Assembly: GCA_000989305.1 (NCBI GenBank)
Contig: LBTB01000001.1
Span: 2,104-66,103, forward strand
Origin: Candidatus Shapirobacteria bacterium GW2011_GWF2_37_20
GTDB taxonomy: Bacteria; Patescibacteriota; Microgenomatia; UBA12405
DNA length: 64,000 bases
Reading direction: 5' to 3'
Part shown: positions 1-64,000 of the stretch, piece by piece
How the letters are laid out: every line of letters begins with the position of its first letter
Numbering within the stretch: the first letter of the stretch is position 1
Translations under genes and position numbers: made by a program
The notes under the pieces: generated by a model
The model's input: the letters and a program-made list of their open reading frames with translations, nothing else
Databases searched by the model: none
What the model was told of the DNA's origin: nothing

Positions 1-544
1 TGGTCCAAAAAGTGCAGCCCGGCTAGGGTTTTATTTGCTGGCAGTTCCGGATAATTTTACCGAAAAACTGGCAGATTCAATTGCTAATTTGAAAAAGAAA
101 ATTAAGATTTGCGAAACTTGTTTTGGAGTAGGAGAGGAGAAGGAGTGTGAAATTTGTCGTGATGATACCCGAAACCGAAAGTTGATTTGTGTGGTGGAGA
201 GGGCTGACGAGGTATTGGCAGTGGAAGCAGTAGGGGGTTTTAATGGTTTGTATCATGTTTTGGGTGGGGCGATTAATCCGCTGGACCATGTCGGACCCGA
301 TGATTTAAAAATTAATGAATTGTTGAATAGAGTTGAAGGAGACGGGATTGAAGAAATAATTTTGGCAACTAACCCGACAATTGAGGGTGAGGGAACGGCT
401 CTTTATATTAAGAAAAAATTAGAAGGAATTGATTATAAGGGAAAGGTGAGCCGAATTGGGAGTGGATTACCGATGGGGGCGGAATTGGGTTTTGCGGATT
501 CCGTGACCTTATCAAGGGCTTTTGAAGGACGAAGGGAGTTATAA
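1..544 (+). CDS. recR: Recombination mediator RecR (5' partial)
   Basis: Frame open from position 2 (GPKSAARLGFYLL), C4 zinc finger CETC..CEIC, Toprim motifs CVVE, YHVLGG, ATNPTIEGEGTA. Confidence 0.97.
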   Translation, partial: GPKSAARLGFYLLAVPDNFTEKLADSIANLKKKIKICETCFGVGEEKECEICRDDTRNRKLICVVERADEVLAVEAVGGFNGLYHVLGGAINPLDHVGPDDLKINELLNRVEGDGIEEIILATNPTIEGEGTALYIKKKLEGIDYKGKVSRIGSGLPMGAELGFADSVTLSRAFEGRREL

Positions 545-581
545 AATTACATTCTCAAATTGTTTATAATAAAAATTAATT

Positions 582-1073
582 ATGGCTGATAATAATATTC
601 CGGTAAAAATATTAAATGCAATACAAGAGGCGGGGACCGAGATGGCTGAGCAGGGAATAAAAACTACTGAACAGGCAATAAGTACTGTAATTACAGGACA
701 GGAATTGGTGGGTGATACAAAAGAAATGAGTGAAGGTGAAATGGCGAAGGCCAAAATGGAAGACGAGAGAAAAAAACAGGAAGAATTAGCAAAAATCCAA
801 AATATTCCCGGACGAAACGTGGAGTCGGAAATAAAAGAAGTGATTCAAGAAAAAGAGAGTGAAGAAGATAAGGAGCAAAAGGAATTTTTAGAAAAAATTA
901 GACTACAAAGAGAGGCTGAAGAGAGAGAAAGAAATGAAATGGTTGAGGAGCCTGAGAATGCCAAAAGAGAAGCGGCGAAAACCCAATTTGCTCCAGGAAA
1001 ACGGAAGAAACAACAACCTGACGCTACTCAGATGTCTCAAACCAGTGAGTTTAAGGGTGGTAAAATTGACTAG
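582..1073 (+). CDS. Hypothetical charged/coiled-coil protein
   Basis: 163-aa Glu/Lys-rich ORF filling the gap between recR and cysS. Confidence 0.75.
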   Translation: MADNNIPVKILNAIQEAGTEMAEQGIKTTEQAISTVITGQELVGDTKEMSEGEMAKAKMEDERKKQEELAKIQNIPGRNVESEIKEVIQEKESEEDKEQKEFLEKIRLQREAEERERNEMVEEPENAKREAAKTQFAPGKRKKQQPDATQMSQTSEFKGGKID

Positions 1074-1075
1074 AG

Positions 1076-2455
1076 ATGGATCAAAAAATTTATTTTTATA
1101 ATACAGCGACACGAAAGAAAGAAGAATTTAAGCCGATTGTTCCTGGAAAAATTGGAATATATTCATGTGGTCCAACTGTCTATTGGAATCAACATATTGG
1201 ACATATGTATGCCTATACTCAGTGGGGAACTATGGTGAATTTTTTGCGATATATTGGGTATGAAGTCAAATGGGTAATGAATGTGACTGATGTGGGACAT
1301 ATGACATCAGATGAGGATGCTGGTGAGGATAAGATGGAAAAAGGGGCGAAGAGAGAAGGAGTAACGGTGTGGGATATTGCTAAAAAATATGAAAAGCAAT
1401 TTATAGAAAGCTTGGATGTTTTTAATATTCAGAGACCTGACGTAATTTGTAGGGCGACTGAACATATTCCCGAACAGATTGAATTGGCTCAAAAAATTGA
1501 GAAAAACGGATTTGCCTATTTAACAAAAACTGGTTTGGTTTATGATACCGGTAAATTTGTTGATTATGCAAAATTTGCAAATTTAAAATTGGAGGAGATG
1601 GATAGTGGGGCGAGAGTGGAGGTAGATGAAGACAAAAAAAATCCTTGGGATTTTTTACTGTGGGTGACGAACCAACCAAAACATATTATGAAATGGTTAA
1701 GTCCCTGGGGTGAGGGATTTCCGGGTTGGCATATAGAATGTACGGCGATGTCGACAAAATATTTAGGAGAAACTTTTGACATTCATACTGGAGGAATCGA
1801 ACATATTGGGGTGCATCATACTAATGAAATTGCCCAAGGATACGGTGCTTTTGGTCATCAAACCGCCAACTATTGGATGCACAATGCTTGGCTGAGGCTA
1901 AAGGGTGGTGTGAAAATGAGTAAAAGTTTGGGAAATGGCTATACGGCGGATCAATTAAAAGAAATGGGATTTGATCCTTTGGCTCATAAACTATTAGTGC
2001 TCACTTCGCATTATCGAAAAGGCCTTGAATTTTCTCTGGATTCCTTGAAAGCGAGCCAAACTGCTTTATTAAAATTGAGAAGTTTGGTGGCAAATTGGCC
2101 AGATGGAGGGATTATTGATGAAAATTATAAACAAAATTTTGTTGAATTATTGTCTGATGATTTGCAGGTATCTGAGGCAATAGCCTTGGCATGGAAGTTG
2201 ACAAAGGACGAGAAAATAAGCTCAGAGAATAGAAAAGCAACTTTATTGGATTTTGACAAGGTTTTGGGATTAAATTTGAGCAAGAAAGTAATTGAAGAAG
2301 AGATACCTCGGGAAATTAAAGAGTTAGCGCAAAAAAGAGTAGAGGCTAAGGTTAATAAAAACTGGGAAGAATCAGATAAGTTGAGAGAAATAATTAAAGA
2401 AAAGGGGTATACATTGGAAGATGCTAAGGATGGTGTTAAAATACGTAAGATTTAA
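1076..2455 (+). CDS. cysS: Cysteine--tRNA ligase
   Basis: CGPTVY, HIGH, GFPGWHIEC, KMSKS motifs. Confidence 0.98.
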   Translation: MDQKIYFYNTATRKKEEFKPIVPGKIGIYSCGPTVYWNQHIGHMYAYTQWGTMVNFLRYIGYEVKWVMNVTDVGHMTSDEDAGEDKMEKGAKREGVTVWDIAKKYEKQFIESLDVFNIQRPDVICRATEHIPEQIELAQKIEKNGFAYLTKTGLVYDTGKFVDYAKFANLKLEEMDSGARVEVDEDKKNPWDFLLWVTNQPKHIMKWLSPWGEGFPGWHIECTAMSTKYLGETFDIHTGGIEHIGVHHTNEIAQGYGAFGHQTANYWMHNAWLRLKGGVKMSKSLGNGYTADQLKEMGFDPLAHKLLVLTSHYRKGLEFSLDSLKASQTALLKLRSLVANWPDGGIIDENYKQNFVELLSDDLQVSEAIALAWKLTKDEKISSENRKATLLDFDKVLGLNLSKKVIEEEIPREIKELAQKRVEAKVNKNWEESDKLREIIKEKGYTLEDAKDGVKIRKI

Positions 2456-2461
2456 ATAAAC

Positions 2462-2668
2462 ATGATTGCAAAAGAGGCCAAAGAAATAGTTTTAGGAATG
2501 GAGCTTTCTTCGGACGTGTTGAAAGAAGTTGAGGGTATTTTAAGTGTTTACGCAGAAAGCGACGAGGTTCCAGAAGAGGTGATAAATAACATACTATTGA
2601 TAGTGGACAAGGAAGTCGATGTGAACAAGTTGGTGGCGGATGATGATGAGATTAATAATGTGTTGTAA
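2462..2668 (+). CDS. Small acidic hypothetical protein
   Basis: 68-aa ORF starting 6 nt after cysS. Confidence 0.6.
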   Translation: MIAKEAKEIVLGMELSSDVLKEVEGILSVYAESDEVPEEVINNILLIVDKEVDVNKLVADDDEINNVL

Positions 2669-2699
2669 TATTATAATGTGTATGTTAAGCTAATCTTCG

Positions 2700-2996
2700 A
2701 TGAAAGAGAGTAATTATAAGTACGAGGTGATTGTGGCTTTAAACCCTAAAACCGAGTCAAAAGACAAAGAAAAAACAATTAAGTTGATTGAAGATAAAGT
2801 TACTTCGATGGCTTTTTCGATCAATAACCGGGAAAACCTGGGCAACAAAGAATTGGCTTACAAAATCAAAGGTTTGGAAAAAGGTGATTTCTGGGTGTTT
2901 ACTATTGGGGGAGATAAACCGATTAAATCGGCAGAATTTAAATTATTTTTAAACCGGGATTTACAGGTCATTCGATATTTAATATTAAAAATTTAA
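2700..2996 (+). CDS. rpsF: 30S ribosomal protein S6
   Basis: YEVIVALNP, G.KELAYKIK, VIRYLI; rpsF-ssb-rpsR synteny. Confidence 0.93.
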   Translation: MKESNYKYEVIVALNPKTESKDKEKTIKLIEDKVTSMAFSINNRENLGNKELAYKIKGLEKGDFWVFTIGGDKPIKSAEFKLFLNRDLQVIRYLILKI

Positions 2997-3011
2997 AGAG
3001 AGGGGATAAAA

Positions 3012-3530
3012 ATGCCAAGTAGATGTCTTAATCAAGTAATGTTAATAGGAAATTTAACTCGAGATCCAGAGCTTCGATACACTCCGGCCGGAATGGCAGT
3101 GGTGTCTTTTGGCTTGGCGACTAATCGGGTTTGGATTACCAAACAAGGCGAAAAGAAGGAAGACGCTCAGTTTCACCGAATCGTGGCTTGGAATAAACTA
3201 GCCGAACTTTGTTCACAGTTGCTATCAAAAGGCCGCCGGGTTTATGTTGAAGGAAGAATTCAGTATCGGGAAATTACCGATGCCGCTAATCTGAGAAAAC
3301 AGGTTTCGGAAATCGTGATTGAAGATATGATTGTATTAGACAACAAGGGTGTTGGAATGGCGACCACTGCCACTAGAGAGAACGCCGTGGGAACGGTGGC
3401 TGAAGAAGAGATTGATTTAAACAATGGAGCGATTGAAGACATAGTTATTCCCGACGATATTGCGACAGCTGAGGTAGCACCTGAAGTGCCAGTTGAAGAA
3501 AAAGCAGGGGAAGATGTGGTTTCAATATAA
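3012..3530 (+). CDS. ssb: Single-stranded DNA-binding protein
   Basis: LNQVMLIGNLTRDPELRYT, KGRRVYVEGRI OB-fold, acidic tail. Confidence 0.97.
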   Translation: MPSRCLNQVMLIGNLTRDPELRYTPAGMAVVSFGLATNRVWITKQGEKKEDAQFHRIVAWNKLAELCSQLLSKGRRVYVEGRIQYREITDAANLRKQVSEIVIEDMIVLDNKGVGMATTATRENAVGTVAEEEIDLNNGAIEDIVIPDDIATAEVAPEVPVEEKAGEDVVSI

Positions 3531-3535
3531 ATAAT

Positions 3536-3793
3536 ATGAAAAAAAGTAATAAAAAAGATCGTAACCGTTTAATTAGACTAAAAGGTCGGGGAAAGGATTG
3601 TGCCTTTTGTAAGGCAAAAAATGTACCCGCTTGGCGTGATTATGAAAAGCTTAGGGAATTTTTGTCTCCAAGATGCCGGATTTTATCAGCCCAAACGACC
3701 GGAGTCTGTATGAAACATCAAAGAAAATTATCTCAGGTCATTAAAGAAGCCAGAGAATTGGCTTTGTTGCCTTATACCGCTTCGGAAGAGTAA
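3536..3793 (+). CDS. rpsR: 30S ribosomal protein S18
   Basis: CAFC, TGVCMKHQR, IKEARELALLPY. Confidence 0.95.
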   Translation: MKKSNKKDRNRLIRLKGRGKDCAFCKAKNVPAWRDYEKLREFLSPRCRILSAQTTGVCMKHQRKLSQVIKEARELALLPYTASEE

Positions 3794-3804
3794 AATAGGG
3801 TTAG

Positions 3805-4029
3805 ATGCTTAAAGGAAAACTGTGGTCCCAAATAGTGGAGAACTTGAGAGATCTTAACTTTGAAGCTAGGGATAAAACTGTTAGGGTTAAAAAACTAAAT
3901 GAAAGTATTTTGACAAAGGCGGAAGTGATTGAAGTCAGAGAAATAATTTGCTTGGAAGATGAAAGTAATCGTGAAAGTGGAATAATAATAAAGAAAGTAG
4001 ACAAAGACGAGTGGAAAAAGTTAAGGTAG
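3805..4029 (+). CDS. Hypothetical protein
   Basis: 74-aa ORF tightly packed between rpsR and the S41 protease. Confidence 0.55.
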   Translation: MLKGKLWSQIVENLRDLNFEARDKTVRVKKLNESILTKAEVIEVREIICLEDESNRESGIIIKKVDKDEWKKLR

Positions 4030-4038
4030 AATAGAAAC

Positions 4039-5259
4039 ATGCAAAGACAGATTAGAAATATATTTTTAGTTTTAGCTTTTTTGTCACTGATCGTTTTGGT
4101 AAGTTTTAAGGCGGGAAAATCGGTTGGATTAAAGGCGGCTGGTGGCTTAGATAGTTCCGAAGTTTTGGACTTATCTTTAATGTGGAAGGTAAAGGATAAG
4201 CTGGAACAAAGTTTTTTGGATAAGGACAAGATGGACGACAAGGAAATGACCTATGGGGCGATTTCGGGGATGGTGGCGGCCCTAAATGATCCATATACGG
4301 TTTTTTTGGCGCCAAAGGAAAATAAGAGTTCTAATGATGATTTGGCGGGAGAATTTGGAGGAGTAGGAATTCAACTAGGGTATAAGGATAAAAACTTAGC
4401 GGTGGTGGCGCCACTGGCGAAAACTCCGGCCGACAGAGCAGGAGTGAGGGCGGGGGATTTGATTTTAAAGATAATTGATAAAGAGAAAAATATTGATAAG
4501 AATACGGCCGGAATCAGTTTAGAAGAGGCGGTGAATTTAATTAGGGGAAAAGTGGGGACTGAGGTAACATTAAAATTTTTTAGAGAGGGAGAGAAGGATA
4601 CTTTTGAGAAAACTTTAGTGAGAGACAATATTATAGTACCGAGTATGGAGACGGAGTGGGTTAAAAAGGGGACAAAGACAATTGTCTGGATAAAATTGTA
4701 CAAATTTAGTGAACAGATATATAAAGATTGGCCTGAGGCAGTGGAAAATATAATTACTGAAAAAAGTAAGCTGGGGAGTAATTATGGAGGGATAATACTT
4801 GATTTGAGAAATAATCCCGGAGGTTATTTACAGGCGAGTGTGTTGGTGGCTTCTGATTTTTTGAAAGAGGGAGTGGTGGTGACTCAAAGGTCAAGTGACG
4901 GTAAGGATGAAGTCTATAAAGTTGACACGAGCCGGGGAAATTTGTTAAACGATAAACTAGTGGTATTGATAAATGAAGGGTCGGCGTCGGCGTCAGAGAT
5001 ATTGGCCGGAGCCTTGAAAGATTATACTCGGGCAACGATTGTAGGGGTAAAATCTTTTGGAAAAGGTACAGTACAACAACCACAGGATTTTGCGGATGGA
5101 TCTGGATTACATATCACTATTGCCAAGTGGTTATTACCGAACGGAAAAAATATTCACGGAGAAGGAGTCGATCCGGACGTGGAAGAAAAGTGGAATTTAG
5201 AAAATGAAGACAAACAAGATAATCAATTGGATAAAGCTGTAGAAGTTTTATTAAAATGA
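4039..5259 (+). CDS. ctpA: Carboxyl-terminal processing protease, S41 family (PDZ + peptidase)
   Basis: N-terminal TM, LNDPYT, FGGVGI PDZ, DLRNNPGG, SASASEI, SFGKGTVQ. Confidence 0.95.
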   Translation: MQRQIRNIFLVLAFLSLIVLVSFKAGKSVGLKAAGGLDSSEVLDLSLMWKVKDKLEQSFLDKDKMDDKEMTYGAISGMVAALNDPYTVFLAPKENKSSNDDLAGEFGGVGIQLGYKDKNLAVVAPLAKTPADRAGVRAGDLILKIIDKEKNIDKNTAGISLEEAVNLIRGKVGTEVTLKFFREGEKDTFEKTLVRDNIIVPSMETEWVKKGTKTIVWIKLYKFSEQIYKDWPEAVENIITEKSKLGSNYGGIILDLRNNPGGYLQASVLVASDFLKEGVVVTQRSSDGKDEVYKVDTSRGNLLNDKLVVLINEGSASASEILAGALKDYTRATIVGVKSFGKGTVQQPQDFADGSGLHITIAKWLLPNGKNIHGEGVDPDVEEKWNLENEDKQDNQLDKAVEVLLK

Positions 5260-6344
5260 AAAAAATCTATAAAACAGGTTTTTTGGTGATAATTATCGGG
5301 GTTATCTTTTTGCTGGGAATAGAGATAGGTAAAAATTTAACCGCAAGTAGGGAAAAAATAGTGGTAACTGACGAAGAATCGGTGGTAACAGCGGTGGTAG
5401 AAAAGGCGACCCCAAGTGTGGTGACGGTTTCGATGATGAAAACTCAGGCCATATTTAATCCGTTTGCAAACTTATTTGATAATTTAGACGTAGCTTCGAC
5501 AAAAAATATTGAGCAGGATATTGGGACGGGATTCATTATCAGTAGTGATGGTCTGATAGTAACTAATAAGCATGTAGTGGCAGATACAGGAGCTAAGTAC
5601 AAAGTAATTATTGGTAAGGATGAAGAAGCGGAAATAGTTAATATTTATAGAGATCCGGTAAACGATTTAGCGATTCTTAAGGTGAATAAAACAGGTCTGA
5701 TTCCAGTGGAACTGGGGGATTCAGATAAAGTTAAGGTTGGGCAAACAGTGATTGCGATTGGAACGGCTTTAGGGGAATTTAGATCGACAGTGACCAAAGG
5801 AGTGATTTCAGGTTTAGGGCGGGGTATTGTGGCCGGAAGTGGTCTTTTGGGGATGGAAAAATTAGACAATATAATTCAAACTGACGCGGCGATTAACCCG
5901 GGTAACTCGGGTGGGCCACTTTTTGATTCACAAGGAAGAGTAATCGGAGTGAATGTGGCAGTGTCACAGTCAGGTCAGAGCATTGGGTTTGCCTTGCCTA
6001 TCAATATAGTGAAAGAGTCGATTGATGTTTTTGGTAGTACGGGAGAGTTTGAAAGGCCATACCTGGGAATAATTTATGCCACGATCACTAGAGAATCGGC
6101 ATTATTGAATAAGGTGCCGGCCGGAGCTTATGTCCAAAACGTGATTGTTGGGAGTCCGGCCGATAAGGCAGGAATAAAGACGGGAGATATAGTAGTGGAA
6201 ATTGATGGAAATAAAATAACGGAGAAGGAGATAGTTTTGGCTACTTATGTAAATAAAAAGAAAATAGGGGATAGTGTGGTTTTAAAGATTTGGAGAGATA
6301 AAAAAGAATTGGAATTTACGGTTGTTTTGGAGAAGAAAGGTTAG
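5256..6344 (+). CDS. htrA: HtrA/DegP-family serine protease with PDZ domain
   Basis: GTGFII, TNKHVV, DLAILK, QTDAAINPGNSGGPL, C-terminal PDZ. Confidence 0.95.
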   Translation: MKKIYKTGFLVIIIGVIFLLGIEIGKNLTASREKIVVTDEESVVTAVVEKATPSVVTVSMMKTQAIFNPFANLFDNLDVASTKNIEQDIGTGFIISSDGLIVTNKHVVADTGAKYKVIIGKDEEAEIVNIYRDPVNDLAILKVNKTGLIPVELGDSDKVKVGQTVIAIGTALGEFRSTVTKGVISGLGRGIVAGSGLLGMEKLDNIIQTDAAINPGNSGGPLFDSQGRVIGVNVAVSQSGQSIGFALPINIVKESIDVFGSTGEFERPYLGIIYATITRESALLNKVPAGAYVQNVIVGSPADKAGIKTGDIVVEIDGNKITEKEIVLATYVNKKKIGDSVVLKIWRDKKELEFTVVLEKKG

Positions 6345-6636
6345 ATTTTGAGTTATCAAAGACAGCTCCGTTGGTTATACGAATGATAGCGGAGTGTTGA
6401 AGCTGTTCACTGAGACTAACAGAGCGTTTACTGGTGACAAAGAGTCTAAGTGGTCCAGGATTAGTTTTGATATATTCTTTGGCGATTTCTAAAATATGTT
6501 TTCTGGCTTTTGGACAGGCAATTTCGTCAGGATTTGCCGATACTCCACAAAGACTGTCTCCGCCGGGATTATTGCAAAGTTGGAAGTCAATTTGGCAAAT
6601 AGTCTTTCTGATAATTTTCTCTTTGTAACCAGGCAT
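6316..6636 (-). CDS. Hypothetical protein (4 Cys)
   Basis: 106-aa ORF with TATAAT upstream; no recognised domain. Confidence 0.5.
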   Translation of the reverse strand: MPGYKEKIIRKTICQIDFQLCNNPGGDSLCGVSANPDEIACPKARKHILEIAKEYIKTNPGPLRLFVTSKRSVSLSEQLQHSAIIRITNGAVFDNSKSNLSSPKQP

Positions 6637-6653
6637 AATCTGTGTTGATTATA

Positions 6654-7043
6654 TCAAAGTATGTCAGTTAGAGAATTCGCCTGACGGTAAAATTTACTAA
6701 AATCAAAGTAATTTTTTAATTGTTGGCTGAAACTATGATTAATTTCAACGAAAGGATGGGGACAAATTAAATTGTTTGCGTGTTGAATAACGATTCCAAG
6801 ACGATAAGTCTTAGGCTGGCGCTGATCAACTATTTGCAACTGTTTTTTCCATTGAGAATAAAATTTTTCTTGATCTTCGGGAGTAATAGAGCAAATTTTT
6901 TCAGAAAAACAGGTGAGGAGGCGATTTTGGTAAGTTTTTATAATTTCGGGTGTATATTGTCTGCGAGTAAGGATTGGACCATGGATACTATAGTCTTTTG
7001 GCTTAACCTTTGGTGTATTTTCTGGCATTTTGGATTCTATCAC
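6654..7043 (-). CDS. Hypothetical protein
   Basis: 129-aa ORF, start overlaps the release-factor stop. Confidence 0.55.
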
Positions 7044-7756
7044 TTTTGTTCAGCTTCGTCGAGGACGGTGAGTTCAAGGAGAAGGTCGGTTAGATCTCCA
7101 TTGAGACACTTGGTCAGATTAAAATCTTTATCGATACGATGGTCTTTAATTTGGTTTCTGGGATAATTGTAGGAGCGGATTTTGTCGGCGCGCATGGCCA
7201 GACCAACTTTATCTCGGGTGGTGCCCAGTTGAGAAATTTTTTTATCTTCTTCCATTTGCCATAATTTGGCACGAAGTAGATCCATGGCTATGGCTCGATT
7301 TTGTTCCTGGGAGCGTTCCTGACGGACGGAGAAGGTAAGTCCAGTGGGCTTATGAAGAATTCGGACAGCGGTGGAAACTTTGTTAACATTTTGACCGCCA
7401 TTACCTCCAGCTCTGGAAGCAGTCATGTCAACGTCGTCTGGGTTTAAGACGATATCATGAGAGGTTACCTGGGGATAGACAGCGACAGCGGCGGTAGAGG
7501 TTTGAATTCGACCACGTTTTTCAGTGAGAGGGATGCGTTGGACACGATGGGTGCCGGTTTCCCATTTTAGTTGATTATAAGCGTCAAGACCGGAGATTTT
7601 GAGGATGTCGTTATCAATATAGTTGACTTTCCAGCCGACTTTTTCAGCATAACGAATATACATGCGCATTAGGTCCTCGAGCCAAAGGCTAGCTTCAGTG
7701 CCACCCGGACCAATACGGAATTCGAGAATGGCAATATTTGAGTTTGAAATAGGCAT
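7040..7756 (-). CDS. prfA: Peptide chain release factor 1, lacking N-terminal domain 1
   Basis: [15 protein letters not shown] (PxT), [10 protein letters not shown] (GGQ), IRSYNYP; follows rpmE. Confidence 0.9.
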
Positions 7757-7770
7757 ATGTTATTTTAACA

Positions 7771-7812
7771 AAAAATCCGCCTTAATTTAGGTAATAAATT
7801 AGTAGCGGATTT
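7771..7812 (-). terminator. Rho-independent terminator after rpmE
   Basis: Minus strand AAATCCGC...GCGGATTT followed by T run. Confidence 0.6.
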
Positions 7813-7818
7813 AAGTAT

Positions 7819-8085
7819 CTAATTTGATTTTTTTTCTTTGACTTTTTTAGCGACTTTAGCTTCTTTTTTGGCTTTGTAGGCAACACCTTGAGCTTGTTTT
7901 TCTTTGAATTTATCAATTCTTCCTTTAATGTCGACAAATTTTTGTTGACCGGTAAAGAAAGGATGGCATTTACTACAAATTTCAACTTCGATTTTTTCGA
8001 GAGTAGAGCCGGTAGTAAACTTATTGCCACAGGCGCAAGTAACTAGACAGTCGTCATGATAGACAGGATGGATAGCTGGTTTCAT
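7819..8085 (-). CDS. rpmE: 50S ribosomal protein L31
   Basis: [30 protein letters not shown]. Confidence 0.97.
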
Positions 8086-8090
8086 AGGGT

Positions 8091-9332
8091 CTATTTTAAC
8101 ATAGATTTGACGATTTCGTTCTGGGTAAGAGTCTTTTGTTCACCGGTGGTCATATCTTTTAAAGTGACTACTTTGTTGATGGCCTCATCACTGCCAATAA
8201 GAGCGACAAAGGGAATATTCTTAATGGAGGCATATTTAAATTGTTTTCCAATTTTGTCGGCGTCGGGATAAAAAATGGTGGCAATATTATTTTGGCGGAG
8301 AAGGGAAGTGAGCTCTAGGGACTCTTTTTCCGTTTCTGGCCCAAAATTACCAACCATAATTTTAACCTTAGTTTTGGCTAATTTTGGTAATAAGTTGAGC
8401 TCAATAATACAATCAACGATACGATCCAGACCGAGAGTAGTGCCAACGGCAGGAATGTCGGGACCACCTAAAGTTTTTATTAAAGTATCGTAGCGACCGC
8501 CACCGGTAATGGAACCAATCTTTGGTTCTTCGACGTAAGTTTCAAAGATTGTGCCGGTGTAATAATCAAGACCGCGAACCATGGTGGGGTCAAAGGCGTA
8601 ACACCAGTCCGGAAGATTAAAAGATTTAATAGCGGTGAAGACGGCGGCTAAATTTTTATCTGGTTTAGCTACTTTGACATATTTAAACAGGGAATCAATT
8701 TGAAGCTGAGAAAAATCCTTTTCTTTGAGCTCTTTTCTTACTCCATCTTCACCTATTTTCTGGAATTTATCGAGGCTTTGAAGAGTCGAATTTTGATTGT
8801 TGGTGATGCCACTTTGGAGTAAAATATTTTTTAAAACAGTGCGGCTATTTATCCGGATTGAAAACTTTTTAAAATCTAATTTTTTAAGAGCAGTATAAAT
8901 AACGGCGATAATTTCGGCGTCAGCAACGGGGGAACTGGTGCCAAAAGTGTCAATGTCGCACTGAAGAATTTCCCGATAACGGCCCTTTTGAGTATTGTCG
9001 GCGCGCCAGACATTTTGAAGTTGATAGCGCTTAAAGGGGATGGGAATTTCCGGATACATAGCTAAAACTTTTGCTGTTGGTACGGTTAAATCGTAACGAA
9101 GACCGACGCGGCGACCACCCTTGTCGTCGAACATGTAAACAAGTTTTTCGCCCTCGTCTCCGTATTTGCCCATAAGGGTGGAGGCGTATTCTAGAGTGGG
9201 GGTTTCTAAGGGTTCGAAACCAAAATTTTCAAAAGTTTCAATAAAGAGATTTTTGACATAGTTGCGAACGGTCATGGTCTCGGGCAAAAAATCCCGAAAA
9301 CCTTTTAATGTTTGTGGTTTATTATTGTTCAT
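8091..9332 (-). CDS. hisS: Histidine--tRNA ligase
   Basis: [37 protein letters not shown]. Confidence 0.98.
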
Positions 9333-9423
9333 AGTTTGATTTTAACATTGTAATGATTAAGTGATTTTTTGAGGTCTTGTTTTTCGGGAAAAATTTTTTT
9401 TACTAATGTTTAAAATTTTACCT

Positions 9424-9450
9424 AAAAAAACCCCGATTTTACGGGGATTT
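9424..9450 (-). terminator. Attenuator terminator between leader 2 and hisS
   Basis: Minus strand AAATCCCCG-TAAAAT-CGGGGTTTTTTT. Confidence 0.8.
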
Positions 9451-9473
9451 TAAGATTCTAATAAAAAGTTTTT

Positions 9474-9551
9474 TTAGGCCAAGACAACACCCCGCTGGTT
9501 GGTGACCACGGTATGGGTGTGATGAGTAAGATTAAATTTTAAATAGATCAT
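9474..9551 (-). CDS. Putative His-responsive leader peptide 2 (MIYLKFNLTHHTHTVVTNQRGVVLA)
   Basis: 25-aa ORF read by hand, CAT CAC ACC CAT, upstream of a terminator and hisS; ATG shares the terminal A of the tRNA-His CCA. Confidence 0.65.
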   Translation of the reverse strand: MIYLKFNLTHHTHTVVTNQRGVVLA

Positions 9552-9628
9552 GGGGTGGTATGCCGGACTTGAACCGGTAACCTCAGCTTTCACAGAGCTG
9601 CGCTCTAACCAATTGAGCTAATACCACC
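9551..9628 (-). tRNA. tRNA-His (GUG)
   Basis: Acceptor GTGGTAT/ATACCAC with G-1 and C73, anticodon arm CAGCT-CT-GTG-AA-AGCTG, GTTCAAGT T-loop, encoded CCA. Confidence 0.97.
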
Positions 9629-9632
9629 ATAT

Positions 9633-9704
9633 AAAAGAAAAAAACCGCCCTCTTGGCGGTTCTGGTTAATTGATATAGCAATTACCGCCAATTACTTGGA
9701 GGTA
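9633..9704 (-). promoter_or_regulatory. Transcription attenuator (protector/antiterminator/terminator) in front of tRNA-His
   Basis: Segment 1 TACCTCCAA, segment 2 TTGGCGGTA, segment 3 ACCGCCAA, segment 4 GGCGGTT plus T run; segments 2:3 are a perfect 8-bp match. Confidence 0.85.
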
Positions 9705-9739
9705 TGGTGATGGTTTGAAATCACTTTTGCAAATATCAT
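9692..9739 (-). CDS. Putative His-responsive leader peptide 1 (MIFAKVISNHHHTSK)
   Basis: 15-aa ORF with CAT CAC CAT adjoining attenuator segment 1; starts 7 nt after the -10 box. Confidence 0.8.
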   Translation of the reverse strand: MIFAKVISNHHHTSK

Positions 9740-9746
9740 TGAAGAT

Positions 9747-9774
9747 ATTTTATCAGTCAAGAAAAATATGTCAA
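9747..9774 (-). promoter_or_regulatory. Sigma70-type promoter for the leader/tRNA-His unit
   Basis: TTGACA-16 nt-TAAAAT with extended TG. Confidence 0.8.
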
Positions 9775-9804
9775 TGAGTAAAATAGCTTATAATATTGTA
9801 GAAA

Positions 9805-10476
9805 TTAATCCAGGGCGATAAGACGGAGGGCTGGGTAGGTTGAATTTTCGCCATTTGTGTAAATACAGACTATTTTTTGACCTTTTTTAAGATTGGCGAA
9901 TTTTATTAATTTATTTTCCCTGGTAACTATTTCAGTTTTAGCACTAACTTTAATTTGCAGTTCACGATTTTTATTGTTGGTGGGGATAAGGACTAGAATG
10001 GAAGTGGTTGGGGAAATGTCAGCAATTTTTCCCAGGGAAACATTTTTGCTATTTGTTAACTTGGTTGAATCAACGACAATAATTTTTTTAGCAAAAACAA
10101 GGGCATCTTTGGATAAAGTTAGAACCAGGACATCCTGTCCGATTTTGAGATCGCTTATTTTAATCTTGTTTTGTTTTAAATTAACAAAAACGGCATCTTC
10201 ACTAATAGTAAATTTGTGTATATTGGTTTTGGAATCGATTTTTAGATTGGTGTCGTTTATTTCAGTGATAGTACCGAGATAGGCTTTTTTAGGGTTGACT
10301 ACAACATTATCTTGACCAAGTTCCTGAAGTTTTTCGTTAACTTTTTGTTGAATAATTTCCCGTAATTTTTGGATCTCATCGCCGGTGGAGACAGTTGGAG
10401 TTTGGGCGTGGGTAGAAGAAGTAAAAAGGGAAAAAGCTGAAATCAGGACTAATAAGAATATGGATATTTTGGTCAT
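9805..10476 (-). CDS. Secreted hypothetical protein (tandem small beta-barrel-like repeats)
   Basis: Signal peptide ending THA-Q; two similar units ending LKIGQDV / LKKGQKI. Confidence 0.7.
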   Translation of the reverse strand: MTKISIFLLVLISAFSLFTSSTHAQTPTVSTGDEIQKLREIIQQKVNEKLQELGQDNVVVNPKKAYLGTITEINDTNLKIDSKTNIHKFTISEDAVFVNLKQNKIKISDLKIGQDVLVLTLSKDALVFAKKIIVVDSTKLTNSKNVSLGKIADISPTTSILVLIPTNNKNRELQIKVSAKTEIVTRENKLIKFANLKKGQKIVCIYTNGENSTYPALRLIALD

Positions 10477-10934
10477 TCAAGTTTGGTGGTGGAATAAGTA
10501 AGAAAAATTTCAAGGTGACTTTCCTGATCATTTTGATCGATTGAGGTCAGATTAATAACATTATAACCCGGCTCAAGATCAATGACTTGGGAAAAGTTAC
10601 CCTGAGCGTTGGTGTTGAGATGGTAATTTTTTAATGGAGTGGTAATAACAATGAGGCTGCCGGAAGGGGCAACACCCTTAAGGGTGGTTTTGCTGGTACT
10701 AATAATGTCGTTAGTTTGAGGAGAAGTGACTTCGAAACTCGAAGTAGTAGTCAGGGGAGCGGTTGTCGGAGAAAGATTGGGGTCGGTTTGAGAATCCGAA
10801 GAAGGGGTGGGGACAACAATATTCGGAGTATTTTTGTGACTGTTATTATTTTGTTTGATGAAATAAAAAGTGCCGGTAAGTCCGAAACCAATTAGAAGGC
10901 CGAAAATTACGGCTAAAGATAATTCCTTAATCAT
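10473..10934 (-). CDS. Membrane-anchored protein with Ig-like domain
   Basis: N-terminal TM, P/T linker, GNFSQVIDLEPGYNVI motif; second ATG chosen as start. Confidence 0.7.
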   Translation of the reverse strand: MIKELSLAVIFGLLIGFGLTGTFYFIKQNNNSHKNTPNIVVPTPSSDSQTDPNLSPTTAPLTTTSSFEVTSPQTNDIISTSKTTLKGVAPSGSLIVITTPLKNYHLNTNAQGNFSQVIDLEPGYNVINLTSIDQNDQESHLEIFLTYSTTKLE

Positions 10935-10961
10935 AGAGTGGTTTAATGTTATCATAAGGCT

Positions 10962-11510
10962 ATGGAAATTAAATACTTTGAGAACGGTAAAATTTATTTA
11001 AAGGGCAAAAAAGAGAATGTGTGGATAAATCCGGGAAAAGAAGAGTTTGGAGGAAAAAACGGGGAAGCCCGGGTGGTTATTTTTACCGAAAAAGAGAAAA
11101 ACTTTGTTAAATTGGGAGAAGAAAATGATAAAGTAATAATTTGTGGAGTTGGGGAATATGAAATTGGGGGAGTGGAAATTAGCGGAATAAACGCGATGTA
11201 TGCCCTAACCATGGATGGAATAAAAATAGTAATAGTCGGAAAGATTGAGGGTGAAATAACAGAAAAAAAGAAAGAAAAACTGGAGGAGGCTGATGTTTTA
11301 TTGATAGGTATGGGGGCTACAGCGGTAGACATTGCCAAGAAGTCAGCGGCAAATTATATTGTGCCAATTGAGTTTGATGATGAAGAAAAAGAGCTAAAGA
11401 CTTTCATGGACGCTTTTGATAGTGAAAATTTAGAAGCAATTGATAGCCTGAAGGTAGATAAAGAAAACCTACCAGAAGGAGTGGAGGTGGTCTTATTAAA
11501 GACGAAATAA
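10962..11510 (+). CDS. Degenerate MBL-fold-like protein
   Basis: GEYEIGGVEISGI, DVLLI, YIVPI motifs; metal-binding His residues not evident. Confidence 0.65.
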   Translation: MEIKYFENGKIYLKGKKENVWINPGKEEFGGKNGEARVVIFTEKEKNFVKLGEENDKVIICGVGEYEIGGVEISGINAMYALTMDGIKIVIVGKIEGEITEKKKEKLEEADVLLIGMGATAVDIAKKSAANYIVPIEFDDEEKELKTFMDAFDSENLEAIDSLKVDKENLPEGVEVVLLKTK

Positions 11511-12805
11511 TTAAATTACCACCCAGCTTTGAAGAAGCTGAAATATGTGTTCTAGGATCGATTCTGATTGATAATGATGCAATTTTATTGGTTTCGGAAT
11601 TTTTGAGGGCTGAGCATTTTTATAACCATAATTATGGTTTGATTTTCGAGTCGATGGCGCGATTATATGAAGAAAGGAGCCCGATTGATATAGTGACTGT
11701 GGCGGGAAAATTGAAGGAAAACAAGGCTTTAAAAAACATAGGAGGAAAGGCTTTTTTGTCAAAATTGGCTTCCGAAGTACCTACTTCGGCAAACGTGGAA
11801 AGCTATGGGCGGATGATAAAGGCGTTATCAGCCAAAAGAGAATTAATTTCAGCGGCGGGAAGAATTTCGGAAAAAGCTTTTGATGAATCAGTGCCAGCGG
11901 AACAATTGCTGGATATGGCGGAACAAGAAGTCTATGCCTTGTCACAAAAACACATGAAATCAGTACCATCATCAATTAAAGAGGTGCTAACAGCTTCTTT
12001 TGACCGCCTTGATGAGTTACAAAAGCGAGGAAGTGGTCTAAGAGGATTGGCGAGCGGTTTTCGTCAATTAGATTCAATGTTGGCCGGAATGCAGGACAGT
12101 AACCTGATTATTTTGGCGGCTAGGCCGGGAGTGGGTAAAACTGCTTTTGCTTTAAATATTGCCAGACATGTAGCAGTTGAGGAAAAATTACCAACTTGTA
12201 TTTTTTCTTTGGAAATGAGCAAGGAAGAATTGGTGGATCGTTTGTTGGTCAGACAGGGATTAATTGATGCTTGGAAATTAAAAACTGGACAACTATCGGA
12301 TGATGATTTTACCTCTTTGTCTGAAGCGATGGGTGTTTTGGCTGAGGCTCCACTTTATATTGACGATACTCCTGGATTGACGGTAACGGAATTGAGAACA
12401 AAGGCCAGACGTTTACAGGCCGACAAGGGAATTAAATTTATAATTGTAGATTATTTACAGTTAATGCATGGATACTCACGGGAAAATCGGGTACAGGAAG
12501 TTTCGGAAATTTCCCAGGGTTTGAAGAATTTGGCCAGAGAATTAAGAATCCCAATTTTGGCGGCAGCGCAGTTAAATCGACAAATGGAGGCGAGGGGAGG
12601 AAAACCAAGACTCTCTGATTTGCGAGAATCGGGAAGTATTGAACAGGATTCGGACGTAGTCATGTTTTTGTCAAGAGAAGATGAGGAAATAAAGGAAATG
12701 GTGACAGTTTCTATTGAAAAACATCGTAACGGCCCGACGGGACAATTTAATTTATTCTTCAATGGTAAGCAGGTGAGCTTTTTTGATGTGGAAAAGAAGG
12801 GGTAA
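11507..12805 (+). CDS. dnaB: Replicative DNA helicase DnaB (start uncertain, non-ATG)
   Basis: AARPGVGKT, FSLEMS, IVDYLQLM, DLRESGSIEQDSD, KHRNGPTG; conserved LPP..EEAE..VLG N-terminus lies upstream of the TTG at 11588. Confidence 0.95.
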   Translation: MIKLPPSFEEAEICVLGSILIDNDAILLVSEFLRAEHFYNHNYGLIFESMARLYEERSPIDIVTVAGKLKENKALKNIGGKAFLSKLASEVPTSANVESYGRMIKALSAKRELISAAGRISEKAFDESVPAEQLLDMAEQEVYALSQKHMKSVPSSIKEVLTASFDRLDELQKRGSGLRGLASGFRQLDSMLAGMQDSNLIILAARPGVGKTAFALNIARHVAVEEKLPTCIFSLEMSKEELVDRLLVRQGLIDAWKLKTGQLSDDDFTSLSEAMGVLAEAPLYIDDTPGLTVTELRTKARRLQADKGIKFIIVDYLQLMHGYSRENRVQEVSEISQGLKNLARELRIPILAAAQLNRQMEARGGKPRLSDLRESGSIEQDSDVVMFLSREDEEIKEMVTVSIEKHRNGPTGQFNLFFNGKQVSFFDVEKKG

Positions 12806-12806
12806 A

Positions 12807-12965
12807 CTATTTTCTTGTCTGTGGTAATTCAGCTCGTTTTTTATTTAAAGCTTTTTGAATTTCCTTTGGATCGGCACCAAAATGCATGGCTAGTTCGATT
12901 GCTTCAGCTGATACTTTAGGTTTTTTTGTGTAATGAGGATAATTTTGGGAACGTTCATGCTTCAT
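12807..12965 (-). CDS. Small hypothetical protein (52 aa, not in ORF track)
   Basis: MKHERSQNYPHYTKKPKVSAEAIELAMHFGADPKEIQKALNKKRAELPQTRK fills the gap; TGaTAAAAT upstream. Confidence 0.5.
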   Translation of the reverse strand: MKHERSQNYPHYTKKPKVSAEAIELAMHFGADPKEIQKALNKKRAELPQTRK

Positions 12966-12999
12966 ATTAAGCGTATTTTATCACAATATCTAATTTATG

Positions 13000-13083
13000 T
13001 GCCGAGGGTGGGAATCGAACCCACACGATATTGCTATCACACGATTTTGAGTCGTGCGCGTCTACCAATTCCGCCACGTCGGC
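13000..13083 (-). tRNA. tRNA-Leu (CAA)
   Basis: GCCGACGTGGCGGAATTGGTAGACGC, anticodon arm CACGA-CT-CAA-AA-TCGTG, long variable arm, GTTCGATT; CCA not encoded; C6:C67 mismatch. Confidence 0.95.
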
Positions 13084-13117
13084 AATGGCAATAGTATAAC
13101 AAAATGTATAGTAAAAT

Positions 13118-13720
13118 ATGTTCATGATGATTGTTTTGGGAATATTAGGTCTAATAGGATACTTGTATTTAAGTTGGCGGACTTTAAGGGAAAATTACCA
13201 AGAAGAAGATATCATAGCTTTTAGTTGGGTGGCGATATTATTGTTTTTGGTGGGGGGAAGATTGAGTTATGGTCTGATCAATTGGGGAGTTTGGGTTGAT
13301 AACCCGGGAGCGTGGTTGGAGTTTTGGAGAATGGATGAAGCGAGTTTGATAGGAGCGAGTGGACTATGGATGGCTTTCGTCTTACTGATAACCAGAGACA
13401 AGGATTGGAAAATATGGCCATTTTTGGAAAATTCTTTGGTAAGTGTAGTTTTTTTACTGATGATATCTGCTCTGATACTAATGAATTGGCCAATAGTATT
13501 AGCCTTAGTTGGGGCAATAGTATTGACGGTGCCGATGAAGAAAAAATATCGGTCTTTGCAATGGTATAAAAGCGGCAGAAAAGGCTTCCTGTTTTTTTGG
13601 TTTTCAATTTGTTTTTGGTTGATTTTTGCTGTGATTTCGAGACTTTGGTGGACAGGCGGAATTAGCTTGCTTTTTATAGTGGGATTGTTTATGCTTGGTA
13701 ATGATAAGCTTTCCAAGTAG
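13118..13720 (+). CDS. Membrane protein, Lgt-like
   Basis: Multi-TM, LVGGRLSY resembles the Lgt G(A)R motif; clustered with an lspA-like gene. Confidence 0.55.
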   Translation: MFMMIVLGILGLIGYLYLSWRTLRENYQEEDIIAFSWVAILLFLVGGRLSYGLINWGVWVDNPGAWLEFWRMDEASLIGASGLWMAFVLLITRDKDWKIWPFLENSLVSVVFLLMISALILMNWPIVLALVGAIVLTVPMKKKYRSLQWYKSGRKGFLFFWFSICFWLIFAVISRLWWTGGISLLFIVGLFMLGNDKLSK

Positions 13721-14060
13721 ATTGACGAAAAATATTGAGATTTTTTTGGAGTCTAAGTTGTTGAAATTAAAAAGAACAGAGAAGTCTTTGAAATCCAGCG
13801 ATCCTTTTGCCGATGAGCAAAGAACGGGAAACAATTCAGTAGAAGAAGACTTGGATGAACAAATAGGCCATTTTGAAACGGAAATAAAAGTAAATTTTGT
13901 GAAGAAACAAATCGTTCAGTTTAGGAAGGCTTTAACAAGATTAAAAATTGGGAAGTATGGAGCTTGCGAGAAGTGTGGAAGAATGATTGATACAGACCGT
14001 TTGGCGGTAAGGCCGGAGACGACAGTTTGTTTGTATTGTGAGAAAGAGCGAGAGGGGTAA
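13701..14060 (+). CDS. TraR/DksA C4-type zinc finger protein
   Basis: GKYGACEKCG..I...RL..RPETTVCLYC. Confidence 0.9.
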   Translation: MISFPSRLTKNIEIFLESKLLKLKRTEKSLKSSDPFADEQRTGNNSVEEDLDEQIGHFETEIKVNFVKKQIVQFRKALTRLKIGKYGACEKCGRMIDTDRLAVRPETTVCLYCEKEREG

Positions 14061-14359
14061 TGACAGTATTTAACGAGGAGGCAAGTTTAGGGTTAAAAAT
14101 TCCGGCATTAGAGTTAATATCAAGTTTCTTTTTGGGTTTATTGGTAATAATTTGGTGGAGGGATAAAAAAGCCTGGGGGTTATTGTTGATGATAATTGGA
14201 GGGGGTTTGAATCTAGTAGAGAGATTTAGATTTGGGGGGGTAAGAGATTACTGGCAAATTCCGATGACCTCAATTTATAATAATATTAACGATTATTTAA
14301 TTGCTCTAGGGGTGATACAATTAATTTGGTATTTATTATGGAAGAAAAGGCAAAAATAG
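14060..14359 (+). CDS. lspA: Short signal peptidase II-like protein
   Basis: GGGLNLVERF..GGVRDY and NINDY resemble the two catalytic Asp motifs; lspA-rluA synteny. Confidence 0.7.
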   Translation: MTVFNEEASLGLKIPALELISSFFLGLLVIIWWRDKKAWGLLLMIIGGGLNLVERFRFGGVRDYWQIPMTSIYNNINDYLIALGVIQLIWYLLWKKRQK

Positions 14360-15009
14360 TATATAAAGATGAGGATATTTTAGTCTTGAATAAAAAGGCG
14401 GGGGTGGTTTGCACTAAAGAAGGGAGACAAAATTCGGAGACTTTAGAGGACTGGCTAATAGAAAAATTTGAAGATAATAAAATACCTCGGCAGGGGATTG
14501 TTCATCGCTTAGATAAGGGAACCTCGGGGTTGATGGTGGTAGCAAGAACAACAGAGGCCAGAAATAAGCTGTTGGAAATTTTTAGAAAAAGAGAAATTAA
14601 AAAGGTATATTTGGCCTTGATAGGAGGGGATTTACCGGAAAAGGGTGAGGTGAAGGTACCTATTGCTAGATCGAAATATGTTTTTGGGAAATTTGCCGCA
14701 AGTGAGGAGGGGAAAGAAGCAGAAACCCACTTTAAAATAATAAAAAAATATAAACACCTGGACAAGGTGTATTCCTTAATAGAAATAAACTTAATGACTG
14801 GCAGAACTCACCAAATTAGAGTTCATTTTAGCTATTTGGGATGGCCATTGGTTGGGGATTTGACATATGGAGGGAAAGAATTACTGGGATTAAAAAGACC
14901 TTTTTTACAGGCTAAAAAATTGGAGTTTGGACAACCAATGACCGGGAAGGAGTTGTCTTTTGAAAGTGATTTAGCCGATGATTTACAGGAAGTATTAGAT
15001 CAATTATGA
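14338..15009 (+). CDS. RluA-family pseudouridine synthase
   Basis: LNKKAG, IVHRLDKGTSG, TGRTHQIRVH, GDLTYG. Confidence 0.95.
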   Translation: MEEKAKIVYKDEDILVLNKKAGVVCTKEGRQNSETLEDWLIEKFEDNKIPRQGIVHRLDKGTSGLMVVARTTEARNKLLEIFRKREIKKVYLALIGGDLPEKGEVKVPIARSKYVFGKFAASEEGKEAETHFKIIKKYKHLDKVYSLIEINLMTGRTHQIRVHFSYLGWPLVGDLTYGGKELLGLKRPFLQAKKLEFGQPMTGKELSFESDLADDLQEVLDQL

Positions 15010-15821
15010 AAAAAATATTACTATTTTTGGGTATTATTTCAATTGCTGGATTGGGACTAGTAAAAGGTTTTCAAAAAAATGATTTTAGGTTAGGGATAAT
15101 TGCTCCGGACAGAGTGGCAATATTATCAATATCTCCCGGGAGAGGAATGATTAATTTATTAACGGTGAACCCGGAGGTGGAAGTGTGGCTCCCTGAGGGA
15201 ATGGGTTGGTATCCCAGCAATAAAATTAAAAAAATCTTTAATAATGATAAAGACATGGAGCTGATGAAAAAAATGTTTTATTATAATTTTGGTTTTTTAC
15301 CGGAAAGAATCGCTTTTTTTTCGGAAGTCAACGATTGGAGAGATTTTGAATTAATTAAGTATTTGGGCGTGGTTGACTGGGCAAGATATCTCGTGGAACA
15401 GGAAAATTGGTTATATAAAACAGAAGTAATTAATCGTAGTTTTGAATTAGAAAAAGAAACCTTAGATGAAATATTACCCCGTGATTTTGCGGATAACGAA
15501 TTGATGGGAGGGGAAATAAAAATAACGGTAGTGAACACGACTGAAGAAAATGGTTTAGGGGCTTTTGTGGCCGACAGGTTGAACTGGATGGGTTTTAATG
15601 TAGTATCGGTTGAAAGTGGAGGAGGTAAGGTAGCTGAGGGTGAAATCATGGTGAATGCACCTGACAATAGTCTAGCGAAAAAATATACTAGTTTACTGGC
15701 ACAAATATATTCCTGTTCACAGAAAAGCAACGAAACTTTGTTGCCTGATGAGGCGGTTTTATACTTAGGTCAAAACTATGCGTCGATGCTAAAATATAGT
15801 AGCTATGTCAGGACATTCTAA
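15006..15821 (+). CDS. Membrane-anchored protein with LytR C-terminal-like domain
   Basis: ITVVNTTEENGLG..VA..L...GF, LYLGQNY. Confidence 0.7.
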   Translation: MKKILLFLGIISIAGLGLVKGFQKNDFRLGIIAPDRVAILSISPGRGMINLLTVNPEVEVWLPEGMGWYPSNKIKKIFNNDKDMELMKKMFYYNFGFLPERIAFFSEVNDWRDFELIKYLGVVDWARYLVEQENWLYKTEVINRSFELEKETLDEILPRDFADNELMGGEIKITVVNTTEENGLGAFVADRLNWMGFNVVSVESGGGKVAEGEIMVNAPDNSLAKKYTSLLAQIYSCSQKSNETLLPDEAVLYLGQNYASMLKYSSYVRTF

Positions 15822-16521
15822 ATGGGCAAACATTAAAAATAGGAAGGGAGCACAGGATAAAAAGAGAAGTGAGGTCTTTACTAAAACTTCAAAAAATATC
15901 ATGACGGCAATTCGCGAAGGTGGGGGAAATACTAATCCAGCGTCAAATGTGGCTTTAAGGGAAGCGATTGAAAGGTCTAGGGCGGTAAATATGCCAAAGG
16001 AAAATATTGAGAGGTTATTGCAACGCTTTGAAGAGAGAAAAAATAATCTGGTGTCGGGGGTTTTTGAGGGGTTTGGGCCTTTTGGGGTGCCGATAATGAT
16101 TGAAGTGGAGACAGATAATAAAAATAGAGTATTGGGGGAAATCAAGTTAATTTTTCGAAATTATGGCGGTAATTTAGGTGAAAGCGGTAGTGTAGCTTTT
16201 ATGTTTGACAGGGTGGGGGAGATTGAGTTGGAGTCGAACATTGATCAGAACATGGAGTTGGAGTTAATTGATTTTGGGGTAAAAGATATTGATGGCAAGC
16301 TGGTGATAACCGCGGTGAGTGATTTTGGTAGGGTAAGGGATAAGCTTGTCTCAAGCGGTTTAGCAATTGAAAGCTCCGGTTTGGTCTATAAGTGTAGGAG
16401 TAATACCATGTTGGCGTCGGAGGAAGAAGTGGCTAAAATATTAGATATGGTTGATGAATTAGAAGAAAACGACGACGTGATTAATGTTTTTGCCGGTTTT
16501 GACTATGCCCAAACGACTTAA
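15805..16521 (+). CDS. yebC: YebC/PmpR family protein
   Basis: MSGHSKWANIK, EGFGP.G, TDNKNR, GSVAFMF, LEENDDV. Confidence 0.96.
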   Translation: MSGHSKWANIKNRKGAQDKKRSEVFTKTSKNIMTAIREGGGNTNPASNVALREAIERSRAVNMPKENIERLLQRFEERKNNLVSGVFEGFGPFGVPIMIEVETDNKNRVLGEIKLIFRNYGGNLGESGSVAFMFDRVGEIELESNIDQNMELELIDFGVKDIDGKLVITAVSDFGRVRDKLVSSGLAIESSGLVYKCRSNTMLASEEEVAKILDMVDELEENDDVINVFAGFDYAQTT

Positions 16522-17290
16522 ATATTTTATTTCTTCATTTTTAGGGTCAGTGGGATTTTATTTGTATTTAGGTTTGCCGGTGGAGTCAAGATATTATGGT
16601 TTGATGCTGTTGTTGGCCATGATTGCTTTCTGTTTTTGGTTTGGACTGGGAATAATTTTTGAAGGTAATGTAGATACAAAGATTATGTCAGTATTGTTGC
16701 CGGTTTTGTGGACCTTGGGTTTTGGACTTTTTTCAGCATTATTGCCGATAAATTGGCTAAACTTGTTATTATTGACGATATTTTTTGGAGGAGTATTGTA
16801 TACCATGTTTTTGGCAGAGAATGTTTTTCTGGTAGCTATTGGTTACAAAACTGTGCCTTTGTATCGGGCGGCTTATACGGTAAGTTTGATTTTGATTTTA
16901 TTGGTGTCGTTTTTTATTTTTGATAGTTTGTTTTCTTTTAAGCTAGCTTTTTGGGGAAACATGATTTCAACGTTAATTTTGGGGTTACTCATCTTTACCT
17001 ATCAATATTGGGCGGTGGCAATTGAATTACCCGATGATGGGAAAGGAAAAGGGAAGTGGCCATATATATTGATTCCGGCTTTACTATTGACAGAGTTTGC
17101 CGGTATATTGTCATTTTGGCCGGTGGGTATTTTTAAGGGATCGGTATATTTGGTGGCAGTAATATATATAATTTCTGGCTTATTACAGGCAGAAATTCGT
17201 GATAGGCTGTTTAGGGGAGTAGTGCTGACATATAGCTATATAGGAGTGGCGGTGGCTTTGGCAATTATTCTGGTAACAAATTGGGGTTGA
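16505..17290 (+). CDS. Multi-pass membrane protein
   Basis: About 9 hydrophobic segments, PLYRAA motif. Confidence 0.8.
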   Translation: MPKRLKYFISSFLGSVGFYLYLGLPVESRYYGLMLLLAMIAFCFWFGLGIIFEGNVDTKIMSVLLPVLWTLGFGLFSALLPINWLNLLLLTIFFGGVLYTMFLAENVFLVAIGYKTVPLYRAAYTVSLILILLVSFFIFDSLFSFKLAFWGNMISTLILGLLIFTYQYWAVAIELPDDGKGKGKWPYILIPALLLTEFAGILSFWPVGIFKGSVYLVAVIYIISGLLQAEIRDRLFRGVVLTYSYIGVAVALAIILVTNWG

Positions 17291-17633
17291 GAGGTAGAAG
17301 TAAATAATAAATAAATGAATAGGTAAGTTGAAAAAATGGCCATGCTAGTGGGGAAGTAGGGGAGAGGCCTATAATATTATGTCCTATAATATTAATATTT
17401 TTCACAATATATCTTATAATTTTCACAGGAATAATGATATACATTGATATAGTCTGTGTGGAAAACTAATTAGCAGTCGACTATATCACTTCTCAAAGCT
17501 GGAGTAGGGCTAGCGAGAGGAGTAGTGGTGAGGACTTAAGAAATTTTATAAGGGCTAATGATTGTATAAGTAACGATGCAGGTGATTGGATTGTTTAGTG
17601 TTGCTCCCCACTGACGGGGTAGCTGATTATGCT

Positions 17634-17661
17634 ATGTCGCACAATGTATCTTTTACGACTA
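17634..17661 (+). other. Candidate dif-like Xer recombination site
   Basis: ATGTCGCACAA-TGTATC-TTTTACGACTA: 11-6-11 layout, inverted GTCG.A.AA arms, about 290 bp upstream of the Xer gene. Confidence 0.45.
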
Positions 17662-17954
17662 TGTTGAAACGGGAAGTGGAGGGGAGAGGTAAAAAATGTT
17701 TTTTATTATTTTTATTTTTTTGGTTGTTAATTAATATTTAATGTTTTTGGATTATTAATTAAAGTACTTAATTCCTCTATCTGGCCCCTGGCCGCCCTAA
17801 ATTTGTTTTTAGCTTGAAAATGGCTTTTAACCACTTCCCTAACCTATTTTTGACGAGAGATGGTAAAAAATGCCTAAAATACGGTAAAATGTAATAAGAC
17901 CTCACCAGAGCCTCGTAAACGCACGTTTTTCTTTTTTGTATGTTAGGATTAGAT

Positions 17955-18899
17955 ATGGATTTAGATTTGGCCATAGCCATCAGAAGATTTCTCGAGCATT
18001 TGGAAGTGGAGAAGAATTGTTCGAAGTTAACTGTCAGAAATTATCAGCATTATTTGGAAGTCTTGCAGAGTTACTTTGAGGGCTCAGGAAACACGACTCC
18101 TAAGGTTTCCGACATTAATCAAGACTTGGTCAGAAGTTTTAGATTACATTTGTCACGGCAGGCCGGAGTTGATGGAGAGATGAAAATTGTCACTCAGGGT
18201 TATTATGTAATTGCCCTAAGATCCTTCTTAAAGTATTTAATTAGAAATGACTATAAAGTAATGCAACCGGAAAAAATTGAAGTGCCTAAGACTAAAGATC
18301 ATTCTTTGAAGTTTTTGAATGGTGAACAGATAGAGAGATTGTTAAATCAGCCTATATTATCGACAAAAGTAGGGATTAGGGATAGGGCAATACTAGAATT
18401 GTTGTTTTCCACTGGATTGCGGGTATCTGAATTAACCAGATTGAACAGAGATCAAATTAACCTAAAGACACGCGAATTTGGAGTGATTGGTAAAGGTGGT
18501 AAGGCTAGGGTGGTTTTTATCAGTGTTAGGGCGGCAGTTTTTTTGGATAAATACATGAAAAGTAGAACTGACAAGGACAGACCTCTTTTTATCCGCTATG
18601 GTGGCAAGAAGGATATTGTAAGCGAGGAAGAAAAAATGAGACTGAGTCCCCGCTCGGTTGAAAGATTGGTAAAACATTATGTTAGATTGGCTAAGCTGCC
18701 GGTTGACGCAACGCCCCATACTTTACGTCACTCAATGGCGACTGATCTGTTGCGGGCTGGAGCCGATCTTAGGTCGGTTCAGGAATTATTGGGTCACAAA
18801 AATATTGCGACGACACAGATATATACTCACATCACAGACGCCAGATTACGTGAGGTTCATGAGAAATATCATTCCGGAAACAAGAAAGAAGATGTGTAA
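17955..18899 (+). CDS. xerC: Tyrosine recombinase XerC/XerD family
   Basis: TVRNY SAM-like domain, RDRAILELLFSTGLRVSEL, GKGGK, TPHTLRHS, LLGH, TQIYTH. Confidence 0.93.
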   Translation: MDLDLAIAIRRFLEHLEVEKNCSKLTVRNYQHYLEVLQSYFEGSGNTTPKVSDINQDLVRSFRLHLSRQAGVDGEMKIVTQGYYVIALRSFLKYLIRNDYKVMQPEKIEVPKTKDHSLKFLNGEQIERLLNQPILSTKVGIRDRAILELLFSTGLRVSELTRLNRDQINLKTREFGVIGKGGKARVVFISVRAAVFLDKYMKSRTDKDRPLFIRYGGKKDIVSEEEKMRLSPRSVERLVKHYVRLAKLPVDATPHTLRHSMATDLLRAGADLRSVQELLGHKNIATTQIYTHITDARLREVHEKYHSGNKKEDV

Positions 18900-19101
18900 C
18901 AGGTGTGTCCTATAGTTACCCCATTTTGAGTAAAGGATGGGAAAAAAGCATTCTGATGACTCCCCTAGCCTATCGAGTTGGTCTTTTTACCCTATTTTAG
19001 GCGCTTAATGGTTTTTCTAACCTGGCTAGCAGGTTGAACTGAGAAGTGCTAAATGATAAAAATACTATGCAACTATCCTATATATATTATATAGTTATGT
19101 C

Positions 19102-21768
19102 CTATATAATTTTGGGTGACTCGCCTACTTTGACGGGTTCTGCTAAAACGGTCATAGCGGAGACCTTGTCATCATTTTTTAGTCTCATGAGAATTACTCC
19201 ACGGGTGTTGCGTGAAAGTTTAGGAATGTCTTTGAGGGGGAGTTTGATGGTGACGGCTTTTTTGGAGACGAAGATGACCTGTTGACTATTTTCATTGACG
19301 ACAACTGCGGCAGCTAAATTGCCAGTTTTGGCGGTAAGATTGGCTACTTTGACGCCAAGACCACCTCTTCTCTGGAGGGGGTAGAGATAAGCGTCGCTAC
19401 GTTTACCCACACCATTTTCGGTGATGATTAATAAATGGCGAAAGAACTTAGTGCCCTTCTTTTCTTCAGTGGCGGCGACAATACTTTGAGGGAGAATGTC
19501 GATACCAACCAGATAGTCATTTTCTTTTAAGGTAATACCGCGAACGCCGCGGGTATGTCGACCCATGGGTCGACAATCGATTTCATTGAAACGGATACAT
19601 TTACCAACATGGGTAGCCATAAAGACTTGGTCGTTACCAGAAGTAAGACGGGCCCAGATTAATTCATCGTGGGGGTCAAGTTTGATGGCGGCCAGTCCGG
19701 AGAGCCGGATGTTTTTAAATTTTTCGATGGCAGTTTTTTTAATTGTGCCGTGTTTAGTGGCCAAAAGAATGTATTTAGCCGGATTATTTTTAGAGATGGG
19801 GAGAACGGTTTGAACAGTTTCACCCTGGATGATATTGATTAAATTAATGACGGCCTGACCTTTGGATTGTCGGCTACTTTCATTAATATCCCAAACCTTG
19901 ATTTTGAAACAACGGCCTTTGTTTGTGAAAATAAGAAGATCATCATGAGTGTCGACAAAAAGCATGTTTTCAACCTCGTCTTCTTGTTTTGTGGCCATAC
20001 CGGTGACACCAACTCCTCCACGTTGTTGAGTGCGGTAGGTTTCCATGGGAACACGCTTGATATAACCGCCACGGGTTAAAGTAACCAGGGTGGCTTCGTT
20101 GGGAATAAGATCTTCATCACTAAAGTCCTCGAGACCTTTAATGTAGATTTTAGTTAAACGTGGATCGGAATATTTTTCAGAAATTTCCTTATTTTCGGCC
20201 TTTAACACTTCAACCATTTTTTGGGGAAGACTGATAATGGCAGTTAATTCTTTAATGGTTTTTTGAATTTCATCGTATTCATTGTCAATTTTTTGTCGTT
20301 CTAAACCGGAAAGTTTTCGTAGCTGCATGTCTAGGATGGCCTGAGCTTGAAGATCGGTAAATCCAAATTTGGCCATTAATTTTGCTTTCGGGTCTTCATC
20401 TACTTTGGTGGCCCGAATAGTCTTAATGATTTCATCGATGACATCCAGGGCTTTTTTGAAACCCTCTAAAATGTGATTGCGCATATAGGCGGACTTTAGG
20501 TCAAATACAGTCCGGCGACGAATAATAATTTCCCGGTGACGAAGAAAGAGCAAGAGAATTTGGCGAAGATTTAGTGTTTGAGGAATACCATTAACTAAGG
20601 CCAAAAGATTGGCGGAATATGAGGATTGAAGTGCGGTGTATTTGAAAAGTTTATTGAGGACGGCTTTGGGTTTGCCGTTCTTTTTTATTTCGACAACAAC
20701 TCGGATACCATGTCTGTCTGATTCGTCGCGAAGATCAGAAATACCAATGATTTTTTTATCGGTAACCAGGCGAGCGATCTTTTGAATCATTTCAGATTTA
20801 TTGACCTGATACGGAAGTTCGGTGATAATAATTCTGATTTTTCCGGATTTTGTTTCTTCGATGTTGGTTTTTCCCCGGAGAGTAAATTTGCCCCGACCAG
20901 TGGTATACATCTCTAAAATACCGGTTTTTCCATATATTTCACCAGCAGTGGGAAAATCGGGTCCGGTAATAAATTTGGTTAGCTCTTCGATAGTGGCAGC
21001 GGTTTCGAAATTAAAAGAAAGTCTTTCTAATTCATGGACCGGCTTTAAAACAATTTCCTGAGTACTTAAGTGCTTGTCAAGAATGGGATTAATTTCAATT
21101 GGAGTTTCCTGTTTTTCTAAAGTGGCGGTATCCAGAACGTGTTCGATGCCGGCGCAAAGTTCTTTTAAGTTGTGGGGCGGAATGCGGGTGGCCATGCCAA
21201 CAGCGATACCGTCAGCGCCATTGAGAAGAAGGTTGGGAATTCTGGTGGGTAAAATCTCGGGTTCTTTCAAAGTAGAGTCAAAATTATCAACCATGGGAAC
21301 AGTGTCTTTTTCGATGTCGACTATCATTTCCGGGGAAATTTTACTCATTTTGGCTTCGGTGTAACGCATGGCGGCCGGAGGGTCACCGTCTATTGAACCA
21401 AAATTTCCTTGGCCATTTACCAGGGGGTAACGTAAAGAGAAACTTTGAGCCATGCGAACCATGGAACCGTAAACGGCCATGTCACCATGAGGGTGGTATT
21501 TACCTAAAACTTCACCGACAACTTTGGCAGATTTTGTAAAACGACCACCGGGAGTAAGACCCATTTGATCCATAGCATAAAGAATCCGGCGGTGAACAGG
21601 CTTCAGACCATCGCGGACATCAGGTAAAGCCCGGGCGACGATAACTGACATGGCGTAATCCAAATAGGATTTTTCCATTTCGGGAACAATATCGACTTCG
21701 AGGATTTTACCGACATTATTGATGAAAGCCGGAGTATCATTAACTATTTTGTTGGGTGTATCAGCCAT
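19102..21768 (-). CDS. gyrA: DNA gyrase subunit A
   Basis: [29 protein letters not shown], GyrA-box-like QQRGGVG and QRRGGLG. Confidence 0.98.
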
Positions 21769-21771
21769 ATT

Positions 21772-23712
21772 TTATATATCTAAATTTGCCAGATGGGCAT
21801 GAGTAACGATGAATTTTTTACGAGGCGGAACATCTTCGCCCATAAGAATCCGAAAGATTTCATCAGCTTTGGCGGCATCTGAAATGGAAACTTTTTTTAG
21901 TTGTCGGCTTTCCGGATTCATGGTGGTTTCCCAGAGCTGTTGGGGATTCATTTCTCCTAAACCTTTATAGCGTTGAAGGTCATAACTTTTGGAAGAATCA
22001 AGAGTTTTGACGTAAGACTCTTTGTCTTCGTCGGTATAAACGTATTTAACTTCTTTGCCTTGTTTGATTTTGTAAAGAGGCGGCATGGCAATATAAATAT
22101 GACCATTTTCAATTAAACCCGGTAAATGACGGAAGATAAAAGTCAAAAGCAGAGTGGCGATATGAGAGCCGTCAACGTCAGCATCAGACATTAAGATAAT
22201 CCGATGGTAACGAAGCTTTTCCAGATTAAAGGTGTCACCTATCCCCATACCCAGGGCAATAATGAAATCTTTTAGTTTATCTGAGCCAACGATTTTGTCC
22301 AGACGCATCCCTTCAGTGTTGAGGGCTTTTCCCCATAGAGGTAAAATGGCCTGAAATTTACGGTCGCGACCTTGTTTAGCGGAACCACCGGCGGAATCAC
22401 CTTCAACGATATAGATTTCGCAGTCGGCGGGATTTTTACTTTGACAATCAGCTAATTTACCCGGAAGTCCCATGGAGTCAAAGGCACCTTTGCGCATAAT
22501 AGCGTCTTTGGCGGCTTTGGCAGCTTTTCGAATCTGAATAGTCAGAAGAGCCTTGCTGATGATGGCTTTGGCAGTATCCGGATGTTCTTCAAAATAGGTA
22601 TCAAGCTGTTCCCGAACAATTTTAGCTACGATTGGCTGAACTTCAGAATTACCCAATTTACCTTTGGTTTGGCCCTCAAACTGGAGATCCTTGCTACCCA
22701 TTTTAATGGAAAGAGCGGCAGTAAGACCTTCACGGACATCGTCTCCGGTGATAGTATCGTCTTTGTTTTTGACCATTTCTTTACGTTCAGCATAGTCTTT
22801 TATGGCTTTAGTTAGGGCGATTTTGAACCCGGTTAGATGAGTTCCGCCTTCATGGGTATTGATAATGTTGACATAAGAAGGTGTGTTTTCCTGAAAGCTG
22901 TCATTGTATTGAATAGCAACTTCGACATCAACACCATCGCTGGTGCCATGGATGTAAATTGGCTCGTGAACGACAACTTTATTTTTGTTTAACTCCCGAA
23001 GTAAGGATAAAATTCCTCCTTCGAAATAATAGTGGTGTTCGGTGTGGTTTCTTTCGTCGAAGAAATGAAAATAAATTTTGCTAGTTAGATAAGCACGGTC
23101 TTTTAAGGCTTTGATAATGGTTTTATTGTCAAGTTCAATAGTTTCTTTGAAGATTTCGGTGTCAGGAAAAAAAGTGGTGGTGGTGCCAGTGGTGTTTTCC
23201 GAAATAATTTCTTTTAATTTTTCAATTTTGGTTGAGTCAATTGTGCTAAGCTTGGTTTTAATTTTTCCCCGGGAAAAATCCATGTAATAGATTTTTCCGT
23301 CACGGCGGACTTCGACTTGATAAAGCTGAGAGAGAGCATTAACACAGGCGGCACCAACACCATGTAAACCACCTGAGACTTTGTAGGCGGTGCCTTCAAA
23401 TTTACCACCTGAATGAAGAGTGGTCATGATGACTTCAAGAGCGGGTTTTTTGTATTTGGGCATGATGTCGATAGGAATACCTCGGCCATCGTCGGCGACG
23501 GTAGTTGAGTTGTCGGGATGGATAATTATCCAGATATTTTTGGCAAAACCAGCCAGGGCTTCATCAATTGAATTATCGATAATTTCCGTCAGACAGTGGT
23601 GGAGACCGTGAATATCGGTGGAACCGATATACATGGCTGGACGTTTTCGGACAGGTTCGAGTCCCTCGAGAACGACAATTTGATCAGAAGTATATTTATT
23701 AGTTTCAGGCAT
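21772..23712 (-). CDS. gyrB: DNA gyrase subunit B
   Basis: GLEPVRKRP.MYIG, EIIDNSIDE, SGGLHGVG, EGDSAGG, DADVDG, RYKGLGEMNP. Confidence 0.98.
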   Translation of the reverse strand: MPETNKYTSDQIVVLEGLEPVRKRPAMYIGSTDIHGLHHCLTEIIDNSIDEALAGFAKNIWIIIHPDNSTTVADDGRGIPIDIMPKYKKPALEVIMTTLHSGGKFEGTAYKVSGGLHGVGAACVNALSQLYQVEVRRDGKIYYMDFSRGKIKTKLSTIDSTKIEKLKEIISENTTGTTTTFFPDTEIFKETIELDNKTIIKALKDRAYLTSKIYFHFFDERNHTEHHYYFEGGILSLLRELNKNKVVVHEPIYIHGTSDGVDVEVAIQYNDSFQENTPSYVNIINTHEGGTHLTGFKIALTKAIKDYAERKEMVKNKDDTITGDDVREGLTAALSIKMGSKDLQFEGQTKGKLGNSEVQPIVAKIVREQLDTYFEEHPDTAKAIISKALLTIQIRKAAKAAKDAIMRKGAFDSMGLPGKLADCQSKNPADCEIYIVEGDSAGGSAKQGRDRKFQAILPLWGKALNTEGMRLDKIVGSDKLKDFIIALGMGIGDTFNLEKLRYHRIILMSDADVDGSHIATLLLTFIFRHLPGLIENGHIYIAMPPLYKIKQGKEVKYVYTDEDKESYVKTLDSSKSYDLQRYKGLGEMNPQQLWETTMNPESRQLKKVSISDAAKADEIFRILMGEDVPPRKKFIVTHAHLANLDI

Positions 23713-23909
23713 AAAAATTCTATCCCCCAATTTAAAAAATACCGAATTATTGAGTTAAATTAATTGTAACAGATAAAAGTAGCTTAACAAGAAGCAAATT
23801 ACATGGAAAGATAGGGTAAAAATATTGATAAAAATGTATCAAAATAGGTCAAAAATGGGCTTAATTTAATGCCTTAAGTAAGGCAGATTTTTTGTGCTAA
23901 AATGGGCTT

Positions 23910-24167
23910 ATGGCAGTTGAATTTGATGGATTAGGTAATGTTGAAGTTCGCTTTGTTGGCGAAGAAAAGTTGTATTTAGTTTATGAACAACCGGCGGTGT
24001 TGAGGTCTGACCAGGTAGAATGGATGGTAAAAATGGGTCATCCGGTGGCAGAGGTGTTACCACAACACAGAAAAACCATGATCAACAGATTGAATAAGAG
24101 GGAGACGGAAAGAGTACAAGAAAATCGATGTTTTAGAAGAAAGGCTGTGAATTTTTCAGCTTTTTAA
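23910..24167 (+). CDS. Hypothetical protein
   Basis: 85-aa ORF with TGcTAAAAT 6 nt before ATG. Confidence 0.55.
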   Translation: MAVEFDGLGNVEVRFVGEEKLYLVYEQPAVLRSDQVEWMVKMGHPVAEVLPQHRKTMINRLNKRETERVQENRCFRRKAVNFSAF

Positions 24168-24689
24168 TTTACCAAGAGCGTCGAAAGCAATGATGGCGGT
24201 GGCGACGAGGACATTGAGAGAAACATTGATACCGTACATGGGAATTTCAACGATTTGATCGCACATTTTTAGACTATTTTCCGTTATCCCATTCATTTCG
24301 CTGCCGGCAACGATAGCGAGGGGAAATTTGTATTTAGTTTTTTGGTAATTTATACTATTTTTCCCCTGTTCACAGGCAACTATTTGGTAACCCTCGGTTT
24401 TTAATTTGTTAAGACAATCCCTTACTCTGTTGAAATGTTCCCAGGGAATCCATTTCCAGGTGCCAATAGAAGCACGGTGGATTTTTAGATTGGGTGGAGT
24501 AACTACAGGGCCGCATAAGTAAATTTTACTGGCACCGAGGGCATCGGCTAGGCGGAAGAAGGAACCAATGTTGTAGGTGTCGAGGACGTTGTCTAACACC
24601 AGAACAATGGGGTTGCGCTTAATTTCTTTTTGTAATTTTGCCGAGTCCCCTACTCCACTTTTTCGTAATTGGTGAGAATTTAGTTTCAT
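24156..24689 (-). CDS. TrmH/SpoU family RNA methyltransferase
   Basis: LDNV...YNIGS.FR, GSE..GI, IPMYG...SLNV. Confidence 0.93.
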   Translation of the reverse strand: MKLNSHQLRKSGVGDSAKLQKEIKRNPIVLVLDNVLDTYNIGSFFRLADALGASKIYLCGPVVTPPNLKIHRASIGTWKWIPWEHFNRVRDCLNKLKTEGYQIVACEQGKNSINYQKTKYKFPLAIVAGSEMNGITENSLKMCDQIVEIPMYGINVSLNVLVATAIIAFDALGKLKS

Positions 24690-24711
24690 AGGATTATGGT
24701 TTTATTATAAC

Positions 24712-24740
24712 AAAAAATCCCCCATTGCAGGGGGATTTTT
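24712..24740 (-). terminator. Rho-independent terminator (symmetric)
   Basis: AAAAAATCCCCC-ATTGCA-GGGGGATTTTT. Confidence 0.8.
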
Positions 24741-24754
24741 AAGTTAAATCAATT

Positions 24755-25741
24755 TTAACAGCCTCCGGCGGCAGGAGCAACGCCTTCGAGGTCGTTTAGA
24801 ATACTTTTACATTCAGCAGGAGTTTTTTGAAAAGAGGCACAGAGGGCTTCTTTAATAACATTGGGAGTGCGATAACGATCCTGAGTGGCGACTTTACTGC
24901 CGATTTTAAGACTCCCCTTACCGTCTTGGGTATAAGCGGCTTCCGGGGGGAAGGCAACATCGTTAATTAATACGGTAGGAGAACTGGAGACATTATATTT
25001 ATTAGTAATGGCAATTTCTTTTTCAATTAAATCAATCCCCTCTTGATTAAAACATTGGGTGATTTTGGCAGTATCTAGTCCAGCGGATTTGGCCTGGTTT
25101 TCCCAACAGGTGTCGACATCTTGAGCGGTACAATTTTTGTTGATGGCGCCGATGAAATTCCACCATTGGGTTTTGTCAGTGCTTTGGTTCCAGACACAGA
25201 TTTCGCGAATATTCTGATTGGCTTCCTGACGACCATGAAGAGAAGCGTAAACGGCTCCATTTTCCGATTTGATGTAGGCACTCTCATTTTTACATTGAGT
25301 TAAATTACTAGCAATAACCTTTTTACATTCGGCTTCGGTGGTGAAATATTTATTTTGAACATAGAGAGCGCATTGGGTGGGGTCACCGGAGCGGGTTTTA
25401 CAATAGGTATCGAGATTTTCTATCTTTTCAAAGATATAGTGAGGAGTAATGTCAGCCTTGTCTTTAATTAAATCGAAAACCGGACGAAGAACATCTTCTA
25501 TTTGGTTGCCATAAGGACAAAAACTCATGACAAAGAATTTTAATTCAGGTTTTTGACTTTTTTGGGCGGCAAAAGTAATGGTGGTTGAGTTTGCGGTGGG
25601 GCTGGTACCCCTGGTGCTTTTAAGTTTATTCCAGGCAAATCCGGAATAAAAAGAGGTGCCAAGCAAAAGGATTCCAAAAGTTACGACAGCCGGTGTGGGA
25701 ATATTAATAGATTTTTTTATTTTTTTAAATGCTTTTTTCAT
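24755..25741 (-). CDS. Membrane-anchored thioredoxin/DsbA-like protein, Cys-rich
   Basis: TM, FFVMSFCPYG, SLHG.QE, VSSSPTVLIN cis-Pro motif. Confidence 0.75.
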   Translation of the reverse strand: MKKAFKKIKKSINIPTPAVVTFGILLLGTSFYSGFAWNKLKSTRGTSPTANSTTITFAAQKSQKPELKFFVMSFCPYGNQIEDVLRPVFDLIKDKADITPHYIFEKIENLDTYCKTRSGDPTQCALYVQNKYFTTEAECKKVIASNLTQCKNESAYIKSENGAVYASLHGRQEANQNIREICVWNQSTDKTQWWNFIGAINKNCTAQDVDTCWENQAKSAGLDTAKITQCFNQEGIDLIEKEIAITNKYNVSSSPTVLINDVAFPPEAAYTQDGKGSLKIGSKVATQDRYRTPNVIKEALCASFQKTPAECKSILNDLEGVAPAAGGC

Positions 25742-25755
25742 GAGGGAATGAATTA

Positions 25756-25962
25756 TTAATTACTTTCTTCAACAATAGAAATGGCGGTAACAGGGCAGGA
25801 GGAAATAGCTGTTTTAACATTTTCAGTAATAGTTTCTGGCTGGGCTTTAACCTTTGCTTTGTAGGTGGTGGCGTCCATCTCAAAGGTTTCTGGATCAATA
25901 AGCGGACAAGTATTACAACCAATACATTTTTCCTGGTCGACAACGACTTTGAATTTTGACAT
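25756..25962 (-). CDS. Monocluster ferredoxin
   Basis: CIGCNTC...CPVTAI. Confidence 0.92.
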   Translation of the reverse strand: MSKFKVVVDQEKCIGCNTCPLIDPETFEMDATTYKAKVKAQPETITENVKTAISSCPVTAISIVEESN

Positions 25963-25970
25963 ATATGAGA

Positions 25971-26471
25971 TTATAACAGAGTGCCGTCAAGATACTTTTT
26001 GTAAAAATTAGCAGAGACGATAATGGCATTGAGAAGCATGGCGATACGTTCTTCGGCTTCTTCGCGAGTAAGATTTTTTAAATTATTTGGAAAATAGTGA
26101 AAAATTTCATTACGACCATATTTCCAGGCACTCCAAAGTTTTTCGGCTAAAGACTCCCCCTCTTCGCTAAGATTGGCTAACTTTTGGTAGATGGAAAATC
26201 TTTTATAGCGAAGCGATGGGTTGAGAGTTTTACCAACCCGAAAACGGTCACTTTCGTAATCATATTTATCAATAACGTGGGTTTTTAGAAAAAAATCTTT
26301 AAGGTAGCCTTCATAGGCCTTAGAAATTGGAGAAACCAGGAAAGAATAATCATTGATGTGGTTGTGTTTGAGACTGGCTAAAACCACTACCACGTCGTTG
26401 ACCAAAGCGTCTTGGGAGGGAGAAAGATACCGTTTGGCTTCGGCCACTAATTGGGGAGAAATTTGGGTCAT
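25971..26471 (-). CDS. Stand-alone HEPN-domain protein (RnlA/LsoA nuclease-domain-like)
   Basis: DYSFLVSPISKAYEGYLK and RNEIFH (RxxxxH). Confidence 0.7.
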   Translation of the reverse strand: MTQISPQLVAEAKRYLSPSQDALVNDVVVVLASLKHNHINDYSFLVSPISKAYEGYLKDFFLKTHVIDKYDYESDRFRVGKTLNPSLRYKRFSIYQKLANLSEEGESLAEKLWSAWKYGRNEIFHYFPNNLKNLTREEAEERIAMLLNAIIVSANFYKKYLDGTLL

Positions 26472-27028
26472 CGAGAGCTAATTAAAAAGATGGTGAAAAA
26501 CAAATTGATAACTAAAAAGGTAAGAAGGTAATATTTTAAAGAATCAGTGGGAAGTTGTTTGTTTTCCCGGGCAAAGAGCCAAAGCTTGAGGTGAGAAGGA
26601 TCTCGGGAAAAATCTTTGATTTCGTCGGTCAATAGATGAAGGTTGACGGCTAAAAGAAAGGCTTTGGCAAAGATATTGGAACTTGAAGTAAAAACAAAAA
26701 ATGAGATTAAAGTTATGATAATTTGGAAAAAATAATGGTGAAAAATAAGGCTGGTATGGTGGGAGTGAGTAGTTTCAAGAAGTTTGAGAAGAGATTTAAA
26801 GTCTCCCTTTTTCCAGGCAGTTTTTGCCAGATGACTTTCGTCAAGATTGGGCTCTAAATAGAACCAATAGATTAAATGATCGATGTCGAGAAAAAAAGAG
26901 CCCCAGAGAAAGCCAAAGAAAAGAAAAACATAGTTGTACCAAACAACTTTTTGAAAAAGCCAAAGCAGGGAAACAACCAAAAAAATGGCAAAAAGAGGTA
27001 GTAAATGATTTTTTAATTCCTGTTTCAC
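26468..27028 (-). CDS. Membrane protein, putative metal-dependent hydrolase
   Basis: LDIDH, FHH, HLLTD motifs among TM helices. Confidence 0.65.
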   Translation of the reverse strand: MKQELKNHLLPLFAIFLVVSLLWLFQKVVWYNYVFLFFGFLWGSFFLDIDHLIYWFYLEPNLDESHLAKTAWKKGDFKSLLKLLETTHSHHTSLIFHHYFFQIIITLISFFVFTSSSNIFAKAFLLAVNLHLLTDEIKDFSRDPSHLKLWLFARENKQLPTDSLKYYLLTFLVINLFFTIFLISSR

Positions 27029-27051
27029 TAAAATAATATTAGCAGAAAAAT

Positions 27052-28281
27052 CTACTCGTATCTTAAGGCTTCGATGGGAGAGAGTTTGCTGGCTTTACGA
27101 GCAGGAGCGACGCCAAAAATGATACCAACCAGAAAGGAAACACCAAAAGCCAAGGTAACGGAACCCATGGTGACTTTGGCGGGAAAGAAATTATTTATGG
27201 CAGAAGTACCAAGGGAGCCTAAAATAATGCCAATTATTCCACCAATTCCGGAAAGAATCATGGCTTCAAAAAGAAATTGAATTAAAATGGCATTGGGAAA
27301 AGCACCAATAGCTTTACGAAGACCGATTTCACGGGTCCGTTCTGAGACAGTGACCAACATAATGTTCATAATACCGATACCGCCAACGACGAGAGAGATG
27401 GCGGCAATACCGGTCAGGGCAATGGTTAGGGTGGCAATAATTGAATTGATTGAACTTAATAGTTGAGAAGAATCAAAAACGGTAAAAGCATCTTTGTCAT
27501 ATTTTTTCAATAATAATTTATTGAGCTCAGATTTTGTTGGTTCAACCAAATCTTTACTGGAAGTCTTTATCATTATTTGGGCAAGATCTTCATTACCATT
27601 TATATTAAAGACAACGTTTAGGGGAGTGTAAACTTGACTGTCTTGATCTGGACCACCGAAGGATGAGCCTTTTTTGTCGACAATACCAATTATTTTATAA
27701 TTTTTCCCTTTGATAATAACGGTCCGATTTAGTGGATTTCCACCAGGAAAAAGATCATTGGCAATAGTGTAACCCATAACTAAAACTGGGCTACCTTTGT
27801 TGTACTCCTCCAGAGTAAACCAGCGACCGTTTCCGACAGAGGGTAAAAGATTTAGTAATTCACCGAGCTGATTGGTGGAACCGGCCAGGGTGATGTTATC
27901 TTTGGTAATTTTATTGGATTTTATTTCAATAATGGTGGCTGCCGTGGGCAGAACAGTAATTCCCCTTATATTGCGTTTAATATTGTTGACATCGGCAATA
28001 GAAAATTTGGTGGTGACAAAGCGAGAGCTTTCACCGCCACTAAAGCCTCCCTTGTCGTTAAAAATTTTTCCCGGGGAGATAAAAATTGAATTGGAGCCAA
28101 GACTTTCGAATTGCTGATTAATATAGATGGTTAAACCGTTACCAATTGAGGTTAGTAAAATGACAGAAGTTACGCCAATGATAATACCTAAGGATGTGAG
28201 TAATGTTCGGCTTTTATTTTTTAAAACGGCGCGAATACTACTTTGAAACAAGTCACTGAGAGATGGTTTTATTTTTAACAT
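27052..28281 (-). CDS. MacB-like ABC transporter permease
   Basis: RTLLTSLGIIIG, VGGIGIMNIMLVTVSERTREIGLRKAIGA, PIEALRYE. Confidence 0.95.
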   Translation of the reverse strand: MLKIKPSLSDLFQSSIRAVLKNKSRTLLTSLGIIIGVTSVILLTSIGNGLTIYINQQFESLGSNSIFISPGKIFNDKGGFSGGESSRFVTTKFSIADVNNIKRNIRGITVLPTAATIIEIKSNKITKDNITLAGSTNQLGELLNLLPSVGNGRWFTLEEYNKGSPVLVMGYTIANDLFPGGNPLNRTVIIKGKNYKIIGIVDKKGSSFGGPDQDSQVYTPLNVVFNINGNEDLAQIMIKTSSKDLVEPTKSELNKLLLKKYDKDAFTVFDSSQLLSSINSIIATLTIALTGIAAISLVVGGIGIMNIMLVTVSERTREIGLRKAIGAFPNAILIQFLFEAMILSGIGGIIGIILGSLGTSAINNFFPAKVTMGSVTLAFGVSFLVGIIFGVAPARKASKLSPIEALRYE

Positions 28282-28988
28282 GGATTGCTGGTAACCTTAC
28301 CATCCTTAATAATTATTATGCGCTCCGCCTGCCTAGCTAATTCCATATCGTGGGTGACAAGAATTATCGTGTTACCTTCGTTATGGAGTTGGTGAAAAAG
28401 GGCGATGATTTCTTTGCCGGATTTGGAATCAAGATTTCCGGTGGGTTCATCAGCCATAATAATTTTTGGATTATTGATAAGAGCCCTGGCTATAGCGACG
28501 CGTTGTTGTTGACCACCAGAAAGCTGGGCTGGGGTGTTTCTTAGTTTATCCCCTAGCCCGACTTTAGTCAGCATTTCTATTGATTTAGGCAATCGTTCAG
28601 ATTTTGGAACATTAGAATATAAAAGAGGTAGGGAGACATTTTCAGTGGCAGAGGTTTTGGCTAAAAGATTGAATTGCTGAAAGACAAAACCGAGGGTAAT
28701 ATTTCTGGTTTTGGCGAGTTCTTCTTCGTTGAGGTGGGAAATATTTTGACCTTCAAGTAGAACTTGGCCGGAGGTAGGGTTGTCCAAGAGTCCGACGATA
28801 TGCATCAGGGTTGATTTTCCGGAACCACTGGGGCCGGTAATAGAAATGAATTCACCTTGATTGATACAAAGCGAAACTCCATCAAGAGCGTTGAAGGTGG
28901 TGTTTCCAGAGGTGTAAGTCTTAACGATATCCTTTAATTCCAAAACAGGCTTTAAGGATTTAGATTTTTTTGATAACAACTGAGTCAT
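28275..28988 (-). CDS. ABC transporter ATP-binding protein (MacB/LolD type)
   Basis: GPSGSGKST, LSGGQQQR, ADEPTGNLD, VTHD. Confidence 0.96.
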   Translation of the reverse strand: MTQLLSKKSKSLKPVLELKDIVKTYTSGNTTFNALDGVSLCINQGEFISITGPSGSGKSTLMHIVGLLDNPTSGQVLLEGQNISHLNEEELAKTRNITLGFVFQQFNLLAKTSATENVSLPLLYSNVPKSERLPKSIEMLTKVGLGDKLRNTPAQLSGGQQQRVAIARALINNPKIIMADEPTGNLDSKSGKEIIALFHQLHNEGNTIILVTHDMELARQAERIIIIKDGKVTSNPC

Positions 28989-30000
28989 TGGAATTTAGGC
29001 CTTCTAATATTTGAATTTCAGATTCGTTTTCAATGCCAGTACTGACATAAGTTTTGACTAAATCATTGTTATTTTTTACCCAAACATAGGTTTTACCATT
29101 GTCATCATTTAAAGCATCGAGAGGTATTACCAGGACATTGTCCTGTTGCTCTAAGGTAATGAGAGCATCACCGTCCATACCGAGGCGATAGCTGAGGTTT
29201 TTATTATCCACAGGGAGCTTGAAACGGATTTCATAGACAGTGGATGTTTGGCCGGCTACAGGAATAAAAGAAATATAGGTAATTTCTGAGTCATAAGATG
29301 CGTCAGGAAAGGCGTCGATGCGGATAGTAGCCTTTTGGCCAATGTAAATTTTGGTGACTTCGGCCTGATCGATTTCCGATTTGAAAAAGACTGATTCCGG
29401 GTTGATGATAGTGAATGAAGCGGTGGCGGGAGTAATGTTGGTGCCGGTCAGTGGTTGATCGATATTGGTGACAACACCGGCAATGGGTGAATAAAGGGTG
29501 GCTTCCTTTATGGCCATATCGCTAATTTCATAACTAATGACATTGTTGTCGAGAGAGTATTGGGTTCTGTCCAAAATTCTTTGAACAGTATCAGTAACAA
29601 CAGTATCTTTGTATTTGTCCTGGGTATCCCAAAACTGACTTAAGTTTGTCCGATAATTGTTAAATTGGGTTTGCAGAGATTTTTGCAACTGTGCTTTGTC
29701 TAGGGAAGCGATTGATTGCCATTTTTTGACCCTATCCCCTATTTTGACACCAATCCAAACGAGTTTTCCTGAATTTTGGAAACGGAGATTGGCAATTTCA
29801 CTGGCTGAAACGGAACCGGCCAGGGTTAATTCTGATTTAATATTTTGAACAACAGGTGTGACAACAATATCTTTTTTAGGGTTAAGAACGGTAGGGTCCT
29901 TGCTTTTTTGGGCCTGAACTTGCTTGAAAGCAATGAAGAGGGCAATGAAAATCAGAAGGCCAATTATTATTTTGTTTTTATATTTTGATAGAAATTTCAT
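28960..30000 (-). CDS. MacA-like adaptor (membrane fusion protein)
   Basis: TM, VKIGDRVKK, LYSPIAGVV, LVIP..A, TGIE...IQILEGL. Confidence 0.9.
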   Translation of the reverse strand: MKFLSKYKNKIIIGLLIFIALFIAFKQVQAQKSKDPTVLNPKKDIVVTPVVQNIKSELTLAGSVSASEIANLRFQNSGKLVWIGVKIGDRVKKWQSIASLDKAQLQKSLQTQFNNYRTNLSQFWDTQDKYKDTVVTDTVQRILDRTQYSLDNNVISYEISDMAIKEATLYSPIAGVVTNIDQPLTGTNITPATASFTIINPESVFFKSEIDQAEVTKIYIGQKATIRIDAFPDASYDSEITYISFIPVAGQTSTVYEIRFKLPVDNKNLSYRLGMDGDALITLEQQDNVLVIPLDALNDDNGKTYVWVKNNNDLVKTYVSTGIENESEIQILEGLNSNDSVVIKKI

Positions 30001-30025
30001 AGACGGTATATTATATACCAAAAAA

Positions 30026-30328
30026 TCAGGAACTTATCTCTTTTTCCATTCGAAGTTCCTTTAATTTCCACATAAAGAGACGATAGGGAGTTTTAACCTG
30101 ACCGGGAGAATGATCTTTGACAAAATAGCGGGCCTTTTCGAGTAATTTTCTGTCTTCTTTTTTGGCCAGACGAATATAGAGAGATTTGTTTTTCCAATCA
30201 TCTAATTCAGCGGCTAACTCCAGGCCATAGGCTTGAAATTCATTTTTGACAAACTTTTTTCTTTTGGCAATATTTTCTTTGAATAGAGACAAGGTTTCGG
30301 TAATTGGGGTGGGTTTGGAGTTACGCAT
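30026..30328 (-). CDS. Hypothetical basic protein
   Basis: 100-aa ORF in operon context. Confidence 0.7.
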   Translation of the reverse strand: MRNSKPTPITETLSLFKENIAKRKKFVKNEFQAYGLELAAELDDWKNKSLYIRLAKKEDRKLLEKARYFVKDHSPGQVKTPYRLFMWKLKELRMEKEISS

Positions 30329-30331
30329 AGA

Positions 30332-31255
30332 TTAAAGTAAGTTTTTGGAAATTTGATAAAGGGCGAAAAGAAGATAAATGAAGAGTAGGCCAATCCCCTC
30401 TTTTCTACTAAAGGAATATTTTTTGCCGATAACGGCAAAAGTATAGACAGCCAAGGTGGCACCGGTTAAAAAAATTAAATCGTTGATAAATCCGGTCAAT
30501 TTAATTGGTCTAATAAAGGTGGAAACACCTAAAACAAATAACAGATTAAACAGATTTGAACCAAGAATGTTGCCGACTCCAAGTTCACCGTTATTTTTTT
30601 TGACGGCAGTCCAGGTGGTAACCAATTCGGGAAGAGAGGTGCCAATAGCTAAAAGGAAGTAACCTAAAATGGATTCTGAGATGTGTAATTCGTTGGCTAA
30701 GGTTATGATTTGATCAATACAGATTTTACCTGAAGTAACGAGCAAGATTAGTGAAAGAATTAATAGAAAAGGTTTGAAGGTAACGAATTCTTTTTGTTCT
30801 GAAGTAAAATGGTTGTAGTCTTTTGAGAGAAGGATCAGGATTAAAAATATAAGAATTAAAGAAACTCCTGAAGCCCAATTAAGAGTAAAGTTCATATAGG
30901 CGGCAAGAGACCAAAAGGCCATAAGCGCTGCCATATTTAGTGGGATGTTGATGTCGATATCACGTTTTTTTATTCGGTAGTTGTTAAATAAGGCAATTAA
31001 GCCAAATATCAAGCAAAGATTAGTAATGTTGCTACCAATAATGTTGGACATGACCAGTTGGTTGTGTCCGGAAAGAGAAGAGAAGAGGGTGGAAATTAAT
31101 TCGGGCAAAGAGGTGCCAAAGGCAACAACCGTGAATCCAATTATGAAATCATTGACCTTTAATTTTTTGGCCAAAGATGTGGCTTGACCAACAAAAATAT
31201 CAGCAGATCTGACCAGGAAAACTAAGCTTATAACAATGGTTAAGAAAATAAGCAT
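30332..31255 (-). CDS. Calcium/sodium antiporter (YrbG/CaCA family)
   Basis: Two alpha repeats GTSLPEL...NIIGSN / GNILGSN. Confidence 0.95.
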   Translation of the reverse strand: MLIFLTIVISLVFLVRSADIFVGQATSLAKKLKVNDFIIGFTVVAFGTSLPELISTLFSSLSGHNQLVMSNIIGSNITNLCLIFGLIALFNNYRIKKRDIDINIPLNMAALMAFWSLAAYMNFTLNWASGVSLILIFLILILLSKDYNHFTSEQKEFVTFKPFLLILSLILLVTSGKICIDQIITLANELHISESILGYFLLAIGTSLPELVTTWTAVKKNNGELGVGNILGSNLFNLLFVLGVSTFIRPIKLTGFINDLIFLTGATLAVYTFAVIGKKYSFSRKEGIGLLFIYLLFALYQISKNLL

Positions 31256-31308
31256 ATTAATATCTTATCGTATTCTAAACTTGGTTGCTTTTGTTAGAAA
31301 TTTTTTAG

Positions 31309-31380
31309 TGGACCATGGCGGAGTCGAACCGCCCTCTTAGCAATGCGAATGCTGTGCTCTGCCAGATAAGCTAATGGCCC
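31309..31380 (-). tRNA. tRNA-Ala (CGC)
   Basis: Acceptor GGGCCAT/ATGGTCC with G3:U70, anticodon loop TT-CGC-AT, GTTCGACT; CCA not encoded. Confidence 0.93.
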
Positions 31381-31883
31381 AGTTTTTCAATTTCGGACAA
31401 TATTGTATCAATTACTGTATTTATTGTCTTTTTTTCGTCGGCAGAGAAAGGTTTAAGGACATAAGTTTCAGTAGGAATGATGTCTGATTTGCCGATACCA
31501 ACTCTGATTCTCCAAAAGGCTTGGGTGCATAAATTTTCGATAGTGGAAAGGACGCCATTGTGGCCGGCTGGACCGCGGTCAAATTGGAGACGCCACTTTC
31601 CTACCGGTAAATCCAAGTCATCATGAATTAAATAAATATTTTTCGGAGGAATTTTGTAATAGGCGGCAATTTTTTGAACTGAGATGCCGGAGAGGTTCAT
31701 ATATTCAGTAGAAATAGCAAATATATTTTTAGACGACTCCCCTACTTGAGCCAATAATTTATTTTTTTGGGAAAGAGAAAAATTATATTTTTCAGATAAT
31801 TTATGAATTAATATCTGACCAAGATTGTGGCGGGTATTTTCGTGTTCTTTTCCTGGGTTGCCGAGGCCAAAAAATAGTTTCAT
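31371..31883 (-). CDS. pth: Peptidyl-tRNA hydrolase
   Basis: GLGNPG..H..TRHN.G, YMNLSG, HDDLDL, AGHNG, RIRVGIG. Confidence 0.96.
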   Translation of the reverse strand: MKLFFGLGNPGKEHENTRHNLGQILIHKLSEKYNFSLSQKNKLLAQVGESSKNIFAISTEYMNLSGISVQKIAAYYKIPPKNIYLIHDDLDLPVGKWRLQFDRGPAGHNGVLSTIENLCTQAFWRIRVGIGKSDIIPTETYVLKPFSADEKKTINTVIDTILSEIEKLGH

Positions 31884-31899
31884 TTGATGTTGTTTATTA

Positions 31900-31963
31900 T
31901 AGATTGATATATAAATATAGTCTTAAGATAGGTTTTATTTAATTCGATATATATGTTAGCAGT
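31900..31963. repeat. Dispersed intergenic repeat, copy A
   Basis: About 75% identical by hand alignment to 63242-63305. Confidence 0.6.
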
Positions 31964-31978
31964 TTGTTGTTAATTCTG

Positions 31979-32371
31979 CTAAAAAGATGCTTCTTCATAG
32001 AACTGATCAAGGGAGAAGAAATATGGATCAGAATGAAGATACAAAAGAGTATCACAGTTTTCAGAGAGAAGGGCTTTTTCTGATTCAGGAATAATGGGAA
32101 TGGCCAGAGTAATGTTGGTACCCGGATGTGTCTTTCTAATTTTGTCGGTAAATTCATTATATTCAACAGCCAGGGTTGAGCCGTTGTCGATGATAATTAA
32201 ATTGTGGGGATTTATCGACCCGCTTAGATTGGTGTTAAGAGTGTCGGCAATTTTTTTAGCAAAGGCTTCAGATTCCTGGTTGATAAAAGTCAGAGTAAAA
32301 TCGGTGCCAAAGTTTTCTTTAATTTTTTGGGCTAAAAGGGCGGCAGATTCAGAGTAATTTTTGAAAATCAT
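31979..32371 (-). CDS. Degenerate phosphoribosyltransferase-like protein
   Basis: MIFKN..E.A..LA, IIIDNG (cf. VDDG), LAIP, F.SLDQFY. Confidence 0.6.
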   Translation of the reverse strand: MIFKNYSESAALLAQKIKENFGTDFTLTFINQESEAFAKKIADTLNTNLSGSINPHNLIIIDNGSTLAVEYNEFTDKIRKTHPGTNITLAIPIIPESEKALLSENCDTLLYLHSDPYFFSLDQFYEEASF

Positions 32372-34259
32372 CTTCGTTAATAATTTTAACCTTTAATTTT
32401 TGGGCAGTAATAAATTTTGAGGACTTAGAATCTGTTTCATTGGTCAATAGATAGTCAGTGTTTTGGGAAACGGCAGAGATAAATTTACCACCCTGGCTTT
32501 CAATCAATTCAATAAATTCTGGCCGGGGTTTTGATAGGTTTCCGGTGATGCAAAAGGTAAGCCCGCTGAGTTTTTGGGAATTATCTATTGACTTTATTGT
32601 TACTTGAGAAAGGATTGATTCTATCCAGGTTTTACGTAATTGAATCCCCTGCCAGACTTTCCTTGCCAGGGTTTTTTGGAAACCAGGTAGGGATTCTAAT
32701 TCGTTTTGAGAGAGATTAATAATTTTTTCTGGAGTACCAAAACCAGCCGTAATTAGTTGCTGGACCCTGGCGGCGCTGAAGTTGGGAATTATGGCAGAGT
32801 CAAAAACCTGTTTTAGGGTTAAGGACTTTTTGTTCTGAATTTGATGGATAATATTTTTTCCTGATTTTTCGCCTAGATTATCCAGGCCACTGATGTCGGC
32901 AACGCTTAGTTTAAAGAAATCTCCGGGAAGGCGGATTTTGTTTGCCTGATAAAGTTTTCTAATAGTTTTGTCAGAGAGGCCGAGAATTTCTAAAGTATCA
33001 CAAAAGAGTCTGAGAGAGCCAAGAATTTGGGACAAACAATTAGACGAATTTGGGCAACGAAGATATTTATCTTCTCTGATTAATTTAGTTTTACAGTCGG
33101 GACAAAGGATTGGAATATCAACATGGCCGGGGGTGACTTTGGTGACGATTTTTTCAATGTGGGGAATAACGTCGCCCCGGCGGGAAATTTCAATAATGTC
33201 ACCGACATTAAGATCTTTCTTAATGACTAAATTATAATTGCCAAGGGAGGCAAAATTGATGATAGCACCGGATAATTCAACGGGTTCGACCTCGGCTACC
33301 GGAGTAACGCTACCCATGGGGCCGACTTGCCAGACAATATCTTTAATCAGACTGGTGTTGGAGTCTGCGGGAAATTTATAAGCCACCTGAAATTTAGGGC
33401 GGTTATTTTTAACTCCTAGTTGCCGGGCGACCTTCAGGTCATTAATTTTGATAACGAGGCCGTCAATTTCGAAAGGATAACCAAGGCGGTCGAGGCGTAA
33501 AAATTTTTGGTAAATTTTTTCAATTTCTTCAAATGAATGACAAAGAAGAGAATCAACCGGAGTAAAGCCTAAAGATTTAAGCTCAGAAATTTTGTTGGAT
33601 TCGCTTTCAGTTTCAGATAAAATGTCAACTGCAAGGAGACTGCAATATTCTGAATACTTGCCGTCAAGACGTTGAGACAATCCGGAAGCGGCATTGCGGG
33701 GGTTACTATATTTTTCTTCAGAAATTTGGTTAAGTTTTATAAAATCATTTTTGGTAACCACGACTTCACAGCGGATGGAGCCTGAAAAATTGTCCGGCAA
33801 GCTCATCACAAAATTTTTCATTTTGATGACGTTTTGAGTAATGAGGTCACCAACAAAACCGTCACCACGGGTAATGGCGTTGACGAGTTGACCATTTTTA
33901 TATTCTATTTCTAAAGAAATACCATCACATTTCGGTTGAACTATAAATTCTAAATTAGAGATTTTTTTTAATTCAAAATAATGAACCAAGTCTTTATATT
34001 TATTAACCTTGTTGAGGGAACCCATAGGAATGCTGTGGGCTTTTTTATCAAAACCGGTATCAAAATTTGGGGAACCAACTTTAGAAAAAATCCGATGCTG
34101 GGGCATTTTTTGACGCAAGATCTCTTCCAAGGTGTCGTAGGTATGATCGTCCATTATCGGTTTATCGCTGGTGAAATAAGCTTTTTTGGCTTCAATTAAA
34201 AGTTCACCTAAATCAGAGGCGGTAATGGTTTTAAGATCTAAATCGGAGAGAGCTATCAT
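32349..34259 (-). CDS. ligA: NAD-dependent DNA ligase
   Basis: KCDG adenylation motif, TRGDG, NPRNAASG, DGLVIK, AYKFP, GDVIP, C4 zinc finger, BRCT. Confidence 0.96.
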   Translation of the reverse strand: MIALSDLDLKTITASDLGELLIEAKKAYFTSDKPIMDDHTYDTLEEILRQKMPQHRIFSKVGSPNFDTGFDKKAHSIPMGSLNKVNKYKDLVHYFELKKISNLEFIVQPKCDGISLEIEYKNGQLVNAITRGDGFVGDLITQNVIKMKNFVMSLPDNFSGSIRCEVVVTKNDFIKLNQISEEKYSNPRNAASGLSQRLDGKYSEYCSLLAVDILSETESESNKISELKSLGFTPVDSLLCHSFEEIEKIYQKFLRLDRLGYPFEIDGLVIKINDLKVARQLGVKNNRPKFQVAYKFPADSNTSLIKDIVWQVGPMGSVTPVAEVEPVELSGAIINFASLGNYNLVIKKDLNVGDIIEISRRGDVIPHIEKIVTKVTPGHVDIPILCPDCKTKLIREDKYLRCPNSSNCLSQILGSLRLFCDTLEILGLSDKTIRKLYQANKIRLPGDFFKLSVADISGLDNLGEKSGKNIIHQIQNKKSLTLKQVFDSAIIPNFSAARVQQLITAGFGTPEKIINLSQNELESLPGFQKTLARKVWQGIQLRKTWIESILSQVTIKSIDNSQKLSGLTFCITGNLSKPRPEFIELIESQGGKFISAVSQNTDYLLTNETDSKSSKFITAQKLKVKIINEDDFQKLL

Positions 34260-34291
34260 TTGGTTATATTATAAGAAATTTTGGTTATAAT

Positions 34292-34498
34292 ATGGGAGTG
34301 GGAATAATACCAAAGATTGAGAGTGTATCCGACAAAAGGACCGATCAAAACAGTTTGGAAAAACTTAAGCCCTTGCTAAGAAGAATTTTTCCGGAATTGA
34401 ATAAGGATTTAACTCCCGGATTGCCGGCAGATTTAATCAGAGAAGAAGAAATAAAAAGGAGATTGTTTCCCAACAAGAAGACAGTTAGACGTTACTAA
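34292..34498 (+). CDS. Hypothetical protein
   Basis: 68-aa ORF filling the gap between ligA and fic. Confidence 0.4.
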   Translation: MGVGIIPKIESVSDKRTDQNSLEKLKPLLRRIFPELNKDLTPGLPADLIREEEIKRRLFPNKKTVRRY

Positions 34499-35615
34499 GA
34501 CAATAGTAGGCACCTTTGGTGCTACCCCGTTTTTCGCAGACCTTATCGTCAATTAGCTTTTTGAGGTCGCGCCAAATAGTATCGTCACTAACCATGGGTA
34601 AGAGAGATTTGGCGTCAGGCATACGAAGACCGCCAAATTGTTGCATGTATTCCACCAGTTTTATTTGTCTTTCGGTGAGGTGGACTTGTTTACCGCCCAA
34701 TTTTTGTTTGAATTTTAAATCACGGGAAAGACTTTGAACCTTATCTTTAACCCTGGATAGTTCGATGGCTAGGGCTCCGGTGTAATAAGTGGTCCAGTTA
34801 GTAATGTCTCTTTGAAAAATATCGCTGTTAGTTTCATGGGTGGACTGGAGGGTGTTGTAGTAGTTTTCAGCGTTACGGTCAAAATATTCTTCTAAGGAGA
34901 ATAAGCGTCGGATATCATAACCCTCAACATAGAGAGGAAGCATGGCATAAGCTCGGGAAACCCGACCGTTGCCTTCGATAAAGGGGTGAATGGCTACTAA
35001 AATATATTGGGTGATGGCGGCGCGGATGGCTGGATGAATTTCTCGGGATTTTGGATCATTTAGCCAGGCAATTAAATCAGACATTAAATAAGGAACTTCA
35101 ATGGCTGGAGGGGGTCGATGGGCAATTTCACCGGTACGGGTATTTTTCAAAACAACTTGTTGGCGGCGATATTTGCCGACTTCGGTTTCGGGGATAATTT
35201 TGGTAGTAGTTAACTCGTGAATTTTCTTAACTATAGTTTCACTAAAGAAAAATAACCTATCCTTTGGGTTGATATTGGCATTAAATTTTTCTTCAGGTAA
35301 GGGCAGGGCGGCATCATAAGTGGCCCAAATTTCTTCGAGGTAAGTGATGACGTTACGATAATTGATGACCTCCTGGATGTCTCTTTCTGTGGCGGTGACT
35401 TGTCGGCCTTCGACTAATTTAGCAACTTCCTGATAGGTTAAATCGTTGCCTTCGATACGGGTACCGTAATGGACGGTTCGAACAATGGCTTCTTGCTGGA
35501 ATTGTTTTTCGTAAGCCGGAATAAGAGGGGCTTCATCGATAATTGCTTTGGCAGCTTCGATGATACCGATGTTCTTGAGAATTTGGTTATTGATGGTAAA
35601 TAACGGAGAAAACAT
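34485..35615 (-). CDS. Fic-domain protein with C-terminal winged HTH
   Basis: HPFIEGNGRVSR, N-terminal TRIEGN, TIWRDLKKL..GSTKGAYY. Confidence 0.93.
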   Translation of the reverse strand: MFSPLFTINNQILKNIGIIEAAKAIIDEAPLIPAYEKQFQQEAIVRTVHYGTRIEGNDLTYQEVAKLVEGRQVTATERDIQEVINYRNVITYLEEIWATYDAALPLPEEKFNANINPKDRLFFFSETIVKKIHELTTTKIIPETEVGKYRRQQVVLKNTRTGEIAHRPPPAIEVPYLMSDLIAWLNDPKSREIHPAIRAAITQYILVAIHPFIEGNGRVSRAYAMLPLYVEGYDIRRLFSLEEYFDRNAENYYNTLQSTHETNSDIFQRDITNWTTYYTGALAIELSRVKDKVQSLSRDLKFKQKLGGKQVHLTERQIKLVEYMQQFGGLRMPDAKSLLPMVSDDTIWRDLKKLIDDKVCEKRGSTKGAYYCLSNV

Positions 35616-35678
35616 TCTAAGGCAATTATAACAGATTTTAGGAAATCAATGAGGGGAAAATGCGGAAAAAGAAAAAAA

Positions 35679-36305
35679 CTATTTCAGAAAAAAATAATCT
35701 AGGGCCGATTTGGGATCAACATTATTATTAATTAAATCGATGGCGGCAATGAGTTTTTTGATAATTTGGGCAGTATTTGAGGTGGGAGAGGCGGCAAAGA
35801 GCTGTTGATAGGCTTCAAGCTGTCCCTGTAATAGGCCCTTTATTTCAGTTTTGTCAGTGGTAATGGTGGCGGCAAAGTCAAGGTCTTTTTTAGCTTGGCC
35901 GGTGATTGGCCAAAGAATGGTGTCGCTTTTAATAGTGTCTGAACTTATTTTTATTTTAAAGCATCGGGAAATAATGGTGGGTAAAAGTCGGGTAATGTTG
36001 GTGGTGGTTAATAAAAGATAATTATTGTTCCCTGGTTCCTCCAGAGTTTTTAGAAGGGCATTTTGAGACTCAGGATGGAGATTGTCGGCCTCAGGAATGA
36101 GAATAATTTTGGAATTATGATTAAAGGGTTTTTGAGAGAGAAATTTCTTAAGAGTGCGGACTGAGGCAATGGTGTAATCATCTAAAACAAAAAGATCAGG
36201 ATTATTTGTAACCTGATGATCAAGTCCGGAGATGATTTCTAAAGCTCTTTGATAAGCAGTTTTTGGGGAAGAAGCAATAATAAGTGTTGAAGGGAAGATA
36301 GACAT
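35679..36305 (-). CDS. holB: DNA polymerase III delta' subunit (short form)
   Basis: ADNL.PESQNALLKTLEEP, LLPTIISRC. Confidence 0.85.
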   Translation of the reverse strand: MSIFPSTLIIASSPKTAYQRALEIISGLDHQVTNNPDLFVLDDYTIASVRTLKKFLSQKPFNHNSKIILIPEADNLHPESQNALLKTLEEPGNNNYLLLTTTNITRLLPTIISRCFKIKISSDTIKSDTILWPITGQAKKDLDFAATITTDKTEIKGLLQGQLEAYQQLFAASPTSNTAQIIKKLIAAIDLINNNVDPKSALDYFFLK

Positions 36306-36327
36306 AGTTTACTATTAATTATAGAGT

Positions 36328-38067
36328 ATGAATGATGTGACGAAAGTTTATAAAAAATTGTCGGATGTTTTATTGGATAAGGGGCTGATCGATGCGGCTA
36401 AGGCGGAAGAAATAAATTTAAGACAGGTAAAAACTGGTGAGAGTGAGGAAGAAATTATTAAATCGATGAGGATTTTGTCCGATTTGGATTTCACAAAAAA
36501 TAAGGCTGAATTTTTAAGGATACCTTTTGTTGATTTGGAAAATACCGGATTTTCTCCAGAGGCATTATCTTTAGTGCCTCAAAGTGTGGCGGAGAAATAT
36601 CATCTGGTCCCCTACCGGATGGAGCCTAAAGACAAATCTTTGTATGTGGCCATGAGTAATCCGCTTGATTTGGAAACAGTTGAATTTTTGGAGAAGAAAA
36701 CCAATCTTAAAATTAGAACCGCCATGTCTCCCGAGGCCCAAATCGACTCTTTTATTAGGGAAAAATATGAAAGAGAGAAAGGGATAACTTCAGAAGTTAG
36801 CAAGGCTTTGGATGAACAAAAAGTCGACGAGATGAAAGTGCAGTCAGAGAGTATGAAGAAAGTGTCGGCGGAGGCCCCTATTGCCAAAATTGTAACTACT
36901 ATTTTGGATTATGCAGTCAGGTCGAGAGCTTCAGACGTTCATATTGAACCAATGGAGGAAAATGTGAGGATAAGATACAGAATTGACGGTATTTTGCAGG
37001 AAAAATATATACTTCCCCGAAATGTGTTGGACGCCGTGGTAAGCCGGGTAAAGATTTTGGCGAATCTAAAAATTGATGAAAAAAGAATTCCTCAAGATGG
37101 CCGCTTTAATTTTAATCTTGACGGCAACGAGGTTGATTTGCGTATTTCAACCCTACCGGTATCTTATGGTGAAAAGGTGGTAATGCGTTTGCTGAGGAAA
37201 GCCTCAAAGGTGCCATCTTTGCCAGACTTGGGTTTAAGAGGTTTGGCCTTAAAAAATTTAATCGAAGCAATTGAAAGACCCCATGGAATAATTTTGGTGG
37301 TCGGGCCGACGGGTTCGGGTAAAACGACGACTCTATATTCGGTTTTGGATCGGGTAGCGACATCAAAAGTTAATGTGGTGACAATTGAAGACCCGGTGGA
37401 ATATCAAATGAAGGGGGTCAATCAGGTTCAGGTAAATGTTCAGGCCGGTTTAACTTTTGCTTCAGCCTTAAGATCATTTTTACGACAGGATCCAAATATT
37501 ATGATGGTGGGAGAAATCCGGGATACGGAAACGGCGGAGCTGGCTATCAATGCGGCACTGACCGGACATTTGGTTTTTTCAACTTTACATACTAATGATG
37601 CTTCCGGGGCACCGCCAAGACTGATGGATATGGGAGTGGAACCATTTTTGTTGACCTCGTCTTTGACCTGTGTGGTAGCTCAGCGGGTTTTGAGAAAAAT
37701 TTGTCCTAATTGCCGTCAGGACATGGAAATTCCTTCAGATAAAGAGACAGAGTTAAAGAGTACTCTAGGTCCGATTTACACTATGATTGAAGAAAAGTGG
37801 AAAAAGGACGGTAAAAAAATGACAATGCCCAAAATCGTTGGTTGTGATAAGTGTAATAATACCGGATATTTAGGGAGAATTGCTATATATGAGGTGATGC
37901 CGATTACGGAAAAAATTAGTAAGTTGGTGGTAGAAAAAGCCGCGGCGGCTATGATTCAAAAAGAAGCTATTAATGAAGGAATGTTAACCATGAAACAGGA
38001 CGGTTATGTCAAAGTACTGGAGGGGGTAACCAGTATGGATGAAGTGTTAAGAGTTGCCCAATATTAA
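36328..38067 (+). CDS. pilB: Type IV pilus extension ATPase PilB/GspE
   Basis: ASDVHIEP, GPTGSGKTTT, TIEDPVE, LRQDP..MVGEIRD, STLHTND, tetracysteine motif. Confidence 0.96.
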   Translation: MNDVTKVYKKLSDVLLDKGLIDAAKAEEINLRQVKTGESEEEIIKSMRILSDLDFTKNKAEFLRIPFVDLENTGFSPEALSLVPQSVAEKYHLVPYRMEPKDKSLYVAMSNPLDLETVEFLEKKTNLKIRTAMSPEAQIDSFIREKYEREKGITSEVSKALDEQKVDEMKVQSESMKKVSAEAPIAKIVTTILDYAVRSRASDVHIEPMEENVRIRYRIDGILQEKYILPRNVLDAVVSRVKILANLKIDEKRIPQDGRFNFNLDGNEVDLRISTLPVSYGEKVVMRLLRKASKVPSLPDLGLRGLALKNLIEAIERPHGIILVVGPTGSGKTTTLYSVLDRVATSKVNVVTIEDPVEYQMKGVNQVQVNVQAGLTFASALRSFLRQDPNIMMVGEIRDTETAELAINAALTGHLVFSTLHTNDASGAPPRLMDMGVEPFLLTSSLTCVVAQRVLRKICPNCRQDMEIPSDKETELKSTLGPIYTMIEEKWKKDGKKMTMPKIVGCDKCNNTGYLGRIAIYEVMPITEKISKLVVEKAAAAMIQKEAINEGMLTMKQDGYVKVLEGVTSMDEVLRVAQY

Positions 38068-38070
38068 ATA

Positions 38071-39138
38071 ATGCATAGCAAAATTGAAGAAGTATTGAGA
38101 TTGGCAGTAGCCAATAAGGCGTCGGATGTTCATTTGTGTTTTGGATTGACACCAAAAATGAGAATTAATGGTGAACTGTCTGAGATTACGAATATTGGAG
38201 TGGTTGATGACGGGGAATTAATTTTGTCCTTATTATCAGAAGAACAGAAAGAGAGGTTTTTGAAAGAAAAAGAACTAGACTTTTCTGTCACGATGGACAC
38301 GGCCAGATTTAGAGCCAACATTTATACTCAAAAAGGGCTTCCGTCTTGTGTTTTGAGAGTAATTTCAGATGAAATACCGGAGCTGGAAACTTTGAATTTA
38401 CCGGAGACTTTAAAAACTTTTACCCAGTTAAGACAGGGTTTTATTTTAATCACCGGTCCGACAGGACAAGGTAAGTCAACCACGGTGGCGGCGATGCTTA
38501 ATGAAATAAACAAAAGTGCAAGCACAAACATTGTGACAATTGAAGACCCGGTGGAATATATAATTAAACCCCTAAAATCGATTATTTCTCAAAGAGAATT
38601 GGGGGGTGATACTGTTAGTTTTGACCGGGCTTTAAAATCAGCCTTAAGGCAGGATCCCAATGTTGTCTTTGTGGGAGAAATGCGTGATCTGGAAACGATA
38701 CAGCTAGCTTTAACTGTGGCGGAAACGGGACACTTGGTTTTTTCAACTTTACATACTAATTCAGCGTCTCAAACAATTGACAGAATTGTGGATGTTTTTC
38801 CTGAGGGTTCAAAACCGCAGATTAGAATTCAATTAGCTTCTGTGTTATCGGCCGTAGTTTCTCAGAGATTAATTCCGGCGATAAGGGGAGGTCGGGTGCC
38901 GGCGGTAGAAATTTTGACGGCTTGTGCGGCGACAGCTAATACAATTCGGGAAGGAAAAACTTTTATGATTGATAATGTGATTCAGACAGGGGCGGATCTG
39001 GGAATGGTAAGTTTGGAGATGTCTTTAGCGCGTTTAGTCAAAAAAGGCCTGGTGGACGAGAAGGTGGCGATGAGTTATGCAACGAAACCAGTAGAATTAC
39101 AGAGTTATTTAAGAAGTTTAAAGCAGGATAATGGCTAA
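38071..39138 (+). CDS. pilT: Type IV pilus retraction ATPase PilT
   Basis: GPTGQGKSTT, LRQDP, AETGHLVFSTLHT, NTIREGK. Confidence 0.95.
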   Translation: MHSKIEEVLRLAVANKASDVHLCFGLTPKMRINGELSEITNIGVVDDGELILSLLSEEQKERFLKEKELDFSVTMDTARFRANIYTQKGLPSCVLRVISDEIPELETLNLPETLKTFTQLRQGFILITGPTGQGKSTTVAAMLNEINKSASTNIVTIEDPVEYIIKPLKSIISQRELGGDTVSFDRALKSALRQDPNVVFVGEMRDLETIQLALTVAETGHLVFSTLHTNSASQTIDRIVDVFPEGSKPQIRIQLASVLSAVVSQRLIPAIRGGRVPAVEILTACAATANTIREGKTFMIDNVIQTGADLGMVSLEMSLARLVKKGLVDEKVAMSYATKPVELQSYLRSLKQDNG

Positions 39139-40345
39139 ATTTGTATACCGGGCCAAGGATTGGAGCGGAAAATTGGTCAGGGGGGAGTTAGAAATGGGCT
39201 CAAAGAAAGAAGTGGTGGAATCGATAAAGGGTAACGGGTTGATTCCCCTATCGGTGGAAGCAGTAGCGAGTAATTTTTTTTCGGAGATTAATAAAAAAAT
39301 AAAGGGTAGGGTTAACTTAAAACAAGTCAGCACTTTTACCAGACAATTATCGACGATGATGACTGCCGGTTTACCTCTAACTGACGCTTTAGCCTTATTG
39401 AAAAATCAGCAAAGTGAAAATGATGGTTTATATCAAGTTTTGGAAAAGACCTTGGAAGAAGTTCGGGCGGGAATGCCTCTGGGAAAATCTCTTGAAAAAT
39501 ATAAAAATATTTTCGGGGAGGCTTATGTGGCTTCAATTTCAGCCGGTGAAGAGGCCGGAGTATTGGATGAAGTTTTGGGAAAGCTGGCTACTAACCTGGA
39601 AAATCAAAACGAGTTTCAAGGAAAGGTTAAGGGGGCAATGATTTATCCGGTAATTGTGATTGTGGCCATGATAATTGTGGTGTTTATTATGATGATTTTT
39701 GTAATTCCGAAGTTAACCGGATTATATGCGGATTTTGGGACGGCAAAAATGCCGGCGGCGACCCAGGCCCTGATGTCAGTTTCCGCTTTTATGGCCAAAA
39801 CCTGGTACTTGTTTCCAGTATTAATTGCTGGAGGGTATTTTGCCTATTCTGTGGGGATAAAAAGTGAAAAATTTCGGTTGAAAAAGGATAGTCTACTGTT
39901 GAAGATACCGATTGTGGGGGTGTTGAATGAAAAATCAATTATGGCCAATACCTGTCGAACTTTTTCCATGTTGTTAACGGCAGGAATTACTCTGGTTGAG
40001 GCGCTAAAGATTGTGGCTACGGTTTCAGGAAATGAGGTTTATAAAAAAGCCTATCTGCAGATTGCTGAGAAGGTCCAAAAAGGTTTTTCAGTGGCAACAT
40101 CTTTTGAAAATACGAGTGTGTTTCCGATAATTGTTAACCAAATGATTTCTACAGGTGAGGCGACGGGAAAATTGGATGACGTATTGATGAGGGTGTCTGA
40201 TTATTTTTCAAAAGAAGCTGAAGAATCGGTGAAAGCATTAACGGCGGCAATCGAACCGGCAATTATGATAATTCTGGGAATTGGGGTAGGGTTTCTGGTA
40301 ATAGCGGTGGTGATGCCGATATATAACTTGACATCGTCATTTTAG
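39131..40345 (+). CDS. pilC: Type IV pilus platform protein PilC/GspF
   Basis: FTRQLSTMM.AGLP, GEEAG.L, AMIYP, GEATGKL, IEP. Confidence 0.96.
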   Translation: MAKFVYRAKDWSGKLVRGELEMGSKKEVVESIKGNGLIPLSVEAVASNFFSEINKKIKGRVNLKQVSTFTRQLSTMMTAGLPLTDALALLKNQQSENDGLYQVLEKTLEEVRAGMPLGKSLEKYKNIFGEAYVASISAGEEAGVLDEVLGKLATNLENQNEFQGKVKGAMIYPVIVIVAMIIVVFIMMIFVIPKLTGLYADFGTAKMPAATQALMSVSAFMAKTWYLFPVLIAGGYFAYSVGIKSEKFRLKKDSLLLKIPIVGVLNEKSIMANTCRTFSMLLTAGITLVEALKIVATVSGNEVYKKAYLQIAEKVQKGFSVATSFENTSVFPIIVNQMISTGEATGKLDDVLMRVSDYFSKEAEESVKALTAAIEPAIMIILGIGVGFLVIAVVMPIYNLTSSF

Positions 40346-40389
40346 TAGTAAATAATGATACTAATTACTCATTATATTTTTAATATAAA

Positions 40390-41061
40390 ATGAAAAAAGC
40401 ATTTACGTTGGTAGAACTACTGATCGTCATTGCCTTGATTGCTATTTTGTCGGTAGCAGTTTTGGCCACAATTAATCCTATTGAACAAACGAATAAGGCT
40501 CGGGATGCTAAGTTTAAAAACGATGCAGCCGAAGTTTTGAGCGGATATGAAAGATTTTTTGCCTCTCAGAATAAATATCCCTGGAATATGGATAATGATG
40601 GTTTGGGTAGCATTGATAACGGTGAGGTGGCCTCAGGTGTAAATAATATTGCCTTTTTGTCAAGAGATTGGAGGTTTGGAGTTTTGGATGAAACAGGAGC
40701 GGCGAGCGGTCAATTAATTACGACCTCGGAGTTAAAAACTGCTTTTGGAAGTAGCAAAGAACCTTTTGATGATACGGTAGTCGCTGGAAGTGAGGACGCA
40801 ATGTACATGTTTCATTCCAATGATTCAAATTACGTTTGTTTTTGTCCTAAAGCTAACGCTAACCGGACTGGGGCTGTTGCCAGTCAGTTGAAGTGTTTGG
40901 ATAGAGTTGAAGCCGTGAATGCTACTGTCGATGTTTCAACGGCAACCTTAAGTGATTTGGGTGGAACTTGTTTAGCGGCAGCTGATCCAAAGGCTAACGG
41001 TTTTTGTGATTTAGGAACTACAGCTAATCTTCTCTGTGTCCCAGAAGGTGATATAAATTAA
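40390..41061 (+). CDS. Type IV pilin (probable major pilin)
   Basis: KKA|FTLVELL class III signal; followed by a strong terminator. Confidence 0.88.
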   Translation: MKKAFTLVELLIVIALIAILSVAVLATINPIEQTNKARDAKFKNDAAEVLSGYERFFASQNKYPWNMDNDGLGSIDNGEVASGVNNIAFLSRDWRFGVLDETGAASGQLITTSELKTAFGSSKEPFDDTVVAGSEDAMYMFHSNDSNYVCFCPKANANRTGAVASQLKCLDRVEAVNATVDVSTATLSDLGGTCLAAADPKANGFCDLGTTANLLCVPEGDIN

Positions 41062-41080
41062 AAAATCATTGTAGATTTTC

Positions 41081-41105
41081 AACCCCGTCGCAAGGCGGGG
41101 TTTTT
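41081..41105 (+). terminator. Rho-independent terminator
   Basis: AACCCCGTC-GCAA-GGCGGGGTTTTT. Confidence 0.85.
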
Positions 41106-41129
41106 GGTGGAAATAAGTTACAATTAACT

Positions 41130-41888
41130 ATGTATTTGTTTTTAGGAATTATGATTTTTTTGTTGGGGTTGTGTGTTGGGAGTTTTATCAATATGGCCTT
41201 GTGGCGGGTGGGAAATAACAAGTCACTGCTTAAAGAAAAAAGAAGCTATTGTGATTTTTGTAAAAAGAAATTGAAATGGTATGACAATGTCCCGGTGTTG
41301 TCCTTTTTAATTTATAAAGGAAAGAGTCGGTGTTGTGGAAAAAAATTGTCACCCTCCTACCCTATTGTGGAAATATTGACCGGAATAATTTTTGTTTTGA
41401 ATTTTTACTATTCAACTACCTATCTACTACTCTTTTTAACTTTTATAATCTTGGGATTGTTGGTTTTCGAGGCAGCTTTTGATTTTAAATACATGACCTT
41501 ACCTGATTTGACAGCCTTTTTATTAATTGGCCTGGCTCTATTGAGGTGGTTAGTGTTGGGAACGCCAAAATCCTTTTTGGTTTCGGCCTTAATATCGGGG
41601 TTATTTATTTTGCTTTTGCATAAAATTAAGATACGGGGTCATGAAGCCATGGGTGACGGAGATATTTTATTGGCGGTATTTATGGGATTATTTTTAGGTT
41701 TTCCCAATATTGTTGTCGCCTTTTATATAGCATTTGTGATGGGGGCGATTGTTGGCGGGTTTTTAATATTAAAAAAAATAGTAGGACGGCTGACCCCAAT
41801 TCCCTTTGGTCCCTTTCTGATTTTGGGAACAGTAGTGGCTTTTTGGTGGGGAGAGAAAATAATAAGGATTTTAGAGATTAGATTTTGA
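41130..41888 (+). CDS. pilD: Prepilin peptidase
   Basis: GSFIN, RS.C..C, WYDNVP, FD, MGDGD, IPFGPFL. Confidence 0.95.
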   Translation: MYLFLGIMIFLLGLCVGSFINMALWRVGNNKSLLKEKRSYCDFCKKKLKWYDNVPVLSFLIYKGKSRCCGKKLSPSYPIVEILTGIIFVLNFYYSTTYLLLFLTFIILGLLVFEAAFDFKYMTLPDLTAFLLIGLALLRWLVLGTPKSFLVSALISGLFILLLHKIKIRGHEAMGDGDILLAVFMGLFLGFPNIVVAFYIAFVMGAIVGGFLILKKIVGRLTPIPFGPFLILGTVVAFWWGEKIIRILEIRF

Positions 41889-41927
41889 GACTAGAAAACA
41901 TAATTAAAAAAGAAGTAGAATAAATAA

Positions 41928-42575
41928 ATGAAGAAAAGTGGAATAACGCTGGTGGAAATATTGATTGTAATGGCGATTATTTTGTTACTGATTGCAGTGG
42001 CGATTGGGGCTTTGAATCCGATTGGAATAATGAATCGGGCCCGGGATGCACAAGTAAAAAAAGATTTGAACCGAATTAGAATTTCTTTTGAGGATTATTA
42101 TAACGACAAGGGTTGTTATCCAAACAGAGAAAAGATAGAGGAGCTGGCTTTAGGGAGTAATTGTGATTCTAAAGTTGTTTTTAGGCCGTGGATGGCCAGT
42201 TGGCCTTGTGATCCGAATGATAAACCTTACCAGGTGTTGATAGGTTATGATGAAAATTGCCCAAAATGGTTTAAAATATTGGCTTCTTTGGAAAATAAAA
42301 CGGATAAAGAAATTTCTTATGAGCTGGTGACTGAAGGAACTTTGGCGGTAGGATCTACTGCTTATAACTATGGAGTTTCCAGCGGCAATATTACAATTGA
42401 AGAAATCACTGGTTTAAAAGATCCTTATTGTGGAAATTTGGGCAGTTGCTATTATTATCCGGCTCCAAATATGTGCAATAAAACTGATAGTAGCGGGTGT
42501 TCCGGGACGAATTGTTATTTGGGAGAATGTAGTGTCCGCTGTCATGTGAGTTGCTGTGGTCCAGGATGTGATTAA
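41928..42575 (+). CDS. Pilin-like protein with Cys-rich C-terminus
   Basis: KSG|ITLVE; 10 Cys in the last 48 aa. Confidence 0.88.
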   Translation: MKKSGITLVEILIVMAIILLLIAVAIGALNPIGIMNRARDAQVKKDLNRIRISFEDYYNDKGCYPNREKIEELALGSNCDSKVVFRPWMASWPCDPNDKPYQVLIGYDENCPKWFKILASLENKTDKEISYELVTEGTLAVGSTAYNYGVSSGNITIEEITGLKDPYCGNLGSCYYYPAPNMCNKTDSSGCSGTNCYLGECSVRCHVSCCGPGCD

Positions 42576-42598
42576 AAAATATGTTAAATTTATATAAG

Positions 42599-43111
42599 AT
42601 GAAAAAAGCATTTACCTTAGTTGAACTATTGGTGGTAATTGCGATTATGGGTATTTTGACTATGATAACCGTGTCACAGTTTCAAACGGCTAAACGTAAA
42701 GCTAATGATGTGGCTAGAAAAGGAGATTTGAATGCGGTGGCTAAAGCTTTGCAAATGTATTATACGGACTACAGTGTGATGCCGGAGATGGATAATGTTG
42801 CTGGTGGTCAAATTGCGGTGGGGGGGGTAACGAAAGCCTGGGGGGCGGAATTCAATGATGCTAGTGGTTATGTTTATATGAAGACTTTACCCAGAGAAAA
42901 TAATGATGCTTTACCGGCTTATTGTTATAAAACGGATGCTAACAAAAAGTTCTATGCTTTATTTGCGATGCTGGAAAATGGGGTTGATAGTCAGTGTGAT
43001 CGAAACAATGACGGGATGGCAGACGTGACCTATCGGTGCGGAGGAAATTTATATTGTTTTGCTTATGTCAGCCCTAATACTAGTTTAAATACAGATGGTA
43101 GCTTCAAATAA
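42599..43111 (+). CDS. Pilin/pseudopilin (GspG-like)
   Basis: KKA|FTLVELL, ALQMYY.D. Confidence 0.88.
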   Translation: MKKAFTLVELLVVIAIMGILTMITVSQFQTAKRKANDVARKGDLNAVAKALQMYYTDYSVMPEMDNVAGGQIAVGGVTKAWGAEFNDASGYVYMKTLPRENNDALPAYCYKTDANKKFYALFAMLENGVDSQCDRNNDGMADVTYRCGGNLYCFAYVSPNTSLNTDGSFK

Positions 43112-43538
43112 GAAAGCCTTTACTTTGATCGAATTGCTAGTGGTAATCAGTATTATTGCTACACTTACGGCAATATTGTTGCCAAATTTTATGGGGGCTA
43201 GGGAAAGGGCGGCTGATTCCAACAAAAAACAGGGTTTAGTGGCGATAAAAAATGCCTTAAGACTTTTTTATAATGACACCCAAAATTACCCTTCTTCAAC
43301 AAATATGACTGAGTTAGAAACGACACTGGCCTCCTATATGCCAAGTATTAGTGGAATTGGTTTCACTTATAGTTACGCTCAAACCAATGGTGGCGATGGG
43401 TTTCAATTATGCGTTGAGGTTGATTCGGGGGGAAATGAAATTAGTGTTTCACAAGCTCAGTGCAAGGATGCCATTAATCAGGTGTGCGGGACAACGATCA
43501 GTAGCAACTTAAAATTATTTGTTGTTTGCGCTAATTAA
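43095..43538 (+). CDS. Pilin/pseudopilin (GspG-like)
   Basis: KKA|FTLIELL, ALRLFYND..YP. Confidence 0.88.
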   Translation: MVASNKKAFTLIELLVVISIIATLTAILLPNFMGARERAADSNKKQGLVAIKNALRLFYNDTQNYPSSTNMTELETTLASYMPSISGIGFTYSYAQTNGGDGFQLCVEVDSGGNEISVSQAQCKDAINQVCGTTISSNLKLFVVCAN

Positions 43539-43542
43539 AAAT

Positions 43543-43971
43543 ATGAAAAAAGCTTTTACCCTATTTGAACTATTAGTCAGCATTTCGATTATCGGAATTT
43601 TAGTGGCAGTGGCATCGACTTCTTATAGCGGGGCTCAGAAAAAGGCCAGGGATTCGAGAAGAATGGAAGATTTGAATAGTATTCAAAAAGCCTTGGAACT
43701 ATATTACAGTACCAATCCAACCAGTCCTTTTACTTATCCGTCAGTAAGCGGTGGTCAAGCTGTGGGAATGACACCGGTCTATATTCAAAGTTGGCCAAGG
43801 GATCCAAAGACCGGAATACCTTATGTTTATAATTTTAATGTGCCGGCGGCGGGGAATTATTGCGTTGGGGTAAGCTTAGATTATCCGGTGGGTAATTGTC
43901 CCAACCCTACTACCTGTGTGGGCATTGGAGCGAGTGCCGCCTCCTATTATTGTGTTAAAAGCCAACAATAA
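43543..43971 (+). CDS. Pilin/pseudopilin (GspG-like)
   Basis: KKA|FTLFELL, RDSRR..DL, PRDP. Confidence 0.88.
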   Translation: MKKAFTLFELLVSISIIGILVAVASTSYSGAQKKARDSRRMEDLNSIQKALELYYSTNPTSPFTYPSVSGGQAVGMTPVYIQSWPRDPKTGIPYVYNFNVPAAGNYCVGVSLDYPVGNCPNPTTCVGIGASAASYYCVKSQQ

Positions 43972-44016
43972 ACAAAGAAAGAAGTTAGAGATTAGAAAAA
44001 GATTTTAGAAATATAA

Positions 44017-44409
44017 ATGAAAAAAAACAAAAAAGGATTTAGTTTTATTGAGTTGATTGTAGTGGTGACGATAATAGCGGTACTGAGTGTGGTGGGAGTG
44101 GTAAGTTATGGGGCAATAAATAAAAAATCTCGTGATTCACGGCGTATTTCTGATTTAGCAAATATGCGCATGGCCCTGGAGGCGATGAGGCAAATTGGGA
44201 CGACTTATCCCCTAGACAGTAGCGGTTTACCCGTGGGATTAGCACCAACTTACATGGAAGTGTTGCCCAAGGATCCAAAAAGCGGGTCATATTTTTATAC
44301 TCAGCTTTCCAGTGGCTATAGATACACAATTTGGGCAAAAATGGAGGATTTAGGTTCAACTACAGGGGATTATGGTAGTGGCTATAATTACCAGGTAAAC
44401 AACCCATGA
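44017..44409 (+). CDS. Pilin/pseudopilin (GspG-like)
   Basis: KKG|FSFIEL, RDSRRISDL, PKDP. Confidence 0.88.
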   Translation: MKKNKKGFSFIELIVVVTIIAVLSVVGVVSYGAINKKSRDSRRISDLANMRMALEAMRQIGTTYPLDSSGLPVGLAPTYMEVLPKDPKSGSYFYTQLSSGYRYTIWAKMEDLGSTTGDYGSGYNYQVNNP

Positions 44410-44888
44410 AACGGGCTTTTAGCCTGGTGGAAATTTTGGTTTTGGTAACGATATTGGCTGTTATTTCTGGTGGAGCTCTGGTGTATTTAAATAGTTTTAA
44501 TTCTCAACAAAAATTAAATAAGGGAAGAGATGAAGTGGTTTTGGCTATAAAACTGGCGCAGAGTTATGCCAAGACCAGACAGTTGCCGGTTGGTTCGGAT
44601 GAAACAGAGTTGAGATATGTTCAACTGCAAATAAAGGACGGTAATTTAGTGGCTGGAGCTAACGGGATCGGTTCGACTTATTTTAGTATTCGGATTGGTA
44701 ACGAGGGAATAGGAGTAAGTATTTCTCCTCAAGTGATTTATTTTTGGGCAGGAAATGGTTTTTGGGTAAAAGATGAGCTGGGAACTTTAAACAGCAACAA
44801 TGAGAAGGCCGAGGTAACTATCGAGCAAAAAAACATAATAATTAGTCAGGAAAAAATTGAAATAAATAGTTTGGGACAAATTCAATAA
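44406..44888 (+). CDS. Minor pilin (FimT/GspH-like)
   Basis: KRA|FSLVE, C-terminal INSLGQI. Confidence 0.82.
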   Translation: MKRAFSLVEILVLVTILAVISGGALVYLNSFNSQQKLNKGRDEVVLAIKLAQSYAKTRQLPVGSDETELRYVQLQIKDGNLVAGANGIGSTYFSIRIGNEGIGVSISPQVIYFWAGNGFWVKDELGTLNSNNEKAEVTIEQKNIIISQEKIEINSLGQIQ

Positions 44889-44930
44889 AATTAATAAAAA
44901 ATATATTGTGATTGTGCTAAAGTTTTATTA

Positions 44931-45710
44931 GTGAAGAGTAGTTTTACCTTAATAGAATTGTTGATTTCTTTTACGATTTTGGCAGTAATTTCGGGCGGAG
45001 CTCTGATGTATTTAAATAATTTTAATGCTCAACAGAACCTGGACAAGGTAAGCAATGAAGTGGTGTCTTCGTTGAAATTATCGCATAGTTACGCAAAAAC
45101 AAAACAAGTACCGATTGGTTCAGCTGAAACAGAGCTGAGATATATACAAGTTCAAATGGTGGGAAGCGGCATTGTGGCCAGGGCAAGCGGGATAGGAGAA
45201 ACTTTTTTTGACATTAAGATAAATAATAATGGAATTGGGGTGAGCTTTTCTCCCGGGGTAATATATTTTTGGGCAGGAAATGGTTTTTTGTCACATGATG
45301 GTGCTGGAGAAATGTATGGAGCTGGAGAGACGGTGACAATTACCGTTCAATCACAAAATAATTTTATTGGTTATAACGCAATAATAGTTGACGCTTTGGG
45401 TCAAGTGAAGTTAATAAGCTACAATGAGGGTGTGCTTCCTAGTCGAGTACCGACGGCAGTACCAACAACAGTAGTACCAACGGTGGCACCAACAACAACA
45501 ATACCAACGGTAACACCAGTACCAGTCTGTAGGTTGGGCGGGGTTGCTTGTGGTGTTCACAGTGATTGTTGCTCTTATTATTGTAGTAGTGGTGCCTGTC
45601 TGGGTGTGCCATCAGCAACACCAACATTATCTTGCAAGTTGGGTGGGGTTGCTTGTGGTGTCCATGGTGATTGTTGCTCTTATTATTGTAATCTTAATTT
45701 TTGCAATTAA
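44931..45710 (+). CDS. Minor pilin paralog with Pro/Thr linker and two knottin-like Cys repeats
   Basis: KSS|FTLIE; N-terminal part paralogous to 44406-44888; two C-C-CC-C-C units. Confidence 0.82.
   Translation: MKSSFTLIELLISFTILAVISGGALMYLNNFNAQQNLDKVSNEVVSSLKLSHSYAKTKQVPIGSAETELRYIQVQMVGSGIVARASGIGETFFDIKINNNGIGVSFSPGVIYFWAGNGFLSHDGAGEMYGAGETVTITVQSQNNFIGYNAIIVDALGQVKLISYNEGVLPSRVPTAVPTTVVPTVAPTTTIPTVTPVPVCRLGGVACGVHSDCCSYYCSSGACLGVPSATPTLSCKLGGVACGVHGDCCSYYCNLNFCN
45528..45704 (+). repeat. Two 72-bp direct repeats encoding 24-aa six-Cys modules
   Basis: 45528-45599 and 45633-45704 share GGGGTTGCTTGTGGTGT and GTGATTGTTGCTCTTATTATTGTA. Confidence 0.9.
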
Positions 45711-45714
45711 AAAT

Positions 45715-46134
45715 ATGATTGTCGTAAAAAGAAAAGCCCAAGGAGTAATTGAATCAGTATTTGCTGTCGGGATATTGGCGTTGTTGCTGACCGGGGCAGT
45801 AATATTGGTGATTATGGGAATTGCCAATAGACGGAGCAGTTTTGACAGAAGAAAGGCAACAGAATTGGCAAGCATAACCATTGAAGAACTGATTAGCATA
45901 AGTCAAAATAATCCTGAAGAGTTTTGGCGACTGACAAATGTCAGCAATCTAAGAAAGGATGGTTATGATGGTTATTCTTATTCAATTTCTTTTACCAATG
46001 TTAGTGGTGACATTAACTATCCTCAGTGCGGAGTCGGGAAAACTGATTGTGCTGAAGCAGTGGTGTCAGTCGGCTGGTCGGGAAAGACGGAACAGAGTTT
46101 ATATTTTAACCGTTTTTTCAGCAAAAATGACTAA
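45715..46134 (+). CDS. Minor pilin (PilV-like)
   Basis: KRKA|QGVIE followed by a hydrophobic helix; VSVGW near the C-terminus. Confidence 0.75.
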   Translation: MIVVKRKAQGVIESVFAVGILALLLTGAVILVIMGIANRRSSFDRRKATELASITIEELISISQNNPEEFWRLTNVSNLRKDGYDGYSYSISFTNVSGDINYPQCGVGKTDCAEAVVSVGWSGKTEQSLYFNRFFSKND

Positions 46135-46621
46135 AAAAGCTTTTACCTTAATCGAAACTTTGGTAGCAGTGGGGGTGTTGGCGGTGTTGATGGTGACTGT
46201 GGGAGCAATTTTGTTGATGTCGCTCAAATCAAAAAATTCAACGGAAGTTAATGAGTCAATGTCCTCGATTGCAGTATTTACTTTAGGAGAATTAAAGAAA
46301 AATATTTTTGATGCTCAATTGGGTCAGATAAATTGTCCGGTTGATATCGGGAATTCGATTAGTTTTATGACTAAAAGCGGTGGTGTGACTACCCTACTCT
46401 GTGACGAGGCTAGTGGAGAAGTTGCGTCGGTATCGGCCAGCGGGAATAATTATTTTTTGAACGAAAAAGTCAGAATTCAAAATTGTAATGATTTTGTATG
46501 GTGTACCCTGTCGGCTGATTCAGAAATATTGTCGATTGGATTTAGTTTAAATTTGGTGACCGGTGGTGATGGAGTGGGAAATTCGGGAATCTTTCACGGA
46601 GCAGTGACCCCAAGAGACTGA
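46127..46621 (+). CDS. Minor pilin (PilW-like)
   Basis: KKA|FTLIETL. Confidence 0.82.
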   Translation: MTKKAFTLIETLVAVGVLAVLMVTVGAILLMSLKSKNSTEVNESMSSIAVFTLGELKKNIFDAQLGQINCPVDIGNSISFMTKSGGVTTLLCDEASGEVASVSASGNNYFLNEKVRIQNCNDFVWCTLSADSEILSIGFSLNLVTGGDGVGNSGIFHGAVTPRD

Positions 46622-46763
46622 AATTTGGCGGTATATCCAACAATATAGATATAAATAAACTCACAGGTATGTAATGGGTATGTATGTACTTTATGCCATC
46701 TTCCCGTTTAAATTCGAATAATAGAGTGCTATAATTGTTCTATAATATTATAGGTTAGTACTT

Positions 46764-48056
46764 ATGATTGAAAAAATGACTGAAATAAAAAATGGAGCTA
46801 GTAGAGGCTCTTGGAGAAGAGCTTTTAGTGGAGCTGCGGCTGGAGTAATTGCGGCTACCACTATTGCAGGTTGTGGTGAAACTATTAAAACTGCGGTAGT
46901 TGATCCGACACCAACTTTAGAAGCTTCCCCGGTATCGGGAACTGGAGAGTTTTCGGTGTTGTTTACCCCAAATAGTTTGCAGAATCTAGATGCTGAGGCC
47001 AAAGCGATTGTGAGCAAGAACTTGGAATTAATTAATCAGGAATGTAATCAAGACTTACCGGGAAGAATGATGCCCGGGAGCGAGAAGTATCTCTTTGCTA
47101 GAAACAAGAGTAATGAAACTTTTATTTGGGGTTTTTGTGATGTGGCCTCGGCTGATGCACCGCCAAAAACGGTGGTGTCAATGTTTGATTGGACGGCAGG
47201 ACCTTCGGGAGAGACGCAAAAAATTTATCAGGATTTAGTAGCTTTTGATGATGGCACTATGGGTTATGTGGACAGTAACGGCAATTCTCATGCGATTTTG
47301 AAGATAAATAATGACAACATGATTGAGGTTTATGATATTAATGAAAAAGTGGTGGCAGAGCAAGTAATGACGTCGGAGGCAATTGGATTTTTTGATGGAA
47401 TAAAAAATGTTAGTGGAAATTTTGAGCCAACAGCGATAGCAACTGAGGTAGCCAAAAAAACATACGATATCGATATGGAAAAGTTTTTTAATGCAGCTCC
47501 AAGTTATGAATATATGGTGGCTCATCCTGACGAATACGTTGAGGCTCCTGATTTATTGAGCGATGTCGAAGCTTTTAAAGATTGGTATTACAATAAATAT
47601 ATTCCGGCTTTGTGTGAGGGAAATAAATATAGAATGGAGACGAATGTTTATATGGGTGCAAGTGGATTTGATAAATCGGGAAATTTACAGATTTCCGCAA
47701 TGGATGGGATTGCAGGTCCGTTAACTAATAAATTGCCGATGGCTTTTTTCATACACGATGAAATTCTTTTTCCCATTTTGGCTTTTACTGTAGATAATGT
47801 TAATAATGGTAATATTGGTACTTATTCAATTATTTTGCATGAGAAATATGGCGGAAGAGATGGTTTTGAAGCGATAAGCAACTTATATGGGGGAAAAAGG
47901 GTTATAAATTTGACAGGAGAGATTTCAGTAGGGCCAGAAGAGTTTAATTCTGATGTAAGAAAAGAGTTTTTTATGACTGATTTTAATTGGGTTGATGTCG
48001 ATAGTAACTTTACTAATTTTAGAATTGGTTTGGGTGGGGTAATAACGAGCGATTGA
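46764..48056 (+). CDS. Hypothetical exported protein, possible lipoprotein
   Basis: Basic N-region, hydrophobic stretch, IAG-C lipobox, PTPT linker. Confidence 0.7.
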   Translation: MIEKMTEIKNGASRGSWRRAFSGAAAGVIAATTIAGCGETIKTAVVDPTPTLEASPVSGTGEFSVLFTPNSLQNLDAEAKAIVSKNLELINQECNQDLPGRMMPGSEKYLFARNKSNETFIWGFCDVASADAPPKTVVSMFDWTAGPSGETQKIYQDLVAFDDGTMGYVDSNGNSHAILKINNDNMIEVYDINEKVVAEQVMTSEAIGFFDGIKNVSGNFEPTAIATEVAKKTYDIDMEKFFNAAPSYEYMVAHPDEYVEAPDLLSDVEAFKDWYYNKYIPALCEGNKYRMETNVYMGASGFDKSGNLQISAMDGIAGPLTNKLPMAFFIHDEILFPILAFTVDNVNNGNIGTYSIILHEKYGGRDGFEAISNLYGGKRVINLTGEISVGPEEFNSDVRKEFFMTDFNWVDVDSNFTNFRIGLGGVITSD

Positions 48057-48100
48057 TGAAGCCTGTTGAGATTCGGTGAAGAGTCGTCTATACTTTTTTA

Positions 48101-48574
48101 ATGAAATGGTGGTATGTGGTAGTGTTGATGGTTGGGGTGGGAATTGGTTGGTGGATTTTAAAAAATTATGGAGTTAAGAAAGAGGTATCTTTCGGTGGAG
48201 TAGTGGAGGAAAGTATTGTTCTGGGAGAAGTGGCGAAATTGCCAACGATAATTATTTCCGACAATAAGGGAAAAAAGGTGGAAGCAGTGGCGGTGGATGG
48301 AGGTATAGTTCAAAAATGGAGCCCGGAAACGGGGGAAATTGAATTTATCAGGGAAGAAAAATTATGGAAATTGACAGTTAATCCGACTGAGGCGATGATT
48401 ACTATTCCAAATATAAGTGATAGAACAAGGATAATTTTGGTCTCAGATAAAAGTAGTCTGCATTGGAAAACTGCATTTTGTAAGGGTGACTTTGTGTCGA
48501 TTAGGTTGAGCGGAAATAAGGTGATGGCCATTGATAATGGCGGTTATAGATCGTGTGGATTTAAAGGCGAATGA
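48101..48574 (+). CDS. Membrane-anchored hypothetical protein
   Basis: N-terminal TM, 157 aa. Confidence 0.7.
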   Translation: MKWWYVVVLMVGVGIGWWILKNYGVKKEVSFGGVVEESIVLGEVAKLPTIIISDNKGKKVEAVAVDGGIVQKWSPETGEIEFIREEKLWKLTVNPTEAMITIPNISDRTRIILVSDKSSLHWKTAFCKGDFVSIRLSGNKVMAIDNGGYRSCGFKGE

Positions 48575-51153
48575 AGCAAAAATTTTTTTTATTTATTTTG
48601 GCATTTTGTTTAAGTTTTATTTTTTTTGCTAAAGATTCCCGAGCGGCTTGTTGGCATTGTAGTGGTTATTATTGTGTAAATAGTGGCACCTTTGATTGTG
48701 GGAGTTGTAGTAAAGATTCTGATTGTTATAAAGATTGTCCGGCTTATAGAACTTGTGATGCTGGTGCTTGTATAACCAATTCTGGATACAGAACAACACC
48801 TAGTGCTACGTGTAAAACAAGTACCTGTTCAACTAGCGCAAATTGTTACACACCGAGTAATACTCCGGCGCCAACTGCAGTGCCAACTCCCTGTTTAAAA
48901 ACTTGTTCTTATAAATATTGTTCAGGTTCAAGTTGTTTAAGTGGAGGTTCGACAATACTTTGTTCACAAACTTGTCCGGCAAGCACTTGTACGGATAATG
49001 CCAGTTGTTCGTGTTCGCCTGGTTGCTGGGATTGTGCAACTGGTTGTTGTAACAGTCCTGATTGTTATGGAGGAAGTAGTTGTAAAACGTGTCCAACTTC
49101 AGCGCCGGTGCCAACCTTGGTCCCAACAATAACACCTGGAGGACCAACTCCGGCGTGTGATTTAAGTAATAACAATTTTTGCAACGTACCATTTCCAGAT
49201 TGTTATTATTCTTGTTTACCTTGTGCGGCAACAGACATAGGCTTGCATGTGGTTAGACAAAAAACAACGCAATGTTATGATACTTGTTCTCCTTTAGCTA
49301 ATAAATGTTACGATAGTACTCCGCTTACATATGACGCACCGTTGCAATGTGGTTATTGCGATGATATTGCATATCCGACTGGGTGTCAGCCGTACACGTG
49401 TTACCCGGCACCAGATCCAGTTTGTCCGGGTTTTTATCCGGCGACAACTTGTACCAGTAGTGGTGGTATAGGTAATTGTGATAATTGTGGTGGTATGGAT
49501 TGTGGATATTGTCCGGGGGTGGGGGTGTTACCGACACCAACGCCACTTCCAGGTGGAGTGACTGTATCTTGTAACTGTTCTGATTATTTCAGTACGGCAT
49601 TAACGGTGTGTGATTCAACCACTTTCCTTTGTCCTGGTTCCAATCCGGCAATTTATTGTTATGGTTTGGCGGGATGTAATATTCCGATTTTGGGAAATGT
49701 GGTGATAGATAATGCTGATTCGGTAGCAGTAACAGCAGATGCCAGTAACCGTAATCATATTTGCGAAGATACTTTTGTGGGCGCTTCCCTGCCCCGGAGA
49801 GTAATTGTTGAGGCGAATGTGAGTGACGGAGACGGTTATGCTGACATTAGTACGGTACAGTTGAGGTGGAACGGGACGATTTATAATATGAGTTTTGTGT
49901 CCGGATCAATTAATTCGGCTACTTATAGAGCAGTAATTGATTTTAGTGGGGCACAGAATAGTGGCGGAACTTATGCTTGGGAATTTAACATGGTTGATGC
50001 TGATGGTAACACTAGTGGTTGGGAAGACAGTATCAGGAGTTTTAAGGCCTGGGATTGTTTGGTCCCAGTATCAGGAATACTTTATGATGGCAGTGCTGGA
50101 CAGGCGTGTAATAATACCGGATTTACCACGATAATAATTAATGCTACCGGATTTAGAGAGATGTTATACAGTAATAGTTTAGGGGTAAATGATGTGGCCT
50201 TTGTGGTATCTCCTCCTGCTAATTATGGAAGTGCTAGTTTAACTTGGGGACAGACTTATTTGCCATTAATTAACGGCGGCGATGTGAGTAATTTGAACGG
50301 TGATTTGACGGCAACAGGAAGATTTACCCGGATTATTGATGAGGGAGTGGGAACGACCTCCTGTCCGGTCAACAGCCAGTTTAATATTGGTACTTATGTG
50401 TCGGCTTATGGTTTGACTCCAAGGGCAAAAGTGGATATGTCCTTTATTCGTGACCAGGAAGCTTGGTTTCAAGTGGGAGGAGCCGGAGTAAAGGCAAAGA
50501 TGGATATCGACAGCGGAGTGCCGGCAACCATGTTACCGCTTAGTTCCCGGGCTTTAAGCGTTTCCGGGATTAATGCCAATAATGGATTGATTTCGTACGG
50601 AGGAAACTTTAGCAATATTAACGGATTTAATGACTCGAGTGCTTATGGAAGCCCTAATAATTGGTATGTAAATGTAAATACAAATAATTTGAGTAATTAT
50701 AGTTATCAATATTTTTATAATACTTTTTACGTTAACGGCGGAATTGGGGTGACCGGAACAAGTTGGAATGATCATCCGAGTGAGGGGGTATATTTTGTAA
50801 ACGGGGACATGATTGTTAATAGTGATTTTGCCTTAGCTTCAGGTAAAACATTAATAGTAATTGTTAGAGGAAAAATTAGTATTGGCAGTAATGTTAACCA
50901 GGTTGATGGAATATTTATTGCTGATGGAAACAGTAGTGATTCGGTGGGAATTGAGGTTGGAGGAACTTCAGATACTCAATTGTTGATTAATGGATCTTTG
51001 TATTCCAGAAAGGCAATAAGACTTTACAGAAGTTTTACAGACAAAATAGTAAATAATACGGTTCCGGCAGTAGTGATTAAATATAATCCTAACTTATTAT
51101 TTAATATGCCCGGATCTTTGATGAGGGTGCTAAGCGGCTGGAGGGAGGAGTAA
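48571..51153 (+). CDS. Large secreted Cys-rich protein, candidate pilus-associated adhesin
   Basis: Signal peptide, four Cys-rich blocks split by P/T linkers, Ig-like middle, C-terminal beta-rich domain ending WREE. Confidence 0.8.
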   Translation: MKQKFFLFILAFCLSFIFFAKDSRAACWHCSGYYCVNSGTFDCGSCSKDSDCYKDCPAYRTCDAGACITNSGYRTTPSATCKTSTCSTSANCYTPSNTPAPTAVPTPCLKTCSYKYCSGSSCLSGGSTILCSQTCPASTCTDNASCSCSPGCWDCATGCCNSPDCYGGSSCKTCPTSAPVPTLVPTITPGGPTPACDLSNNNFCNVPFPDCYYSCLPCAATDIGLHVVRQKTTQCYDTCSPLANKCYDSTPLTYDAPLQCGYCDDIAYPTGCQPYTCYPAPDPVCPGFYPATTCTSSGGIGNCDNCGGMDCGYCPGVGVLPTPTPLPGGVTVSCNCSDYFSTALTVCDSTTFLCPGSNPAIYCYGLAGCNIPILGNVVIDNADSVAVTADASNRNHICEDTFVGASLPRRVIVEANVSDGDGYADISTVQLRWNGTIYNMSFVSGSINSATYRAVIDFSGAQNSGGTYAWEFNMVDADGNTSGWEDSIRSFKAWDCLVPVSGILYDGSAGQACNNTGFTTIIINATGFREMLYSNSLGVNDVAFVVSPPANYGSASLTWGQTYLPLINGGDVSNLNGDLTATGRFTRIIDEGVGTTSCPVNSQFNIGTYVSAYGLTPRAKVDMSFIRDQEAWFQVGGAGVKAKMDIDSGVPATMLPLSSRALSVSGINANNGLISYGGNFSNINGFNDSSAYGSPNNWYVNVNTNNLSNYSYQYFYNTFYVNGGIGVTGTSWNDHPSEGVYFVNGDMIVNSDFALASGKTLIVIVRGKISIGSNVNQVDGIFIADGNSSDSVGIEVGGTSDTQLLINGSLYSRKAIRLYRSFTDKIVNNTVPAVVIKYNPNLLFNMPGSLMRVLSGWREE

Positions 51154-51155
51154 AG

Positions 51156-51953
51156 ATGAAATTAAAAAAGATGATAAGTAATTATAAAAGAGGGCAAGTG
51201 GCCATAATTGTGTTGTTGGTTTCGGCAATGATGATGACCTTGGGATTGTCGCTATCTAAAAAGGCAACCACAGAAACCAGAATTGACATTAATGAAGAGT
51301 TACTGAAGAAAGCTTTTAATGCGGCAGAATCTGGAATTGATTATTATCTGGGAACTGGCAACCTTACTTATAATGCGCCAGACAATTTATCTTCAGCCGA
51401 GATAACAGCCAGGGACATTACTGGTGAGGGTAACATTTTGGATTTTGGAGAGTATGTACCAATTAACGGATCCGAATTTTATTGGCTAGTAAACCATTTG
51501 GATAATGGGGATATTGGGGTGACTTATTACGGAGCGGCAACGGTGAATGTGTGTGGCACCGGATTTACGGGATCGATGGAGATAAATTATTTTTATAAAA
51601 CAGGAGCGGAATATGGTGTCAACAGGTATGGCTATAATTTCAGCAGTGATGTAACTAAGCAGGTAAATGGTTTTACGGCCGGAACCGGAGGTTGTGCCAC
51701 TATAAACATTGTTAACAGTCCAATTTTGATTACGGTTACTCCCATTTTTAATGGGGGGAGGTTTTATTTGAGTGGTTCGGGTACTTTTCCAATTCAGGGG
51801 GTGGAGATAAGCTCGAGAGGAAGATCGGGAGGAGTGTCGGTGGATGTTTCCGAAACTCAGGCAAATAAAAAATTAATAGTGTTGCGACGTTATAAGATCC
51901 CCTCTTTTATGTTGTCAGGAGTAGTTTCTGAAACTTCGGTATTGAGCGATTAG
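51156..51953 (+). CDS. PilX-like minor pilin
   Basis: KRG|QVAII (no Glu5), AFNAAESGID. Confidence 0.82.
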   Translation: MKLKKMISNYKRGQVAIIVLLVSAMMMTLGLSLSKKATTETRIDINEELLKKAFNAAESGIDYYLGTGNLTYNAPDNLSSAEITARDITGEGNILDFGEYVPINGSEFYWLVNHLDNGDIGVTYYGAATVNVCGTGFTGSMEINYFYKTGAEYGVNRYGYNFSSDVTKQVNGFTAGTGGCATINIVNSPILITVTPIFNGGRFYLSGSGTFPIQGVEISSRGRSGGVSVDVSETQANKKLIVLRRYKIPSFMLSGVVSETSVLSD

Positions 51954-51967
51954 GTAATATACGTATT

Positions 51968-52016
51968 TGTTACATATGTCACATAGTATTGATTTTGGCG
52001 CATCTTATGGTAAAAT
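51968..52016 (+). promoter_or_regulatory. Palindromic operator plus sigma70-type promoter
   Basis: TGTTACATATGTCACA (14/16 palindromic) then TTGATT-16 nt-TAAAAT with extended TG. Confidence 0.55.
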
Positions 52017-52193
52017 ATAAATATCGTGGTTGTCGAAAATGCTCGATAATTATACGATAGCTCTTTTAAATACAGGTTGATTCTCAACCAGAAAGGAGAA
52101 ATATTTTCCAAAACTTGCTATTAGATTTATAGCTTTTTATAAATAACTAAAAACTATAAGTCTGTTTTTATTCTCCCGAGTGTATGTCGCCAT

Positions 52194-52460
52194 ATGCTCA
52201 CCAGAAAAAGAAAGATTAGGGAAACTGTGAACGATCCTGGTGGTCGCAACGTTGCTTTGTATGATCGGAGCATGGGAGAACTCGGTAATGGAATTGACCG
52301 GGGTATCTCTCGACTCAATGAAGATGGAAGTTCTCACAATACTGTGAGTGGTGATGGTCAACATTTCTCCTGGGATCAGTCAAGAAGTGGTGACGTTAGT
52401 GGAATGCATTTTCGTGATGATCAAGCTCGAGGCGAAGGCCGCTTTCCTTTTGGTCATTAA
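52194..52460 (+). CDS. Hypothetical Gly/Asp/Ser-rich protein
   Basis: 88-aa ORF between a structured leader and a long downstream hairpin. Confidence 0.55.
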   Translation: MLTRKRKIRETVNDPGGRNVALYDRSMGELGNGIDRGISRLNEDGSSHNTVSGDGQHFSWDQSRSGDVSGMHFRDDQARGEGRFPFGH

Positions 52461-52484
52461 CGCTAAATTTTTTCCACATTAAAT

Positions 52485-52547
52485 AACCACGGGGCCATTT
52501 GAGCGCACTTTGGTGCTGTTTTTTCTCATTTGGTTCCCGTGGTTTTA
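52485..52547 (+). terminator. Long imperfect hairpin, probable terminator or structured RNA
   Basis: AACCACGGG..CCA.TTGAG / CTCAT.TGG..CCCGTGGTT with inner GCAC-TTTG-GTGC. Confidence 0.55.
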
Positions 52548-52564
52548 GTTGTTAAAATAAACTT

Positions 52565-52954
52565 ATGATTACTATTTGTTCTAATAAAAAAGGTATTACC
52601 ATAGACTTTCCTGCAAAAATTTTTAAGGATTATTTAGTTAAGATTGGTAAAGATAGTGGTGAGATTTTGGATGATGTAGACATAGATAAGATATTAGTAT
52701 GGACATATGATGATTTTACGGCTGGTAAAAATTCGCTTGATGATTTGTCCGATATTTGTAACTATTTACATACTTTGTTAAAAGTATCTAATTATTCTGA
52801 TTTAGAGAAAGCATTGCATTACGGTTCTGAGTTAAGTTTTTATATTAGAGATATAAAAACAAGAACAGACAGTTTTGTATCTGAATCAATGGTTATTCTT
52901 AAGGAATATATTGAAAAAATAAGGAACATAGAAAAATGTGAGGAAAATAAATGA
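52565..52954 (+). CDS. Hypothetical protein (low GC)
   Basis: 129-aa ORF, TGtTAAAAT 6 nt before ATG. Confidence 0.65.
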   Translation: MITICSNKKGITIDFPAKIFKDYLVKIGKDSGEILDDVDIDKILVWTYDDFTAGKNSLDDLSDICNYLHTLLKVSNYSDLEKALHYGSELSFYIRDIKTRTDSFVSESMVILKEYIEKIRNIEKCEENK

Positions 52955-54125
52955 ATTACAGAAATTATATATAGAGGCTGAAAAACGATTTATAGCTAGT
53001 CATTTAGATTTTGATCGAAAAAATCTTTATCGGACTATTGACATTTTATATAGAAAATCCAAAGAAAATTATTTGAAGTTGTCTAATCCAAAAACTTGCA
53101 GTGAAGCACTCTATGCGGATATCTGGATATGGCAGGAGATTGGCGACAAAATTGCCAGAGAAAGCGTTGGTAAAGCATTTAAACTCGACAATCCCCCATC
53201 GGAACATAAGGCTTCAGCTGAATTCTGTAAAAGATATCCAAGTGAATTAATTAAAAAAATTAAAAAGAATGCAAGTTGTTTTGACTGGAAGGATATGGAT
53301 GAAAAATTTATCGCAATGGTAAAAGAAAGAAATAAGTTTTCATTAAGTAAGGGATATGTTTCGAGATTAGATATGTATCAAAAAAATGATAAGATTCCAA
53401 AGTCAGAATATAAAAGATTTTTGGAAAAGATAGACGAGGTAATTTATAAGAGCAATGAGAAGTTGTCTGCTTTATTAAAGGCAGGCGATATGACGATTGA
53501 TAAACATTGTTTTATTTGTGAGCTTGAGCCATTTCCTTTCAAGAATATAAAGGAACTACTAGCATTGTTTGAGAAAAAAAATCCAATCTTACATAAAAAT
53601 ATAGGTAAAATTAATATTTCTCTTGGGGAATATTCGGAAAGCAAATATGTGAAGGAAAGTGACTCTTTTAAAATAATACTGGACAAAAATATTAAAATTA
53701 ATCACCAGAAAATGGATTTAATTCATGAATTGGCACATGTTGTGTCATATTTGAAGAGTTTTAAAAAAGGTGAAAATATTTTGAAAAATGGAAGATATTT
53801 TCGAGAAAAATCAGCCATAGAGATTGAAATTAAATTTTTGGAAAAGTATTTTCCTGACTTATTTTTAGCTAAAATTGGTAATATCTTGTATAACCTACCG
53901 CAAACGCTTTTTGAAATTGAACTATATCAAAAACCAAATAGAAACCAAGGTGAGGTATATGCCAAATGCTTAAATAGATGTTATGCCAATCTCAAACAGG
54001 AAATAAATAGAGATTATCTTTTAAATGAAGATATTTTATATGGTAATTTTTTGTGGCTACCTTATGCAGTAGCATACACAAATGCTTTGTCTGATTTTTT
54101 TATAAAGGGATTTAATGTTGGGTGA
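52938..54125 (+). CDS. HExxH zincin-like protein (M3-peptidase-like), low GC
   Basis: LIHELAHV, downstream E (FREKSA), LFEIELY; GTG start. Confidence 0.65.
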   Translation: MRKINELQKLYIEAEKRFIASHLDFDRKNLYRTIDILYRKSKENYLKLSNPKTCSEALYADIWIWQEIGDKIARESVGKAFKLDNPPSEHKASAEFCKRYPSELIKKIKKNASCFDWKDMDEKFIAMVKERNKFSLSKGYVSRLDMYQKNDKIPKSEYKRFLEKIDEVIYKSNEKLSALLKAGDMTIDKHCFICELEPFPFKNIKELLALFEKKNPILHKNIGKINISLGEYSESKYVKESDSFKIILDKNIKINHQKMDLIHELAHVVSYLKSFKKGENILKNGRYFREKSAIEIEIKFLEKYFPDLFLAKIGNILYNLPQTLFEIELYQKPNRNQGEVYAKCLNRCYANLKQEINRDYLLNEDILYGNFLWLPYAVAYTNALSDFFIKGFNVG

Positions 54126-54160
54126 TTGAGGGGAAAGATTAAATAGCATATACTTAAATA

Positions 54161-55189
54161 ATGAGTGATATTATTGGGGTTGATTTAGGACTGGGAAGTA
54201 TTAAAGTAGTGGCCTTGAATAAAGGTCAGGATAAGTTTACTTTGGCGGCAATTGGAGAAGTCAAGACTCCAAACGGTGAGTGGATGAAATCGGGGGCAAC
54301 TAAAAAAAATGTAGAAGAAGTGGCGATAACTTTAAAAAGCTTGATTAAAGATTTGAAGCTTGGTAACAGACAAGCGGTAGTGGCTTTGCCGGAGTACGAA
54401 ATTGTCAGCCGCTTAGTATCATTACCGCCTTTAAAAGAAAGTGAGATTAAAGATGCCTTAAAGTTTGAAGCGGAGACCTTTGTCCCCTACCCTTTAGATA
54501 AGGTGTCAATTGATTATGAGGTGATTGAGGAAGATGAGGCGGGACGTTTGACGGTGTTTGCGATTGCCGCCAGAAATGATTTGATTGCCAATTACGTTAA
54601 GATATTTAGGGAAGCAGGTTTGGAATTGTTAGCAATTGAATCACCGGCGGTATCAATGCGACGGGTATTAAAACAAATTGCCACGGCTTCTGAGGCAACT
54701 ATGGTGGTGGATATCGGACAAAAGTATTCCGATATCATTGGTTTCAAAAGCGGTAATATTTATTTTGCCAGATCGATGTCGGTTGGAGGCGAATCTCTGA
54801 CCAGAGCAATTTCAGTTAATCTTGGTTTAGATGAGGCCTCAGCTGAGGAATATAAGAAAGCCTATGGTATAAAAGAAATGGAACTTGAGGGTAAAATCAA
54901 GAATGCTATTATGCCGGTTTTCAACAGTATGGCTGAAGAAATTCGACGGGCAATGGCTTTGTATGCGGAAAGTAATAATAAGACAATTGAGCTTTTAGTT
55001 TTAAGTGGAGGCGGAGCAAAAATGCCGGGTCTGGCCGAGGAACTAACTAGATTGTTGGGAATTGAAGTTCAAGTGATTCAGCCTTTTTTAAAAATTGACA
55101 GTCAACAAATTGTGGCCCCGATTGATTTGGGGGTTGAAGGTTATAGGTTTTCCACTGCAGTGGGATTGGCGCTGAGAGACATGGTATGA
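54161..55189 (+). CDS. pilM: Type IV pilus assembly protein PilM
   Basis: IGVDLG..SIK, VVDIG, AEEYKK, LSGGGA, AVGLALR actin-like motifs. Confidence 0.93.
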   Translation: MSDIIGVDLGLGSIKVVALNKGQDKFTLAAIGEVKTPNGEWMKSGATKKNVEEVAITLKSLIKDLKLGNRQAVVALPEYEIVSRLVSLPPLKESEIKDALKFEAETFVPYPLDKVSIDYEVIEEDEAGRLTVFAIAARNDLIANYVKIFREAGLELLAIESPAVSMRRVLKQIATASEATMVVDIGQKYSDIIGFKSGNIYFARSMSVGGESLTRAISVNLGLDEASAEEYKKAYGIKEMELEGKIKNAIMPVFNSMAEEIRRAMALYAESNNKTIELLVLSGGGAKMPGLAEELTRLLGIEVQVIQPFLKIDSQQIVAPIDLGVEGYRFSTAVGLALRDMV

Positions 55190-55743
55190 AAACGGGAGAC
55201 AGTTCACATCTAAATTTGTTACCAAGTCAGGCAAAGTTTCAGGCAGCCAGAATGAAACTCCAGGCAACCTTGAGACAATACATGTCTTTGGTGGTGGTTT
55301 TTTGGGTGGCTATGGTAGTAGTAGTTGCGGCTTTATATTTTGGAAGCGAATTTATTTTGAATTTACAAAATAAGAAGTATGACCAGGCGATGAATAGTTA
55401 TGGAAGCTTGTCACAGGAGATTGTAGTAAATCAATTGTTAAAATATAGGGCCAAAATTTTAGGACAAGTTCTTAAGGACCGTTTTGAATATTCTTTTGCT
55501 TTTGAAAAAATTAATTCAATTTTTGAACAAAGGGCTACGGTGTCAAATTTTGAGATTAGTGAAAACAGGGACTTTGTGGTTGAAGTTGAAACTACGGACA
55601 GGGAAGGGGTGAATTTTGTTGAGGATAAAGTGGCGGAAATTAATAAAGGAAATGACGAGGGAGTAAAAAGTGTTAAGCTTTTGGGTGCAAGTTATATGAT
55701 AAATGGTGTTTGGAGTATAAATATGGAGGTGAAGCTGAAATGA
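55186..55743 (+). CDS. pilN: PilN-like protein
   Basis: LNLLP motif before a TM; follows pilM. Confidence 0.8.
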   Translation: MKTGDSSHLNLLPSQAKFQAARMKLQATLRQYMSLVVVFWVAMVVVVAALYFGSEFILNLQNKKYDQAMNSYGSLSQEIVVNQLLKYRAKILGQVLKDRFEYSFAFEKINSIFEQRATVSNFEISENRDFVVEVETTDREGVNFVEDKVAEINKGNDEGVKSVKLLGASYMINGVWSINMEVKLK

Positions 55744-56495
55744 CAAAGGGATTAAATTTACCGGATAAAATTTTTGGAATTGATAGTCGGATTTTATTAT
55801 TATGGTTGCAACCACTCGGATTACTTTTAATCATAATAGTGAGCGTGTTGACGGTGATGTTGCCCAAAATTGATGAAATATCAGAAAAAATGAAGGAAAT
55901 AAAGGCAGTTACCAGTAAAACTGTGGAAGTGAATCAAAAAAGGACTTATTTGCAAACAGTTGATCAGGGAGAAACTTTAAATAATGCCAAAAAATTAGCT
56001 GACGCTTTGTTGCCGGAAAGAAACTCCTATTTACTGGTCAGAATAATTAGGGATGCGGCGGCACAGAGTGGCTATAATGTTGACGATTTTTCAATTAGCA
56101 TGGGAGATGTTAAAAACGAGGAAGTTAAAAAAGATAATAGTAATTACGACAAGATACCGGTCAGCATTACTTTGATTGGGCCAGCTGATAATTATATTAG
56201 TTTGGTTAAAGCCATTGAAAGAACTTTGCCGATAATGTCGATTGATAACTTTGAAATGAGGTCGCAAAACGGAGTGGCTACAATTAGATTAAACGTGATG
56301 GCATATTATTTGCGGGATATTTCGAATTTAAAAATAGAGAATCTGACTTTAGGAGATTTAACTCCCAGTCAGGATGAGGCGACCTTATTGTCCACTATTA
56401 ATGAATATCAAACAATGGTGGTTGAGGGTGGTTTAAATGAGAGTGGAGATGATTTTGTTAGGTACGAGAGACAGGATCCTTTTTCTACTCTTTGA
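55740..56495 (+). CDS. pilO: PilO-like protein
   Basis: TM, coiled coil, ALLP, ferredoxin-like core, RQDPF end; follows pilN. Confidence 0.75.
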   Translation: MTKGLNLPDKIFGIDSRILLLWLQPLGLLLIIIVSVLTVMLPKIDEISEKMKEIKAVTSKTVEVNQKRTYLQTVDQGETLNNAKKLADALLPERNSYLLVRIIRDAAAQSGYNVDDFSISMGDVKNEEVKKDNSNYDKIPVSITLIGPADNYISLVKAIERTLPIMSIDNFEMRSQNGVATIRLNVMAYYLRDISNLKIENLTLGDLTPSQDEATLLSTINEYQTMVVEGGLNESGDDFVRYERQDPFSTL

Positions 56496-56718
56496 TTTGA
56501 AGAATGTAGCGGAGTTCGGGGAAGGCCAGATTTAGTAGGGTGCGGATAGATTTTATGATTTTACCTTCTTTGCCAATAATTTGACCGACCATTTCTGGAG
56601 GAGCCGAAACTTCAATGATGGTAAGTTGATTTTCTTCGCGAGACTCAATAACAACATTTTTGTCGTCAGTGACAATGGCTTTGATAATATACTCGGCGGC
56701 TTGCTTAATATCGGTCAT
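56485..56718 (-). CDS. khpA: KH-domain RNA-binding protein KhpA
   Basis: GQIIGKEGKIIKSIRTLL; follows rpsP. Confidence 0.9.
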   Translation of the reverse strand: MTDIKQAAEYIIKAIVTDDKNVVIESREENQLTIIEVSAPPEMVGQIIGKEGKIIKSIRTLLNLAFPELRYILQIKE

Positions 56719-56720
56719 AT

Positions 56721-57209
56721 TTATTCTTTGTTTTCAGGAATTTCTTCTTTAACTGCTTCGATTTCTGCCTCGGCTGGTTTTTCACCTGCTTCGACTGGAG
56801 TTTCAGTTGCTTTTTCGTTTACTTCAGTTTTAGTTTCAATTTCTACTTCTGCCTCGGCTGGTTTTTCACCTGCTTCGACTGGAGTTTCAGATGCTTCAGT
56901 TTTGGTTTCAATTTTTACTTCTGTTTTCTTCTCAGGAGCTTTTTCGGCTTTTTCAATTTTTTTGTTTTTCTTTTTTCGGGGGTATTTATCTGGATTTAAG
57001 AGTTTGTCGACACCTTCGGTTAATTGAGCTCCGTTTTTTAGCCACTGAGCCATTTTTTCCTTATCGATTTGGAGAGTTTTGGTTTGGGGGGTATAAAAAC
57101 CAATGTCGTCGATAAACTTACCATTGGACTTGCTCCGATCTGGAGAAATAACGATACGGAAGCTTCTTTGGTGAATTTTACCGGTTGGTTTTAATTTGAT
57201 TTTTAGCAT
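56721..57209 (-). CDS. rpsP: 30S ribosomal protein S16 with acidic repeat extension
   Basis: MLKIKL..GK...FRIV, GFY.P, WLKNGAQ.T. Confidence 0.93.
   Translation of the reverse strand: MLKIKLKPTGKIHQRSFRIVISPDRSKSNGKFIDDIGFYTPQTKTLQIDKEKMAQWLKNGAQLTEGVDKLLNPDKYPRKKKNKKIEKAEKAPEKKTEVKIETKTEASETPVEAGEKPAEAEVEIETKTEVNEKATETPVEAGEKPAEAEIEAVKEEIPENKE
56763..56890 (-). repeat. Exact 44-bp direct repeat (period 84 bp) in the S16 tail
   Basis: 56763-56806 equals 56847-56890, encoding ETPVEAGEKPAEAE. Confidence 0.9.
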
Positions 57210-57217
57210 GGCTTCGA

Positions 57218-57901
57218 TTATACAATAATATTGGCAGCTTTGGTAGCGGCATCTTCCTCAGCTCTTTGTTTAGAATTACCCGAACCTTTAGCAATAAGTT
57301 CGTCATTAATATAAAGGCCGACTTCAAAGATTTTTTGGTGATCTGGGCCAAGCTCGGAAATGGTTGAGTATCGGGGGGTGACTCCCCTCTTTGACTGGGC
57401 GATTTCCTGAAAGATACTTTTAGCGTCTTTATAAATGTCTTTTTTAGAAATGGTGTCGATATTTTTCCCCATAAATTTGGTTAAAAACTTGTCGACAGTC
57501 TGGTAGTCCTGATCAAGGTGAATAGCTCCGATAATACTTTCAAAAGTATCAGCTAAAAGTGAGATGTTCTCGCGGCCACCGTGAGTTTCCTCGCCCCGAC
57601 TGAGGAGAATAAAGGAACCAAGATTGAGACTGTTTCCAATTTCAGCTAAATTTTGAGTACAAACTACCAGACTACGAAGATTGGTTAGCTGGCCTTCGTC
57701 AAAGTCGGGAAATTTGGTAAAGAGTTTTTGAGAAGACCAATATTCTAAAATAGCATCGCCTAAAAACTCCAAGCGTTCATTGCTGTGTTTTAATTGGCGA
57801 TTTTCATTGAGATAAGAACGGTGAGTTAAGGCTAAAACTAATTTTTGGGGATCTTTAAATTTAATTCCAATTTTTTTTTGAAGTTCGTCAATTTTATCCA
57901 T
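57218..57901 (-). CDS. rnc: Ribonuclease III
   Basis: ALTHRSY, NERLEFLGDA, ADTFESIIGA, dsRBD. Confidence 0.97.
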   Translation of the reverse strand: MDKIDELQKKIGIKFKDPQKLVLALTHRSYLNENRQLKHSNERLEFLGDAILEYWSSQKLFTKFPDFDEGQLTNLRSLVVCTQNLAEIGNSLNLGSFILLSRGEETHGGRENISLLADTFESIIGAIHLDQDYQTVDKFLTKFMGKNIDTISKKDIYKDAKSIFQEIAQSKRGVTPRYSTISELGPDHQKIFEVGLYINDELIAKGSGNSKQRAEEDAATKAANIIV

Positions 57902-58250
57902 TTTGTTTTTTGTAAATATTTCCCAAGACAGCATTAACAAAAGCGCTGGAATTAGTATCGCAGAATTCTTTACTGATTTCGATAGCTTCGTCAATAATGA
58001 CTTTGGGTGGAGTTTGGGGTTGATTTTTTAACTCCCAAATTGCATAACGGAGAATAGCCAGTTCAACTTTGTTAATTTGTTCGATGGGCCATTTTGGAGC
58101 GGCTGTTTTGATTAAGTCATCGATTTTGCTAATTTCTCCGATGACAGGGCTGATAGTGTCGTCGTCTAAATTACCGGTAATTCCCCAAGCAAAAAGGGCT
58201 TGGATGGATTTGATTCTTTGTTGATGTCGGGGGTCGTTTTTGCTTTTCAC
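57894..58250 (-). CDS. nusB: Transcription antitermination factor NusB
   Basis: AILRYAIWEL, P.KVIIDEAIE, FVNAVLG; GTG start. Confidence 0.94.
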   Translation of the reverse strand: MKSKNDPRHQQRIKSIQALFAWGITGNLDDDTISPVIGEISKIDDLIKTAAPKWPIEQINKVELAILRYAIWELKNQPQTPPKVIIDEAIEISKEFCDTNSSAFVNAVLGNIYKKQNG

Positions 58251-58399
58251 TTATTACAATTTTTGCAGGTAAAACCGGGAACTTTAGGTTGGCCACAGTT
58301 TTTACAGGCAGTGACTTGAGCGAGTAAGGGAGCTTTAATAGAGGCGCGGCGGCGGCCTTGGCGGCGGCTTGAGGGCCAATGTTTAGGTAGTGCAGTCAT
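58247..58399 (-). CDS. rpmF: 50S ribosomal protein L32 (not in ORF track)
   Basis: MTALPKHWPSSRRQGRRRASIKAPLLAQVTACKNCGQPKVPGFTCKNCNK; two CxxC. Confidence 0.92.
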   Translation of the reverse strand: MTALPKHWPSSRRQGRRRASIKAPLLAQVTACKNCGQPKVPGFTCKNCNK

Positions 58400-58433
58400 G
58401 GGGGTATTATAGCAAAGAAAAATGAGATTTGAT

Positions 58434-60428
58434 TTAATTCAAATGATTTCCGACCATTGAGAGTGATTTTTGGTTTTTGACAAGTTTTTCTAAATCAAAG
58501 TTGGGATAATTTTGTTCCAGATCAGTAAGGATTTTTTGAGAGAGTTCAATTAACTTGATATCGGAGAGATTGGCTATTTTTAAAGAGGGGAAACCGTGTT
58601 GCAGAGTGGAAAAGACTTCTCCTGGACCTCGGGTTTTAAGGTCGTATTCGGCAATTTTAAATCCATCACTATTTTTTGAAAGAAATTCTAGACGTTTAAG
58701 TGAAGAGTCATTAATAGATTCAGTGAAGAGATAACAATAACTTTGTAAGGCTCCCCTACCCACCCGGCCCCGGAGCTGGTGGAGCTGTGAGAGGCCAAAA
58801 TGGTCGGCTGATTGAATGATAATAGTAGTGGCATTGGGAAAATCAATACCTACTTCAATAATGGGGGTGGTGACTAAAACATTGATTTTATTTTTTTGAA
58901 AATTCTCCAGAATTTTGTTTCTGGTTTCTATATCGGTTTTGCCATGAATTAAGGCTAATTTTAATTTCGGAAAAATGTTTTTTAAAATTTCAAATTCTTT
59001 TTTGGCAGATTTGATGGTGACCGCACTTTCTGACTCCTCAATGAAGGGACAGACGATAAAGGCTTGGGAATGGCGTTTTAAAATATCTTTTTGGAGCCAC
59101 TGATAACAGGCGGGAATTTTGTTTTGAGGGACGAGAAAGGTTTTGATTCGAAGACGGTTTTGGGGAGGATTTTTCAAAGTCGAGAGATCGAGATTGCCAA
59201 AAAATGTCAAACTGATAGAACGAGGAATGGGGGTGGCGGTCATAGTAAGGGTGTGAGGTGGTGAATTTTGGCTTAAAAAGGAACGTTGTTTGACGCCAAA
59301 TTTGTGTTGCTCGTCGACAACCAAAAGAGCGGTGTTTTTGATGAATTTGTCTTTTTGAAAGATAGCGGCGTGAGTGGCGATAATAATGGAGTTACGAGGA
59401 ATTTTGGCGGGGAGTGATTGATGGGCACTGAGGAAATAAACTGGGGTGGAGGGTAAATATTTTTGGAAAGTTTTTAGGTGTTGCTTACCTAATATTTCGG
59501 TCGGGGCTAAGACTAAACTTTGACGATTATTAAGGGAAGTTAAATAGGTGGAAAGTAGGGCTATAATTGTTTTTCCAGAACCGACATCACCGCAAAGAAG
59601 TCGGTTGCTAACCTTGTTTTTGGAAGTGAGTTCCGGCTTTATTTCTGACCAGGCTTGGACTTGAGATTCGGTGAGAGAAAAAGGGAGGCTAGAAATTAGA
59701 GTTTTGATTTTAGAGTCGATAGTTTTATTTGATTTTAGAATAAATTTAGGTTTATTTAGGGCCCAGGATTTTTTTTGAAGACGGGAAAGAGTGAGGAGGG
59801 AAAGAATTTCATCAAGGCCGAGGCGATACCGGCTTTGAGCTAATAATTTTTGGTTTTGGGGTTGATGAATTTCTTGGAGAGCCTGTTTGAGGGGGAGTAA
59901 GTTATAAGAATTAATCAATGTCTGTGGCAGAAGATCGACAAGGTTTTTTTGAAGGGTATCAAAATGGAGACCAATGATTTTCCGAAACCAACGGCTAGTC
60001 AGACCTTTTGTTTCAGGATAGATGGGAATTATTTTACCGGTGTTATATTGGCCGTATTCTGGGGAAAAAATAGTTGTTTTGCCACGATAAAGTGTAGGGG
60101 TGCCGGCAAAAGCCCAGCTGTCTCCAATTTTAAAATTTTTAATTAAAAAAGGTTGATTAAACCAAACTAATTCAACTTGACCACTCCTGTCTTTCAGGAT
60201 AATTTTTTGAAGACTTTTGAGAGATCGGGTGTAAATATTTTCGAGGTGGACAATCTGACCCGAAAGGGTGCAATTTTCATTGAGATTAATTTTTGAGATG
60301 GGAATGACCCTGGAAAAGTCGATATATCGATGAGGAAAGTGATAGAGAAGTTGCCAATCAGAGAAAATATTTAACTGTTGTAGCTTGCTTTCTGTTTTGG
60401 GACCGATTCCGGGAATCTGGAAGCTCAT
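58434..60428 (-). CDS. recG: ATP-dependent DNA helicase RecG
   Basis: GDVGSGKT, APTEIL, DEQHKFG, MTATPIPRS, QLHQLRGRVGRG, DLKTRGPG. Confidence 0.96.
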   Translation of the reverse strand: MSFQIPGIGPKTESKLQQLNIFSDWQLLYHFPHRYIDFSRVIPISKINLNENCTLSGQIVHLENIYTRSLKSLQKIILKDRSGQVELVWFNQPFLIKNFKIGDSWAFAGTPTLYRGKTTIFSPEYGQYNTGKIIPIYPETKGLTSRWFRKIIGLHFDTLQKNLVDLLPQTLINSYNLLPLKQALQEIHQPQNQKLLAQSRYRLGLDEILSLLTLSRLQKKSWALNKPKFILKSNKTIDSKIKTLISSLPFSLTESQVQAWSEIKPELTSKNKVSNRLLCGDVGSGKTIIALLSTYLTSLNNRQSLVLAPTEILGKQHLKTFQKYLPSTPVYFLSAHQSLPAKIPRNSIIIATHAAIFQKDKFIKNTALLVVDEQHKFGVKQRSFLSQNSPPHTLTMTATPIPRSISLTFFGNLDLSTLKNPPQNRLRIKTFLVPQNKIPACYQWLQKDILKRHSQAFIVCPFIEESESAVTIKSAKKEFEILKNIFPKLKLALIHGKTDIETRNKILENFQKNKINVLVTTPIIEVGIDFPNATTIIIQSADHFGLSQLHQLRGRVGRGALQSYCYLFTESINDSSLKRLEFLSKNSDGFKIAEYDLKTRGPGEVFSTLQHGFPSLKIANLSDIKLIELSQKILTDLEQNYPNFDLEKLVKNQKSLSMVGNHLN

Positions 60429-60450
60429 GGCTTTATGTTATCATTAATTT

Positions 60451-60570
60451 ATGAGGATTTTGGGTAAAAAAATCAAGAAAAAACAACTGAGAACCTTTAT
60501 TTTAGTGTTAGCAACTGTGGCCTTATTATTGTCAAGCATTCTCCCTTTCTTATCGGTTTTGATTAAATGA
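60451..60570 (+). CDS. Small single-pass membrane protein (39 aa, not in ORF track)
   Basis: MRILGKKIKKKQLRTFILVLATVALLLSSILPFLSVLIK; TGtTATCAT 6 nt before ATG; ATGA overlap with the PBP gene. Confidence 0.7.
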   Translation: MRILGKKIKKKQLRTFILVLATVALLLSSILPFLSVLIK

Positions 60571-63239
60571 AAAAATTTTTTTGCAAAATAAAAAATTTGT
60601 TTAGTTTTAGGGGCGACTTTGGGGCTCCAAACATGTCTTTTAAGGAAATGATTAGAAGTAAAAGATTTTGGTACCAGTTCTTTAGGCTTTTCTTAATAGT
60701 ATTTGGAGTTGGACTGGTGTTGATGATTATTCTTTTTGCCTGGTATTCAAAAGATTTACCCAGTCCAACCAAGGTGGTTAGGCGTGAAGGTTTTGCCAGC
60801 AGAATTTATGACCGCAACGGAGAACTGCTTTACGATTTATATCATGATCAAAAAAGACAGCCGGTGACCGACGACTTGATTCCGGATTATTTAAAAAAAG
60901 CTACGGTGGCAGTTGAAGATAAGGATTTTTATAACCATTCCGGCTTTGATCCGATGGCACCATTTAGGATTATAAAAAACCTTTTTTATTTTAAGAAATT
61001 GACCGGTGGTTCAACTTTAACTCAACAACTGGTAAAAAATGTTTTACTGACTTCAGAGGTTAGTGTAACCCGAAAGATAAAGGAATTTATTTTGGCAGTA
61101 CAAATTGAGTCAAAGTATAAGAAGAATGATATTTTGTTGATGTATTTAAATGAGGCTCCTTATGGGGGTACGGCTTGGGGAGTGGGAACGGCGGCAGAAC
61201 AATATTTTGGAAAAGCAGTTAAAGATTTAGGTCTGGCTGAATCGGCAATTTTGGCGGGATTACCCCAGAGACCAAATGTTTACTCCCCTTTTTCCAGTAA
61301 TCCGACGGCTTATGTGGCCAGAACCGAGCATGTACTGAACCGGATGGTGGAAGACGGGTACATTGACGCTGAAACCAAAAATATGACGATGGAAGAAGTA
61401 AAGAACTATAAATTTTATGAGAATACGTCAAAACTATCAGCCCCACATTTTGTTTTTTGGATAAAAGAGTTATTGTCAGAGCGGTATGGAGAAGATGTGG
61501 CTGAAGGGGGTGGTTTGAAAGTGAGTACGACCTTGGATATAAAGTTGCAAAATCAAGTCCAGCAAATTGTCAGTGATCAGATTGATAAATCGGAAAAATT
61601 GTTAATCAGTAACGGAGCGGCGCTAGTGATGGACCCCCGGGACGGTCAGGTGTTGGCCATGGTGGGGTCAAGAGGTTATAACAGTGATAAAACTTCGGGA
61701 CAGTTTAATGTGGTTACTCAAGGCTTAAGACAGCCGGGTTCGGCAATCAAACCGATTACATATTTGATGGCCTTGAGAAAGGGTTACACTGCCGCCAGCA
61801 TGATTATGGATACGCCAGTATCTTTTCCGGTGGCGGGACAAAGAGATTACAGTCCGCAAAATTATACAGGTAAATTTTTGGGGCCAATGAGTTTAAGAGA
61901 AGCTCTGGGAAATTCAATCAATACCATTGCGGTAAAGATGTTGGCTAGGGTTGGAGTCGATAATATGTTGCAACAAGCCTATGATATGGGAGTTTCTACC
62001 TTGGAACCAACTGCAGAAAATATGAAGAAGTTTGGTTTTGCAGTAACTCTTGGAGGAGCAGATGTAAAAATGATTGATTTGGCTTCAGCCTATAGTGCCT
62101 TTGCCAATGGCGGATATAAAATTGAGCCGGTGGGAATACTTAAGGTTGAGGATAAGGATGGTCGGGTGTTGGAAGAATTTCATCCCTCAAACGGGAAAAA
62201 GGTAATGAGTCCCCAAGAGGCATTTATTATTTCTAATATATTGTCGGACAATAATGCCCGAAGTCTGACTTTTGGAGCAGTGAATAGTTTGGCTATTTCT
62301 AATTATCAAGTGGCGGTTAAAACAGGAACAACTAATGAAAAGAAGGACAACTGGACAATTGGCTGGACGCCAAATTTATTGGCTAGTGTTTGGGTGGGAA
62401 ATAATGACAGTACTCCGATGGGAAAAGTTGCTTCCGGAGTATCCGGAGCAGCGCCGATCTGGCGACAGATTATGCTTTACGCTTTACCTAAACGGGAAAA
62501 ACAGGATTTTCCAATTCCCGACAAGATTGTTAACATTTCAGTGGATAAACTTTCGGGTTATGGAGTTCATGACGGTTTTGAAAGTAAGACAGAATATTTC
62601 ATTGACGGGACTCAGACTAATATTTCTGATCCGATTCATTTGAAACTTAAAATATGTAGAGATAAAACCGGTTTAGCGACACCGGAAGATGTGGCTAACG
62701 GTAATTTTGACGAGAAAGAATATTTTAATTTTAAAGAAGAAGATCCGGTAAGCGTTGACGGCCGGAATCGTTGGCAGGAGGGAATCGATGGTTGGATTAA
62801 TTCACAGGAAAATAAGGATATGTACGCACCTCCATTTAGTTATTGTCGAGACGATGGGGCGGTAGGGGTGAGTTTTGATCAACCCGGCGATCATTCAACT
62901 CAGGGTAATGAGGTGTCTGTAAAAATAAGCACTTCATCTTTGAAAAAAATAACGGAAGTAAAGCTCTGGGTGGACGGGAGTGAGGTAAAGACTTGGAATG
63001 AAAGACCATTTGAGGGAAATTTCAACATGAGTACTGGTCCTCACACCCTGAAAGTTAGGGCGGTAGATAAGGATGGTGCCAGTAATGAAAGAGAAATTCG
63101 GATTGGAGTAAACGTTGCCTGGGATTGGTCCCCCAGCCCGACTCCGACGATAACGCCAATTCCTAGTCCAGTTTTGATTCCGACACTATTTCTCAGCCCG
63201 ACTCCGATAATAAGTCCGACAGTTACTGTCAGTCCTTGA
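60567..63239 (+). CDS. Class A penicillin-binding protein (PBP1A family)
   Basis: EDKDFYNH.G, GGSTLTQQLVKN, RKIKE, SAIK (SxxK), SIN, KTGT; C-terminal Ig-like domain and P/T tail. Confidence 0.96.
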   Translation: MKKFFCKIKNLFSFRGDFGAPNMSFKEMIRSKRFWYQFFRLFLIVFGVGLVLMIILFAWYSKDLPSPTKVVRREGFASRIYDRNGELLYDLYHDQKRQPVTDDLIPDYLKKATVAVEDKDFYNHSGFDPMAPFRIIKNLFYFKKLTGGSTLTQQLVKNVLLTSEVSVTRKIKEFILAVQIESKYKKNDILLMYLNEAPYGGTAWGVGTAAEQYFGKAVKDLGLAESAILAGLPQRPNVYSPFSSNPTAYVARTEHVLNRMVEDGYIDAETKNMTMEEVKNYKFYENTSKLSAPHFVFWIKELLSERYGEDVAEGGGLKVSTTLDIKLQNQVQQIVSDQIDKSEKLLISNGAALVMDPRDGQVLAMVGSRGYNSDKTSGQFNVVTQGLRQPGSAIKPITYLMALRKGYTAASMIMDTPVSFPVAGQRDYSPQNYTGKFLGPMSLREALGNSINTIAVKMLARVGVDNMLQQAYDMGVSTLEPTAENMKKFGFAVTLGGADVKMIDLASAYSAFANGGYKIEPVGILKVEDKDGRVLEEFHPSNGKKVMSPQEAFIISNILSDNNARSLTFGAVNSLAISNYQVAVKTGTTNEKKDNWTIGWTPNLLASVWVGNNDSTPMGKVASGVSGAAPIWRQIMLYALPKREKQDFPIPDKIVNISVDKLSGYGVHDGFESKTEYFIDGTQTNISDPIHLKLKICRDKTGLATPEDVANGNFDEKEYFNFKEEDPVSVDGRNRWQEGIDGWINSQENKDMYAPPFSYCRDDGAVGVSFDQPGDHSTQGNEVSVKISTSSLKKITEVKLWVDGSEVKTWNERPFEGNFNMSTGPHTLKVRAVDKDGASNEREIRIGVNVAWDWSPSPTPTITPIPSPVLIPTLFLSPTPIISPTVTVSP

Positions 63240-63241
63240 TG

Positions 63242-63305
63242 TAGATTGATGTATATAAATAGTCTATGATACTGAATAATTTAATTTGATGTAGTTATTA
63301 GCAGT
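63242..63305. repeat. Dispersed intergenic repeat, copy B
   Basis: About 75% identical to 31900-31963; shares ATTAGCAGTCGAC with 17469-17481. Confidence 0.6.
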
Positions 63306-63320
63306 CGACAGTGAAGACTG

Positions 63321-64000
63321 CTAACAGGAAAGGATTTTATCCAGATTGAAGGCGGTGAGATGAATTTTTTTGGCGATTTTATCGTTGCAGTTATAATATG
63401 AAACCCGGAAGGTATAGCGGTATTTATTCAATTTAGTGTCATGGTAGATATCAGTGATCTGAATGGACCAAAGAATTTTAGGGTCAATTAGATGGCTATA
63501 TTTTTCGATGAGTTTTGAGGATTCAATCTTTTCTTCTAAAGTTAAATTGGCGTCGAGGGTAATTATTTGTGAAGTTAGCTCAATGGCCTTGGAGGACAAG
63601 GGAACGGGGATGTATAATTCTGGTTTTGGTAAATCATCCAAAATAATTTCAGTAAAATTACTTTCGATGATATCTGCTTTTAAATTTAGTTTTTCTAAAT
63701 CGGAAGTCAATTGTGAAGAGTCGTGGTTATAAATTCCCAGTGAGTTTTTTTCGATATATTGACCATTTTGTTGAGAGAAAATTTTGCCGATTTCAAAGAA
63801 TTGAGCTTGGGGTAATTTAAAACGCCGATATTGATCCAGTTGTTGTTTTAAAGACTGAACTAAAGACTGACGAAGATAAATACACTCAGAGTTGATACTA
63901 TTTTGAGTGGTAATAATAGTCTTTGGATTAAGGGCCTGGTTAACCAGGGGCCAGGTTAATACTTCGTCGTAACCGAGGGCGACTAATTTGTCTTTTAATT
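63321..64000 (-). CDS. pheT: Phenylalanine--tRNA ligase beta subunit (5' partial)
   Basis: Frame open to the window edge: LVALGYDEVLTW, NSINSE..YLRQSL, FFEIGKIF, C-terminal TFRVSY. Confidence 0.85.
   Translation of the reverse strand, partial: LKDKLVALGYDEVLTWPLVNQALNPKTIITTQNSINSECIYLRQSLVQSLKQQLDQYRRFKLPQAQFFEIGKIFSQQNGQYIEKNSLGIYNHDSSQLTSDLEKLNLKADIIESNFTEIILDDLPKPELYIPVPLSSKAIELTSQIITLDANLTLEEKIESSKLIEKYSHLIDPKILWSIQITDIYHDTKLNKYRYTFRVSYYNCNDKIAKKIHLTAFNLDKILSC

Follow-up and report, generated by a model that had tools for sequence, protein, structure and literature searches.

Leader-peptide attenuation is known from biosynthetic operons, and some genes of aminoacyl-tRNA synthetases are also controlled in this way. 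In the leader of the his operon, an ORF with His codons is followed by segments that can pair as 1:2, 2:3 and 3:4 and by a terminator, and a stalled ribosome selects the antiterminator; the enterobacterial hisL contains seven His codons. The pheST attenuator of E. coli employs the pheM leader peptide. The T-box binds the tRNA directly and needs no translation, and through it the charging state of one tRNA determines the choice of terminator or antiterminator before synthetase and supply genes. T-boxes also occur in tandem, and to our knowledge any T-box is far longer than about 100 nt.

Leader peptides have been predicted before alaS, thrS, trpS and leuS in Streptomyces lividans (PMC8079986), and before cysS and other genes in Deinococcus deserti (PMC4007540); for bacilli, a His leader was predicted upstream of hisZ and of a paralogue of hisS (PMC2965389). 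Many of the Deinococcus and Streptomyces synthetase leaders are leaderless (PMC4007540, PMC8079986), and in mycobacteria leaderless polycysteine uORF attenuators sense the amino acid and control downstream operon genes (bioRxiv 10.1101/834739). In the passages on leader peptides in PMC8079986, PMC4007540 and PMC2965389, a tRNA gene is not described as the target, and leader-peptide attenuation of a cognate tRNA gene was not found in the literature searched.

Could a leader peptide, then, control the gene of its cognate tRNA? The window considered here is a stretch of 64,000 nt from an ultrasmall bacterium, Candidatus Shapirobacteria bacterium GW2011_GWF2_37_20 (contig LBTB01000001.1). Like enterobacterial hisL, it contains a short His-codon ORF, segments that pair as 1:2, 2:3 and 3:4, and an intrinsic terminator. 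Unlike in hisL, the terminator precedes the gene of the cognate tRNA, with hisS as the next target, instead of biosynthetic genes, which are apparently absent here, and in place of an SD-led ORF there is one with a likely leaderless start and only 2-5 His codons. As in pheST and other synthetase leaders, a leader peptide with cognate codons would gate the charging machinery and not biosynthesis. The first regulated gene in the synthetase leaders, as far as the passages cited above describe them, is protein-coding, whereas in the window a tRNA gene directly follows the terminator, with a putative second attenuator behind it. The mycobacterial polycysteine uORFs are leaderless, as is likely here, and rich in codons of a single amino acid; amino acid, phylum and targets are different here. 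The likeness to the T-box lies in the choice of terminator or antiterminator according to the charging state of one tRNA, but the present element is too short for a T-box and conserves an ORF. The mechanism is classical; its target is unusual, as the cognate tRNA gene comes first after the terminator.

The initial annotation of the window had placed on its minus strand a TTGACA-16-TAAAAT promoter, 7 nt later a 15-aa ORF with three His codons, four mutually exclusive segments and, about 4 nt before tRNA-His, a 3:4 intrinsic terminator. All of these elements are confirmed base for base, including the pairings (1:2 with one T.C mismatch, 2:3 with 8 perfect pairs, 3:4 called as a terminator). The reading of these parts as a leader-peptide attenuator is supported, since each sequence-level prediction testable here held in relatives. 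It described leader 1 and was incomplete rather than wrong, as it missed leader 2 with terminator 2, the likely leaderless start and the conserved promoter of hisS.

Anatomy of the tRNA-His locus

The features of the locus are listed in Table 1. Promoter 1 is the best among the 6 promoter-like sites in 8500-11000. The T-rich tract of terminator 1 stops 4 nt short of G-1 of tRNA-His, and the window has no space for a bypass promoter between the two. This tRNA-His(GTG) gene is the only one found in the 0.81-Mb assembly (one of 46 tRNAs). The fold energy of leader 1 is -31.8 kcal/mol against -18.1 kcal/mol for shuffles (z = -4.26) and beats all 200 of them. Terminator 1 could serve the upstream gene (10476-9805) too, for which no separate terminator is present before 9663.

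Table 1. Features of the tRNA-His locus in coordinates of the window.
Feature	Position	Strand	Remarks
Promoter 1	-35, 9774-9769; -10, 9752-9747	minus	TTGACA, 16-nt spacer, TAAAAT; 11/12 match
Extended -10 of promoter 1, TGATAAAAT	9755-9747	minus	TG extension at 9755-9754
Leader ORF 1, MIFAKVISNHHHTSK plus TAA	9739-9692	minus	15 codons; ATG at 9739, 7 nt downstream of -10; likely leaderless
His codons of leader ORF 1	9712-9704	minus	CAT CAC CAT
Segment 1, TACCTCCAA	9704-9696	minus	final codons of leader ORF 1; partner segment 2
Segment 2, TTGGCGGTA	9691-9683	minus	right after the stop codon; partner segment 1 or 3
Segment 3, ACCGCCAA	9660-9653	minus	antiterminator 3' strand; terminator 5' arm
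Segment 4, GGCGGTT	9649-9643	minus	
Intrinsic terminator 1 with T-rich tract	9633-9663	minus	stem AGAACCGCC/GGCGGTTTT, loop AAGAG; called (3:4) at 9663-9641 with 9 pairs, 5 G-C, loop 5, then T7 CTTTT
tRNA-His, anticodon GTG	9627-9551	minus	encoded G-1 at 9628; Rfam tRNA, 63.9 bits
Leader ORF 2, MIYLKFNLTHHTHTVVTNQRGVVLA plus TAA	9474-9551	minus	HHTH; His codons at 9524-9519 and 9515-9513
Antiterminator 2, 5' strand CGGGG	9494-9490	minus	inside leader ORF 2
Intrinsic terminator 2	9424-9446	minus	CCCCG-TAAAAT-CGGGG, then T7
Extended -10 of hisS, TGTTAAAAT	9339-9347	minus	6 nt upstream of the hisS ATG; likely leaderless promoter
hisS, histidyl-tRNA synthetase	8091-9332	minus	413 aa; PF13393 1e-42, PF03129 1e-14

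Leader ORF 2 follows the tRNA so closely that its ATG overlaps the A of the CCA end. Its switch would be part of the same transcript, downstream of the tRNA, and therefore the two putative switches stand in series. The promoter of hisS itself is kept in 8 of 9 relatives, and its 6-nt spacing is the modal value of the genome. Consequently, the second switch would add to the expression of hisS in the window and not solely control it. A further promoter-like site inside leader 2 (9482-9455) was rejected as the hisS promoter, as its start would fall just before terminator 2 with no antiterminator partner.

In an Rfam scan of 9000-10500 (cmscan, E up to 10), nothing besides the tRNA reached its gathering score, and there was no match to His_leader (RF00514) or to the T-box (RF00230). 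Two families came up below threshold: Trp_leader, whose 23 bits (E 0.074) fall short of its gathering score of 41, and Phe_leader with 19.5 bits.

The genome as a whole bears on the likely leaderless start. Before the ATG of its long ORFs, TAnAAT peaks at 5-6 nt (95 of 638 ORFs), and neither enrichment nor a peak of Shine-Dalgarno motifs was seen in the same 638 ORFs; judged from these motifs, the organism appears to be rich in leaderless mRNAs. The 7-nt spacing between -10 and ATG in leader 1 is off the mode of the genome and is shared by only 14 of the 638 genes. As for RNA data, only about 6% of the sampled words were present in six RNA runs, and the four runs examined consist of contigs with coverage mainly over the tRNA. 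In one run, two 151-nt contigs span leader 1 of a relative, and one of them reaches into the promoter, beginning about 33 nt ahead of the ATG. This is at odds with a start at the AUG, unless the contig stems from DNA carry-over or read-through.

Three His codons on their own carry no meaning: CAYCAYCAY occurs 131 times in the genome, where 41 are expected from composition. The combination, by contrast, exceeds chance. There are 32 candidates genome-wide for the succession of a -10, 5-8 nt, an ATG, a short ORF and a terminator, and a run of three identical residues is found only in leader 1. Besides the His leader and a Trp leader described below, the remaining 30 candidates have no cognate gene context; they were rejected as further attenuators and are probably due to chance. 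The initial annotation had also proposed a scan of the other tRNA genes, and tRNA-His is the only one of the 46 with both a uORF carrying a run of cognate codons and an abutting terminator.

Conservation and folding of the leaders

A covariance model of leader 1 gave a single match per genome in 32 of 104 genomes of the family, distributed over 9 of 29 genera, and tRNA-His(gtg) lies just downstream in all 30 loci fetched. Among nine inspected family genomes negative for the model, three also have leader 1, whereas in five only a plain promoter, without any leader, precedes tRNA-His; therefore, the device is dispensable. In the search at order level, 28 genomes from outside the family yielded just one match, with a model that demonstrably misses divergent members.

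Conservation of the His-codon uORF in relatives had been suggested as a check, and among 33 distinct leaders the ORF is intact in every one (11-15 codons) and has at least two His codons. Three are present in 23 leaders, two in 8 (interrupted in two of these, as HRH and HPH), four in one and five in one. CAT and CAC are used 62 and 32 times, respectively, close to the CAT share of 0.60 in the genome, where His makes up only 1.5% of the codons in long frames. The residues flanking His vary freely (for example, MNTLMSTHHHHHQ, MIQQTRLQRHHHAN and MNMYIVSNHHHNAN). As for the geometry, the last His codon is 2-3 codons ahead of the stop codon in 31/33 leaders, and the stop codon is 1-4 nt ahead of the TGGYGG core of segment 2 in 33/33. 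An extended -10 is placed 7 nt before the ATG in 28 of the 33, and one more also has a second -10-like hexamer. The terminator hairpin with its U run occurs in all 29 distinct leaders compared; its register shifts in some relatives, with the overlap with segment 3 retained. A separate promoter past the terminator, which would have spoken against the attenuator, has no room in 18 of the 33 leaders (25 nt or less from the U run to the tRNA), nor in the window. An extended -10-like motif lies between terminator and tRNA in 5/33 leaders and could be a bypass promoter.

A check for covarying stems had been suggested too. Over 29 sequences, 1:2 is paired in 93% and 2:3 in 92% of the cells; in two leaders, for example, segment 2 reads TTGGTGG, and both its pairing with segment 3 and that with segment 1 (here CACCAA or CACTAAC) are retained. 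The cores vary so little that covariation is weak and makes no statistical argument. Changes on both sides of a pair are absent from 1:2 and limited to one pair (5 cells) in 2:3, and the shuffle controls for both pairings are only marginal.

The folding of leader 1 was followed in transcripts cut before the 3' arm of the terminator, without or with a mask for the ribosome. The mean paired share of the terminator 5' arm is 0.29 in the free transcript, 0.82 with the ribosome at the last His codon and 0.15 with the ribosome at the stop codon; in the leader of the window, 0, 6 and 0 of the 9 nt of this arm are paired, respectively. With the ribosome at the last His codon, the arm pairs with segment 2 in these folds. 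When the intervening stretch was shuffled, the share was 0.40 instead of the observed 0.82, and the observed value was higher in 29/29. The switch upon masking of segment 1, which the initial annotation had suggested to look for, thus appears in truncated transcripts. In full-length MFE folds with segment 1 masked, the leader of the window and its close kin still hold the terminator and show no flip to the antiterminator; therefore, the switch would have to be kinetic.

The core motif of leader 2 was found in 45 of the 104 family genomes, and a reversed control motif in none. Its values in the same three states are 0.42, 0.99 and 0.02 (24 distinct leaders). A hairpin within the ORF covaries, and in one relative a +1 and a -1 indel leave the frame restored. 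The genes behind leader 2 (n = 21) are hisS in 4 cases, an M20 deacylase of ArgE/DapE type in 5, a histidine-racemase-like gene in 1 and unknown proteins in 11. The M20 peptidase of the relatives, used as a single protein query, had no match in the genome under study.

The same genome contains a leader with Trp codons and a terminator before a tRNA-Trp gene. This tRNA-Trp is a second, distinct copy, and it is followed by trpB, trpS or a racemase. Judged from sequence, the Trp-codon leader appears to be an independent replicate of the His design.

Proposed mechanism and alternatives

The anatomy, conservation, geometry and folding described above suggest that leader 1 is most probably a ribosome-mediated leader-peptide transcription attenuator that gates the sole tRNA-His gene. 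Transcription would begin at the AUG or 1 nt upstream, and the ribosome would load onto the leaderless 5' end. With ample His-tRNA, the ribosome would translate as far as the stop codon and there cover segment 2, whose start is 1 nt past the stop; the 3:4 terminator would then form and an RNA of roughly 100 nt would be released. With scarce His-tRNA, the ribosome would stall at codons 10-12 and mask segment 1, so that 2:3 would already be paired by the time segment 4 emerges. Termination would then fail, and RNA polymerase would read on into tRNA-His. Without a ribosome, 1:2 would pair and termination would follow. By the same logic, read-through toward hisS, and in relatives toward an M20 deacylase or a histidine-racemase-like gene, would depend on leader ORF 2 together with terminator 2 and the CGGGG/CCCCG antiterminator.

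The switch could also be real and the tRNA only a passenger, with selection acting on the downstream protein genes and cleavage at the 3' end of the tRNA making the near-leaderless 5' end of the next ORF. The overlap of CCA and ATG in the window agrees with this. In at least nine relatives (in one of them at an offset of +3), the A of CCA is likewise part of an ATG, that of leader 2 or that of hisS, the linkage of tRNA-His to hisS recurs widely, the genome is apparently rich in leaderless mRNAs, and two of its other tRNAs have an ORF whose ATG lies 4 nt past their 3' end. However, leader 1 is kept in 8 of 29 loci where unrelated genes lie behind the tRNA, and hisS mostly has a promoter of its own in relatives. 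Moreover, in the window terminator 1 and leader 2 enclose no gene but tRNA-His, which is present as a sole copy, and gating would affect its output no matter which target is under selection. We consider a passenger role rather unlikely.

It is very unlikely that the leader RNA works independently of translation, by binding tRNA-His in the manner of a T-box, or histidine or a protein, with the ORF being incidental. Among close relatives the nucleotides CATCACCATACC(A/T)CCAA are indeed very conserved, the His codons are paired with an anticodon-like GUG in a GUGAU/AUCAC hairpin, and the weak covariation means that the structure is derived mainly from invariance. In distant relatives, however, the nucleotides diverge and the GUGAU hairpin is lost, while all 33 leaders retain ATG, frame, stop position and His codons, the latter with synonymous changes; the Rfam scan gave no match to a T-box or another riboswitch family at E up to 10, and the Trp counterpart has Trp codons and no shared RNA motif. 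That there is no regulation at all, the hairpin simply ending transcription of the upstream gene or of a small separate gene and tRNA-His being transcribed by constant leaky read-through or from an unrecognised promoter, is extremely unlikely. The lack of a separate terminator behind the upstream gene, the frequency of HHH-coding 9-mers and the relatives that do without the element speak for it. But a conserved promoter lies between the upstream gene and leader ORF 1, conservation of the His codons, of the stop position and of the three mutually exclusive pairings extends over at least nine genera, more than half of the leaders lack space for a promoter past the terminator, and a Trp version of the design, with Trp codons, exists.

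Histidine economy and significance

Leader-peptide attenuation of tRNA-His, if true, would be a direct homeostat for a single tRNA species. Because this is the sole histidine tRNA, its synthesis would be tied by negative feedback to the rate at which His codons are read. The design of an attenuator before a tRNA gene is not a one-off, since a Trp version occurs in the same genome. It is conceivable, and we put it forward tentatively, that Shapirobacteria possess charged-tRNA homeostats of a more general kind. Leaderless leaders with cognate codons would gate tRNA-His and tRNA-Trp and, in series, genes that serve amino-acid salvage or charging (hisS, the M20 deacylase and the histidine-racemase-like gene; trpB, trpS and a racemase), and processing of the tRNA 3' end would yield the near-leaderless 5' end of the next ORF, with an ATG overlapping CCA. 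The tRNA would then be product, sensor input and mRNA punctuation at once. The elements are short and self-contained, and therefore they are directly testable in cell-free systems.

In the genome, which is 96% complete, HisA/F had no match above the cut-off, and histidinol dehydrogenase had no match either. In this organism, with these two families of histidine biosynthesis not found, the leaders point to a small histidine regulon that would comprise hisS, the M20 deacylase, the histidine-racemase-like gene and several of the unknown small proteins behind leader 2, which become candidates for histidine salvage. Taken as an attenuator, the locus points to working transcription-translation coupling and to leaderless initiation in an uncultivated, reduced CPR lineage.

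Architecture of the tRNA-His locus and its genomic background

The features of the locus are listed in the table. For leader 1 (a His-codon ORF, segments 1-4 and terminator 1 ahead of tRNA-His), every detail of promoter, ORF, segments, terminator and tRNA that the initial annotation described at 9551-9774 is correct in the sequence. Leader 2, which is composed of a second His-codon ORF and terminator 2 between tRNA-His and hisS, was not part of that description. None of 200 shuffles folded as well as leader 1 (z = -4.26). In an Rfam scan, tRNA was the sole recognised family at the locus; Trp_leader (E 0.074) and Phe_leader were matched below threshold, while His_leader and T-box gave no match. 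The PCRF domain of the release factor encoded further downstream is matched only from profile position 99 onward, so its N-terminal part is seemingly missing or encoded elsewhere.

Features of the tRNA-His locus in the window and of the Trp leader locus on contig C13 of the same genome (G000)
Feature	Coordinates	Strand	Remarks
Upstream gene	end at 9805	minus	223 aa, no Pfam family
Promoter TTGACA-16 nt-TGATAAAAT	9774-9769 and 9755-9747	minus	11/12 positions match, TG extension present
Leader ORF 1, product MIFAKVISNHHHTSK	9739-9692	minus	ATG at 9739, 7 nt past -10
His codons CAT CAC CAT of leader ORF 1	9712-9704	minus	
Segment 1	9704-9696	minus	
Segment 2	9691-9683	minus	
Segment 3	9660-9653	minus	
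Segment 4, then T7 CTTTT	9649-9643	minus	
tRNA-His(GTG)	G-1 at 9628, body 9627-9551	minus	
Leader ORF 2, product MIYLKFNLTHHTHTVVTNQRGVVLA	9551-9474	minus	ATG shares A of tRNA-His CCA
Terminator 2	9446-9431 + T7	minus	
hisS promoter element TGTTAAAAT	~90 nt past terminator 2	minus	6 nt ahead of hisS ATG
hisS	9332-8091	minus	PF13393 at 1e-42, PF03129 at 1e-14
rpmE and release-factor gene	downstream of hisS	minus	
Release-factor gene	7040-7756	minus	238 aa
Trp leader locus (L162/L163)	G000:C13:445-200	minus	own genome
Trp leader promoter TTGACA-17-TGTTAAGAT	within G000:C13:445-200	minus	6 nt ahead of ATG
Trp leader ORF, product MSLIKCSFYWRNALAQSGDVLMA	within G000:C13:445-200	minus	

The assembly (0.81 Mb, 17 contigs, 96% complete) contains 46 tRNA genes according to ARAGORN, one of them tRNA-His. 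Ahead of the first in-frame ATG of 638 long ORFs, TAnAAT exhibits a sharp peak at 5-6 nt (40 + 55 ORFs, compared with roughly 3 at a background position), and Shine-Dalgarno-like words show no peak at any distance. Therefore, initiation in this genome seems to be leaderless or SD-independent for the most part, and the hisS start (9339-9332) is an example of this signature within the window. Neither HisA/HisF (PF00977, above cut-off) nor histidinol dehydrogenase (PF00815) was matched in the genome, while both families were matched in 14 of 14 control genomes.

A run of three His codons is not informative alone, since the two strands together contain 131 CAYCAYCAY sites versus 41 expected. However, the combination of uORF, terminator and tRNA-His is unique in the genome. 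When the other tRNA genes were scanned, as had been proposed, tRNA-His was the only one of the 46 with a uORF carrying a run of identical cognate residues and an abutting terminator. Among the 32 genome-wide matches to a pattern of -10, 5-8 nt, ATG, ORF of 6-35 codons and terminator within 130 nt, only leader 1 encodes three identical residues in a row.

Conservation and pairing of leader 1

The relatives retrieved with hisS are Candidatus Shapirobacteria (CPR/Patescibacteria), and eight hisS-linked contigs of close relatives carry leader 1, its promoter and the tRNA. R1, the covariance model of leader 1, gave exactly one match per genome in 32 of 104 family genomes, representing 9 of 29 genera; at the order level 31 of 132 genomes were matched, and of the 28 that lie outside the family a single one. 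These counts are too low: among nine R1-negative family genomes whose tRNA-His upstream region was examined, a leader is clearly recognisable in three (peptides MINLSSKSTHHHAN, MINLGKINHHHVN and M(M)FIKSNHHHAH), five have a plain promoter without leader, and in one the region is masked by N.

The expectation that a His-codon uORF would be conserved upstream of tRNA-His was borne out by 33 distinct leaders from 34 loci. All 33 have an intact ORF of 11-15 codons with at least two His codons, most often three (23 leaders), otherwise two (8), four (1) or five (1). In every leader the stop codon is 1-4 nt ahead of segment 2's TGGYGG core, and in 31 the final His precedes the stop by 2-3 codons. An extended -10 is located 7 nt ahead of the ATG in 28, and in one more that also has a second -10-like hexamer. 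The non-His residues vary widely, and the His codons (CAT 62, CAC 32) match the genomic CAT share of 60%.

The covarying stems anticipated in relatives were found only in part: the pairing is kept, but the covariation is weak. In a model-based alignment of 29 sequences, 93% of cells are paired for the anti-antiterminator 1:2 and 92% for the antiterminator 2:3, compared with 20-64% in slid controls. Double changes are absent from 1:2, and a single 2:3 pair has five (U-A, A-U, G-C), a scarcity to be anticipated where every core has two partners to pair with. Consequently, the structures of leader 1 rest mainly on invariance. Both predicted pairings are supported by two relatives (L109/L110), where segment 2 reads TTGGTGG and pairs with segment 1 (CACCAA or CACTAAC) and, via G.U, with segment 3, and by several relatives where terminator 1 is in another register (ACCCGC/GCGGGT) and still overlaps segment 3.

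Folding of leader 1 and its distance from tRNA-His

A hairpin and U run end 29 of 29 distinct leaders. When segment 1 is masked in full-length folds of the window's leader and of its close kin, the terminator is still the minimum-energy form, so that any switch must be kinetic. The predicted response to a ribosome masking segment 1 is thus not reproduced by the full-length fold, but it does emerge in truncated transcripts, which were cut ahead of the terminator's 3' arm, with the A-site + 13 nt masked at the last His codon for the stalled state. The mean paired share of the terminator 1 5' arm is 0.29 without ribosome, 0.82 at the last His codon and 0.15 at the stop codon; for the window's own leader, 0, 6 and 0 of the arm's 9 nt are paired, respectively. 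The paired share reaches 70% or more in 7, 19 and 0 of the 29 leaders, respectively. With the stretch from ribosome edge to arm shuffled, the share is 0.40, which is below the observed value in 29 of 29.

In all 30 fetched loci, tRNA-His(gtg) is located on the same strand, 3-141 nt downstream of leader 1. A separate tRNA-His promoter past the terminator would bypass it; no promoter-like site was found in the window's gap, which spans 10 nt from the first T run to the ARAGORN-called tRNA start, and the gap from U run to tRNA is at most 25 nt in 18 of 33 leaders. Of those where it is longer, 5 carry a TGnTAnnnT motif that may be a second promoter, and 10 lack this motif.

In some relatives (L082, L090, L114 and L125), the gap holds a related 60-95-nt module with TTTAGGTGAAATTTTGAAC.., an extended -10-like TGnTAAAAT and a GACTCCGAT..ATCGGAG hairpin, which could be an inserted promoter cassette; a degenerate form follows terminator 2 in the window (9333-9423). 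The 141-nt gap of L110, which precedes an intact tRNA-His, contains a stretch that resembles the 5' portion of tRNA-His (GGTGGTATTAGC...TCAATTGGTTAGA), split by a G+C-rich insert.

Leader 2, a Trp counterpart and the proposed mechanism

Of the 104 family genomes, 45 contain the leader 2 core CAYACCGTGG-N8-20-CGGGG, and none contains the reversed control. Its peptides keep HH-x-H-T-V, with HQYH and HRH variants and synonymous His-codon changes; in one relative (L002), +1 and -1 indels restore the frame and leave the position of CGGGG unchanged. This CGGGG, inside leader ORF 2, repeats the 3' arm of terminator 2. A hairpin within the ORF covaries (three pairs with double changes). Truncated folds of 24 distinct leaders give paired shares of 0.42, 0.99 and 0.02 for the 5' arm of terminator 2 without ribosome, at the last His codon and at the stop codon, respectively.

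In the 21 loci where the pattern found terminator 2 and an ORF, the first ORF is hisS in four and an M20 ArgE/DapE-family deacylase in five (three from scans; L148 and L154 by N-terminal similarity only, judged by eye). One encodes a 267-aa DAP-epimerase-fold protein (L134:1591-2391, relative G018), whose best NCBIfam matches are to histidine racemases, CntK at 1.9e-19 and HisR at 1.8e-17, both below cut-off. The other 11 are without family, e.g., proteins starting MDIYNF..PPAP.EP.RRDGYKW. With one protein query, no M20 gene was found in the window's genome.

The hisS gene has its own promoter (TGTTAAAAT-6-ATG) in 8 of 9 relatives; in L010/L085, L107, L115 and L123 its ATG overlaps the tRNA-His 3' end instead. 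The A of the tRNA-His CCA is shared with the next ATG (CCAUG) in the window (9549-9551), at hisS in L085, L107, L115 and L123, and at leader 2 in L084, L088, L092 and L124. Only 10 of the window genome's 46 tRNAs end in CCA (ARAGORN 3' ends). An ORF ATG also lies 4 nt past the 3' end of two other tRNAs of this genome, Trp on contig C4 and Glu on contig C10. Given the recurrent overlap, tRNA 3' processing may create near-leaderless mRNAs.

Judged by its sequence, the Trp leader is a replicate of the His design with another amino acid. It is located outside the window and has a leaderless ORF with Trp codons, an antiterminator and a terminator. CGGGAGA inside its ORF repeats the terminator's 3' arm, and the terminator is directly ahead of a second tRNA-Trp(cca) gene, different in sequence from the C4 copy and followed by an amino-acid racemase gene. 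Matches with E below 1e-13 are present in some 23 genomes of the family, and one or two Trp codons are kept in the nine loci with an ARAGORN-found tRNA-Trp (SFYWR, SLWWR, RSWR, QLWWR). The genes past tRNA-Trp are trpB (TIGR00263, 587 bits), trpS (TIGR00233, 284 bits) and the racemase (TIGR00035, 104.6 bits).

Leader peptides such as hisL and pheM are well known. A His leader has been predicted ahead of a hisS paralogue and hisZ in bacilli (PMC2965389), leaderless leader peptides have been reported ahead of tRNA-synthetase genes in Deinococcus deserti (PMC4007540), leaders of alaS, thrS, trpS and leuS in Streptomyces lividans (PMC8079986), and leaderless polycysteine uORFs in mycobacteria (10.1101/834739). 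Whereas the published synthetase leaders precede aaRS genes, here the tRNA gene itself is directly behind the terminator. Among the papers listed by full-text searches of a collection with few subscription journals, none was seen to describe a leader-peptide attenuator directly ahead of a tRNA gene or an attenuator of any kind in CPR bacteria.

The attenuator proposed in the initial annotation is supported and extended by the ORF, His codons and stop position conserved in every distinct leader, the three-state folds, leader 2 and the Trp counterpart. Three alternatives are unlikely: the tRNA as a passenger or processing mark, a translation-independent RNA switch, and a plain terminator. Leader 1 most likely acts by classical ribosome-mediated attenuation that starts on a leaderless mRNA. 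It would sense the speed of His-codon reading and gate the sole tRNA-His gene, and a second switch in series would gate downstream histidine-related genes. Scarce charged tRNA-His would cause stalling, read-through and more tRNA, a negative feedback whose default would be 'on' when tRNA-His is absent.
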